From NCBI RefSeq assembly GCF_035760125.1, contig NZ_DASTTN010000028.1, forward strand, positions 1 through 52,652: DNA of 52,652 bases, written 5' to 3'. The translations under genes and the position numbers were made by a program. The DNA is from Flavobacterium sp. (GTDB taxonomy: Bacteria; Bacteroidota; Bacteroidia; Flavobacteriales; Flavobacteriaceae). The notes below the pieces were generated by a model that was given only the letters and a program-made list of their open reading frames with translations, did no database searches and was not told the origin of the DNA. Of this stretch, positions 1 to 52,652 are shown piece by piece. Positions within the stretch are counted from its first letter, which is position 1, and the number at the start of each line of letters is the position of its first letter.

Positions 1-405
1 GGAGGAAAAGGACAATTGTCATCGGCATTAAAAAGTATTGACGCTTTGGGGTTACGAGGTAAAATTGCCATTATTGGTATTGCCAAAAGATTGGAAGAGT
101 TGTTTTATCCTGGAGATTCAATCCCTTTATATTTGGATAAAAAATCAGAAACTTTGAAAGTCATTCAGCAATTGCGAAATGAAGCGCATCGTTTTGGAAT
201 TACATTTCATCGCGATAAAAGGAGTAAGGCAGCACTCAATTCTTCTATAGAAAGTATTCCTGGAATTGGTGAAAAAACGATGCAGACATTAATTCAACAT
301 TTTAAAAGTGTTAAAAGATTGAAATTGGCAACCGAAAAAGAAATTTCTGACGTTATAGGTGTGTCAAAAGCCAAAAAAATTACCGACTTTTACAAAACAA
401 AGTAA
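1..405 (+). CDS. uvrC: Excinuclease ABC subunit C, C-terminal part (gene begins before the window)
   Basis: Frame open from base 1 (GGKGQLS, part of the DGGKGQ motif); IAKRLEE, RNEAHRFGITFHR and helix-hairpin-helix IPGIGEK. Confidence 0.95.
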   Translation, partial: GGKGQLSSALKSIDALGLRGKIAIIGIAKRLEELFYPGDSIPLYLDKKSETLKVIQQLRNEAHRFGITFHRDKRSKAALNSSIESIPGIGEKTMQTLIQHFKSVKRLKLATEKEISDVIGVSKAKKITDFYKTK

Positions 406-415
406 TTTGCCCTTT

Positions 416-2611
416 ATGTATAGAATACTGATTTTTATTCTTTTGTTTTTTACTTGTTTGAATTCATTTTCCCAAGACACACTCAAAAAGCCTAAAATAG
501 GCTTAGTGTTGAGCGGAGGCGGAGCCAAAGGGTTTGCTCATATTGGTGTTTTAAATGTATTGGAAGATGCAGGAATAAAGATAGATTACATTGGCGGAAC
601 CAGTATGGGAGCCGTTATAGGCGGACTTTATGCAATGGGATATAATGCTAAACAAATCGATTCTATTATTGATGTGACCAATTTCAGTAATGTCCTGAAC
701 GATTATATTCCCCGATCTTCCAAGAATTTTTATGAAAAGAGAAATGACGAATTATATGCGTTGACGCTTCCGTTTAATAAATTGATTATTGGTGCGCCAG
801 AGGCATTGTCAAAAGGGATGTATAACTTCAATTTATTAAGCAGATTGACATTGCCTGTTCGACATGTTCGTAATTTTAATGAACTGCCAATTCCTTTTTT
901 GTGTGTAGGAACCAATATTGCCCTTGGAGAGCAAGTGGTTTTTGACAAAGGAATTTTGGCTCAGGCAATAACGGGAAGTTCTTCTTTGCCTTCTATATTT
1001 GCGCCAGTTGTAATCGATAATAACCTTATTGTTGATGGAGGGGTAATTAATAATTATCCTATTGAAGAAGTTCGAAAAATGGGGGCCGATATAATAATAG
1101 GAGTAGACGTGCAATCAGGTTTACTCAGTAAAGACGAATTAAGAAGTGCTTCAAAAATTTTCTTTCAAATCACCAATTTGCAGATGATTGAAAGAATGAA
1201 AACAAATGCAAATCTAACGGAAGTTTATATCAAACCTGACGTGAAAAATTACGGAGTGGTAACCTTTGACAAAGCTGCAGAAATTATTAAAAAAGGAGAA
1301 GACGCTACTTTTGCTGTGTTTGAAAAAATTGAACTTTTAGCAGATAAAGCGAATCCTTATCACAAGCCCAAATTGAAAGTGGAAACGGATAGCTTAACGA
1401 TTGTGGATATTAAAACCAATGAACTCCAAAATTTTTCCAGAGATTATATTATCGGGAAATTAAACTTTAAGCCTGGATCCAAAATAAGTTTTAGAAACTT
1501 GGAAACTGGAATAAACAATCTTAATGCTACTCAAAATTTTAGTGCTGTGAGTTATTATTTTGAGAAAAATGGAGAGCATGATGATTTGATTCTCACCTTA
1601 ACCGAAAGTCCTATAAAAACAAATTTGAAATTTGGATTGCATTACGATGGTTTGTACAAAAGTGCTATTTTGGCTAATGTGACCAATAAAAAAACGTTTT
1701 TTAAAAATGACTTTTTATCTGCCGATTTGGTTTTGGGAGATAACGTAAGGTATTATTTTGACTACTATATTGATAATGGATACCAATTGAGTTATGGTTT
1801 CAAATCCCAATTAAACCGATTTAATAAAAACATTCCGGTGAGTGTGATAACCTATAATAGCGACGGAACAAATTCTATAAATATTGATTATCTTGATTTT
1901 TCTAATCAGATTTATATTCAATCCGTATTTGCACAAAAATTCCTTATTGGAGTTGGGGCCGAATTTGAATATCTTGACATTACTTCTGAAACGCTAGAAG
2001 TAGAGCCAACGATTACCAAAAGCAATTATTTTAGTCTCTTTGGATATATAAAATACGATTCTTACGACAACAAATATTTTCCTAAAAAAGGCTGGTATTT
2101 TTCAGGAAATCAACAGTTTTATATGTTTTCTTCTGAAAGTACAGCAAATTTTGAACCCTTTTCTATTGTAAGTGCCGAAGCTGGTATTGCAAGAACAATT
2201 TTTAAGAATACAACAATAAAACTTCAGGCAGAAGCTGGAGCTTCAATTGGAAATAAAAGTTTGCCTTATTTTGACTTTATTTTGGGGGGTTATGGATTTA
2301 ATAACACCAATAATTTCAAGTATTTTTATGGTTATGATTACTTAAGTATTGCGGGCAATAGTTATTTGGAAACCAGTATTACACTTGACTTTGAAATTTT
2401 CAAAAAGAATCATCTTAATCTTTCGGCGAATTATGCCAATTTAGAAGATGATTTATACGATTCCTTGGATTGGATTTCATTGCCCAAGTATTCGGGATAT
2501 GCGTTGGGTTACGGATTGGAAACTGTTATTGGTCCAGTCGAAGTAAAATATTCCTGGTCTCCGGAAACCTCAAATTCCTATCTTTGGATCAGTGTCGGAT
2601 TTATATTTTAA
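416..2611 (+). CDS. Patatin-like phospholipase with POTRA-like and C-terminal beta-barrel regions (PlpD-like)
   Basis: Start moved to ATG 416, giving signal peptide MYRILIFILLFF; LSGGGAKG, GTSMG and DGG patatin motifs; terminal Phe typical of outer-membrane barrels. Confidence 0.88.
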   Translation: MYRILIFILLFFTCLNSFSQDTLKKPKIGLVLSGGGAKGFAHIGVLNVLEDAGIKIDYIGGTSMGAVIGGLYAMGYNAKQIDSIIDVTNFSNVLNDYIPRSSKNFYEKRNDELYALTLPFNKLIIGAPEALSKGMYNFNLLSRLTLPVRHVRNFNELPIPFLCVGTNIALGEQVVFDKGILAQAITGSSSLPSIFAPVVIDNNLIVDGGVINNYPIEEVRKMGADIIIGVDVQSGLLSKDELRSASKIFFQITNLQMIERMKTNANLTEVYIKPDVKNYGVVTFDKAAEIIKKGEDATFAVFEKIELLADKANPYHKPKLKVETDSLTIVDIKTNELQNFSRDYIIGKLNFKPGSKISFRNLETGINNLNATQNFSAVSYYFEKNGEHDDLILTLTESPIKTNLKFGLHYDGLYKSAILANVTNKKTFFKNDFLSADLVLGDNVRYYFDYYIDNGYQLSYGFKSQLNRFNKNIPVSVITYNSDGTNSINIDYLDFSNQIYIQSVFAQKFLIGVGAEFEYLDITSETLEVEPTITKSNYFSLFGYIKYDSYDNKYFPKKGWYFSGNQQFYMFSSESTANFEPFSIVSAEAGIARTIFKNTTIKLQAEAGASIGNKSLPYFDFILGGYGFNNTNNFKYFYGYDYLSIAGNSYLETSITLDFEIFKKNHLNLSANYANLEDDLYDSLDWISLPKYSGYALGYGLETVIGPVEVKYSWSPETSNSYLWISVGFIF

Positions 2612-2854
2612 TTTGTATTTTTTTAAATAAAAATTACGATATTTGTAATTATGAAAACAAATTGGACAGGTTTATTAGAGTATCTTCAATTCTTAATCAA
2701 AAGAAATCCAGAGTGATTTTATTGGTGCAATTAGCCTATTAGTATTGTCAAAGAATTGAATACTTGATTGTGTATATCAAAGTTTTGTTTAAAAAAAGCA
2801 AACTATTTGACGCTACGATTTTTACGAATTGTTTACTATCTAATTTAAATTGTT

Positions 2855-4012
2855 ATGCCAATATATCATAAACTAGGAAATATTCCTCCTAAAAGACACA
2901 CCCAGTTTGAAAAACCAAATGGAGGTTTGTATTACGAACAACTATTTGGAACAGAGGGTTTTCATGGACATTCTTCCTTGTCCTATCATATTCATCGACC
3001 GACTCAGGTCAAAGAAATTTTAAAATCGTATTCCGTTGAGCCCAAAATTGCGATCGGGAAAAACATAAAATCATTATTGTTAAAAGGCTTCGAATTGAAA
3101 CCCGAAGATGATTTCTTGGACAGCCGAAAAGCAATGTTGGTCAATAGGGATTGCATCATAGGATTGGCAGCGCCTAGAAAATCATTGACTAATTATTTCT
3201 ATAAAAATGCCGATGCCGATGAAATGATTTTTATACACAAAGGCAAAGGAAAGCTTAGAACCATGCTTGGGAATATTCCTTTTGAGTATGGTGATTATTT
3301 GATTATTCCACGCGGAATCATTTACCAAATCGAATTTGAAACCGAAGACAATCGTTTGTTTTATGTAGAATCCTATTCTCCTTTTTATACACCAAAACGC
3401 TATAAAAATGAATCGGGACAACACTTGGAACATTCTCCATTTTGTGAGCGTGATTTTATTTTGCCAAACGAATTAGAATCACATGATGAAAAAGGAGATT
3501 TTGTCATCAAAATGAAAAAAGAAGGAATGATGCATGAAGTAGTTTATGCAACACATCCTTTTGACGTTGTGGGTTGGGACGGTTACAACTTTCCGTACGG
3601 ATTTTCGATTCACAATTTTGAACCTATAACGGGGCGTGTACACCAACCGCCACCGGTCCACCAAACATTCGAGACAGGCACTTTTGTGGTTTGTTCTTTC
3701 GTGCCAAGACTTTACGATTACCACCCAAAATCCATTCCTGCACCATACAATCACAGTAATATTGATAGTGACGAGGTGTTGTATTATGTAGATGGCGATT
3801 TCATGAGCCGTAACAATATAGAGCAAGGACACATTACATTACACCCAAAAGGAATTCCACATGGACCCGCTCCAGGTGCTATGGAACGTAGCATCGGACA
3901 CAAGGATACTCAGGAATTGGCCGTAATGGTCGATACCTTCCGTCCGCTTATGGTAACCGAGGAAGCTATGGGAATAGACGATGGACAATACTATAAATCT
4001 TGGGTAGAGTAA
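2855..4012 (+). CDS. hmgA: Homogentisate 1,2-dioxygenase
   Basis: PFDVVGWDG, HQPPPVH, PYNHSNIDSDE and HGP motifs; next to hppD. Confidence 0.92.
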   Translation: MPIYHKLGNIPPKRHTQFEKPNGGLYYEQLFGTEGFHGHSSLSYHIHRPTQVKEILKSYSVEPKIAIGKNIKSLLLKGFELKPEDDFLDSRKAMLVNRDCIIGLAAPRKSLTNYFYKNADADEMIFIHKGKGKLRTMLGNIPFEYGDYLIIPRGIIYQIEFETEDNRLFYVESYSPFYTPKRYKNESGQHLEHSPFCERDFILPNELESHDEKGDFVIKMKKEGMMHEVVYATHPFDVVGWDGYNFPYGFSIHNFEPITGRVHQPPPVHQTFETGTFVVCSFVPRLYDYHPKSIPAPYNHSNIDSDEVLYYVDGDFMSRNNIEQGHITLHPKGIPHGPAPGAMERSIGHKDTQELAVMVDTFRPLMVTEEAMGIDDGQYYKSWVE

Positions 4013-4051
4013 ATCATCTCGAAGAACGAAAATCACATTTAATAAATTAAT

Positions 4052-4182
4052 TAGGAGCTATTCCTGCTATCCGTTGCAAACGAAGTTCACTGAACTCCGC
4101 TTAAAATGAAAGTTAAGTGAAGTAATCTTTTATTTTTTAAAGAAAAAAATAAAAGGATTTCCATTACTATCAGGGCTAGGGC
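4052..4182 (+). repeat. Palindromic intergenic repeat, type A, carrying a 44-bp insertion
   Basis: TAGGAGCTATTCCTGCTATCCGTTGC...GGATTTCCATTACTATCAGGGCTAGGGC aligns with the copy at 49245-49330. Confidence 0.85.
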
Positions 4183-4245
4183 TTTAGAACAATCAATAAC
4201 ATTTTCTGGAATCATAAAAAATTCCGAATCAAAAAAATAAACACA

Positions 4246-5406
4246 ATGGCAAAAGAAGTAAAATCAGTAGAATACGGATTAGAGAAAATATTCGAAGGAG
4301 CACAAGATTTCCTTCCGCTTTTAGGAACCGATTATGTCGAGTTCTATGTAGGTAACGCAAAGCAATCTGCACATTATTATAAAACCGCTTTTGGTTATCA
4401 ATCATTGGCGTATGCCGGATTGGAAACAGGAGTAAAAGACAGGGCGTCTTATGTATTAAAACAAGACAAAATCCGAATTGTTTTAACCACTCCATTAACG
4501 CAAGATTCACCACTTCACGATCATTTAAAAAAACACGGTGATGGAGTAAAAGTAGCTGCGCTTTGGGTAGAAGATGCAAGAAGCGCTTACGAAGAAACAA
4601 TGAAGCGTGGTGCTCGCTCATTTATGGAACCAACAGTCGAGCAAGATGAGTTTGGAGAAGTAGTGCGTTCTGGTATTTATACTTACGGAGAAACAGTTCA
4701 TATTTTTGTAGAAAGAAAAAACTACAACGGTATTTTCTTGCCAGGATATAAAGAATGGAAATCCGATTACAATCCGGAACCAACAGGTCTGAAATATATA
4801 GATCACATGGTTGGAAATGTGGGTTGGAACGAAATGAATACTTGGGTGAAATTCTATGAAGACGTAATGGGATTTGTTAATTTCCTTTCTTTCGATGACA
4901 AACAAATCAATACCGAATATTCGGCTTTGATGAGTAAAGTGATGTCAAACGGAAACGGAAGAATCAAATTCCCTATTAATGAACCAGCCGAAGGAAAGAA
5001 AAAATCACAAATTGAAGAATACTTGGATTTCTATGGAGGACCTGGAATTCAGCACATCGCCATCGCCACCGATGATATCATAAAAACAGTTTCACAATTA
5101 AAAGCTAGAGGCGTAGAATTTTTATCACCACCACCACATACTTATTATGAAGCGATTCCAGAAAGATTGGGAGTGCATATGGATATGATGAAAGAGGATT
5201 TGAACGAGATAGAAAAACTGGCCATTATGGTAGATGCCGATGAAGATGGTTATTTATTGCAAATTTTCACCAAACCAGTTCAAGACCGTCCAACTTTGTT
5301 TTTTGAAATTATTCAAAGAATGGGTGCCAAAGGATTTGGTGCAGGGAACTTTAAAGCACTTTTTGAGTCAATTGAACGCGAACAGCAATTGCGAGGAACT
5401 CTGTAA
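4246..5406 (+). CDS. hppD: 4-hydroxyphenylpyruvate dioxygenase
   Basis: IDHMVGNV, GIQHIA, LLQIFTKP and FEIIQRMGAKGFGAGNF motifs. Confidence 0.97.
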   Translation: MAKEVKSVEYGLEKIFEGAQDFLPLLGTDYVEFYVGNAKQSAHYYKTAFGYQSLAYAGLETGVKDRASYVLKQDKIRIVLTTPLTQDSPLHDHLKKHGDGVKVAALWVEDARSAYEETMKRGARSFMEPTVEQDEFGEVVRSGIYTYGETVHIFVERKNYNGIFLPGYKEWKSDYNPEPTGLKYIDHMVGNVGWNEMNTWVKFYEDVMGFVNFLSFDDKQINTEYSALMSKVMSNGNGRIKFPINEPAEGKKKSQIEEYLDFYGGPGIQHIAIATDDIIKTVSQLKARGVEFLSPPPHTYYEAIPERLGVHMDMMKEDLNEIEKLAIMVDADEDGYLLQIFTKPVQDRPTLFFEIIQRMGAKGFGAGNFKALFESIEREQQLRGTL

Positions 5407-5527
5407 AATTTCATTTTTTTTGCATTATCAAAAAAAATAATAGTTAAATAACCCTTAAAGTTGCAAATGTTGTGTTAAACTTGATTTTTTGCTAAGAAAA
5501 CGTTGATTGATGGTGTACTTTTGCACT

Positions 5528-5642
5528 CGCAAATCAGGAAGGGGTGGTTTCCTTCTTAGTTTCATATAAATTTTCATAATTTATAGTTTTTTGGTTAGTT
5601 AATAGCATAAAAACTCAGTCATTAATTTGACTGAGTTTTTTT
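5528..5642 (+). ncRNA. Candidate stand-alone small RNA (~115 nt)
   Basis: TACTTTTG -7 motif at 5516-5523, short GAAGG/CCTTC hairpin, no ATG on this strand, strong terminator at 5609-5642; the next gene has its own TACATTTG at 5650-5657. Confidence 0.5.
5609..5642 (+). terminator. Intrinsic terminator
   Basis: AAAAACTCAGTCA-loop-TGACTGAGTTTTTTT. Confidence 0.85.
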
Positions 5643-5687
5643 GTTTTAATACATTTGAGGTTATTTTAGTTGTAATGTATCGAATCC

Positions 5688-6461
5688 ATGAAAAAAATTA
5701 TAATTTTCTTGTTAGTGGTCTTCACTTTAGGTTTCGATAATGAGAAAGATGAAGCCTTTTCAGGAGGTGAATATCTAAAATTTAGAGTGCATTATGGGCT
5801 ATTAAATGCCGGTTATGCCACACTTGAAGTCAAAGACGAAACATTAAGTGGTCAGCCTGTTTTTCACGTTATAGGAAAAGGCTTTTCAACCGGCATGACT
5901 AAATTTTTTTTTGATGTTCAAGATGTTTATGAAAGCTACATTGATAAGGATACTAGAAATCCATACAGATTTGTTAGAAAAATAGACGAAGGCGGATATA
6001 CTAAGAATCAAGAAGGATTCTTTAATCAAAAAACTAATAAAGTCTTGGTGAAAGACTACAAGCACAAAACCGAAAAAACATTTGACTTTTCCAAAAACAC
6101 ACAAGACATATTGTCGTCATTTTATTATCTACGAAATTATCCGAATATCAATAAAATAAAAACAGGTGATTCGATAATTATCGATATGTTTTTCGACAAT
6201 GAGACTACAAAATTTAAGTTAAAATTTATAGGTAGAGAAGATATTAAAACTAAATTTGGCGTTGTTTCTGCGATGATTTTTAGACCTTTAGTACAGTCTG
6301 GGCGGATATTTAAGGAAGAGGAAAGTTTAACGGTTTGGATTTCAGACGACTATAACAAGATTCCACTTAGAATAAAAGCGAGTCTCTTGGTAGGGTCGAT
6401 TAAAGCTGATTTGGAAGAGTACAAAGGATTGAATAATCCGTTTAAATTAAAAGCAAAATGA
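5688..6461 (+). CDS. DUF3108-family exported protein
   Basis: Signal peptide; GEYLKFRVHYG and WISDDYNKIPLRIKA pattern recalled for this family. Confidence 0.75.
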   Translation: MKKIIIFLLVVFTLGFDNEKDEAFSGGEYLKFRVHYGLLNAGYATLEVKDETLSGQPVFHVIGKGFSTGMTKFFFDVQDVYESYIDKDTRNPYRFVRKIDEGGYTKNQEGFFNQKTNKVLVKDYKHKTEKTFDFSKNTQDILSSFYYLRNYPNINKIKTGDSIIIDMFFDNETTKFKLKFIGREDIKTKFGVVSAMIFRPLVQSGRIFKEEESLTVWISDDYNKIPLRIKASLLVGSIKADLEEYKGLNNPFKLKAK

Positions 6462-7390
6462 CAATAAATGATACCACTGCATCAATTTTGGATGAAATTG
6501 ATCAAAAATTTCAAAAAATAAATCAAAAAACGGAGACACATCTTGAAGGATTGCTTTGGTCAAAACCGATAACTTATTGGGATTATATTCAAACTGATGC
6601 ATTGTTGAATTTACAGATTCAAAGAACAACGCTTCCGGATGAAATGGTTTTTATCATGTATCATCAAGTCAATGAATTACTTTTTAAAATGATACTTTGG
6701 GAAATGCATCAAATTTCCTATGCTGAAAAACTGACAACCGATTTTTTTACAGAGCGATTAATGAGAATTAGCCGTTACTTTGACATGCTTACCACTTCTT
6801 TTGATATTATGGGAGATGGTATGGAGGTTGAACAGTATATGAAATTTAGAAATACGTTAACTCCAGCAAGTGGTTTTCAAAGCGCACAATATAGAATGAT
6901 AGAAATAGCTTCAACGGATTTAATTAATCTTATCGATTACCGTTTTAGAGCAAGTATTGATAGAAATACACCATACGAACATGCTTTGAATCACATGTAT
7001 TGGCAAGCTGCTGGTAAAGACCATCAAACTGGAGAGAAGTCTTATTTGTTATTGGAGTTTGAACGCAAATACAAAGCTGCATTTTTGACCCAAATGGAAG
7101 AATATAACACTATAAACCTTTGGCAGAAATTTAAACAATTACCAGAATCTGATCGCGAAAACCCTGAATTGGTTAAAGCCATGCGTCATTACGATCACAC
7201 GGTAAATATTACTTGGGTAATGGGACATTTAAATGCCGCCAGAAAGTATATTGATAGTGGAAAAGGAGATGGTGAGGCAACTGGAGGAAGTGATTGGAAA
7301 AAATATATGCACCCAAGATATCAAAGAAGAATCTTCTTCCCGGAATTATGGAGTGAAGAGGAATTGGCTAATTGGGGAGTAGAAAACTAA
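6458..7390 (+). CDS. Tryptophan 2,3-dioxygenase family protein
   Basis: YWDYIQTDALL, DEMVFIMYHQVNEL and PASGFQSAQYR motifs; ATGA overlap with the upstream gene. Confidence 0.9.
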   Translation: MTINDTTASILDEIDQKFQKINQKTETHLEGLLWSKPITYWDYIQTDALLNLQIQRTTLPDEMVFIMYHQVNELLFKMILWEMHQISYAEKLTTDFFTERLMRISRYFDMLTTSFDIMGDGMEVEQYMKFRNTLTPASGFQSAQYRMIEIASTDLINLIDYRFRASIDRNTPYEHALNHMYWQAAGKDHQTGEKSYLLLEFERKYKAAFLTQMEEYNTINLWQKFKQLPESDRENPELVKAMRHYDHTVNITWVMGHLNAARKYIDSGKGDGEATGGSDWKKYMHPRYQRRIFFPELWSEEELANWGVEN

Positions 7391-7408
7391 AGATTAAAAA
7401 GAGATAAC

Positions 7409-8626
7409 TTGAAGCAGGTAATTGTAATTTTAGTAGTGCTGTTTTCCTTGATATCCTGTAATAGGAGTGAGGATGTTGTGGAAAATCAAGTAATTCCAAA
7501 GTCAAAAAAGAGTGATTTTGGTTTTAAATTTTCTGATTTTAATGTTGTTCTGGATTCTGTAAAGTCAGGAGATACTTTTGGGAGTATTTTGCAAAATCAA
7601 AACATTGGAGACAAAAAAGTATTTGATATTGTTGCCCAAGTGAAAGACACTTTCGATGTGCGTACCATTAGAATTAATAAACATTACACACTGCTTCGTT
7701 CCAAGAATAAAACCAATACGCTGGATGTCTTTATATACCAGCCAGATGCTTTAAATTATTATGTGATTGATTTGAGGGATTCAATTGCAAAGGCATATAA
7801 AAAGACAAAACCTTTAACGTTAAAACGTCGAACTATTGGCGGAGTCTTAAAAGGGTCGTTATCCGAGACTTTGGAATCAGCTAATGTTGAAGGGGCTTTG
7901 GCAACGAGAATTTCTAAGATTTTTGCTTGGTCTATCGATTTCTTTAAAGTAAAAAAGGGAGACCGATTTGGATTGACCTTTACCGAAAGATATATCAATG
8001 ATTCTATTTATGATGGTGTAGATAGTCTTGAGGCTGCTTTTTTTGAATATAAAGGGAAGATTATTTATGCTTTCCCATTTGAACAAAATCTGGGTTCGGG
8101 TAAAGTTGATTATTATGATGAAGATGGAAAAACACTGAAGAATTTTTTCCTTAAAACACCAATTAAATTTAGTCGTATTACTTCTCATTTTAGTTCTAAT
8201 CGTTTTCATCCTGTACAACAAATATGGAAAGCCCACAAAGGAACCGATTATGCGGCACCTTATGGGACACCAATTTCTACGACTGCTGCTGGAATAGTCG
8301 AACAAACGGGCTATACGGCTGGTAATGGTAACTTTGTGAAAGTAAAACACAACAAGGTTTACTCCACTCAATATTTACACATGTCTCGAATATTAGTAAG
8401 ACGCGGGCAACATGTTAATCAAGGACAAACTATTGGATTGGTTGGAAGTACAGGATTGGCAACTGGTCCACACGTATGTTATCGTTTTTGGAAAAATGGT
8501 GTTCAGGTCGATGCATTACGTTTGAAATTACCAAATGGGGAACCTATGAACCCAAAAAACAAAGAACGTTTCTTAAAGAAAATAGAGCCATTGAAATTTG
8601 AATTGGACAGTGTTTCCAATTTATAG
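7409..8626 (+). CDS. M23-family peptidoglycan DD-endopeptidase lipoprotein
   Basis: Lipobox LISC; HKGTDYAA, YLHMS and ATGPHVCY zinc motifs. Confidence 0.9.
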   Translation: MKQVIVILVVLFSLISCNRSEDVVENQVIPKSKKSDFGFKFSDFNVVLDSVKSGDTFGSILQNQNIGDKKVFDIVAQVKDTFDVRTIRINKHYTLLRSKNKTNTLDVFIYQPDALNYYVIDLRDSIAKAYKKTKPLTLKRRTIGGVLKGSLSETLESANVEGALATRISKIFAWSIDFFKVKKGDRFGLTFTERYINDSIYDGVDSLEAAFFEYKGKIIYAFPFEQNLGSGKVDYYDEDGKTLKNFFLKTPIKFSRITSHFSSNRFHPVQQIWKAHKGTDYAAPYGTPISTTAAGIVEQTGYTAGNGNFVKVKHNKVYSTQYLHMSRILVRRGQHVNQGQTIGLVGSTGLATGPHVCYRFWKNGVQVDALRLKLPNGEPMNPKNKERFLKKIEPLKFELDSVSNL

Positions 8627-8729
8627 AAGCGATTTTCAGGCTTATTTAAACCAAGTTAATTTATTCTTTTAATTTGATATTTAATTGTTATATAATGTAC
8701 TGATTTTAGTCCAATCAAACTTATTTCAG

Positions 8730-8737
8730 TAAATTTG
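8730..8737 (+). promoter_or_regulatory. Bacteroidota -7 promoter element for pgi
   Basis: TAAATTTG matches TAnnTTTG, 26 nt before the ATG. Confidence 0.6.
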
Positions 8738-8763
8738 CACAATTATAAAAAACTAGAATTAAA

Positions 8764-10407
8764 ATGGCTTTAAATACAATAAACCCAACTGAAACTTCTG
8801 CTTGGAAAAAACTGCAAGCACACTATAATGAAACACAAAAGGCTTCGATGACAGCAATGTTTCAAGCCGATTCTTCAAGAACCGAAAAGTTCCATTTGAA
8901 ATGGAATGATTTTTTGGTTGATTACTCTAAAAATAGAATTAATCAGGAAACAATTGATTTGTTACTTGAGTTAGCAAACGAAACAGGTTTGAAAAATGCT
9001 ATTTCCGATTATTTTGGAGGAGCAATTATTAATCAAACAGAAAATAGAGCTGTTTTACATACTGCTTTGCGTGCCAAAGAATCAGCTGTAATTAATGTGG
9101 ATGGGATCAATGTGATGCCAGAAGTATATGCTGTGAAAAACAAAGTAAAATCATTTACAAACGAAATAACTTCTGGACAAAGAACAGGATATACAGGGAA
9201 GCCATTTACAGATATCGTTAATATTGGTATTGGTGGTTCAGATTTAGGACCTGTTATGGCAGTTGAAGCTTTACAATATTATAAAAATCATTTAAATGTA
9301 CATTTTGCATCTAATGTTGATGGGGATCACGTAAATGAAATTATTAAAAAGTTAAATCCAGAAACTACCTTATTTGTGATTGTTTCCAAAACATTTACAA
9401 CTCAAGAGACTTTAACAAATTCTGAAACCATTAAAGCTTGGTTTTTAAAATCGGCCAGCCAAGAGGATGTTGCAAAACATTTTGTGGCGGTTTCTACCAA
9501 TATACAGAAAGTAACTGAATTCGGAATCAATCCTGACAACGTATTCCCAATGTGGGACTGGGTTGGAGGACGTTTTTCTTTATGGAGTGCAGTAGGGCTT
9601 TCTATAAGTTTAGCGGTTGGTTTTGATAATTTCAACGATTTGTTAAGTGGAGCCAATGAAATGGACGAACATTTCAAAACAGCTGATTTTGACAAAAATA
9701 TTCCTGTAACACTTGCCTTATTGAGTGTTTGGTATAATAATTTCTTTGGTGCCGAGAGTGAAGCTTTGATTCCTTATACACAATATTTGCAAAAACTGGC
9801 TCCTTATTTACAACAAGGAACAATGGAAAGTAACGGTAAGAGTGTAGGGCGTAATGGGAAACCGGTAAACTACGAAACGGGAACTATTATTTGGGGCGAA
9901 CCTGGAACCAATGCACAGCATGCCTTTTTTCAGTTAATACACCAAGGGACGAAATTGATCCCTTCTGATTTTATTGGATTTGTAAAACCTTTATATGGAA
10001 ATGACGATCATCATGATAAATTGATGTCGAACTTTTTTGCGCAGACAGAAGCTTTGATGAATGGAAAATCAGAAGAACAAGTTCAAGCTGAGTTTGACAA
10101 ACAAGGATTGAGTGCTGAGAAAGCAAGTGTTCTTTTGCCGTTTAAAGTGTTTACTGGAAATAAACCAACCAATACAATTTTGATTCAAAAATTGACACCA
10201 AAATCATTAGGGTCTCTGATTGCGATGTATGAACATAAAATCTTTGTGCAAGGTATTATTTGGAATATATTTAGTTTTGATCAATGGGGAGTTGAACTTG
10301 GAAAGCAATTGGCTAATTCAATATTAGAGGAGATTCATACCAAACAAGTTAAGAGTCACGATAGTTCTACAAAATTCTTATTAAATCATTTTTTGAATAA
10401 TAAGTAG
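8764..10407 (+). CDS. pgi: Glucose-6-phosphate isomerase
   Basis: [30 protein letters not shown] and [10 protein letters not shown] motifs. Confidence 0.98.
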
Positions 10408-10423
10408 ATCGTTTTAAATAGGT

Positions 10424-10460
10424 AAAAAGCTCTGATTTTTTTAAAATCAGAGCTTTTTTT
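10424..10460 (+). terminator. pgi intrinsic terminator
   Basis: AAAAAGCTCTGATTTT...AAAATCAGAGCTTTTTTT. Confidence 0.85.
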
Positions 10461-10700
10461 ATTCCAATAAGTTACATTTTTTTTAGAAAATAAGAAAAGT
10501 AGAATTTGACCTGTCGTTTTTAATATGAAATTCTTATAATTTTAAATTTTAATTAGTAAAAATGATAAAACATTAACGATAAAATTGTAATATGCTTTTT
10601 ATGGGTATGAAAGTTATTAAAAGTGCAATTTCTTAAAGCTTTCTTAACATTAATTCGTTCAAATGTTATAATTTTGCCAAAAATATTTAAAATAACAAGA

Positions 10701-13499
10701 ATGAAGACAATGAAAAGTTGGTTACTCTCTGGATTACTGTTTTTGATGGTTTCGACCGTATTTTCACAAGGAAAAATTACTGGAACTATTACAGATGGAC
10801 AAGGTCCATTACCTGGAGCAAATGTTGCTATTAAAGGTACATCAGCAGCTGCTTCAACAGGTTTTGATGGTAAATTTACCATTAGTTCTACTGTAAATGC
10901 TGGGCAATTAATTATTTCTTACATTGGTTACGATAACCAAACTGTTAATTTTACAACTTCAAACAATGGAACTACAGATTTAGGGAACATTGTTTTGGTG
11001 TCTAATTCTAATCAGTTGAGTGAAATAGTTGTTAAGTCAACTGTTGTAGACGTTGCAAAAGACAGAAAAACACCTGTTGCTGTTTCGACTATTAGAGCAA
11101 CAGAAATTCAACAAAAACTTGGAACTCAAGAATTTCCTGAAGTTTTAAAGAACACTCCTTCAGTTTATGCTGTAAAAGGTGGTGGTGGATTCGGAGATTC
11201 AAGAATTAGTATTCGTGGATTTAGTCAAAATAACATTGCCGTTATGATTAATGGTGTACCTGTTAATGATATGGAAAACAGTTCTGTATATTGGAGTAAC
11301 TGGGCTGGATTATCTGATGTAACTTCTGCTATGCAAGTACAAAGAGGTTTAGGATCTTCAAAATTGGCTATTGCATCTGTTGGAGGAACAATAAATATAT
11401 TGACTAAAACTTCTGATCAAAAAGAAGGGGGTTCTATTGGGTCTTCTTTTGGAAATGCAAATTATCTAAAAACACAAGCTTCTTATTCTACTGGTAAATT
11501 GGAGAATGGACTTTCAGCTTCTGTTTTATACAGCCACACAATGGGAGATGGATATGTAGATGGAACTGATTTTGTAGGAGATAACTATTTTATAGCTTTG
11601 GGTTATACTACAAAAGACAACAAACACGATTTTCAATTTACTTTTACAGGAGCGCCACAATGGCACAACCAAAGAAATTCAAGTATTACTATCGCTCAGT
11701 ATCAAAAATATGGAGTTGATGGAGAGCCAAATATAAGATACAACTCTGATTGGGGATATTTGAATGGAGAAAAGTTTAGTATGACAAGAAACTATTTCCA
11801 TAAACCAGTTGGTTCTTTTAACTGGGATTACAAAATAAACGAGACTTCAAAATTGTCTACTGTTCTTTATGGTTCTTGGGGCCGTGGAGGTGGAGCTAGA
11901 GGTGCTGGAGGAGTTAGAGGTTCATCTTATACGGCAGATGCTTTTAGAACTGCTGATGGTTTAGTGGATTTTGATAAAATTCAGGCCTACAACTCTGGTC
12001 AAACAGTTATGATTAATGGAGTGGCTAGAACTAGAACGGAAATTAATGGTAATTTTCAAAACAGTTCAGATACAGGTAGAAAAGGTGCTGGAACAGCAAC
12101 TGATCCATATGTTTATAATAGCACTTCAGGTATTTCTCAAATTTCATCTATCAATTCTCATGACTGGTATGGTGGTGTAATCAATTTCAATAAAAAATTC
12201 ACAGAGAACATAACTTGGGATTTAGGGGTTGATGCTAGAACTTATGTGGGTATTCACTATCAAAATTTAAATAATTTGCTAGGCGCAGATGTTTATTTTG
12301 ATAATAATGATAAGAATAATCCAAATAGAGTTTTGACTAATACGTATACTGTGAGTCCTTCTGGGAATCCTTTTTCAAATGCTACAGCTGGAGATAAAAT
12401 CAATTTTTACAATGATGGAAATGTAAACTGGTATGGTGCTTTTACTCAATTAGAGTATTCTAAAGATAATTTGACTGCATTCATTCAAGGTGCTGTTTCT
12501 CAACAAGGTTTCAAAAGAGTAGATTACTTTAAATATTTAAGTTCTGATCCACTTTCTTCTACTGATTACGAAAACATACTTGGTGGTAATGTAAAAGGAG
12601 GAGTAAACTATAATATCAACGAACAGCATAATGTTTTTGCTAATGCTGGGTATTATTCAAAACAACCGTTTTTTAATGCGGTATATCCTGGAAATGCTTC
12701 TATAGTGAATCCATATTTGGTAAATGAAAAAATCATGAGTATTGAAGGTGGTTACGGTTTCCGTTCTGGAATTTTCTCTGCCAATGTAAATGTTTATTAT
12801 ACTACTTGGGATGATAGAAATTTAAGAATAAATGATTCTAATACAGCTACTAATAGTGGTGGGTATTATGATTATACAGGAATTAGTGAAACACACATGG
12901 GAGCTGAATTTGAAGGAAACGCTAGAATTACCGATAAATTCAAAGTTAATGGAATGTTCTCTTTTGGAAACTGGGAATACAGTGGTAATGCTAATTCAAC
13001 ATTATACAATTCTGCTAACGTAGAATTGAGTAAAGCACTTTTATATTTAGATAAAGTTAAAGTAGGTGATGCTGCTCAAATGACTGCTTCTTTGGGAGCT
13101 TCTTATGAAGTTTTTGAAAGAGTTACTTTGGATGCTAATTACAACTATAATAACCATTTATATGCAGCAATTTCTCCTGAAAAATTCACAAAGATTGACA
13201 ATAAAGGATCTTTAGAATTGCCATCTTACGGATTAGTTGATGCAGGATTCTCATATAAAATGCTTGTTGGAGCTAAAAAGGATAAATCAGTAAATTTCAG
13301 AATAAATGTAAACAACGTATTTGATGAAATTTATATTGCTGAATCTAGATCTAACATCTTCGCTGATGATTTTGTTTCGGGTACATCTGGACCTACTTAT
13401 GCATCTGCAGGAAAAACATATAATGGCGTAGCAAATGCTAACCAAGTTTTCTTCGGATTTGGAAGAACTTGGAACTTTAGTTTACGTTACGATTTCTAA
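10701..13499 (+). CDS. TonB-dependent receptor with N-terminal carboxypeptidase-regulatory-like domain
   Basis: TAATTTTG at 10669-10676 places the start at ATG 10701 (or 10710); signal peptide, plug motif ISIRGF..MINGVPVND, C-terminal GRTWNFSLRYDF. Confidence 0.9.
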   Translation: MKTMKSWLLSGLLFLMVSTVFSQGKITGTITDGQGPLPGANVAIKGTSAAASTGFDGKFTISSTVNAGQLIISYIGYDNQTVNFTTSNNGTTDLGNIVLVSNSNQLSEIVVKSTVVDVAKDRKTPVAVSTIRATEIQQKLGTQEFPEVLKNTPSVYAVKGGGGFGDSRISIRGFSQNNIAVMINGVPVNDMENSSVYWSNWAGLSDVTSAMQVQRGLGSSKLAIASVGGTINILTKTSDQKEGGSIGSSFGNANYLKTQASYSTGKLENGLSASVLYSHTMGDGYVDGTDFVGDNYFIALGYTTKDNKHDFQFTFTGAPQWHNQRNSSITIAQYQKYGVDGEPNIRYNSDWGYLNGEKFSMTRNYFHKPVGSFNWDYKINETSKLSTVLYGSWGRGGGARGAGGVRGSSYTADAFRTADGLVDFDKIQAYNSGQTVMINGVARTRTEINGNFQNSSDTGRKGAGTATDPYVYNSTSGISQISSINSHDWYGGVINFNKKFTENITWDLGVDARTYVGIHYQNLNNLLGADVYFDNNDKNNPNRVLTNTYTVSPSGNPFSNATAGDKINFYNDGNVNWYGAFTQLEYSKDNLTAFIQGAVSQQGFKRVDYFKYLSSDPLSSTDYENILGGNVKGGVNYNINEQHNVFANAGYYSKQPFFNAVYPGNASIVNPYLVNEKIMSIEGGYGFRSGIFSANVNVYYTTWDDRNLRINDSNTATNSGGYYDYTGISETHMGAEFEGNARITDKFKVNGMFSFGNWEYSGNANSTLYNSANVELSKALLYLDKVKVGDAAQMTASLGASYEVFERVTLDANYNYNNHLYAAISPEKFTKIDNKGSLELPSYGLVDAGFSYKMLVGAKKDKSVNFRINVNNVFDEIYIAESRSNIFADDFVSGTSGPTYASAGKTYNGVANANQVFFGFGRTWNFSLRYDF

Positions 13500-13523
13500 A
13501 AAAAAAATCAAAATACAGTTCAC

Positions 13524-13561
13524 AAAACCCCAATCGCTTTTTAGTGTATTGGGGTTTTTTT
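13524..13561 (+). terminator. Intrinsic terminator
   Basis: AAAACCCCAAT...ATTGGGGTTTTTTT. Confidence 0.8.
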
Positions 13562-13603
13562 ATGACTTTTTTGCTTATATTTGTTTAAATTAAAAAAATA
13601 TTT

Positions 13604-14026
13604 ATGTACACGATTTTACAAAAATTTCACTCAGGTTGGGCTTATATTGCATTGTTAGTTCTTGTTATCGCGGTTATTAATGCCATAATAGGAATGTCTT
13701 CAAAAAAAGAATTTACTCCAAAAGACAGAAAAATTGCTTTGTTTGGATTAATTGGAATACACGTTCAATTATTGGTTGGTATAATCTTGTATTTTGTTTC
13801 TCCGCTAGGATTGGCCTCATTTGGGCAAATGTCTGATAAAGCATTGCGTTTAACTTCATTGGAACATCCATTAATTAATATCATTGCTATCGTTTTGATT
13901 ACAATTGGTTGGTCAAAACATAAAAAATTAACGACTAGCGAATCAAAATTCAAAACCTTCTCTATATTTTACGGTTTAGGATTAGTACTTATTTTAAGTA
14001 GAATCCCTTGGTCCTTGTGGTTTTAA
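13604..14026 (+). CDS. Four-helix membrane protein of unknown function
   Basis: Four hydrophobic segments with several His residues; own TATATTTG (13576-13583) and terminator (14037-14062). Confidence 0.8.
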   Translation: MYTILQKFHSGWAYIALLVLVIAVINAIIGMSSKKEFTPKDRKIALFGLIGIHVQLLVGIILYFVSPLGLASFGQMSDKALRLTSLEHPLINIIAIVLITIGWSKHKKLTTSESKFKTFSIFYGLGLVLILSRIPWSLWF

Positions 14027-14108
14027 ACCCATTTTTAAAAGTCCTGAAAAGGACTTTTTTTTACCCATAATTTTTTTGCAATTCAAAGTTTCACCTAATA
14101 AACTATAA

Positions 14109-14603
14109 ATGAAAAAAATAATCACGCTTTTATTTTTACTGGCCAATATTGGTTTGGTAAGTAGTCAAAGTACCATTATAAACAGCAAAAAATTTTCCAT
14201 CAATAAAGACACTGTAAAAAAAACTACTAAAGTTGTCGAAAAAGAGTTTACACCAGTAACAATCGCCCCAGATTCTGTAATTGTTGAAACCGGAAAGTTT
14301 GTATTCTTCAAAAAAAATGCCCACGCCTCTTATTATCATGACAAGTTTAATGGTAAAAGAACAGCAAGCGGAAAACGATTTGATAATAAAAAATTAACTG
14401 CAGCCCATAGAAAATTCCCTTTTGGTACCAAGCTCAGAATTACCAATGAAGCCAATGGAAAATCGGTAATAGTAGAGGTGATTGATCGCGGTCCTTTTGC
14501 AAGAGGAAGAGAAATTGATTTAAGTAAAAAAGCTTTTATGGATATTACTTCCAATAAAAGCAGTGGTGCGGTAATCGTAAAAATAGAGGAATTACAAAAA
14601 TAA
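14109..14603 (+). CDS. rlpA: RlpA-family lytic transglycosylase (DPBB domain)
   Basis: ASYYH..FNGKRTASG, TAAHRKFPFGT, VIDRGPF..GREIDLSK. Confidence 0.9.
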   Translation: MKKIITLLFLLANIGLVSSQSTIINSKKFSINKDTVKKTTKVVEKEFTPVTIAPDSVIVETGKFVFFKKNAHASYYHDKFNGKRTASGKRFDNKKLTAAHRKFPFGTKLRITNEANGKSVIVEVIDRGPFARGREIDLSKKAFMDITSNKSSGAVIVKIEELQK

Positions 14604-14605
14604 AA

Positions 14606-15073
14606 TCACCAATTCTTAAAAGGATTGTTGCTTAAGTAGGCATTGTAATATCGTTTATCATTCGTAACTTCTTCGCCAAGCCAAATTGGTTTTTCAAAAG
14701 ATTCAGTTTCGGATTTTAGCTCGACTTCAGCCATAATCAGTCCTTGATTCTCACCATAAAACTCATCAATTTCAATAATATGACTACCCGTTTTGACTTC
14801 AAATCGGGTTTTGTCAATTACGCCAGATTCGCATAAAAGCAATAATTTTTCGGCCTCATCAATAGGGATTTCCTTTTCCCATTCAAAACGGGACATTCCC
14901 GATTCGTTTGAGATTCCTTTTATGGTCAAAAAGCCTTTGTTTCCTTTCACGCGCACTCTTACGGTTCTTTCGGGAACTGAACTTAAATAGCCTTGCTTTA
15001 TTCTGTTTTGGGCAAAAGATTCTTCTTTGAAAGTGTCTGAAGTGACCAAAAATTTTCTTTCTATTTCTAGCAT
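14606..15073 (-). CDS. CYTH domain protein (triphosphate tunnel metalloenzyme)
   Basis: EIERKFLV N-terminal motif, RVRV, AEVEL. Confidence 0.92.
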   Translation of the reverse strand: MLEIERKFLVTSDTFKEESFAQNRIKQGYLSSVPERTVRVRVKGNKGFLTIKGISNESGMSRFEWEKEIPIDEAEKLLLLCESGVIDKTRFEVKTGSHIIEIDEFYGENQGLIMAEVELKSETESFEKPIWLGEEVTNDKRYYNAYLSNNPFKNW

Positions 15074-15084
15074 TTGTATATTTT

Positions 15085-15165
15085 TAGGAGCTTAATCCAG
15101 CTGTACACTATATCTTTTTCTTTTTAAAGAAAAAAGAAAAAGGATGCCGTTTCCATCTGGGCTAG
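15085..15165 (+). repeat. Palindromic intergenic repeat, type A
   Basis: TAGGAGCTTAATCCAGCTGTAC..ATCTTTTTC[hairpin]AGGATGCCGTTTCCATCTGGGCTAG. Confidence 0.8.
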
Positions 15166-15245
15166 TTGCGTTCATCAAAGATATTCATTTATTTTTTAAC
15201 AGTTCTGTCGTTCCATTTTTTTCAAAACGTTTCTAAATTTGTAAC

Positions 15246-16328
15246 ATGTCCGAACCGTTTCCACATAGAAAAATCATACACATCGACATGGATGCCTTCT
15301 ATGCTTCTGTGGAGCAAATGGACAATCCTGAGTTGCGTGGAAAGCCTATTGCAGTTGGAGGAGCCGAGAATCGGGGAGTCGTTTCTGCGGCCAGTTATGA
15401 AGCCAGAAAATTTGGTGTTCGTTCTGCCATAAGTGGCTTTTTGGCCAAAAAAAACTGCCCGGAACTTATTTTTGTAAGACCTCGTTTTGATCGCTATAAA
15501 GAAATCTCAAAGAAGATCCATAAAATATTCCGTGATTATACGGATTTGATCGAGCCTCTTTCGCTTGATGAAGCCTATCTGGATGTTACCAAAAATAAAA
15601 AAGGTAATCCCAGCGCCAGTTTATTGGCACAGGAAATTAGGGAAAGAATATTCAATGAAGTTGGACTAACAGCTTCGGCGGGAATTTCGGTTAATAAATT
15701 TGTGGCCAAAATTGCCAGTGATTACAATAAACCTAACGGACAAAAAACGGTCAATCCAGATGAAGTGATTTCTTTTTTGGAGCAATTGCCCATCCAAAAA
15801 TTCTACGGAGTAGGGAAGGTTACCACCGAAAAAATGTTTCAGCTTGGAATTTTTACGGGATTGGATTTAAAAGGAAAATCAGTGGAATTTCTGGAAAAGC
15901 ATTTCGGGAAGTCGGGTGGGTTTTATTATAATGTTGTTAGGGGAATTCACAACAGTGAAGTGAAATCCAATCGGATTACAAAATCCGTGGCCGCTGAGCA
16001 TACTTTTGACATTAATCTTTCTTCTGAAATATTTATGTTGGAAAAGCTCGAAAGAATCGCATCTGAATTGGAACGACGTTTAAAAAAACATCAAATTTCC
16101 GGCAAAACAATTACCCTTAAAATAAAGTACAGCGATTTTACCCAACAGACGCGTAGCAAAACAATGCCTTATTTCATTTCGGATAAAGCGCTGATTTATG
16201 AAACGGTCAAGGAATTGTTGTATCAGGAAAAAATGAAAGATTCGGTGCGACTTCTCGGAATTTCCTTAAGCAACCTTAATACCGAAATCAAAAAAACAGT
16301 GGTGGTACAGCTCAAATTTGATTTCTAA
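15246..16328 (+). CDS. dinB: DNA polymerase IV
   Basis: HIDMDAFYASVE, ASYEARKFGV, SLDEAYLD, AKIASDYNKPNG. Confidence 0.97.
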   Translation: MSEPFPHRKIIHIDMDAFYASVEQMDNPELRGKPIAVGGAENRGVVSAASYEARKFGVRSAISGFLAKKNCPELIFVRPRFDRYKEISKKIHKIFRDYTDLIEPLSLDEAYLDVTKNKKGNPSASLLAQEIRERIFNEVGLTASAGISVNKFVAKIASDYNKPNGQKTVNPDEVISFLEQLPIQKFYGVGKVTTEKMFQLGIFTGLDLKGKSVEFLEKHFGKSGGFYYNVVRGIHNSEVKSNRITKSVAAEHTFDINLSSEIFMLEKLERIASELERRLKKHQISGKTITLKIKYSDFTQQTRSKTMPYFISDKALIYETVKELLYQEKMKDSVRLLGISLSNLNTEIKKTVVVQLKFDF

Positions 16329-16444
16329 TTCTATGAATTTCATTTGGTAAGGCATTTATTTTAGAAATAAACTTTATAAGCGGAGGTCGATTATTGTTGT
16401 TTTTTCTTTTTTGGATGATGGTAAAAAGGCAAAATCTTTCTCTT

Positions 16445-16510
16445 TAGCCCCGATAGAAGTGGAAATCCTCCCGATTTTTTTCGGGAGATTGTAACGGAAA
16501 GCGGGACAAT
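16445..16510 (-). repeat. Palindromic intergenic repeat, type A core, inverted
   Basis: Reverse complement reads TCCCGCTTTCCGTTACAATC[hairpin]GGATTTCCACTTCTATCGGGGCTA. Confidence 0.8.
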
Positions 16511-16563
16511 ATTGCCAAAAAAGCCAAATGTTTCTGCTCCAAATTAACATAATAATCAGGTTG

Positions 16564-17505
16564 TTATTGTTGTTGCTGTTGTTCGATATAATTTATTTGC
16601 TCGTTTATTTCCTGTGGAATTTCTTCAAGTTGAACATCGTTTATTTCTTCATAATGCCTGCCGTCCTCATAGCCTATGGAGACGCATACGGAGAGTGTCT
16701 GTCTGGCAAGTCCTTTGAACGTTCCTTTGATTGGTGTGCAATCGCAAAAATCACTGCCTACGGCTAGTTTTACGTGATTGTCCATAGTCCAGATATTATT
16801 GGTGGGATCGAGCCCAAGCCAGCCTTGAGTGGGAGTGTAAATTTCGACCCAGGCATGAGTTGCCCCTTCGCCCCTTAAACCACTTTCGTTTGGACAAATA
16901 TAGCCACTTACATATCTGGACGGAATGCCAACAGTTCTTAACAGTTGTAGCAATACGTGTGCAAAATCTTGGCAAACTCCTTTTTTGAGTTCTAAAATTT
17001 CATCGATAGTGGTTTCTATATTGGTGATTCCTTTGGTATAGGTAAAATTGTCAAATATGTATTGATTGCATAATTGAGCAATGTTTATGACTGGTTTATT
17101 GACTACATCTATAGCTGCCAAAATAGCTTCAATCTCGTTTTGTTTTTGAATGGATTCGGGATAACTCAGCCTTAATAAGGTTATGTTTTCACTTTTTTGT
17201 TTCAATAGATCTTCAACAGTTGTGTTGTCGATTTCAGGTATTTTTAGCGAATGATTAACTCGAACAGTCATTCTAGATTCGATAACCATTTCTTCATGCG
17301 ATTCCAGATTATTAAAATTTGCAACTCGATTGCCGTAATAATCTTGGTAATATTCTACTTTAGGATCATGGGTGATTAAGAGTTGGTAATCGAGTACGTC
17401 TTGATTGTCAAAATGATTGGGAAACAAACGTACCTCGTTTATACTTTCTTTTATGGGCCAGTTGTATTGGTATTTTGTAATATGAACTATTTTGAATATT
17501 GCCAT
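16564..17505 (-). CDS. Bacterial transglutaminase-like protein with poly-Gln C-terminus
   Basis: GVCQDFAH, RYVSGY, THAWVE and GLDPTN give the Cys-His-Asp triad; ends EQQQQQ. Confidence 0.93.
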   Translation of the reverse strand: MAIFKIVHITKYQYNWPIKESINEVRLFPNHFDNQDVLDYQLLITHDPKVEYYQDYYGNRVANFNNLESHEEMVIESRMTVRVNHSLKIPEIDNTTVEDLLKQKSENITLLRLSYPESIQKQNEIEAILAAIDVVNKPVINIAQLCNQYIFDNFTYTKGITNIETTIDEILELKKGVCQDFAHVLLQLLRTVGIPSRYVSGYICPNESGLRGEGATHAWVEIYTPTQGWLGLDPTNNIWTMDNHVKLAVGSDFCDCTPIKGTFKGLARQTLSVCVSIGYEDGRHYEEINDVQLEEIPQEINEQINYIEQQQQQ

Positions 17506-17511
17506 AGGAAA

Positions 17512-18465
17512 TTAGGTGTAGGAGAAAAATAATTTCGAGAAATCGACAGAAAACTGGGTAAGCTGTGTTTTTGTAGTTTCTAGAACTTCTTCCAGTTGTT
17601 TATCCGTCAAGTGATGATAGTCGGTAAAGGCTATGTAGCTTTTTAATCGTCCAAATTGATTGTATAATGTTCGGGCTTCACTTATTTCACTGTCTTTCAC
17701 AAGGCAATCCAAATATTTATTAATTAATTCGAGTGTAAAGATCACAGAATGAGCAAAGTCTTGGTTGAAAATAACGTGCTGTACGACCTTTCGATTGTGT
17801 TTGATATTACTATAACTCTTTAGGTACAACTCGTAACCCGATAAGGATAGCAATAATCTTCTCCAGTACATTACGTCTTCATTTCCGTCCAAATTATAAT
17901 TGATAGGGGCGTAATAAGCTTGTGTCATAGAGATGGTTTGTAGGCACCTTTCTATCAGTTTTCCTATATTCGAAAAGCTCCATCCAAGTCCTCTTGGCAT
18001 GGTTACATGCAATATGCCGTTGTAAAGTAAGAGATCTTTATTTAGTTTGCTTACAATCTGCAAGGCATCTGATGTTTCCAGTTTTTTGGGAAGATCAGGG
18101 GAGTTCATGAAATGATACAGCGAATTGATATGTTCCCAGAGTTCTTTTGTTATTTTGTCTTGAGAACCTCTGGCATTTTCACGGGCTTTCACAACTAAAT
18201 TTTTAACAGAATTGTGATTCAAACTATCGCAGATAATGTATTTCAGCACAAAGTTGGTGTCGTATTGCACTTCGTTTATTTGGTCGTATGTCAAATCGGT
18301 ATAATATTTTAATAAAGGTTTGTAGCCCTGACAATCATCGGTTTCTTTGTCAAATGATAGAATGTAACTGGTGTTAAGAGTTAGTAACATGCCATCGGTT
18401 CTTTCCATATATCTGTGGAGCCAGAACATTCCGTCTGCCACTCGACTTAGCATATTTGCTTTCAT
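17512..18465 (-). CDS. Alpha-E domain protein (DUF403 type)
   Basis: MLSRVADGMFWLHRYMER, ARENAR and second ER motif GKLIER. Confidence 0.92.
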   Translation of the reverse strand: MKANMLSRVADGMFWLHRYMERTDGMLLTLNTSYILSFDKETDDCQGYKPLLKYYTDLTYDQINEVQYDTNFVLKYIICDSLNHNSVKNLVVKARENARGSQDKITKELWEHINSLYHFMNSPDLPKKLETSDALQIVSKLNKDLLLYNGILHVTMPRGLGWSFSNIGKLIERCLQTISMTQAYYAPINYNLDGNEDVMYWRRLLLSLSGYELYLKSYSNIKHNRKVVQHVIFNQDFAHSVIFTLELINKYLDCLVKDSEISEARTLYNQFGRLKSYIAFTDYHHLTDKQLEEVLETTKTQLTQFSVDFSKLFFSYT

Positions 18466-18504
18466 ATGATTCGATTTATAAATTGTAATTTTTTCAGCAA
18501 AATT

Positions 18505-18694
18505 ATTTACTTCGTCAGTTCGCTAAAGCTCGTGTGGGCGTGACCCTGTTGAGCAAAGAGGAATACTTTTAGCACTGCTTATACAGCCCCTTAGCTCAAC
18601 AGCGACGGGCTATCACGAGCGCATGGCGCCTTGTTCAAATGAAATTCACTGAACTCCAATGAAAATAAATATATAGTGAAGTAATCCCTCACGC
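18505..18694 (+). repeat. Composite type B repeat with 5' accessory module and 44-bp insertion
   Basis: ATTTACTTCGTCAGTTCGC module, then GGGCGTGACCC...GACGGGCTATC...ATCCCTCACGC. Confidence 0.8.
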
Positions 18695-18770
18695 AATCCC
18701 ATAAATCGACAGCCCGTATATCTTACGAGTTCACAACTATCGAAAACTGTGGTCTAAACAATGCTCTTTT

Positions 18771-18899
18771 TTAGCATTTGAAAATAATAGGTTCTACAAT
18801 GGTTTCTATTATTGACTCTATGATAGGAGCCTGAGATTCTGTGTAATTGTTGAGTAAAAACATCCCGTTTGTAACTCCACTTAGCATAGTTGTTTTCAT
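18771..18899 (-). CDS. 42-aa small peptide not in the ORF track: MKTTMLSGVTNGMFLLNNYTESQAPIIESIIETIVEPIIFKC
   Basis: Translated by hand; co-directional with the operon, 23 nt after the upstream stop, A-rich start context nearly identical to that of the 107-aa ORF. Confidence 0.6.
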   Translation of the reverse strand: MKTTMLSGVTNGMFLLNNYTESQAPIIESIIETIVEPIIFKC

Positions 18900-18922
18900 T
18901 TGAATTGATTTTAAAATTGAGA

Positions 18923-19246
18923 TTAATAGATTTTGATTTTATTTATAAATCGCTTGATTAAATTTTCTTCTATTTCACTTTTTGGTACTTCCAAATTGGG
19001 TTCCTCTACAGTTTTAATAGGTTTTATTTCTTCTTTTTTTGTAACAATTTCAGGAATTGGAATTGAATCTAAATTTGGTATTTCAGGATCGGCTGTTATT
19101 GTTATTTTTTTAACTTCAGGCTCATTTGTGTTTTCTACTGTAGTTTCAGTTGGTTTCGCGTCGTTTAAATGTTCTAAAACCATTTCGGGTAAAAAGGCAA
19201 ACTTATTGCTTTCGTTTTTTTCTGTGTTTAAGGCTTCTGTTTTCAT
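18923..19246 (-). CDS. Glu/Pro/Thr/Ile-rich low-complexity 107-aa protein
   Basis: Co-directional with the operon, 29 nt after the ATP-grasp stop; 19 Glu, no Gly or Cys. Confidence 0.75.
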   Translation of the reverse strand: MKTEALNTEKNESNKFAFLPEMVLEHLNDAKPTETTVENTNEPEVKKITITADPEIPNLDSIPIPEIVTKKEEIKPIKTVEEPNLEVPKSEIEENLIKRFINKIKIY

Positions 19247-19275
19247 TTTGATTCATTTTAAAAATTAAAATGAAA

Positions 19276-20712
19276 TTACTTTATGATCCAAGTGTCTTTA
19301 CTCCCTCCTCCTTGCGAAGAGTTGACGACCAATGAACCTTCTGTCAATGCGACTCGAGTTAATCCTCCAGGCACAATCTCTACTCCATTGGGTCCACATA
19401 AAGCATACGGTCTTAGATCTACATGGCGTAATTTCAATTGGCCATCTATTAAACAGGGGACGGTGCTGAGTTGAATGATAGGTTGTGCGATAAAATTTCT
19501 GGGATTGGCCAAAATGGCTGTTTTACCATTTTCAAGTTCTTCTTGCGTAGCCTTATTTCCCATAATCATTCCATATCCCCCACTTCCGTTAGTTTCTTTG
19601 ATTACCATATTTTCCATATCGGCAAATACTAGTTCTCTTTCCTCTCTGTTTTCCATTTGGTATGTTGGAACATTTTTAAGTATTGGTTCTTCGTTAAGGT
19701 AATATTTTATCATATCTGGGACATAGGCATAGACCGCTTTGTCATCGGCAACGCCATTGCCAACAGCATTTACCAAGGCCACATTTCCATGACGGTAGGC
19801 ACTAATAAGTCCTGGTACGCCCAGTGTGCTTTCAGGTTTGAAAACCAACGGATCAAGATATTCATCGTCCAAACGGCGGTAAATAACATCCACTTGTTGT
19901 AATCCCGAAGTAGTTTTCATATAGACTTTATTGTTATTAACCACCAAGTCTCTTCCCTCCACAAGTGGAATTCCCATTTGTCTGGCTAAAAAAGTATGCT
20001 CATAATAAGCCGAATTATAGACTCCCGGTGTAAGTAAAACAACGTTGGGATTAGATACGTTTCGTGGGGATAACGAAACCAATATATTGTGAAATATCAT
20101 CGGATAACTTCCTACCATGCTTACTTTATTGGAGGTAAGCATATCTGGAAAAATTCGTTTGGTAATTTCACGGTTTTCCAACATGTAACTTACACCGCTG
20201 GGACATCGCAGGTTGTCTTCAAGTACGTAGAATTCTCCTTTTGCACCTCGGATTAAATCAATTCCGGCGATATGCACATGAATATTATGGGGTACTTTTA
20301 TCCCATGAACTTCTTGTATATAATGAGGACAAGACGCTACCAATGAAGCTGGGATTATACCATCTTTTATAATGTGTTGTCCATTATAAACATCTTCTAA
20401 AAATAAATTAAGGGCTTTTAATCTTTGTTTGATTCCGGTTTCCACTTCGCTCCATTCGGCTTTTGTGATGATTCTTGGAATGATGTCAAACGGAAAAATT
20501 CTTTCTATTCCTTGGTTATTGTCGCTATAAACTGTAAATGTTATACCTTGATTCATAAACAAGTCCGAAGCCTGAATCTGTTTGTCGTTTAGACTTTCAG
20601 GATTTAGATTTTGTAACGTTTGAAGGACCTGAGCGTAAGAATCTCTAACGCCTTCATTCGAGAACATTTCGTCCCACCCTTTTGGGTTTAGCTGTGGCAT
20701 CAATTTCATCAT
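19276..20712 (-). CDS. Circularly permuted type 2 ATP-grasp protein
   Basis: PFDIIPRII, VLEDNLRCPSGVSYMLENR, YRRLDD..LDP, GSGGYG, VVNSSQGGGSKDTW. Confidence 0.95.
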   Translation of the reverse strand: MMKLMPQLNPKGWDEMFSNEGVRDSYAQVLQTLQNLNPESLNDKQIQASDLFMNQGITFTVYSDNNQGIERIFPFDIIPRIITKAEWSEVETGIKQRLKALNLFLEDVYNGQHIIKDGIIPASLVASCPHYIQEVHGIKVPHNIHVHIAGIDLIRGAKGEFYVLEDNLRCPSGVSYMLENREITKRIFPDMLTSNKVSMVGSYPMIFHNILVSLSPRNVSNPNVVLLTPGVYNSAYYEHTFLARQMGIPLVEGRDLVVNNNKVYMKTTSGLQQVDVIYRRLDDEYLDPLVFKPESTLGVPGLISAYRHGNVALVNAVGNGVADDKAVYAYVPDMIKYYLNEEPILKNVPTYQMENREERELVFADMENMVIKETNGSGGYGMIMGNKATQEELENGKTAILANPRNFIAQPIIQLSTVPCLIDGQLKLRHVDLRPYALCGPNGVEIVPGGLTRVALTEGSLVVNSSQGGGSKDTWIIK

Positions 20713-21176
20713 ATTTCTCAGTATTAAATAATTAATATTCTGGTATAATATGGCTTTTTGGGCCGTGTTTAGGACTAAATTATTAAATTATTATCACTGA
20801 AATCGACATCGGTGTGATTATTTTATAATTTATGTCAATTTCTTTTTTAGCCAATCTTTTTTTGATAAATCTAATTTTTTTGTTTGGATTTTTTTTTGAT
20901 TTCGCATTCGCTAAATTGACTTTTGAGAACATAGCTATTTGATAGTGGGTATCTTGTAGTTTTGGCAGCGGTTTTTTTTTAGTGTTAGTTTTTGCAAAGA
21001 ATGGAGCAATCTCTTATAGTCCATCTTGGAGGTTAAGATAATAAGCTAAGATTTGGATTTTTTGGATAAAAGGAGTTGAGTTTAGAGTGCAAAAAAAGCC
21101 ATCATTTCTGATAGCTTTTTTAGGGCGGGACATAATGCGCTATATTTTTTGAATAAATTGATTTGACTATATTAAA

Positions 21177-22538
21177 TTAATTTCTTTCCAAAACCAAATA
21201 TCCCCAAGGAGTCAGCTGTAATTTATCTTTACCACTAAATTCATAATTTTTGGATGTAAACAATTCTGTGTATTTTCCTTTGTGGTATTCGTTTTCTAAA
21301 ATGACTTCTTTCGCCTGGTCGCTGAAATTAATGATTACAATTACGTTGTCTTTGCCTTTGGTTCTGGAGAATGAAATCACATTTGACATTTGGTTGTTTT
21401 TTATGCGAACCATTTTTCCTCCCCAATCGCCATTCCAAAGCGCTTGATTGCGGTGTTTCAATTCAAATAATTTTTTGAAAATAGCACCATTTTCATGTTC
21501 TTTCCAAGTTATGGGATCTTTGTCGAAAAAATTTAGAGAACGATCCAGCCCCGATTCTTGACCACTATACAACATAGGCATACCGTCAATGGTTCCTATT
21601 AGAACCATGGATGGTTTTAGTCCGTCGCCAAAGTTTTTAAACACATTGCCTTCCCATGAATTTTTATCATGATTGTCTAAAAAAGCCATTCGATAACCAG
21701 CTTCGGGAAAAATGCTCACGTGCTCTGCGATATATCCTTCGGTAAGACTTTGAATAGTCGTTTTTTGAGTGGTTATTTTATGTAGGCAATCCCATAAACT
21801 CCAGGCGTAAGTCATATCGAAAGCTTTTCGGTGTAAATCAAATGTTTCTGATTCGGCCAGCATAAATACCGGTTTTATCGCGTCGAGTTCTTTTCTTGCG
21901 TTTTCCCAGAAATCCAAAGGCATAAAACTTGCGACATCACAGCGGTAACCATCGATATTGGTTTCTTTAACCCAATATTTCAATGCATCGGTCATGTATT
22001 TTCGAATTCCAGGTTGTTGGTAATCAAAATCTATAATGTCATCGTAATCGCGCCAAGGTGTCGGTTCAAAATTCCCTGCTTCGTCCTTGATGTACCAATC
22101 GGGATGTTGTTTGACTAATGCATTGTCTGTAGCCGAATGATTGGCAACCCAATCCAAAATTACGTGCATTCCCATCGCATGAATTTTATCTACCAAGGCC
22201 TTCAAATCGGCTAAACTGCCGTATTCAGGATTCACGCCATAATAATCTTTCACGGCATAATAACTTCCCAAAGTTCCTTTTCGATTCTTTTCGCCAATGG
22301 GATGAATAGGCATGAGCCAAATAATATCTACGCCCAAAGCTTTTAATCTTGGCAAATGGGTTACAAAAGCTTTGAAAGTGCCTTCTGGAGTGAACTGTCG
22401 AATGTTTACTTCGTAGATTGTCGCATTTTTGCTCCATTCAGGATGTTGTAATTCGACATATTTTTTAGGTTGGTACACATCTTGTGAAAATCCCAGAAGC
22501 GAAATAAAAAACAAGGCTATAGACAAGTATAATTTCAT
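21177..22538 (-). CDS. GH13 alpha-amylase family protein, secreted
   Basis: DWVANH, DGYRCDVA, LAES and NHD catalytic motifs; signal peptide. Confidence 0.92.
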   Translation of the reverse strand: MKLYLSIALFFISLLGFSQDVYQPKKYVELQHPEWSKNATIYEVNIRQFTPEGTFKAFVTHLPRLKALGVDIIWLMPIHPIGEKNRKGTLGSYYAVKDYYGVNPEYGSLADLKALVDKIHAMGMHVILDWVANHSATDNALVKQHPDWYIKDEAGNFEPTPWRDYDDIIDFDYQQPGIRKYMTDALKYWVKETNIDGYRCDVASFMPLDFWENARKELDAIKPVFMLAESETFDLHRKAFDMTYAWSLWDCLHKITTQKTTIQSLTEGYIAEHVSIFPEAGYRMAFLDNHDKNSWEGNVFKNFGDGLKPSMVLIGTIDGMPMLYSGQESGLDRSLNFFDKDPITWKEHENGAIFKKLFELKHRNQALWNGDWGGKMVRIKNNQMSNVISFSRTKGKDNVIVIINFSDQAKEVILENEYHKGKYTELFTSKNYEFSGKDKLQLTPWGYLVLERN

Positions 22539-22559
22539 AGGGGTTTGATTTTTTAGAAA

Positions 22560-23915
22560 TTAATATTCGTAAACTTCATAACCCCAAGGTTTCATTTTCC
22601 ATTCTTTGGAGCTTAAAGTTTCTTCATTTCCTTTAAAAATATTATGTGCTTTTCCTGTCAAAGTAGCGTCTTTTATGGATATCGTCTGTTCGCTTGCAGA
22701 AAAATTAAGAATAACCAAAACTTTTTTACTTCCCTTCTCTCTTACATAGGCATAAATCGCTTTGTCGTCTCCCAAGTTTACTTTTTTGAAGGAGGCATTA
22801 GCGGAAAGGGCTTCGTTGTTTTTTCTTAGATTCAGCAATGTCTTGTAGAATTTCTCTCTTTGAAAATTTTTAAACGTCATGGGGTCTTTGTCGAAAAACT
22901 TCAATGCCCTTAAAATCGGTTCTTCTTGTCCGCTGTAAATTAGGGGGACACTGTTTTTCATAGTTTGTGTAAATATGGCAAAAGGCTCGTGAATAACCCC
23001 TGGAAAGGTTCCAAAATCGGCATGATTCCAACTGTTTTCATCATGATTACTTGTGAAATACATTTGAATCGTATTTTTGGGATATAAAGTTTCATTTTCG
23101 GTATTGATGCTGTCCAAGACAAGTGCTGATTTTTCACCTTTGGCTACTTTTTCCATCATTTTAAACATGTGCCAAGGGTAAACCGCATCGAAGCCACTTT
23201 TAGGAAGATAAGTGCTGTCTCCTTCGGCAAGCATAAAGACATTCTTCATTTTTTTTAATTCCGGAATCGATTTACGCCAAAAAGAAGCTGGAACGTTCCA
23301 GGCAACATCACATCGGAATCCATCAATATCAGTGTCTTCAATCCAGTATTTCATCGCGCGAACCATACTGTCTTGCAATACTTGATTCTTGTAATTTAAT
23401 TGTCTCGTATCGTTCCAGTCAAATGCGACTGCCGGTTTTCCAGAGCTGTCTTTTACAAAAAAGTCGGGATGTTGTGTAATCCATCGATGGTCAGCGCCGG
23501 TGTGATTTGGTACCCAATCAATTAATACTTTCATTCCTTTATCGTGTATGGATTGTACCAATTTCTTAAAGTCATCCATTGTTCCAAATTCAGGGTTAAT
23601 TGCGGTATAATCTGAAACGGCATAATAGCTTCCCAAAGAGCCTTTTCTGTCCAATTTACTAATAGGGTTAATAGGCATGAACCAAATCGTTTGGACTCCC
23701 ATTGCTTTTAATCGGTCAAGGTGTTTTGCAAATGCATTAAAAGTTCCTTCGGGTGTGTATTGACGAACGTTGACCTCATAAATATTGCCTTGCATTATCC
23801 AAGCGGGATGACCATCGATTTGATTGTTGTCGTTATTTGATAATTTGTTGTTTTGACAGCATATCAAAGAAAAAATCAATGCTATAAACACGAAAGGAAT
23901 AGAGAGTCTTTTCAT
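22560..23915 (-). CDS. GH13 alpha-amylase family lipoprotein, paralog of its neighbour
   Basis: DWVPNH, DGFRCDVA, LAEG, NHDENS; lipobox-like SLICC. Confidence 0.92.
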   Translation of the reverse strand: MKRLSIPFVFIALIFSLICCQNNKLSNNDNNQIDGHPAWIMQGNIYEVNVRQYTPEGTFNAFAKHLDRLKAMGVQTIWFMPINPISKLDRKGSLGSYYAVSDYTAINPEFGTMDDFKKLVQSIHDKGMKVLIDWVPNHTGADHRWITQHPDFFVKDSSGKPAVAFDWNDTRQLNYKNQVLQDSMVRAMKYWIEDTDIDGFRCDVAWNVPASFWRKSIPELKKMKNVFMLAEGDSTYLPKSGFDAVYPWHMFKMMEKVAKGEKSALVLDSINTENETLYPKNTIQMYFTSNHDENSWNHADFGTFPGVIHEPFAIFTQTMKNSVPLIYSGQEEPILRALKFFDKDPMTFKNFQREKFYKTLLNLRKNNEALSANASFKKVNLGDDKAIYAYVREKGSKKVLVILNFSASEQTISIKDATLTGKAHNIFKGNEETLSSKEWKMKPWGYEVYEY

Positions 23916-24170
23916 AACGGAGAAAATTAATGATTCAAATAAGTTTACATTTTGAAGTGCTTTAGTTTATGAAAATATTGAAAAACGTTTTTCTATAAAT
24001 TGCACAAACTAGTTGAGTACCAATTTAGTAATTTATTAAACAAACTTCAAATGAAAGTAGTATTAATATCTTAATCATTAAGTTGTTTCGATGTTGAGGA
24101 CATAAGATTTTCCAGAAAGAAATTCTAATTTGTATCCATAACAAGGTGTTGTGGAGTTTATTTATAATTT

Positions 24171-24259
24171 GGGCATGACCACAAGGGTCGGGCTGTCCAT
24201 TATATCTTTTCTTTTTCTAAAGGAGGAAAAGAAAAGGATGCCATTTCCATCCCTCATGC
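24171..24259 (+). repeat. Palindromic intergenic repeat, type B
   Basis: GGGCATGACC..GGGTCGGGCTGTCC...GGATGCCATTTCCATCCCTCATGC. Confidence 0.8.
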
Positions 24260-24329
24260 AATTTCGTTTTCATAACGAGCTTTTGAATAATTCTTAAATA
24301 TTGAAGAGGTTTTAAAAAGAATTGTAAAT

Positions 24330-24363
24330 AAAAAAAAAGACCATCATTACTGATAGTCTTTTT
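24330..24363 (-). terminator. Terminator after the tRNA-Asn pair
   Basis: AAAAAGACCATCA-TTAC-TGATAGTCTTTTT hairpin with a U-tract on the minus strand. Confidence 0.75.
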
Positions 24364-24369
24364 ATTAAG

Positions 24370-24443
24370 CTCCCCCTCTTGGGCTCGAACCAAGGACCCT
24401 CTGATTAACAGTCAGATGCTCTAACCAACTGAGCTAAGGAGGA
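24370..24443 (-). tRNA. tRNA-Asn (GTT), copy 1
   Basis: TCCTCCTTAGCTCAGTTGGTTAGAGC, anticodon arm TCTGACTGTTAATCAGA, GGTTCGAG T-loop; CCA not encoded. Confidence 0.97.
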
Positions 24444-24482
24444 ATCACCTTAAAGGTAAATATGTTTGCTAAAAAAAGTTTG

Positions 24483-24556
24483 CTCCCCCTCTTGGGCTCG
24501 AACCAAGGACCCTCTGATTAACAGTCAGATGCTCTAACCAACTGAGCTAAGGAGGA
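24483..24556 (-). tRNA. tRNA-Asn (GTT), copy 2
   Basis: Identical to copy 1; minus-strand TATATTTG promoter element at 24581-24588. Confidence 0.97.
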
Positions 24557-24638
24557 AGTTGTTGCTCTTTTTAGCGAGTGCAAATATAGGATTAAATTTA
24601 AATGTAGCAAACAAAAAAAGCAAAAATAACATTCTTTT

Positions 24639-25982
24639 TTATTTGCCTACAATCGCTTTATAAATATCGTTTCCATTAGCAAAAAGCAATAGGCTGATAA
24701 GTAATACAAAACCAACCATTTGGGCATTCTCCAAGAATTTGTCACTTGGTTTTTTACCGCTCACGATTTCAAACAATAAAAACATTACGTGACCTCCATC
24801 TAGTGCCGGAATAGGCAATAAGTTCATAACTCCAAGCATAATGGATAATATTGCTGTGATGCTCCAGAAAACTTCCCAGCTCCAAGAACTTGGGAAAATG
24901 TCAAATATGGCTTTAAAACCACCTACTTGTTTGTAAGCTTTAGTCTCTGGATTGAAAATCATTTTTAATTGTTTTCCATATCCCACCAATTGGTCTTTCC
25001 CTTTTTCAATTCCAAAAGGAATCGATTCCATGAAACTGTATTTTTGATGAGTAATTTTGTAATAACCTAATTTTTCTAAAGATTCAAGACCCAAACCACC
25101 AAGTTGAACGCCTAATTTACCTTCATTGTTTACTTTTACGTTTACAGCTACTTGTTTCTGATCTCTCAAAACTAATGCTGTAATGGTTTTGTTTTTGTTG
25201 TTTTCTAAAATTACTTTGGCTTGATCAAGATATTTTGTTGTTTGCCCATTTAGAGACAAAAGAATATCCTTTACTTTAAGGTCTTTGTTTAAAGATTCGT
25301 CAGGTACGTTTCCGATAACGAATGGGATTCTGATAGTAGCTAATGGAGCTTTCTCGAATTTTGACAATTGATCCACAAAATCATTTGGCATTTTAATTGT
25401 TTCTTGCACGCCATTTCGTTCAATAACCACTTGTTTAGCCAAAATAACTTTAGAGCTTATTTCTTTGTCAAAACGTACAATTTTTTCACCATCAACAGCT
25501 ACTATTTTATCGCCAGATTTGAATCCGGCATTAATCATTGCTTGATTTTCGATCAAAAGACCGTCTTTCATATCGGCATTTGCAATATAGGAATCTCCAT
25601 AAGCATAAGCCATACCTATATATATGATGAAAGCAAGTATAAAGTTGACTGTTACACCACCTAACATTATAATCAAACGTTGCCAAGCCGGTTTGGATCT
25701 AAATTCCCATGGTTGTGGAGGCAGAGCCATTTGTTCCTTGTCCATGCTTTCGTCAATCATACCGGATATTTTCACGTAACCGCCAAGAGGCAGCCAACCA
25801 ATTCCGTATTCGGTTTCGCCAATTTTCTTTTTTAGAAGGGAATATTTAACGTCAAAAAATAAATAAAATTTCTCGACTCTGGTTTTGAATAATTTTGCAG
25901 GAATGAAATGCCCTAATTCGTGAAGTATAATAAGTAATGATAAGCTCAATAAAAATTGAGAAAGCTTGATAACTATTTCCAT
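24639..25982 (-). CDS. rseP: RIP metalloprotease RseP
   Basis: HELGH, PLGGYVKI, PDZ region, NLLPIPALDGG. Confidence 0.96.
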   Translation of the reverse strand: MEIVIKLSQFLLSLSLLIILHELGHFIPAKLFKTRVEKFYLFFDVKYSLLKKKIGETEYGIGWLPLGGYVKISGMIDESMDKEQMALPPQPWEFRSKPAWQRLIIMLGGVTVNFILAFIIYIGMAYAYGDSYIANADMKDGLLIENQAMINAGFKSGDKIVAVDGEKIVRFDKEISSKVILAKQVVIERNGVQETIKMPNDFVDQLSKFEKAPLATIRIPFVIGNVPDESLNKDLKVKDILLSLNGQTTKYLDQAKVILENNKNKTITALVLRDQKQVAVNVKVNNEGKLGVQLGGLGLESLEKLGYYKITHQKYSFMESIPFGIEKGKDQLVGYGKQLKMIFNPETKAYKQVGGFKAIFDIFPSSWSWEVFWSITAILSIMLGVMNLLPIPALDGGHVMFLLFEIVSGKKPSDKFLENAQMVGFVLLISLLLFANGNDIYKAIVGK

Positions 25983-26182
25983 TTTTTAATTTTCGGTTCT
26001 TTAATGACGGACAAAAGTACTATTTTCTATTTTATTATTTGCGCTATATTTTTTTGGATCGTTTTAAATGTTTGTTAATTAATGCATTTTTCATTTTTAT
26101 TTTAAAGTTAGTGCAATAACTTTACTACATAAAAATCTTGTTTTAATGCAATTTGGCTTAAAACATTAATACACTTGTATTT

Positions 26183-27253
26183 ATGTCTTCACAATTATTT
26201 TCTCCATTACAAATAAAAAGCATCACACTCAAAAACAGAATTACAATTTCACCCATGTGCCAATATTCGGCGGAAGATGGTTTTGCCAATGATTGGCATT
26301 TGGTACACCTTGGAAGTCGAGCTACGGGTGGTTCGGGTTTAGTTATTCAGGAAGCTACAGCTGTTTCTCCAGAAGGAAGAATTTCTCCTAGTGATTTAGG
26401 TATTTGGAGCGATGATCACATCAAAAAATTGCAGTCTATCACCAAGTTTATCATTAGCCAGGATTCAGTTCCGGGAATACAATTGGCTCATGCAGGTCGA
26501 AAAGCCAGTGTTTCGTCTCCTTGGTATGGCAATAAAAAATTAGCTCAAAATCAAGGCGGGTGGGAAACTGTTGCGCCAAGTGCAATTGCCTATCATGATA
26601 ATGAACAAACCCCAACAGCATTAGATAAAGCAGGAATTCAAAAAGTAATTGCCGATTTTAAATTGGCAACTAGAAGAGCTGAGAAAGCAGGATATCAAGT
26701 ACTTGAAATTCATGCAGCACACGGTTATTTATTGCATCAATTTTTGTCTCCTTTATCTAATGCCAGAACGGATGAGTATGGTGGTTCTTTTGAAAACCGT
26801 ATACGATTGCTTTTAGAAGTGCTACAAGCGGTTCAGTCAGAATGGTCCAAAGAGTTTCCTTTAATGGTAAGAATCTCTGCTACAGATTGGGCTGACAGTG
26901 GTTGGAATGCTGAAGAATCAGTGCAACTTTCTAAAATTCTAAAAGAGAAAGGAGTCGATTTAATTGATGTTTCTTCAGGCGGATTGGTGTCTCATCAGCA
27001 AATTCCTTTGGGTCCTAATTATCAGGTTCATTTTGCTGAAAAAATTAAAAAAGAAACGGGAATTTTGACTGGAGCTGTTGGTTTGATTACTAGTTCACAA
27101 CAGGCCGAAGCTATTGTAGCGAGCGGTAAAGCCGATCTTGTTTTGTTTGCCAGAGAGTCATTGAGAAACCCAAATTTAGGTTTGACTTTTGCTCAAGAAT
27201 TGGGAGTTGATGTTCAATGGCCAAAGCAATATGACAGAGCTAAAATGAGATAG
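26183..27253 (+). CDS. NADH:flavin oxidoreductase / old yellow enzyme (YqjM/NamA-like)
   Basis: SPMCQYS, GIQLAHAGRKA, EIHAAHGYLLHQFLSP, RTDEYGGSFENR. Confidence 0.93.
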   Translation: MSSQLFSPLQIKSITLKNRITISPMCQYSAEDGFANDWHLVHLGSRATGGSGLVIQEATAVSPEGRISPSDLGIWSDDHIKKLQSITKFIISQDSVPGIQLAHAGRKASVSSPWYGNKKLAQNQGGWETVAPSAIAYHDNEQTPTALDKAGIQKVIADFKLATRRAEKAGYQVLEIHAAHGYLLHQFLSPLSNARTDEYGGSFENRIRLLLEVLQAVQSEWSKEFPLMVRISATDWADSGWNAEESVQLSKILKEKGVDLIDVSSGGLVSHQQIPLGPNYQVHFAEKIKKETGILTGAVGLITSSQQAEAIVASGKADLVLFARESLRNPNLGLTFAQELGVDVQWPKQYDRAKMR

Positions 27254-27326
27254 GACTCTTTCTTAATGACTTTTTTACAAACTCTTTTTGAGACTTGTAA
27301 GCATTAAATTTAAAAAATAATAAAAC

Positions 27327-28367
27327 ATGCAAAAAATAAAAACCGCATTATTATCCTATGGAATGTCTGGAAAAGTTTTCCACGCTCCTTTTTTGGATTT
27401 TCATCAAGGATTTGAATTGGTTGGTTCTTGGGAAAGAAGCAAGCAATTAATTCAATTGGATTATCCAAATGTAAAAAGTTATGCAACTATTGAAGAATTG
27501 CTTCAGGATGATATTGATTTGGTAATTGTAAATACGCCGGTCGGAACTCATTTTGAATATGCTAAGCAAGTTTTGCTTGCAGGAAAGCATGCTGTGGTAG
27601 AAAAGGCTTTTACCACTACTGTTGCCGAAGCTCAGGAATTAGTGAATTTGTCCAAAGAAAAAGGATTGAAGCTTTCGGTTTTTCAGAATCGAAGATGGGA
27701 CAGCGACCTTAAAACAGTACAAAAGGTTGTTTCCGATAAAGTGTTGGGAGAATTAGTGGAAGCCGAATTTCATTTTGATCGTTATAATCCGTTGTTGAGT
27801 CCAAAAGGGCATAAAGAAACTGCCAATTCTGGTGCTGGAATTCTAAAGGATTTAGGGCCGCATTTAATTGATCAAGCATTGTTTTTATTTGGGTTTCCCC
27901 AAAGTGTTTTTGCTGATATTCGTGTGACTCGTGAACATTCATTGGTAGATGATTGGATTGATATTTTGCTTTATTATTCGAATTTTAGAGTGCGTTTGAA
28001 AGCTGGTTTTTTTGTTAGGGAAGCCAATCCTGCCTATGTTATTCACGGAAAAAAAGGTTCTTTTCTGAAACCTCGAGGCGATGTGCAAGAAGATGAGTTG
28101 AAACTAGGAAAGAAACCAAATCTTACTACTTGGGGGAAAGAAGCTCCTGGTTATGAAGGATTGTTGCATACAGTGATCGATGATAAAATTATTAAAGAGA
28201 AAATCCCAACATTGCAGGGCAATTATTATGATTTTTTTGAAGGTGTTTATCAATCAATTATTAATGATGCCAAAGAACCGGTTACGGCTAAAGAAGGATT
28301 GCAGGTGATGCAAATTATTGAAGCTGCTTTAGAAAGTAATAATCTAGGAAAAGTTATTATGTTGTAA
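27327..28367 (+). CDS. Gfo/Idh/MocA family oxidoreductase
   Basis: YGMSGKVFHAP, VVEKAF, FQNRRWD, DLGPHLIDQ. Confidence 0.92.
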   Translation: MQKIKTALLSYGMSGKVFHAPFLDFHQGFELVGSWERSKQLIQLDYPNVKSYATIEELLQDDIDLVIVNTPVGTHFEYAKQVLLAGKHAVVEKAFTTTVAEAQELVNLSKEKGLKLSVFQNRRWDSDLKTVQKVVSDKVLGELVEAEFHFDRYNPLLSPKGHKETANSGAGILKDLGPHLIDQALFLFGFPQSVFADIRVTREHSLVDDWIDILLYYSNFRVRLKAGFFVREANPAYVIHGKKGSFLKPRGDVQEDELKLGKKPNLTTWGKEAPGYEGLLHTVIDDKIIKEKIPTLQGNYYDFFEGVYQSIINDAKEPVTAKEGLQVMQIIEAALESNNLGKVIML

Positions 28368-28407
28368 AAAATGATGTTTTTAACACTCAATATCTTGGTT
28401 TACGCTT

Positions 28408-28553
28408 GGGTGAGGGATAGGAGCTAGCTACCGAAGTAGCGCGGATAGCCCGACAGCATTAGGGAAAGGGACCGACTAAGCGATATGCTGAGTTGGTCCC
28501 TTTTTCTAATGGTGGCACCTCCACACGAGCTTTTGCGAACTGACGAAGTAAAT
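28408..28553 (-). repeat. Composite type B repeat, inverted, with long internal hairpin and accessory module
   Basis: GGGTGAGGGAT..GGATAGCCCGAC; hairpin at 28457-28511; 28521-28553 matches the reverse complement of 18505-18537 at 32/33 positions. Confidence 0.8.
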
Positions 28554-28688
28554 GTTTCTTATTTTGAGGGGATTATTTGCTGTTTTTTCTAACAATAACG
28601 TTATAATTTATTGTTGAGGAGGGGTTTGTGTCTTTGGATTGTTTCTTTTCGTACTTTTGACACAAAGGATTCCCAAAAAACAATTATT

Positions 28689-29900
28689 TTGATAGATTTA
28701 AACTTTTTAGGTCGATTTAAGGCCAAGGGCAAATACAAGAAAAACTATCGAGATGCTAAAGCGTCTTATTTGGTTCGAATTCGATGGGCGGTATCAATGT
28801 TTTATTTTGCTATGGGGTTGTGTTTTGCTACATGGGCAAGTCGTATTCCAACGATAAAATCAGCATTGAACTTAAGCGATGGTCAGTTAGGAAGTATTCT
28901 TTTTGCCTTGCCTGTAGGACAATTAACGATGATGTATTTTTCGGGTAAATTGGTTACGCGTTATGGGAGCCATCGGATTTTGCCTTTTGCGATTATAATG
29001 TATGCGGTGAGTTTAACAAATTTGGGACTGGCTCAAAACGCATGGCAATTGGCTCTTGGATTATATGCTTTCGGAATCTTTGGTAACCTCACTAATATTT
29101 CTGTAAACACCCAAGGCGTTTATACAGAAGGACTTTTTAGAAGAACTATTATGTCTTCATTCCACGGGATGTGGAGTTTGGCCGGATTTACAGGTGCATT
29201 GGTAGGATTGGGAATGTTGGCATTACAACTCAGTACGTATACCCATTTCCTAATCGTTGCTTTTATTGCATTTTTGTTGATTGCATTAAATTTTAAATTT
29301 TTGATTAAGGCCAAAGAACCCATTAAAACAGAGAAGAAAAAAGGATTTAGTAAACCAGATGCCACTTTAGTTTCACTTGGAATTATTGGATTTTGTAGTA
29401 TGGCCAGTGAAGGAATTATGTTTGATTGGAGTGGTGTTTTTTTTAAAGACATAGTCAAAGCACCAGGAGCTTTAATAATTTTAGGCTACACTTCATTTAT
29501 GATTATGATGGCAAGTGGTCGTTTTTTTGGAGATAAATTGATTAATAGATTTGGACGAAAAACAGTAATGAAAATTAGTGGAATTATGATTTCATCTGGT
29601 TTCTTCACAGCGGTTGCGTTTCCTTATATAATCCCTTCCGCAATTGCTTTTATGGTTATTGGTTTGGGAGTTTCTACAGTTGTACCTACTTTATATAGTA
29701 TTGCAGGTAAACACCCAACAATCCCTACCGGCGAAGCTTTGACCACTGTTTCAAGTGTTAGTTTCCTTGGTTTTTTGATGGGACCGCCCGTTATAGGCTA
29801 CATTGCCGAACTTTTTAGTTTGCGATTCTCATTCGCCTTTATTGGAATTTTCGGTTTTTTCATCGCTTTTATGGTTAGCCGAATTAAGGCTATTGATTAG
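28689..29900 (+). CDS. MFS transporter
   Basis: About 12 hydrophobic segments, WASRIP, GRFFGDKLINRFG; start moved to TTG 28689 because TACTTTTG lies at 28652-28659 (start uncertain). Confidence 0.88.
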   Translation: MIDLNFLGRFKAKGKYKKNYRDAKASYLVRIRWAVSMFYFAMGLCFATWASRIPTIKSALNLSDGQLGSILFALPVGQLTMMYFSGKLVTRYGSHRILPFAIIMYAVSLTNLGLAQNAWQLALGLYAFGIFGNLTNISVNTQGVYTEGLFRRTIMSSFHGMWSLAGFTGALVGLGMLALQLSTYTHFLIVAFIAFLLIALNFKFLIKAKEPIKTEKKKGFSKPDATLVSLGIIGFCSMASEGIMFDWSGVFFKDIVKAPGALIILGYTSFMIMMASGRFFGDKLINRFGRKTVMKISGIMISSGFFTAVAFPYIIPSAIAFMVIGLGVSTVVPTLYSIAGKHPTIPTGEALTTVSSVSFLGFLMGPPVIGYIAELFSLRFSFAFIGIFGFFIAFMVSRIKAID

Positions 29901-30169
29901 ATCTATAATTTTAAATTATTTCTTTGATTTTGTTATAATTAAGAAAATAGAGACTATTTAAATATTAATTAATAGTTTTTTTCTTAAGTTTGCGGCCTAT
30001 GTTTTAATCGAATGATTAGTTTATTCGATTGAAAACTAAGATGCCACATTTGATTTAGGCTTTATCGCTTATTTTTCCCAAAAACATTTTATCCTTTTTT
30101 TAAACGAATCTAATTTTTGGATGCGTTGTGTTTTGCATGCAACGTATTCCAAATGTTTACAAAACAAGT

Positions 30170-33007
30170 ATGGGTAAATTTTGGTTAGGAATGCTTTTTT
30201 TATTGAAAATGTCTTTTTTATTTGCCCAAAAACCAACAGGAATTAAGGGAAAAATAATCGATGCTAAAACTCAAAAACCATTAGAAAATGTTGTGGTTAC
30301 GATTGCAAACACGCAGTTGATGCAACTCACTTCAAGTGATGGTGTTTTTAGTTTTTATGCTGTTGTAGCCGGAAATCAATTGATGCTTTTGCGCAGCCAA
30401 GGATTTAAGGATGTGATATTGCCAGTTGTGGTTACTAAGGACCAAATGTTGGATTTGGGAGCTATTCCATTAGAGGATAATCAAACTTCGGAGCAACAAA
30501 CGGGTATAATCACGCTACTCGAAAGTGATTTAAGTGATGACAACAGCGGCTCAGAAAGTACGTCGGGACTTTTGCAATCTTCCAGAGATGCTTTTCAGCA
30601 AGCTGCGGCTTTCAATTGGGGACAGGCCCGGTTTAGGATTCGGGGATTGGACAGCCAATATGCGACGACGATGATCAACGGTGTTACAATGAACAAACTG
30701 TTTGACGGAAGACCACAATGGGGGAATTGGGGAGGATTGAATAATGTGATTCGGAATCAGGAATTTACTGTGGGTTCTTTTCCTTCAGATTATGCTTTTG
30801 GGGGCATTTTGGGAACTCAGGAAATCAATACCCGAGCTTCGATTTACAAACCGGGAACGATTTTATCTTTTTCGCGGACCAATACTAATTATGATTGGCG
30901 AATGATGGGAACTTATGCTTCCGGAATGAATAATAAAGGTTGGGCATTTGTGGTTTCGGCAGGAACCCGATGGGCTGAGGAGAGCTATTTTGAAGGAACA
31001 AATTATAATGCAATTGCCGGTTTTATTAGTGTAGAAAAGAAAATAAATGAACGCAATTCACTGAATTTCTCCGGATTCTACACGCCTAATTCCAGAGCCA
31101 AAAATTCGCCAAATACTGCAGAAGTTACTGAATTAACAAGCTACAACTACAATTCGTATTGGGGTTGGCAAGATGGCAAAAAGCGAAACGCCAGAATAAA
31201 AACCATTGAGGAGCCTATCTTGATGCTGAACCATTTTTGTACTATCGATGATTATTCAACGCTGAATTCAAGTTTGACCTATCAATTTGGAAAAATCACA
31301 AACAGTAATATTGATTACCAAAACAGCAATAGCCCTGATCCAACTTATTATAGAAAGATGCCGAGCTATTACAGTTCGATGTATGCTCCTGATAATGGGG
31401 AGTTTTCAGGAGAATTTACTCCCGATTATGAGAATGCCGAGAAAAGCAAAGAACAGTTTTTAGAGAATAATCAAATTGATTGGAATGCGTTGTATTATGC
31501 GAATCAAACTCCAATTTTGGACACCAACGGGAGAATAACAGAATATATTCCAGCCAAAAGCAATTATGTTTTATATGAAGACCGAACGGACGACCAAACG
31601 ATAACAGCCAATTCTAACTTCAATACACAAATAAGCGATAATCTTTACTTGACTGCTGGAGGTTTTTACAGCCATTTAAAATCCCATAATTACCAACAAT
31701 TGACAGACTTATTGGGAGGTTTGTATTTTGACGATATTGATGTTTTTTATAATGGAAATCAGGCGCAATCAGATTTGAACCATCCCGACAGGCAAGTTGT
31801 GGAGGGAGATACTTATGGATACAACTTTAATTATGTTGCCAATACTTTAAACCTTTTTACCAACTTTAAATTTACTTACGACAAAGTCGATTTTTATTTG
31901 GCTCAAAATTTCATAAGCACAACTTATCAACGAGAAGGTTTGTTTCAAAATGGGATTTATCCAGCCAATTCTTTTGGAGAAAGTGAGAAAGTTCAATTTG
32001 AGAACTTTGGTTTCAAAGGCGGAATGCTTTTTAAAATTTCGGGGAAACAGCAGTTAAATTTTAATGGAGCTTATCTTTCTAATGCGCCCACAATTCGGAA
32101 TACATTTCCTAATTCCCGTTTGAACAATTCGGTTGTTGCTGGTTTAGAAAATGAAAACATAAGCAGTTTGGATGCGAGTTATTTTTATCGGACCCCAAAA
32201 TGGCAAACCCGTCTGACTCTTTTTTATGCCAAAATAAAAAACGTTACACAAACATCTTTCTTTTATGCCGAGGGAATATTTGATGATGGGGCAGGATATG
32301 CTAATACCGATGCTTTTGTGAGCCAGACCTTAACACATTTGGACAAGAAGAATGTAGGTGCGGAATTCAGCTTTCAATACCAATTAAGCCCAACGTTAAT
32401 GACTAGTTTTTCGGCAGCTTACGGTCAGTTTACTTTTGAAAGCAATCCAAATGTCACCATAACCAATGATGCTCAGGCTACTACTGAAAATCCCAATCCA
32501 GTATTCGATTTTGGAACTTCATCATTAAAAAATTACCATCAAGCTGGAATGCCACAACAGGCATTTGCTCTAGGGATCGAATATAGAGACCCCAAATATT
32601 GGTGGGTTGGTACCAATATTAATTATTTGGCTAATAGTTTTATAGATATTTCGCCAATCTCTAGAACGGCTACATTTTATAAAAATCCTGCAAGCGGTTT
32701 CAATTTTCCTGAAGCTTCAGAAGAAAGAGCTAGAGAGTTATTGAAGCAAGAAGAATTTGATCCTACTATTTTGCTAAACATTTCAGGAGGGAAATCCTGG
32801 AAAATAAAGGGAAAGAATGTTGGGCTTTTTGCAACTATAAATAATGTTCTGGATTTTAGCTATAAAACTGGAGGATATGAACAAGCCAGAAATGCAAATT
32901 TTAGGCAACTCAATCAAGATGTTTCGAGTGGAACACCCAATTTTGGCAACAAATATTTTTATGGTTACGGGAGAACGTATTTTGTAAACCTGTACATCAA
33001 TTTATAA
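30170..33007 (+). CDS. TonB-dependent receptor with N-terminal carboxypeptidase-regulatory-like domain
   Basis: Signal peptide from ATG 30170; FRIRG..MING..WGNWGGL plug; terminal GRTYFVNLYINL. Confidence 0.88.
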   Translation: MGKFWLGMLFLLKMSFLFAQKPTGIKGKIIDAKTQKPLENVVVTIANTQLMQLTSSDGVFSFYAVVAGNQLMLLRSQGFKDVILPVVVTKDQMLDLGAIPLEDNQTSEQQTGIITLLESDLSDDNSGSESTSGLLQSSRDAFQQAAAFNWGQARFRIRGLDSQYATTMINGVTMNKLFDGRPQWGNWGGLNNVIRNQEFTVGSFPSDYAFGGILGTQEINTRASIYKPGTILSFSRTNTNYDWRMMGTYASGMNNKGWAFVVSAGTRWAEESYFEGTNYNAIAGFISVEKKINERNSLNFSGFYTPNSRAKNSPNTAEVTELTSYNYNSYWGWQDGKKRNARIKTIEEPILMLNHFCTIDDYSTLNSSLTYQFGKITNSNIDYQNSNSPDPTYYRKMPSYYSSMYAPDNGEFSGEFTPDYENAEKSKEQFLENNQIDWNALYYANQTPILDTNGRITEYIPAKSNYVLYEDRTDDQTITANSNFNTQISDNLYLTAGGFYSHLKSHNYQQLTDLLGGLYFDDIDVFYNGNQAQSDLNHPDRQVVEGDTYGYNFNYVANTLNLFTNFKFTYDKVDFYLAQNFISTTYQREGLFQNGIYPANSFGESEKVQFENFGFKGGMLFKISGKQQLNFNGAYLSNAPTIRNTFPNSRLNNSVVAGLENENISSLDASYFYRTPKWQTRLTLFYAKIKNVTQTSFFYAEGIFDDGAGYANTDAFVSQTLTHLDKKNVGAEFSFQYQLSPTLMTSFSAAYGQFTFESNPNVTITNDAQATTENPNPVFDFGTSSLKNYHQAGMPQQAFALGIEYRDPKYWWVGTNINYLANSFIDISPISRTATFYKNPASGFNFPEASEERARELLKQEEFDPTILLNISGGKSWKIKGKNVGLFATINNVLDFSYKTGGYEQARNANFRQLNQDVSSGTPNFGNKYFYGYGRTYFVNLYINL

Positions 33008-33025
33008 ATTTTAAACAAAAGAAAA

Positions 33026-34375
33026 ATGAATTTAAAATTACATACTATTTTTTTAGCAGTTGCAATGACTTTTGGGAGCTGTGTAAAAGAAGAATTTGAT
33101 GTGCCAAAATTTACTTGCACTCAACCCGATTTGATAGTAAATCGAACCGTTGAAGAAGTGCGTGCCAGCACAAGTTCAATAGTCACACAATATACATACG
33201 ATGATATTATTGAAGCGTATGTGGTTTCCAGTGATGAGGGAGGGAATTTTTTCAAGACGATTTCGTTTCAAACTTTGGAGACAGCGACAACTCCGGCGAT
33301 GGGTTTTAGTATTCCGGTGGATGCTTCAAATACGTACATTGATTTTAGGCTGGGTAATAAAGTTTATATCAAATTGAAAAATCAATATACGGATATTTAC
33401 TTCGGCGGGATGCGAATTGGGAGCATCTATGTTAATACGTATAACGAAGGGGGTGTTGGTAGAATTTCTCCAAACGATTATAAAAATGTATTGAATGCTT
33501 CCTGCACAATGGTAAGTGAGGAGCTTCTGGTTAGGTCTATTTCTATTGCTGATTTGTTAAAAGATTCGAATATCAATACACTGGTGGAATTGTCGGAAGT
33601 TCAATTTACAAAAGATGCTATTGGACGCCATTATTATGAGGAATCCAATGATGTTGGTGGAGGAACCAATTGGAGTCTGATGGATAAATTAGGGAATCAA
33701 GTGCTGTTTCGTACGAGTAGTTTTGCCGATTTTGCTGATAAAATTGTTCCGGACGGAACTGGAAAAGTGCGAGGAGTTTTGACCAAGTTTGGTTCTGACT
33801 ATCAATTATTGGCACGTTCTGAAAAAGATGTGGCGCTTACAGGAACTGCTGCTGTTCCATTCTTTTCCGAAAACTTTCAAAGTGTCGAAACCAATACCAA
33901 ACTCAATCTTCCGGGCTGGTCAAATATGGTGCAAAAAGGAACAAAGTTTTGGCTTGGGACTATGTACGCAGGAAATGGATATGCGGAGTTTAATACAACA
34001 GGAACCAAAGTAGCATCAAATATAGCCTGGCTGATTTCTCCAAAAATTGATATGGATCTACATACCAATGAAATGCTTACTTTTAGAACGGCACAGCATC
34101 ATTTGGATGTGGATTCTCCTTTAAATTCGCTCGAAGTATATGTCTCTAATGATTTTGATGGCTTGAATATTGCCAAAGCCACTTGGGTTCCGCTCACAGT
34201 TGTATTGCCTAAACAAGCTACACCTTGGTACCAGTTTGTGGGTTCTGGCGGAGTGGATTTGTCAACCTATACAGGGAAAATAAACATTGCTTTCAAGTAC
34301 GTTGGCTCGGGTAAAAACCTTGCTTTGGACGGTGCTTTTCAAGTCGACGATGTTCAGATTTTCGGCGATAAATAA
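33026..34375 (+). CDS. DUF5689-type surface lipoprotein
   Basis: Lipobox TFGSC; YVVSSDEGGNFFKTI and RTSSFADFA motifs; WLISPKID C-terminal domain. Confidence 0.75.
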   Translation: MNLKLHTIFLAVAMTFGSCVKEEFDVPKFTCTQPDLIVNRTVEEVRASTSSIVTQYTYDDIIEAYVVSSDEGGNFFKTISFQTLETATTPAMGFSIPVDASNTYIDFRLGNKVYIKLKNQYTDIYFGGMRIGSIYVNTYNEGGVGRISPNDYKNVLNASCTMVSEELLVRSISIADLLKDSNINTLVELSEVQFTKDAIGRHYYEESNDVGGGTNWSLMDKLGNQVLFRTSSFADFADKIVPDGTGKVRGVLTKFGSDYQLLARSEKDVALTGTAAVPFFSENFQSVETNTKLNLPGWSNMVQKGTKFWLGTMYAGNGYAEFNTTGTKVASNIAWLISPKIDMDLHTNEMLTFRTAQHHLDVDSPLNSLEVYVSNDFDGLNIAKATWVPLTVVLPKQATPWYQFVGSGGVDLSTYTGKINIAFKYVGSGKNLALDGAFQVDDVQIFGDK

Positions 34376-34397
34376 AGAGTTTGGTTATAAAGCATAA

Positions 34398-34442
34398 AAA
34401 TTAAGGCTCATTAAGTTTTTGATTCTTAATGAGCCTTAATTT
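34398..34442. terminator. Bidirectional terminator between convergent genes
   Basis: AAATTAAGGCTCATTAAG / CTTAATGAGCCTTAATTT inverted repeat. Confidence 0.85.
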
Positions 34443-34482
34443 CTTAATGGTTATTTATTCTGTCAGGAATTCGAATAAATTA

Positions 34483-36603
<2,121 letters not shown>

Positions 36604-36889
36604 TTAATATAAATTAGAGATTGATTTTTTTGAATAACTTTTGACGAAATCGATTTATTAATTGTAAAAAGGATATATCGTTTTCGTGAAAGTAAAAGTA
36701 GATGCTTTACAGTTTAAAAAATTCAATTGTTTTAAAAAAGTAGATTGTAATTTCAAAAATACAATTTAAAATATTTATAATCAACAAGTTGTAAATATTT
36801 TAAATTAAAAAAAAGTGGTGGTAAAGTAAACAGAAATTTATGTCAAAAGTAAATTTGGCTTGATTTTATAAATAATTACATTTTCATTT

Positions 36890-36993
36890 GGGCGTGACCC
36901 TCCGTAAAAACTTCGGGTCGGGCTTTCCGTTCCCGCTTTTTTTTATCCCAAAAAAATGGGATAAAAAAAGAGCTCCACTTCAATCCCTCACGC
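36890..36993 (+). repeat. Palindromic intergenic repeat, type B
   Basis: GGGCGTGACCC..GGGTCGGGCTTTCCGTT[hairpin]CCACTTCAATCCCTCACGC. Confidence 0.85.
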
Positions 36994-37087
36994 GAACTAA
37001 TGCCAGCTAAGAAAATTGGTGGAAAACAAAACTATAAATTTTGAATAAAGATGTAAATGCAATTTATGCAAATTCCAGAAGAAGAAT

Positions 37088-38734
37088 TTATTTATTTCCA
37101 GTTCCAATTTGTATCACTTTTTCTTCAAATTCATCTCTAGGTCCAGCCGATTTGTTTTTGAGTTGCGAACGATAATTGTAAATAGTGGAAATGGAATATC
37201 TGAGGAATACAGCAATTTTGGCACTGTCTTTTATTCCCAAACGAATGAGAGCGAAAATCCTTAATTCAGTATTGAGTTGTTCGCCTTCTTTTGGCTGAAT
37301 GACATCTGCCGGGATTAATAAAGCATTAAAATCATGAATAAAATTAGGGAAGAGTTGTAAAAAGGTTTTGTCAAAATTTGCATAAAATTCCTTTAACTCA
37401 TTTTCAATATATTCTTTTGATTTTACTGCGCTTACCAAATCATTCAGTTTTCCCGTAGTTGCCAATACATTTAGTTTCCGTTGGTATTCATCCAGTTTTC
37501 CTAAATAATCAGAACATTGGTCCATGTAGCGACCAATATATATTTCTTTTAAAAAATTGGCTTCCGTCAAAGTGTTATTGGACAGATTAAGTTTTTCATT
37601 GAAAGTGTTTAATTCAGAATTCAATTCAGAAAGTTTATTATTAGCCAAGCTTAAATCGCTCTTTGCTTTAGATAATTTTTTCATTTGTCTAATGAGTAAA
37701 AACAAAAGGGCAAGTAATATGAGCACTAGAAAACTGGCACTAATTAAAAACGCGACCAATTGAAATCTGTTAGTTTCGTTTTGTTGCTGATATGATTCGC
37801 TGATAATGGGAAGCATCTTTGATATTTCATAAGTCCGTAAGCGGGCATTACACACAACAGCATCGTCTAGAGAACGTTTTATATAAGTGTAAGCTCTATC
37901 AATATCACCATCTTCATAAAGTAGAAAGGCCAATGATCGAAGCGAAATATATTCTTTTTTGGCTAACTGTAAATCGGATAAAGCCGAAATACTTAGCCAT
38001 TTTTTTTCCTGATTTCTATCTTTTTTCTGTTTGTAGGCTTGTGAAAGGATATAAGATATTATAGCCCGATTAGGATCATTTTGTTGAATTTTTGGAAAGA
38101 AAGGAAGTAATAAGTCAAGAGTTTCTTCGGGTTTTTTATTATCTAAATACCAATCGGCTTTTGCAATAATAAATGGATTGGAATTGTGGGGGTAAAAATT
38201 CACACAGGAATCTCGGTATTTTTTTGAAAGCAAAAGATATTTTTCTTTTTCTTGTTGAGAAGAAGCATTGTCGGCCATTTGACCATAAATTACTCTACTA
38301 ACACCATAAAAAGAACCTTTTAAGTTGAGGGTAGATGTAATAGTAATGGCATTCAGTACATCGATTCCTTCTTTGTACATGCCTAATGTTCCCATAATGG
38401 AAACGAGATTAAATTTTGCCTGATTTAATCTTTCAGGATTATTCAGATTTTCCGCTATTTGGAAATTCTTTCGGGCATAAACCAAAGCCGAATCGGATTG
38501 ATACGATTGGTAATCATTATACAGTTTTTGCGTAATCTTATATTTTTGCTCAGGATCAATGTTGTGTTTTAATTGCGCTTTAAGTTGGGCAATTCCGTGT
38601 TCTTTCTTTTGTGTATAATAGGAATTGTTTTCAATAGTTTTGTCTATTTCAAGCAATAGATTATTTGAATTATTTTGAGCAAATAAAGGAAATGATAGAA
38701 GTGAAATAATAAGAAACAGTGAAAAGCGATTCAT
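37088..38734 (-). CDS. SusR-like transmembrane transcriptional regulator (DUF6377)
   Basis: Signal peptide, TPR-like periplasmic part, one TM helix, FDKTFLQLFP and ELRIFALIRLGI..IAVFLRYSISTIYNYR. Confidence 0.87.
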   Translation of the reverse strand: MNRFSLFLIISLLSFPLFAQNNSNNLLLEIDKTIENNSYYTQKKEHGIAQLKAQLKHNIDPEQKYKITQKLYNDYQSYQSDSALVYARKNFQIAENLNNPERLNQAKFNLVSIMGTLGMYKEGIDVLNAITITSTLNLKGSFYGVSRVIYGQMADNASSQQEKEKYLLLSKKYRDSCVNFYPHNSNPFIIAKADWYLDNKKPEETLDLLLPFFPKIQQNDPNRAIISYILSQAYKQKKDRNQEKKWLSISALSDLQLAKKEYISLRSLAFLLYEDGDIDRAYTYIKRSLDDAVVCNARLRTYEISKMLPIISESYQQQNETNRFQLVAFLISASFLVLILLALLFLLIRQMKKLSKAKSDLSLANNKLSELNSELNTFNEKLNLSNNTLTEANFLKEIYIGRYMDQCSDYLGKLDEYQRKLNVLATTGKLNDLVSAVKSKEYIENELKEFYANFDKTFLQLFPNFIHDFNALLIPADVIQPKEGEQLNTELRIFALIRLGIKDSAKIAVFLRYSISTIYNYRSQLKNKSAGPRDEFEEKVIQIGTGNK

Positions 38735-38780
38735 TAAGGTTGGATTTGTTTCCTGTAAAAATAATTAAAAATTTAAATAA

Positions 38781-38818
38781 AAAACCGTCTTGAATCTTTA
38801 AGGATACAAGACGGTTTT
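38781..38818 (-). terminator. pyk terminator
   Basis: AAAACCGTCTTG...CAAGACGGTTTT. Confidence 0.8.
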
Positions 38819-38838
38819 ATATTTTGATACACTAAAAG

Positions 38839-40269
38839 TTATTCTATTTCAGAAACTCTTAAGGTGTTTACCATTCCCTTTTCCGAAATAGGCATAGCAG
38901 CTAAGTTAATTAAGAAATCACCTTTTTTCACATATCCTTTTTCTTTCACGATGTTATTCACATCTGTAACAGTATCATCAGTACTAACTGATTTTTCGTA
39001 ATAAAATGATTTTACTCCCCATAATAAATTAAGTTGAGTTAAAATTCTTTTATTAGAAGTAAAAACCAAAACGTGAGCAGAAGGTCTCCATGCTGAAATT
39101 TGGAATGCAGTATAACCACTATTAGTTAAAGTACAAATTGCTTTTGCTTTGATAGCATTGGCCATAATAGCTGCATGTTGACAAATTGTTTTAGTGATAA
39201 AACGGTTTGTTCTTACTTGTGGAGAGTTTTGAGGAACTTGGATAAGTGGAGAATCTTCAACAGCTTCAATGATTTGAGTCATTTTTTGAATCACTTGTAC
39301 GGGATAATTTCCAGTAGCAGTTTCTCCAGAAAGCATTACTGCATCTGCACCATCCATCACAGAGTTCGCAACGTCATTTACTTCAGCACGAGTTGGAGTC
39401 AAACTGGTAATCATCGTTTCCATCATTTGAGTCGCAACAATAACTGGAATTCTAGCTGTTTTAGCTCTGCGAATTAATTCTTTTTGTACTAATGGCACTT
39501 CATGAGCAGGAAGTTCAACTCCTAAATCTCCTCTGGCTACCATTAAAGCATCACAATAAGCAACAATTCTATCCATGTTTTCTAATGCTTCTGGCATTTC
39601 GATTTTGGCTATAATTGGAATTTTATGTTCGGAATGTTTTGCAATCAACTCTTGTAAATCTTGTAAATCTCTTGGTGTTTTTACAAATGAAAGAGCAATC
39701 CAGTCTAGTTTTTGCTCAATTGCAAAAATAGCATCTGCAACGTCTTTCTCGGTCATTGCAGGTAATGAAATTTTTGTATTTGGTAAATTTACCCCTTTCT
39801 TTGATTTCAATTCACCACCTTGAATAACACGCGCTACAACTTCTGTTTTTTTATCGGTTTCAACGATTTCAAAAATTAATTTTCCATCGTCAAGTAATAT
39901 TCTTTCTCCAGGATTTACGTCATTAGGGAAGTTTTGGTATTTCATGAATACTTTCTTTGAAGTACCAATTATATCTTCTGCAGTTGTAAAAGTGATTAAA
40001 TCACCGTCATTTACAACAACTCCGTCTTCCATTACTCCAACACGTAGTTTAGGCCCTTGTAAATCTCCTAGAATCCCGGTAGTATATCCAAATTCTTCGT
40101 TTATACCGCGAATAATGCTTATCTTATTTTTTACGTCTTCGTAATCAGCATGGGAAAAATTTACTCTAAATACATTTACACCTGCTTCAATCATGTCTTT
40201 TATGATTTCTCGTGTGCTACATGCAGGCCCAAGTGTGGCTACAATTTTGGTCTTTTTGTTAGTATGCAT
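38839..40269 (-). CDS. pyk: Pyruvate kinase
   Basis: TKIVATLGPA, RVNFSH, DLQGPK, MVARGDLGVE, DAVMLSGET. Confidence 0.98.
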   Translation of the reverse strand: MHTNKKTKIVATLGPACSTREIIKDMIEAGVNVFRVNFSHADYEDVKNKISIIRGINEEFGYTTGILGDLQGPKLRVGVMEDGVVVNDGDLITFTTAEDIIGTSKKVFMKYQNFPNDVNPGERILLDDGKLIFEIVETDKKTEVVARVIQGGELKSKKGVNLPNTKISLPAMTEKDVADAIFAIEQKLDWIALSFVKTPRDLQDLQELIAKHSEHKIPIIAKIEMPEALENMDRIVAYCDALMVARGDLGVELPAHEVPLVQKELIRRAKTARIPVIVATQMMETMITSLTPTRAEVNDVANSVMDGADAVMLSGETATGNYPVQVIQKMTQIIEAVEDSPLIQVPQNSPQVRTNRFITKTICQHAAIMANAIKAKAICTLTNSGYTAFQISAWRPSAHVLVFTSNKRILTQLNLLWGVKSFYYEKSVSTDDTVTDVNNIVKEKGYVKKGDFLINLAAMPISEKGMVNTLRVSEIE

Positions 40270-40274
40270 TTGTA

Positions 40275-40763
40275 TTAAAAAATTAAATTGTTTTTAGATT
40301 TTATTTTATTTGTGTCAACAATATATATCGTTGCTATATTGTCTATTGTATTCAATTCATTCTGTATTTTTAAAAGATTCAAATTCTCATCGCTATTTTC
40401 TATTTTTAAAAAGTAATCTACTTTTTTAAATTCAGGAAGCATATACACTTTTGTGGCAACTTCTAAATTTACATTCGAAAATAAACTCTGATTTTCTTCT
40501 TTTTGTTGTTGAATGACTTCGTTTTTATTCTGTATCAAATCCCAAGAAATCTCTTTTTTCTTTTCATAATAATGAAATCTAGAAAAATGAGCTTCTCCTT
40601 CCTTAACTGTAATTTGAATTTCTTTTATAGATTTATTCAGATTAACATGAAGTTTTTGATTGATAAAATAAGCCAATCGGTAATCTTCTAATGAAGTATG
40701 AATAGCAATAAGACTATAATCTATTTCGTCAAATTCGCCAAAATCCAGTTTATGAATTGCCAT
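40275..40763 (-). CDS. IPExxxVDY family protein
   Basis: LPEFKKVDY motif; usual position between rnc and pyk in Bacteroidota. Confidence 0.85.
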   Translation of the reverse strand: MAIHKLDFGEFDEIDYSLIAIHTSLEDYRLAYFINQKLHVNLNKSIKEIQITVKEGEAHFSRFHYYEKKKEISWDLIQNKNEVIQQQKEENQSLFSNVNLEVATKVYMLPEFKKVDYFLKIENSDENLNLLKIQNELNTIDNIATIYIVDTNKIKSKNNLIF

Positions 40764-40877
40764 TTCATTAAAAAATAAGATGTAAATATAGTATTTCTAT
40801 TGTAGCAAAAGGTTGCTTGGTGGCTATGATTTTGATATTTTATTAACGAAAACGATGTAGTATTGATAGTAGAATAG

Positions 40878-41618
40878 TTATTTTCTGTCAATTTTCTCTT
40901 GAAATGCAAAGTAAGCGCGTTGAGATGCTTTTTCTTCTGCTTTCTTTTTAGAAGTAGCTCTGGCTTTTGCAATTACTTTGTCATCAATACTAAGTTTTAC
41001 ACCAAATAAACGTTGGCCATCAATAGCATTGTCTTCAAAGATGTCATAGTGAAATTGTTTTTTCTCTTTTTGACACCATTCGATAACAAGGCTTTTGTAG
41101 CTGATTACTTTTCCTTCTAGTCGCGCAATGTCAACATAAGGAATGATTACTCTCTTTTGAATGAATTTTTCGCAATATTCATAACCTTTGTCTAAGTAGA
41201 TGGCTCCAATCAAAGATTCGAATATATTACCATGTATGTTTTCTCCAAAATGATGAACAGGTACTTTGCTTTCTACAAATTGGATTAAATTTAAATCTTT
41301 GCCTAATTCATTTAAATGTTCTCTGCTAACTATTTTAGAGCGCATTTTTGTTAAATAACCTTCGTCTCCAAGTGGAGCTTCTTTAAATAAATAAGCAGCA
41401 ATTACGGAACTTAGCATTGCATCTCCTAAAAATTCAAGTCTTTCGTAATTGATTGGGTTTCCTTTTAAGTCGATACGATTGGATGAGCGATGTGTAAATG
41501 CTTTTTTGTAACATTCTAAGGTTACAGGGTCGAAGCCCAGTATAGGTTGAATAGCATCAAAAAAAATCCCGTCTTCTAGAGAACGGGATTTTGAGAATAT
41601 TTTTTTAAGTATACGCAT
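40878..41618 (-). CDS. rnc: Ribonuclease III
   Basis: NYERLEFLGDA signature and C-terminal dsRBD. Confidence 0.97.
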   Translation of the reverse strand: MRILKKIFSKSRSLEDGIFFDAIQPILGFDPVTLECYKKAFTHRSSNRIDLKGNPINYERLEFLGDAMLSSVIAAYLFKEAPLGDEGYLTKMRSKIVSREHLNELGKDLNLIQFVESKVPVHHFGENIHGNIFESLIGAIYLDKGYEYCEKFIQKRVIIPYVDIARLEGKVISYKSLVIEWCQKEKKQFHYDIFEDNAIDGQRLFGVKLSIDDKVIAKARATSKKKAEEKASQRAYFAFQEKIDRK

Positions 41619-42878
41619 TTATGCTTTGTAATCTAATTTTTTTACCAAAACGCAAGCATTGTGGCCGCCAAAACCAAATGTATTACTCATAACAACGTTC
41701 ATTTCTCTTTTTTGAGCAACGTTAAAAGTAAAGTTTAATTTTGGGTCAATATTTTCATCATCCGTAAAATGATTGATTGTTGGAGGAACAATGCCATGTT
41801 TTAATGAAAGAATACAAGATATAGCTTCAATAGCTCCAGTAGCACCAAGTAAGTGACCAGTCATTGATTTTGTTGAATTCAAATTCATTGTGTAAGCGTG
41901 CTCGCCAAAAACGTGTAGAATTGCTTTAGATTCTCCAATATCACCAAGAGGAGTTGAAGTTCCATGCATATTTACACCGTCTACATCAGTTGGTTCTAAA
42001 CCAGCATCTCTCAAGCAGTTTAACATTACATTTTTAGCCCCTAATCCTTCAGGATGTGGTGCAGTTATGTGATAAGCATCTGCAGACATTCCGCCTCCGC
42101 CAATTTCACAGTAAATTTTTGCTCCACGTGCAACAGCGTGTTCGTATTCTTCTAGAATTAATGCTCCGGCACCTTCACCTAACACAAATCCATCTCTGTC
42201 TTTGTCCATCGGTCTAGAAGCTGTTTTTGGATCGTCATTTCTGGTTGATAAGGCATGCATAGCATTAAAACCTCCCATTCCAGCAATTGTTACAGCTGCT
42301 TCTGAACCACCGGTTACTATTGCATCTGCATGACCTAGTCTAATGTAATTGAAAGCGTCAATGATTGCGTTTGTTGATGATGCACAAGCTGAAACCGTTG
42401 TAAAATTTGGGCCTCTAAGTCCATATTTCATTGAAATTAGACCACCTGCAATATCTGCAATCATCTTTGGTATGAAGAAAGGATTAAACTTTGGAGTACC
42501 ATCTCCGGCGGCAAAATTAAGAACCTCTATTTGAAAAGTTTCTAATCCTCCAATTCCTGAACCCCAAATAACACCTACTCTGTCTTTATTTATTTTGTCA
42601 AAATCGAAACCGGCATCTTTTACAGCTTCTTCTGATGCAACCATCGCGTATTGCGCGTAACGGTCCATTTTTCTTGCCTCTTTTCTGTCTATAAAGTCTT
42701 CAACATTGAAGTTCTTTACTTCACAGGCAAACTGTGTTCTAAACTTTGAAGCATCGAAATAGGTTATTGGAGCTGCTCCGCTAACACCATTGATTAGACC
42801 ATTCCAAAATTCCTCAATATTGTTACCAATGGGAGTAAGAGCACCAAGGCCTGTTACAACAACTCTTCTTAAAACCAT
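41619..42878 (-). CDS. fabF: 3-oxoacyl-ACP synthase II
   Basis: Start at MVLRRVVVTG; SACAS, MHGTST, KSMTGHLLG, SNTFGFGGHN. Confidence 0.97.
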   Translation of the reverse strand: MVLRRVVVTGLGALTPIGNNIEEFWNGLINGVSGAAPITYFDASKFRTQFACEVKNFNVEDFIDRKEARKMDRYAQYAMVASEEAVKDAGFDFDKINKDRVGVIWGSGIGGLETFQIEVLNFAAGDGTPKFNPFFIPKMIADIAGGLISMKYGLRGPNFTTVSACASSTNAIIDAFNYIRLGHADAIVTGGSEAAVTIAGMGGFNAMHALSTRNDDPKTASRPMDKDRDGFVLGEGAGALILEEYEHAVARGAKIYCEIGGGGMSADAYHITAPHPEGLGAKNVMLNCLRDAGLEPTDVDGVNMHGTSTPLGDIGESKAILHVFGEHAYTMNLNSTKSMTGHLLGATGAIEAISCILSLKHGIVPPTINHFTDDENIDPKLNFTFNVAQKREMNVVMSNTFGFGGHNACVLVKKLDYKA

Positions 42879-43069
42879 AACGTTTTTATTTTTGTTATCT
42901 TTTAACAAATAAAGCCCATGCTTTCTATACTATAAGAAGTAACTAAAAGAGACATGGGTATTATAATGCAAATATAATTTGATTGAAGTTCAATCGAAAA
43001 ATTAATTTAATCAAATAATAACACCCGATTCTTAAATTTTTAAAACTTTAGAAATCGGGTGTGTCATTA

Positions 43070-43306
43070 TTATTTTTTAGCTTCCTCGATGTAAGAGATA
43101 GCTTGACCTACAGTAGCGATGTTTTCTGCTTGATCGTCTGGAATTTGGATATCAAATTCTTTTTCGAATTCCATAATAAGCTCAACAGTGTCTAATGAGT
43201 CAGCTCCCAAATCATTAGTGAAGCTTGCTTCTGTTACAACTTCGTTTTCGTCAACACCTAATTTGTCTACGATAATCGCTTTTACTCTTGATGCAATGTC
43301 TGACAT
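43070..43306 (-). CDS. acpP: Acyl carrier protein
   Basis: [11 protein letters not shown]; downstream hairpin at 43021-43062. Confidence 0.98.
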
Positions 43307-43484
43307 AATCTTTTAATTTTAGAATTTAATTTGTTGGCAAAAATAAAACAACTTTATTTTAAAACAACTATTTAGTGAATAAATGTGTGTACTAATTTAT
43401 AAAATTTATTTCAACAAAGATTTCTTAAATCTATTTATTTTCGTTTTTTATTCCTTTTTTTGCATAAATTTTAAAAAATGAATT

Positions 43485-44054
43485 ATGAAAAGAATACTGA
43501 TATTTGCTTCTGGATCGGGGACTAACGCTGAAAATATTATAAAATATTTTGGCAATAGATCTACTGGAACTGTAGTGGCGGTTTTTTCAAATAATTCAAA
43601 TGCAACTGTTCTTGATAAAGCAAAAAAATTAGCTGTTCCAACCGTTATTTTTTCAAAAGAAGAATTAAATTTAGGAAAAACACTACAAAAAGTTAATGAT
43701 TTTCAACCTGATTTGATAGTCTTGGCTGGCTTTTTATTAAAATTTCCAGAAAATTTGATTGAAGCCTATCCAAATCGCATAATAAATATACATCCGGCAC
43801 TATTACCAAAATTTGGTGGAAAGGGGATGTATGGTATGCATATTCATAAAGCTGTAATCGAAAATAATGAAAAAGAAACAGGGATCACCATTCATTATGT
43901 AAATGAAAACTATGATGAAGGTAATATTATATTTCAAGAAAGTGTTGCTCTTTCAGAAGTCGATACCCCAGAATCGGTAGCTGTCAAAATCCATACATTG
44001 GAACAAAAATATTTTCCAGAGATTATTGAAAAGCTTTTAACTTCTAACCTCTAA
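43485..44054 (+). CDS. purN: Phosphoribosylglycinamide formyltransferase
   Basis: ASGSGTN, INIHPALLP, GITIHYV..YDEG. Confidence 0.95.
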   Translation: MKRILIFASGSGTNAENIIKYFGNRSTGTVVAVFSNNSNATVLDKAKKLAVPTVIFSKEELNLGKTLQKVNDFQPDLIVLAGFLLKFPENLIEAYPNRIINIHPALLPKFGGKGMYGMHIHKAVIENNEKETGITIHYVNENYDEGNIIFQESVALSEVDTPESVAVKIHTLEQKYFPEIIEKLLTSNL

Positions 44055-44063
44055 TTTCATACT

Positions 44064-44543
44064 TTGGAATACGACGTACATATATATACGGATGGCGCTG
44101 CCAAAGGCAATCCAGGAAATGGTGGCTATGGAGTCGTTATGGAATGGGTTGGCAAACCCTATAAAAAAGAATTTTACGAGGGTTTTCGATATACAACCAA
44201 TAACCGAATGGAATTGCTAGGTGTTATTGTGGGTTTAGAAAAATTAAAAAAAGAGAATACAGTTGTTTTGGTTATCTCGGATTCAAAATATGTCGTAGAT
44301 GCTGTGCAAAAAAATTGGGTTTTTGGCTGGGAGAAGAAAGGCTTTGCAGGAAAAAAAAACCCCGACTTATGGAAACGCTTTTTAGTGATCTACAGAAAAC
44401 ACAAAGTAGACTTCAAATGGATTAAAGGTCATAATAATCATCCCCAAAACGAAAGATGCGACGAATTAGCAGTTATGGCTTCCATGCAAAAGCAACTATC
44501 TATTGATGCTTTTTATGAAAAAGAAGAAGGTAAATTTTTATGA
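44064..44543 (+). CDS. rnhA: Ribonuclease HI
   Basis: YTDGAAKGNPG, TTNNRMEL, SDSKY, WIKGH..NERCD; TTG start. Confidence 0.96.
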   Translation: MEYDVHIYTDGAAKGNPGNGGYGVVMEWVGKPYKKEFYEGFRYTTNNRMELLGVIVGLEKLKKENTVVLVISDSKYVVDAVQKNWVFGWEKKGFAGKKNPDLWKRFLVIYRKHKVDFKWIKGHNNHPQNERCDELAVMASMQKQLSIDAFYEKEEGKFL

Positions 44544-44618
44544 AAACTTTGATAGTCTGACCCTTTGCAATATTGCAACTTATGGACTATCTTTGCACCC
44601 TAATTCGAAACACACCTA

Positions 44619-45542
44619 ATGAATAAATTATTGATTGTTGGAACAGTAGCTTTCGACGCAATTGAAACTCCTTTTGGAAAGACAGATAAAATTTTAGGAG
44701 GAGCAGCAACGTATATAGGGCTATCAGCTTCTTTTTTCAATGTAAAATCAGCTATAGTCTCTGTAGTTGGCGACGATTTTCCGCAAGAATATTTAGATTT
44801 GTTGACAGATAGAAATATTGATATTTCAGGTATCGAAGTTGTTAAAGGAGGTAAAACCTTTTTCTGGAGCGGATTGTACCACAACGATTTAAATTCAAGG
44901 GATACTTTGGTTACAGAACTTAATGTTTTGGCCGATTTTCAACCAAAAGTTCCTCAAGACTATAAAAAAGCCGAAATTGTGATGTTGGGTAACTTGCATC
45001 CATTAGTACAAAGCAGTGTTTTGGACCAAATGGAAACAAAACCAAAATTAGTGGTTCTGGATACCATGAACTTTTGGATGGATTGTGCTTTACCAGAATT
45101 ATTGGCAATCATCAAAAGAGTAGATGTCATTACAATAAATGATGAAGAAGCCCGTCAACTTTCAGGAGAATATTCTTTGGTAAAGGCAGCCGCAAAAATT
45201 CACGAAATGGGACCAAAATATGTGGTAATCAAAAAAGGAGAACATGGAGCTTTATTGTTTCATGGTGAAGAAATTTTCTTTGCTCCGGCACTACCATTAG
45301 AAGAGGTTTTTGACCCAACTGGTGCAGGAGATACTTTTGCAGGTGGTTTTTCAGGATTTATTACACAGAGCGAAAATGTTTCTTTTGATAATATGAAAAA
45401 TGCAATAATTCATGGTTCCAATTTAGCTTCTTTCAGTGTAGAGAAATTTGGAACGGAACGAATGGTTGATTTAGATAAAGAAGAAGTGGTGTCAAGATTG
45501 AAACAGTTCAAGTCTCTGACCCAGTTTGAAATAGAATTATAA
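44619..45542 (+). CDS. PfkB-family carbohydrate/nucleoside kinase
   Basis: DPTGAGDTFAGG, NDEEA, KKGEHG; TATCTTTG at 44588-44595 and terminator at 45550-45573. Confidence 0.9.
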   Translation: MNKLLIVGTVAFDAIETPFGKTDKILGGAATYIGLSASFFNVKSAIVSVVGDDFPQEYLDLLTDRNIDISGIEVVKGGKTFFWSGLYHNDLNSRDTLVTELNVLADFQPKVPQDYKKAEIVMLGNLHPLVQSSVLDQMETKPKLVVLDTMNFWMDCALPELLAIIKRVDVITINDEEARQLSGEYSLVKAAAKIHEMGPKYVVIKKGEHGALLFHGEEIFFAPALPLEEVFDPTGAGDTFAGGFSGFITQSENVSFDNMKNAIIHGSNLASFSVEKFGTERMVDLDKEEVVSRLKQFKSLTQFEIEL

Positions 45543-45683
45543 AGTTCTTAAGCCTCTATATGAGGCTTTTTTTAATTAGTACAGTCAATATTTATAAGAA
45601 AGAGTACGAATTTGCATCGTATTTGATTAGAATGATAATAATTGAGACATCATTAAATACCAATAACTACAAACAATAAAACA

Positions 45684-47582
45684 ATGAGCGACGCTTTAAA
45701 ACACGAATGTGGAATAGCTTTAGTTAGACTTTTAAAACCCCTTGAATTCTATAAAGAAAAGTACGGAACTGCTTTCTATGGTATCCAAAAAATGTATTTG
45801 ATGATGGAGAAGCAGCACAATCGAGGTCAAGACGGTGCTGGTTTTGCAAGTATTAAAATGGATGTAGAGCCTGGAGAGAGATACATCAGTCGCGTGCGTT
45901 CCAATCATGCACAGCCGATTCAAGATGTTTTTAAACAAATAAATGATAGAATAAACGAAGAAATGACAGCCCATCCAGAATACGCGGATGATATGTCAGA
46001 ATTAAAAGCTAACATTCCTTATATAGGAGAATTGTTTTTAGGACACGTACGTTATGGAACTTTTGGTAAAAACAGTATCGAAAGTGTTCACCCATTTTTG
46101 CGTCAAAGCAATTGGATGCACAGAAACTTGATTTTGGCAGGGAATTTTAACATGACGAATGTTAAAGAACTTTTTGAGAATCTAGTTGAATTGGGTCAAC
46201 ACCCAAAAGAAATGGCCGATACAGTTACTGTAATGGAAAAAATTGGTCATTTTTTAGATAAAGAAGTGATGCAATTATACCAAGATTGTAAAGCTGAGGG
46301 TTATTCTAAAAGAGAAGCTTCACCAGTTATTGCAGATCGTTTAGATATTGCAAAAATATTAGCAAGATCAGCAAAAAATTTAGATGGAGGTTATGCAATG
46401 GCTGGATTATTAGGTCATGGAGATGCATTTGTTTTCAGAGATCCAGCAGGAATTCGCCCAGCTTATTTCTATCAGGATGACGAAGTAGTCGTTGTTGCTT
46501 CTGAACGTCCAGTTATTCAGACTGTATTTAATGTACCTTTTGAAAGCGTTCAGGAAATCGAACCAGGAAACGCTTTAATTATCAAGAAAAGCGGAAAAGT
46601 TTCTATGAATCAGATTTTGGAACCAACCGTTAAAAAAGCGTGTTCATTTGAACGTATCTATTTCTCAAGAGGAAGTGATGCCGAAATCTATCAGGAAAGA
46701 AAGAATTTAGGAAAGTTTATTTTGCCGGCAGTATTAGAATCTATCGATAGTGATACTGACAATACGGTTTTCTCTTATATTCCAAATACAGCTGAAACTT
46801 CTTTCTACGGGTTGGTGGAAGCGGCTCAAGATTTTTTGAATCAAAGAAAGAAAAATTTTATTCTTGAGAACAAAGACACATTAACAGTTGATTCTTTAGA
46901 AAAATTACTTTCTGTAAAAATCAGAACCGAAAAAGTAGCCATAAAAGACGCTAAACTTAGAACCTTTATTACCGAAGACAGTAGTAGAGATGATTTGGTG
47001 GCTCACGTTTATGATGTGACTTATGGAGTAATTAAACCAACAGATAATCTTGTAATAATTGATGATAGTATTGTAAGGGGGACAACTCTTAAAATGAGTA
47101 TTATCAAAATGATGGATCGTTTAAATCCAAAAAGAATTGTAATTGTTTCCTCAGCACCACAAATAAGATTTCCGGATTGCTATGGAATTGATATGGCAAA
47201 ACTGGAAGGGCTTGTTGCCTTTAGAGCAGCATTAGAGTTGCTAAAAGAAAGAAACTTATACCATATCGTTGATGAAGTTTATGCTAAGTGTAAAGCTCAG
47301 GAAGACTACCACGATAATGACGTTGTGAATTATGTAACCGCTATATACGAGCCGTTTGCACCTCAAGAGATTTCAGATAAAATAGCCGAAATGCTAAGTT
47401 CACCTGAAATTAAGGCAGAAGTAAAAATTATCTTTCAAACAGTTGAAGATTTACATGTTGCTTGTCCAAAAAATTTAGGAGATTGGTATTTTACCGGTGA
47501 TTATCCTACTCCAGGAGGTAATCGTGTGGTTAACAGGGCTTTCATGAATTTTTATGAAGGAAAAGATGCAAGGGCATATTAA
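45684..47582 (+). CDS. purF: Amidophosphoribosyltransferase
   Basis: HECG Ntn cysteine, NRGQDGAG, GHVRYGT, CSFERIYFSR, DDSIVRGTT. Confidence 0.95.
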   Translation: MSDALKHECGIALVRLLKPLEFYKEKYGTAFYGIQKMYLMMEKQHNRGQDGAGFASIKMDVEPGERYISRVRSNHAQPIQDVFKQINDRINEEMTAHPEYADDMSELKANIPYIGELFLGHVRYGTFGKNSIESVHPFLRQSNWMHRNLILAGNFNMTNVKELFENLVELGQHPKEMADTVTVMEKIGHFLDKEVMQLYQDCKAEGYSKREASPVIADRLDIAKILARSAKNLDGGYAMAGLLGHGDAFVFRDPAGIRPAYFYQDDEVVVVASERPVIQTVFNVPFESVQEIEPGNALIIKKSGKVSMNQILEPTVKKACSFERIYFSRGSDAEIYQERKNLGKFILPAVLESIDSDTDNTVFSYIPNTAETSFYGLVEAAQDFLNQRKKNFILENKDTLTVDSLEKLLSVKIRTEKVAIKDAKLRTFITEDSSRDDLVAHVYDVTYGVIKPTDNLVIIDDSIVRGTTLKMSIIKMMDRLNPKRIVIVSSAPQIRFPDCYGIDMAKLEGLVAFRAALELLKERNLYHIVDEVYAKCKAQEDYHDNDVVNYVTAIYEPFAPQEISDKIAEMLSSPEIKAEVKIIFQTVEDLHVACPKNLGDWYFTGDYPTPGGNRVVNRAFMNFYEGKDARAY

Positions 47583-47660
47583 TTCACTTTACCGTTAAAC
47601 GGGTTTGTGTGTGTTTTATCGACTTTATTTTCAAAGTTGTAAATCTCAAAGTATATTCGC

Positions 47661-47735
47661 CTACCATAATTTTAGTAGGTTAAGTTTATGGTAGATTTGG
47701 GGCAAAAAGGGTGAAAGTAACATTTCACCTTTTTT
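47661..47735 (+). ncRNA. Candidate sibling sRNA, copy 1
   Basis: Preceded by near-consensus TATATTCG (47652-47659); 5' hairpin CTACCATAA/TTATGGTAG; terminator GGTGAAA/TTTCACC plus U6. Confidence 0.65.
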
Positions 47736-47901
47736 ATTGGAATAAAGTCAAGTTTTAGGTTCTATAATATAAGTTTGACAGCGAAATAGTTTGTTTGAAA
47801 GTTATTAAATATTTTGTGAATCAATAAATTAGCTAATAATCGAGTATTTTGGATATTTATCGAATTTATTTTAAAAAGAACAAATCTCAAAGTATATTTG
47901 A

Positions 47902-47977
47902 CTACCATAATTTTTAGTAGGTTAAGTTTATGGTAGATTTGGGGCAAAAAGGGCGAAAGTAACATTTCGCCTTTTTT
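47902..47977 (+). ncRNA. Candidate sibling sRNA, copy 2
   Basis: TATATTTG at 47893-47900; terminator stem has the compensatory change GGCGAAA/TTTCGCC. Confidence 0.7.
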
Positions 47978-48131
47978 ATTGGAATAAAATCAAGTTTTAC
48001 TTTTTTAATAATAAATTAAGAGTAAAATAACAAGTCAAATATTCTGAAAATCAGTAAATTAGTTGATAGTCGTATATTTGCGACATTCATCGAAAATATT
48101 TTCAATAAAGTGATTATCGACGTACATTTGA

Positions 48132-48206
48132 TTACCATAATTTTAGTAGGTTAAGTTTATGGTAGATTTGGGGCAAAAAGGGTGAAAGTAACATTTCACC
48201 TTTTTT
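48132..48206 (+). ncRNA. Candidate sibling sRNA, copy 3
   Basis: TACATTTG at 48123-48130; same hairpin and terminator. Confidence 0.7.
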
Positions 48207-48320
48207 ATTTTAAAAAAATAAAATTTAATTTACTGATAATTAGTAAATTAACAATTAAACGAGTATTTAGGGTATTCAACGAAAATAATATTAAAACAGT
48301 TTATTTCAATGTATATTTGA

Positions 48321-48396
48321 CTACCATAATTTTTAGTAGGTTAAGTTTATGGTAGATTTGGGGCAAAAAGGGTGAAAGTAACATTTCACCTTTTTT
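48321..48396 (+). ncRNA. Candidate sibling sRNA, copy 4
   Basis: TATATTTG at 48312-48319; same hairpin and terminator. Confidence 0.7.
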
Positions 48397-48521
48397 ATTG
48401 GAATAAAGTCCCAAAAACATAATAGAATTGAGAGAATAGAAAAAAAATATAGATCAAAAAAATAGACGAACAAACTTTTCAGTCTATTCGTCTATCATGT
48501 ATGGATTTATTATCTTTCTTC

Positions 48522-49130
48522 TTATTTCTCTAAAGCAAAACGTCTAGATACTTCTGTCCAGTTAATCACATTGAAGAAAGCTTCGATATAATCTGGTCTT
48601 CTGTTTTGATAATGTAAGTAATAAGCATGTTCCCAAACATCCATTCCTAAAATTGGAGTTCCACCGCAACCTACTTCTGGCATCAATGGATTATCTTGAT
48701 TTGGAGTTCCGCAAACGTCAAGTTTACCACCTTTTTGCACACATAACCAAGCCCATCCAGAACCAAATTGTGTAGCTCCTGCTTTAGCAAATTTTGCTTT
48801 AAATTCTTCAAAAGTCCCAAAAGAACTTTCGATAGCAGCTAACAATTCACCTGTTGGCAATCCACCACCGTTTGGAGACATAACAGTCCAAAACAAGTTG
48901 TGATTGTAAAATCCACCACCATTATTGCGAACTGCAGCATTAGTTTTATCTAGGTTAATTAAGATATTCTCAATTGTTTTTCCTTCCAAATCAGTTCCAG
49001 CAATAGCTGCATTCAAATTTGTTGTATAAGCATTGTGGTGCTTTGAATGGTGAATTTCCATTGTACGAGCATCAATATGAGGTTCTAATGCGTCATACGC
49101 ATAAGGTAATTGTGGTAATTCAAAAGCCAT
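48522..49130 (-). CDS. sod: Fe/Mn superoxide dismutase
   Basis: [27 protein letters not shown]; metal preference not determined. Confidence 0.97.
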
Positions 49131-49244
49131 AATATAGTTGTTTAATGATTTATAAATATTTTATTCAAAATTAAACATTTAACTTTGGAATTGAAAATTC
49201 TATTTCGTTATAATTTCATCAAATAAAATGATAATGTGATTTTT

Positions 49245-49330
49245 TAGGAGCTATTTCCCGCTATTCGTTGCAATCTTTTCTTTTTTAAAGAAAAAAAGAA
49301 AAGGATTTTCACTGTTATCGGGGCTAGGGC
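49245..49330 (+). repeat. Palindromic intergenic repeat, type A (uninterrupted copy)
   Basis: TAGGAGCTATTTCCCGCTATTCGTTGCAATC[hairpin]GGATTTTCACTGTTATCGGGGCTAGGGC. Confidence 0.85.
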
Positions 49331-49393
49331 ATTTACGATTTCAATAATCTTAAGTGTAAATCAGAAGTCTAAAATCGTTAATCTAAAATTCAA

Positions 49394-52300
49394 ATGGAAA
49401 GACCTTCTTTCGCCATATACGACGCCTCTGCAGGTTCCGGAAAAACATACGCTCTTGTAAAAGAATACCTCAAGATCATTCTTACCGCAAACAAAAATGA
49501 TGCTTACCGAAATATTCTTGCCATAACGTTTACCAACAAAGCGGTGCACGAAATGAAAAGCCGAATCGTAGGCAGTTTGTCTGAATTTGCCAAAGACGAA
49601 CCTAATGCAAAAGCTTCGGATTTAATGCAGGACTTATCCATAGATACAGGACTTTCAATAATTCAAATTAAAACCAAATCACAACAAATCATCAAGCACA
49701 TTATTCATAATTATGCTGCTTTTGATATATCCACTATAGATAAATTCACCCACAAAGTAATTCGTGCTTTTGCTCATGATTTAGGATTGCCTATGACTTT
49801 CGAGGTGACTCTAGATACCGAAAATCTACTAATCGAAGCGGTTGACGCGATTATTGCACAAGCAGGTGAAGATGAAACCTTGACTAAATTACTCATCGAT
49901 TTCACGATGGAAAAAACCGATGATGATAAATCTTGGGATATTTCGCGAGAAATTTTGGAAACGGGCAAATTAGTGCTGAATGAAAATAACCGAAATGAAA
50001 TTACTCATTTTCACGACAAATCGATCAGTGATTTTATTGCTGTAAAAGAAAAATTAGTTCAAGTTTGTAAAGATTTAGAAAAAGAAAATGCAAACCTTGC
50101 AAGTGAATTGTTATTGCTAATTGATAAAAATGCAATTGATTTAAAATCATTTTCCAGAGGAACTTTTCCTAATCATCTTCAAAGTATAGCAGATGGAAAA
50201 TTCAATTCTAAAAACAAGATGTTTCATGAGTCCGAAGATATTGCCATTAATAAAACGGCAAAAGACCGAGCGCTAATCGAGAACATTATCCCTGATTTAT
50301 TGAAAAGTCTTTCAGAAATTTACAAAAACTTCGAAAAGAGAAATTTCTATAAAGCCTTCTTGAAGAATATCACACCTTTATCATTATTAAATACTGTTAG
50401 TAATGAATTGGCAAAAATTCAGAACGAGCAAAATGTACTTTCGATTTCTGAGTTCAATGCGATTATTCACCGCGAAATCCAAAATCAGCCTGCACCTTTT
50501 ATATATGAACGATTGGGAGAACGTTACCGTCACTTTTTTATTGATGAATTTCAGGATACTTCCGAGATGCAATGGCAAAACCTGATTCCACTTATTGATA
50601 ATGCGCTTTCGGGTCAAGATGATTCTGGACAAAAGGGGACTTTAATGATCGTTGGTGATCCAAAACAATCTATTTATCGTTGGCGTGGTGGTAAAGCCGA
50701 GCAGTTTATTGAGTTGAGCAAAGATCAAAATCCGTTCAGTAATCCTGAGAAAAAATTAGAACATTTAGATAAAAATTACAGAAGTTATTCTCAAGTAATC
50801 GAATTCAATAATGGCTTTTTTCAATTATTGTCCAATGAATTTAGTAATGCTGATTATAAAGATTTATACGAAAACCACAGTCGTCAAAAGATAAATAATA
50901 AGGTAGGTGGTTATGTAAATATTTCTTTTCTACCAGAAATTGAATCTTCAGAAGAGGATGAAGATGTATTGGATAAAACGGATTTGTACGTTTTGGCGAC
51001 ATTAAATACTATTCAAAAAGTTGTAAAAGAAGGCTTTGAATATAAAGACATTGTGATTCTGACTCGAAAAAGAAGTCAGGGAATTGCTGTCGCCAATTAT
51101 TTAACAGAACAAAGTATTCCACTTTTGTCCTCTGAAACATTGATGATTCAAAACGCTACCGAAGTTCGATTGATTATTTACATTTTAAAATATTTGAAGA
51201 ATAGTTCGGATTTGGAATCAAAGGCCAACTTTTTGCAATATTTGGCACAAAACAAACAAGCAGATTTACCTGTTCATGATTTTATAGCCAAAGGAATGGA
51301 ATTGAAAGAGGAAGTAGCTTTCGAGAAATGGCTTGAAAACTGTAATATAGAACTCTCATTTCAAGATATTAGAAAAAAATCATTGTACGAAGCGGTTGAA
51401 ATTATTGTTTCAAAATTCCTTTCAAATGAAAAAGAACAAGTTGCTCAAGTTCCCACTTCAGGGACGGGAGGGGCTTATGTCCAATATTTTCTTGACATTG
51501 TTCTCGAACGGGATGTTCGTAATCAGGCTGGAATTTCAGATTTTCTCAATTATTGGGATAAAAACTCAGAGAAATTTAGTATTCCTTCTCCAGAAGGAAC
51601 AAATGCGGTTCGGATTATGACCATTCATAAATCAAAAGGATTGGAATTTCCGCTTGTAATAATGCCTTTTGCTGAAGAAGATTATAATAGAAAACCGAAA
51701 GATAAATTATGGCTTAACTCGGAAGAACAAGATTTTGATATGCCAAAAGTACTTGTGGATAATAGTAGCGCGATTGAAGAATTTGGAGAAGAAGCTTCTA
51801 CTGTTTATAACCTGAAAAAGCAGGAAGAATTGTTGGATAACATTAATGTATTGTACGTCGCTTTAACTAGAGCCGAAGAGCAATTATATGTTATTTCTCA
51901 AAATATAAAACCAAGGAAAGATGGGGAATATCCAAGTAATATGGCTTCATTTTTTATGAAATATTTAATCAAACAAGGGCTTTACAATGAAAATCAATTA
52001 GAATATGAATTTGGTAATTCGGCTAAGTTATCTGAAAAAGAAAAACATATTGATACTTCCAAAAATATACCTGTAGTTTCGGAAGTGTTGAATCCTAAAA
52101 ATATAAAAATTGCCCAAAGGGAAGCATTGATGTGGGGAACGCATCAATTGGAAGCTATTGAGTTTGGTAATGTGATACACGAAATACTTTCATTTATTGC
52201 AACAAAAAAAGATCTGGAATTGGCAATTAATAAAGCGATTGAAAATGGATTGATTACAATACTTCAAAAGGATATAGTCTATAATGCTATTATTGAAATA

Positions 52301-52579
52301 GTGAATCATCAAGATTTAGTGGAACATTTTGCGGAAGGGAATGAAGTTTTGAACGAAAAAACGATTATCCAAAAAGAGGGTGGTACAGTCAAACCAGACC
52401 GAATAGTAATAAATAAGGCAAAAGAAGTTTTTTTATTGGACTATAAAACAGGTCTTCCTAATCCAAAATATAAGTATCAATTGGAAAATTATCAAATGGC
52501 TATTGAGAAAATGGGATTCAAAGTATTAAAAAAAGCGCTCGTGTACATAGGAGTCGAAATCGATGTAGTACATTTGTAA
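49394..52579 (+). CDS. UvrD/AddA-like ATP-dependent helicase-nuclease
   Basis: ASAGSGKT, FTNKA, IDEFQDT, VGDPKQSIYRWRG, TIHKSKGLEF, YVALTRA, C-terminal PD..DYKT nuclease motif. Confidence 0.92.
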   Translation: MERPSFAIYDASAGSGKTYALVKEYLKIILTANKNDAYRNILAITFTNKAVHEMKSRIVGSLSEFAKDEPNAKASDLMQDLSIDTGLSIIQIKTKSQQIIKHIIHNYAAFDISTIDKFTHKVIRAFAHDLGLPMTFEVTLDTENLLIEAVDAIIAQAGEDETLTKLLIDFTMEKTDDDKSWDISREILETGKLVLNENNRNEITHFHDKSISDFIAVKEKLVQVCKDLEKENANLASELLLLIDKNAIDLKSFSRGTFPNHLQSIADGKFNSKNKMFHESEDIAINKTAKDRALIENIIPDLLKSLSEIYKNFEKRNFYKAFLKNITPLSLLNTVSNELAKIQNEQNVLSISEFNAIIHREIQNQPAPFIYERLGERYRHFFIDEFQDTSEMQWQNLIPLIDNALSGQDDSGQKGTLMIVGDPKQSIYRWRGGKAEQFIELSKDQNPFSNPEKKLEHLDKNYRSYSQVIEFNNGFFQLLSNEFSNADYKDLYENHSRQKINNKVGGYVNISFLPEIESSEEDEDVLDKTDLYVLATLNTIQKVVKEGFEYKDIVILTRKRSQGIAVANYLTEQSIPLLSSETLMIQNATEVRLIIYILKYLKNSSDLESKANFLQYLAQNKQADLPVHDFIAKGMELKEEVAFEKWLENCNIELSFQDIRKKSLYEAVEIIVSKFLSNEKEQVAQVPTSGTGGAYVQYFLDIVLERDVRNQAGISDFLNYWDKNSEKFSIPSPEGTNAVRIMTIHKSKGLEFPLVIMPFAEEDYNRKPKDKLWLNSEEQDFDMPKVLVDNSSAIEEFGEEASTVYNLKKQEELLDNINVLYVALTRAEEQLYVISQNIKPRKDGEYPSNMASFFMKYLIKQGLYNENQLEYEFGNSAKLSEKEKHIDTSKNIPVVSEVLNPKNIKIAQREALMWGTHQLEAIEFGNVIHEILSFIATKKDLELAINKAIENGLITILQKDIVYNAIIEIVNHQDLVEHFAEGNEVLNEKTIIQKEGGTVKPDRIVINKAKEVFLLDYKTGLPNPKYKYQLENYQMAIEKMGFKVLKKALVYIGVEIDVVHL

Positions 52580-52652
52580 AAAAAAATAATTGTCAAATAG
52601 CGAAGTTTATAGCTTATCTGTCTTTAAACTTTAAGATTTAAATCTAATAAAA

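What the first reader, a model, noticed from the sequence alone, without database searches (positions are those of the whole stretch)
47594..48396. Array of four self-contained sibling small-RNA genes between purF and sod
Seen: four ~75-bp cores are almost invariant while the 114-166 bp between them have diverged. Each core follows a -7 promoter element by 1 nt (TATATTCG, TATATTTG, TACATTTG, TATATTTG), folds into a CTACCATAA/TTATGGTAG hairpin, continues through ATTTGGGGC and ends in an intrinsic terminator. The only differences are one T-run length, a first-base C>T that keeps a G-U pair, and a compensatory T-A to C-G pair in the copy 2 terminator. The cores contain no usable sense ORF. Inference: four separately transcribed ~72-nt RNAs under selection, like the multicopy Qrr or csRNA systems; I know of no described equivalent in Flavobacterium. 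This is the best candidate for a new system in the window.
Basis: partly seen in the sequence, partly recalled or inferred. Interest (0 to 1): 0.9.

Follow-up and report, generated by a model that had tools for sequence, protein, structure and literature searches.

The report
Sibling sRNAs targeting CAP lipoprotein mRNAs
Four tandem copies of a 73-base regulatory RNA (the catalogued but uncharacterised Flavobacterium transcript Rfp13) are complementary to the sequence just ahead of and including the start codon of three surface-lipoprotein genes elsewhere in the genome, so they likely block translation of those genes, with RNA and targets predicted to be switched on by the same activator.

Summary
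The array is real: four promoter-to-terminator units of 73-74 nt. It is not an unknown transcript. It is Rfp13 of Flavobacterium psychrophilum (PMC9723704, Table S8), with a mapped start and ~136-fold stationary-phase induction, but no described function and no Rfam family. The gene lies beside purF and/or sod in 97 of 99 related loci, in 1-6 copies; strong matches were found only in Flavobacteriaceae.

New here: nt 1-45 are predicted to pair (-42 to -49 kcal/mol; background -16 +/- 4) with the 5' leader and AUG of three paralogous CAP-domain lipoprotein genes. The site is conserved (20 of 30 Flavobacterium CAP leaders at or below -30; control orthologue sets 0 of 41 at or below -28). sRNA and CAP promoters share LytTR-type direct repeats spaced 20-21 bp, as does the promoter of an atypical LytTR regulator gene linked to the array in six genomes.

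Best model: LytTR-activated sibling sRNAs repress CAP lipoprotein translation (incoherent feed-forward loop). Stabilisation is the main rival; an iron-sparing role is poorly supported. The RNA persists where CAP sites are absent, so other targets probably exist. Pairing and regulation are untested experimentally.

The parts
45684..47582 (+). purF-like amidophosphoribosyltransferase gene, upstream neighbour; no terminator seen between it and copy 1
   Evidence: next to the array in 93 of 99 related loci
47591..47622 (+). copy 1: pair of LytTR-type direct-repeat boxes at -72 and -52
   Evidence: pair score 22.3
47652..47659 (+). copy 1: sigma-A -7 element TATATTCG
47663..47735 (+). sRNA copy 1 (Rfp13 orthologue, 73 nt): pairing region nt 1-45, terminator nt 42-73
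47832..47863 (+). copy 2: direct-repeat boxes
   Evidence: 15.8
47893..47900 (+). copy 2: -7 element TATATTTG
47904..47977 (+). sRNA copy 2 (74 nt; compensatory terminator pair)
48062..48093 (+). copy 3: direct-repeat boxes
   Evidence: 14.7
48123..48130 (+). copy 3: -7 element TACATTTG
48134..48206 (+). sRNA copy 3 (73 nt, identical to copy 1)
48251..48282 (+). copy 4: direct-repeat boxes
   Evidence: 16.5
48312..48319 (+). copy 4: -7 element TATATTTG
48323..48396 (+). sRNA copy 4 (74 nt)
48522..49130 (-). Fe/Mn superoxide dismutase gene, convergent downstream neighbour (sodA also flanks Rfp13 in F. psychrophilum)
   Evidence: next to the array in 83 of 99 related loci

Best explanation
The array is four self-contained copies of the Flavobacteriaceae small RNA Rfp13, whose first 45 bases are complementary to the predicted 5' leader and start codon of CAP-domain lipoprotein genes elsewhere in the genome and likely block their translation, while a LytTR-type activator is predicted to switch on both the RNA genes and the target genes. 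Steps: (1) inferred: a LytTR regulator binds two direct repeats at -72/-52 and activates each copy's sigma-A promoter, strongly in stationary phase as measured for the orthologue; the best candidate is the C523 regulator, whose own promoter carries the same boxes; (2) shown for the orthologue: a 73-nt terminated RNA is made; (3) inferred: the unpaired AGAUUUGGGGC linker seeds on the C-rich 5' end of the CAP mRNA, the weak 5' stem opens, and pairing zips to the AUG; (4) inferred: the duplex covers the -20..+3 zone that Flavobacterium ribosomes need unstructured, so lipoprotein synthesis is capped (incoherent feed-forward loop); tandem copies raise dose and response speed. Further targets probably exist.
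For: Orthology: same core sequence, same sodA neighbour, mapped start with 5'-end coverage 7237. Targets in this genome: of 7,288 start-codon windows the top three genes are CAP paralogues C229 (-48.9), C185 (-44.8), C158 (-41.7); mean -16.1, SD 3.8; next gene -35.3; best score of three shuffled sRNAs -30 to -31. A scan of 21,538 seeded windows genome-wide gives the same three after the array's own antisense. Net cofold gain -28 to -36 kcal/mol. Conservation: 20 of 30 Flavobacterium CAP leaders <= -30 (mean -34.1) and 29 leaders from other genera mean -24.7, against -17.3 for 123 other starts in the same loci and -14.0 for shuffled sRNA; negative controls lepB (0 of 26) and a second lipoprotein family (0 of 15) <= -28. 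A site pattern scanned over 28 genomes gave 10 hits: 9 CAP starts and 1 sRNA antisense. A -7-like element lies 11-17 nt before the C-run in 21 of 36 leaders, so the site would be most of the leader; AUG positions are paired in 30-33 of 39. Co-occurrence: both 26, sRNA only 3, CAP only 1, neither 6 in 36 genus genomes; 28/3/1/8 in 40 other genera (kin not independent). Boxes: a matrix built from sRNA promoters alone scores 39 of 59 CAP promoters above the 95th percentile of 3,456 genome upstreams; geometry fits LytTR sites and resembles the YpdB repeat (PMC4847170). The C523 LytTR gene has the highest box pair seen (27.0); 15 of 26 best-reciprocal homologues exceed the 99th percentile; it lies about 4 kb from the sRNA in six genomes. 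Structure at -20..+20 lowers initiation in F. johnsoniae (PMC6847099).
Against: No experiment on pairing, sign or activator. In 6 genus genomes the only CAP gene found lacks the site (-10 to -17) yet the sRNA persists in 1-3 copies, and 6 of 76 genomes have the sRNA with no CAP hit (5 of these 6 re-checked with PF00188, 0 hits), so CAP is not the only reason it is kept; searches for a second conserved target failed. The fourth CAP paralogue here (C465) scores only -21.5. No CAP-annotated gene is among the 52 CopraRNA rows I saw for Rfp13. Clade covariation is weak: 8 of 8 in one clade, 12 of 18 in the other. The C523 regulator was not found at E 1e-25 in G016, G021, G022, G028 or most other genera that keep the sRNA; the genome has 13 LytTR genes, and being boxed may only make C523 a regulon member. 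Deleting the related-style sRNA Rfp18 lowered, not raised, target mRNAs.
Confidence: 0.55

Rival explanations
1. Same pairing, opposite sign: the sRNA binds the extreme 5' end of the CAP mRNA and stabilises or stores it, as FasX does for ska mRNA, giving a coherent feed-forward loop.
For: The C-rich seed site starts within about 5 nt of the predicted CAP start in most leaders; RNA and target share the same boxes; FasX protects a 5' end in this way (PMC12675982); rfp18 deletion reduced target mRNAs.
Against: A second conserved complement (CUUAAC / CUACU) sits directly before the AUG and predicted duplexes cover -16..+2 in most leaders, which should hinder initiation.
Confidence: 0.17
2. The CAP leaders are decoys: the sRNA's main job is on many weaker targets or on an RNA-binding protein, and the co-induced CAP mRNA sponges it.
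For: Some leaders carry two or three tandem sites (L219, L220, Maribacter-like clade); the sRNA persists without CAP sites; linker and loop are nearly invariant (biased by the search pattern); Bacteroides FopS sRNAs bind the protein RbpB.
Against: No second target set or k-mer enrichment found; site position over the AUG suits regulation of CAP itself.
Confidence: 0.15
3. A RyhB/PrrF-like, Fur-repressed iron-sparing sRNA acting on iron proteins such as the neighbouring SOD.
For: Table S8 comment 'induced under iron depletion'; dipyridyl log2FC +2.38; tandem copies beside sod; tracks the haem receptor hfpR in stationary phase and dipyridyl.
Against: Riemerella-type Fur box matches sRNA promoters only at background level (11-12 of 19 for the four copies; 1 of 186 promoters reach 15). 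Ferritin, Dps-like, aconitase and sod leaders rank 929-5,032 of 7,288. Rfp13 falls in plasma (-1.27) where hfpR rises (+4.46) and rises in NaCl (+2.2) where hfpR does not. Direct repeats, not a palindrome, are conserved.
Confidence: 0.08
4. A repeated bidirectional terminator or small mobile repeat with no RNA function.
For: Copies end in A-run/stem/T-run hairpins between convergent genes; solitary copies occur elsewhere in some genomes.
Against: Mapped independent transcript; the linker is conserved while terminator arms vary (71 distinct arms among 196 copies, 191 still fold); every examined copy brings a promoter; none in viral contigs or plasmids.
Confidence: 0.02

Closest known systems
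Rfp13 (THC0290_N_0129) of Flavobacterium psychrophilum, PMC9723704
   Same: Orthologue: same core, length, structure, -7 promoter, sodA neighbour; the paper's homologue list includes a sequence identical to the core of copies 1 and 3.
   Different: Listed as one transcript with no tested function; tandem copies, CAP-leader targets and LytTR-type boxes are not mentioned in the parts I could read (SI Appendix not readable).
FopS family of Bacteroides thetaiotaomicron, PMC11697453
   Same: Multicopy ~65-70 nt Bacteroidota sRNAs from sigma-A promoters that pair near start codons of envelope-protein mRNAs and repress translation.
   Different: FopS are 14 paralogues with a short 5' seed hitting many susC mRNAs; here 1-6 mostly tandem copies with ~40-nt complementarity to one lipoprotein family. 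Sequence homology to FopS was not tested directly.
FasBCA/FasX of Streptococcus pyogenes, PMC12675982
   Same: Response-regulator-activated sRNA; pairs at an mRNA 5' end and at initiation regions of surface-protein mRNAs.
   Different: Single 205-nt RNA next to its kinases; different phylum; here tandem siblings and targets that carry the same boxes.
Qrr (LuxO) and csRNA (CiaR) sibling sRNAs
   Same: Several near-identical sRNAs under one response regulator acting by base pairing.
   Different: No Rfam match; different regulator family; copies tandem rather than dispersed.
RyhB / PrrF1-PrrF2 iron-sparing sRNAs (recalled)
   Same: Tandem copies; induced by an iron chelator.
   Different: No Fur box and no iron-protein targets found.

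Membership tests
Rfp13 orthologues | Core sequence and two-hairpin structure of the 73-nt RNA | tested here: met
Rfp13 orthologues | Convergent on the superoxide dismutase gene | tested here: met
Rfp13 orthologues | Transcribed as a discrete RNA in this organism | tested here: inconclusive
   only assembled contigs of relatives available
Any Rfam family | Score above gathering threshold | tested here: not met
   best 21.3 bits, E 1.2
Trans-acting base-pairing sibling sRNAs (FopS, csRNA, Qrr kind) | Several copies, each with own promoter and terminator | tested here: met
Trans-acting base-pairing sibling sRNAs (FopS, csRNA, Qrr kind) | Conserved complementarity to initiation regions of unlinked mRNAs | tested here: met
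Trans-acting base-pairing sibling sRNAs (FopS, csRNA, Qrr kind) | Regulation shown by deletion and compensatory mutation | not testable with these tools
   bench experiment
FopS/GibS family | R1 seed homology and RbpB binding | not tested
   FopS sequences not compared; the model R1 found no strong hit outside Flavobacteriaceae within the order, Bacteroidales not searched
LytTR regulon | Two direct repeats of 9-11 nt about two helical turns apart, upstream of the promoter | tested here: met
   spacing 20 (204), 21 (53), 22 (21) of 278 pairs; boxes at -73/-53
LytTR regulon | Binding by an identified LytTR protein | not testable with these tools
   candidate C523
RyhB/PrrF iron-sparing sRNAs | Fur box over the promoter | tested here: not met
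   using the Riemerella box from PMC5609570
RyhB/PrrF iron-sparing sRNAs | Pairing with mRNAs of iron-containing proteins | tested here: not met
   (five genes; sdh not located)
MITE / REP-like repeat | Many dispersed promoterless copies | tested here: not met

The most novel reading that the evidence does not exclude
A family-wide stationary-phase circuit of Flavobacteriaceae: an autoregulated LytTR regulator with Glu in place of the phospho-acceptor Asp co-activates exported proteins and a copy-number-tunable array of sRNAs, and the whole 5' leader of CAP lipoprotein mRNAs has evolved as a near full-length antisense partner (sometimes in tandem repeats) of that RNA. Target and regulator would titrate each other like an unlinked type I antitoxin pair, with array size setting the threshold.
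Probability: 0.2. Interest if true: 0.8.

Novelty: new member of a known kind. Interest (0 to 1): 0.6.

Why it matters
Flavobacteriaceae are abundant in soil, fresh water and sea, initiate translation without Shine-Dalgarno pairing, and the only functionally tested sRNA of the family that my searches found is Rfp18. This gives one of their most conserved sRNAs (about 1,100 GTDB stretches hold the exact core) a specific conserved target family, a candidate activator and a binding motif, all testable in F. johnsoniae. It also ties an uncharacterised CAP lipoprotein family to stationary phase, and offers a natural, strong antisense scaffold for gene knock-down in this group.

Tried and rejected
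Rfam: nothing above threshold. Rfp18 as the identity: different sequence. Apparent extra paralogues at C229, C185, C158: they are the antisense of CAP leaders, not sRNA genes. Small peptide: rejected. Fur/iron-sparing: not supported. Broad k-mer targeting of leaders: no consistent enrichment across the seed, three isolated AT-rich 7-mers at z 4-5. Second targets: lepB and the C286 lipoprotein not conserved; pattern hits in CAP-less or site-less genomes were chance; the C139 candidate was fetched but not tested in relatives. Public RNA runs: small shares, contigs only, no information on ends or strand. Viral contigs and plasmids: no match. CAP protein against PDB sequences: no match. sRNA copy number does not track CAP copy number by inspection (G033 1 vs 4; G034 4 vs 1). 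Terminator covariation could not be counted on the MAFFT alignment; a per-copy fold was used. Two marginal model hits outside the family were not examined. Earlier scan findings: none relevant.

Full report
Observation. The region between purF (45684-47582, +) and a convergent Fe/Mn SOD gene (48522-49130, -) holds four near-identical cores. Each has a -7 element, a 7-bp 5' stem, an unpaired AGAUUUGGGGC linker and a terminator. BLAST and a covariance model find only these four full copies in the 4.37-Mb assembly. Rfam has no match. The spacers keep 56-74% identity over the 80 nt before each start.

Distribution. The core matched 29 of 36 same-genus genomes and 0 of 24 genomes of other families. 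An exact pattern matched 31 of 40 other genera of the family. A model search gave 10 of 14 Flavobacteriaceae and two marginal hits among 106 genomes of other families. An exact 22-mer scan estimated about 1,100 GTDB stretches. Of 140 loci, 45 had one copy, 66 two, 16 three, 12 four and 1 six (some loci are short, so counts are lower bounds). Among 99 long loci, 79 had both purF and sod, 14 purF only, 4 sod only, 2 neither. Solitary copies elsewhere carry their own promoters. Terminator arms vary (71 distinct among 196 unique copies; 191 fold at <= -8 kcal/mol) while the linker is nearly invariant, a figure inflated by the search pattern. The 5' stem shows compensatory changes at 2 of 5 pairs in 36 diverse copies.

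Identity. Table S8 of PMC9723704 lists Rfp13, 73 nt, 'induced under iron depletion', with the same core. Its mapped start is the A before CCAT, i.e. 47663, 47904, 48134 and 48323 here. It is convergent on sodA. Table S9 lists homologues, one identical to the core of copies 1 and 3. Expression (log2): stationary +7.09, transition +5.68, dipyridyl +2.38, NaCl +2.2, plasma -1.27. The main text names Rfp13 once, as structured and conserved. A full-text search for Rfp13 returned no other relevant paper.

Targets. Weak BLAST hits on C229, C185 and C158 turned out to be the reverse complement of the leaders of lipoprotein genes. Two match Pfam CAP, PF00188; the third is cut by its contig end and is 81% identical to C229. 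Among 7,288 start-codon windows (my own ORF calls, up to two starts each) these three rank first at -48.9, -44.8 and -41.7 kcal/mol against a mean of -16.1 (SD 3.8); three shuffled sRNAs reached -30 to -31 at best. A genome-wide seeded scan agreed. A fourth paralogue, C465, scores -21.5. In relatives, 20 of 30 Flavobacterium CAP windows score <= -30 and 8 score above -18; 29 windows from other genera average -24.7 (two further loci gave no ATG and were dropped); 123 other starts in the same loci average -17.3, and the lowest of those are CAP genes read from an earlier ATG. Orthologue sets of two runner-up genes show no conserved pairing. A pattern designed from the site hit 9 CAP starts and 1 sRNA antisense in 28 genomes and nothing else. 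A -7-like element lies 11-17 nt before the C-run in 21 of 36 leaders, and predicted duplexes usually include the AUG, so the leader would be almost entirely the binding site. Some leaders hold tandem sites. Leaders of the clade whose sRNA has an extra A pair better with their own clade in 8 of 8 cases; the other clade 12 of 18.

Against a CAP-only story: six genus genomes keep the RNA while their one CAP leader lacks the site, and six of 76 genomes have the RNA and no CAP hit. I found no second conserved target. The 52 CopraRNA rows I saw (lists in that file run to 200) name no CAP gene and are led by remG and adhesins; whether F. psychrophilum has a CAP gene was not tested.

Activator. sRNA promoters carry a 12-bp box at about -73 and -53, consensus G-Y-W-K-T-T-H-A-T-C-G-A, spacing mostly 20. 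This fits LytTR sites, two 9-11 nt repeats about two turns apart, and resembles the YpdB repeat (PMC4847170). A matrix from sRNA promoters alone puts 39 of 59 CAP promoters above the 95th percentile of 3,456 upstream regions. In this genome 8 genes reach a pair score of 18 against 0 in a reversed control, though there is no excess at score 10 (34 vs 52); they include two CAP genes, gldK (named from recall of its sequence; Pfam FGE-sulfatase), an LRR protein and a metallophosphoesterase. Of 13 LytTR genes, C523:4165-4977 has a pair scoring 27.0 about 250 bp upstream. Fifteen of 26 homologues whose best match here is C523 exceed the 99th percentile. In six genomes it lies about 4 kb from the RNA, order purF-sRNA-sod-comF-like-glyS-LytTR in the two I read. 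Its receiver has Glu where the phospho-acceptor Asp is expected (position from general knowledge). It was not found at E 1e-25 in several RNA-bearing genomes, so it is a candidate only.

Iron rival. The Riemerella Fur box (PMC5609570) matches sRNA promoters at background level; iron-protein leaders rank low; expression departs from hfpR in plasma and salt. One box model and five genes make this a limited test.

Mechanism. Shown: sequence, conservation, orthologue transcription, complementarity, shared boxes. Inferred: binding in vivo, sign, activator identity, purpose of copy number. Repression is preferred because pairing covers the zone whose low structure favours initiation in F. johnsoniae (PMC6847099) and FopS acts this way (PMC11697453). 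Stabilisation has precedent in FasX (PMC12675982) and in the Rfp18 deletion result.

Literature seen. PMC9723704: abstract, passages, section 15 part 1 of 2, part 1 of Table S8, part 4 of Table S9 and searched rows of three other supplementary tables; its SI Appendix was too large to read and may discuss Rfp13 copies or homologues. PMC9331221, PMC11697453, PMC4847170, PMC5609570, PMC12675982: passages. PMC6847099: abstract and section 17. PMC11212332: term search, no hits. 'Not in print' rests in an open-access library. Qrr, csRNA, RyhB and PrrF are recalled.

Verdict. A real array of a catalogued but uncharacterised sRNA. The kind is known (sibling base-pairing sRNAs); the conserved target family, the boxes and the candidate regulator appear new. 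Interest 0.6.

Noticed in passing
G000:C523:4165-4977 (-) (L262:1453-2265), boxes near C523:5227: Orphan LytTR response regulator after glyS, with Glu at the expected phospho-acceptor site in most homologues and a conserved pair of boxes in its own promoter.
   Followed up: partly
G000:C325 about 5750-5860 (-) (L271): Boxed promoter with a -7 element followed by a ~140-nt ORF-less stretch containing AGTAGGTTA and ending in a terminator-like hairpin: possible second sRNA of the same regulon; its terminator-side motif was not found in Table S8.
   Followed up: partly
G000:C22:22399 (+), C225:5077 (+), C220:14307 (-), C135:2191 (+), C482:430 (+), C486 about 3880 (-): Other promoters with strong box pairs: gldK-like lipoprotein, two LRR secreted proteins, a metallophosphoesterase, an AhpC/TSA-domain protein, and a region ahead of a large secreted protein; mostly exported proteins.
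   Followed up: partly
L219, L220 (G023, G014) and L154, L165, L169: CAP leaders with two or three tandem copies of the sRNA-complementary site.
   Followed up: no
Rfp18 and Rfp11 rows of PMC9723704 Table S8: Both share a GUU(A/G)GUUAAG-like loop motif with Rfp13's GUAGGUUAAG, hinting that several Flavobacterium sRNAs are antisense mimics of initiation regions.
   Followed up: no
window 48458-48494: Separate hairpin followed by a T-run on the minus strand, probably the sod terminator.
   Followed up: no
L234 (G067:C13), L235, L236, L237, L238, L241: Solitary full sRNA units with their own promoters at unrelated loci, including two flanking an ~8.6-kb block in G067.
   Followed up: partly
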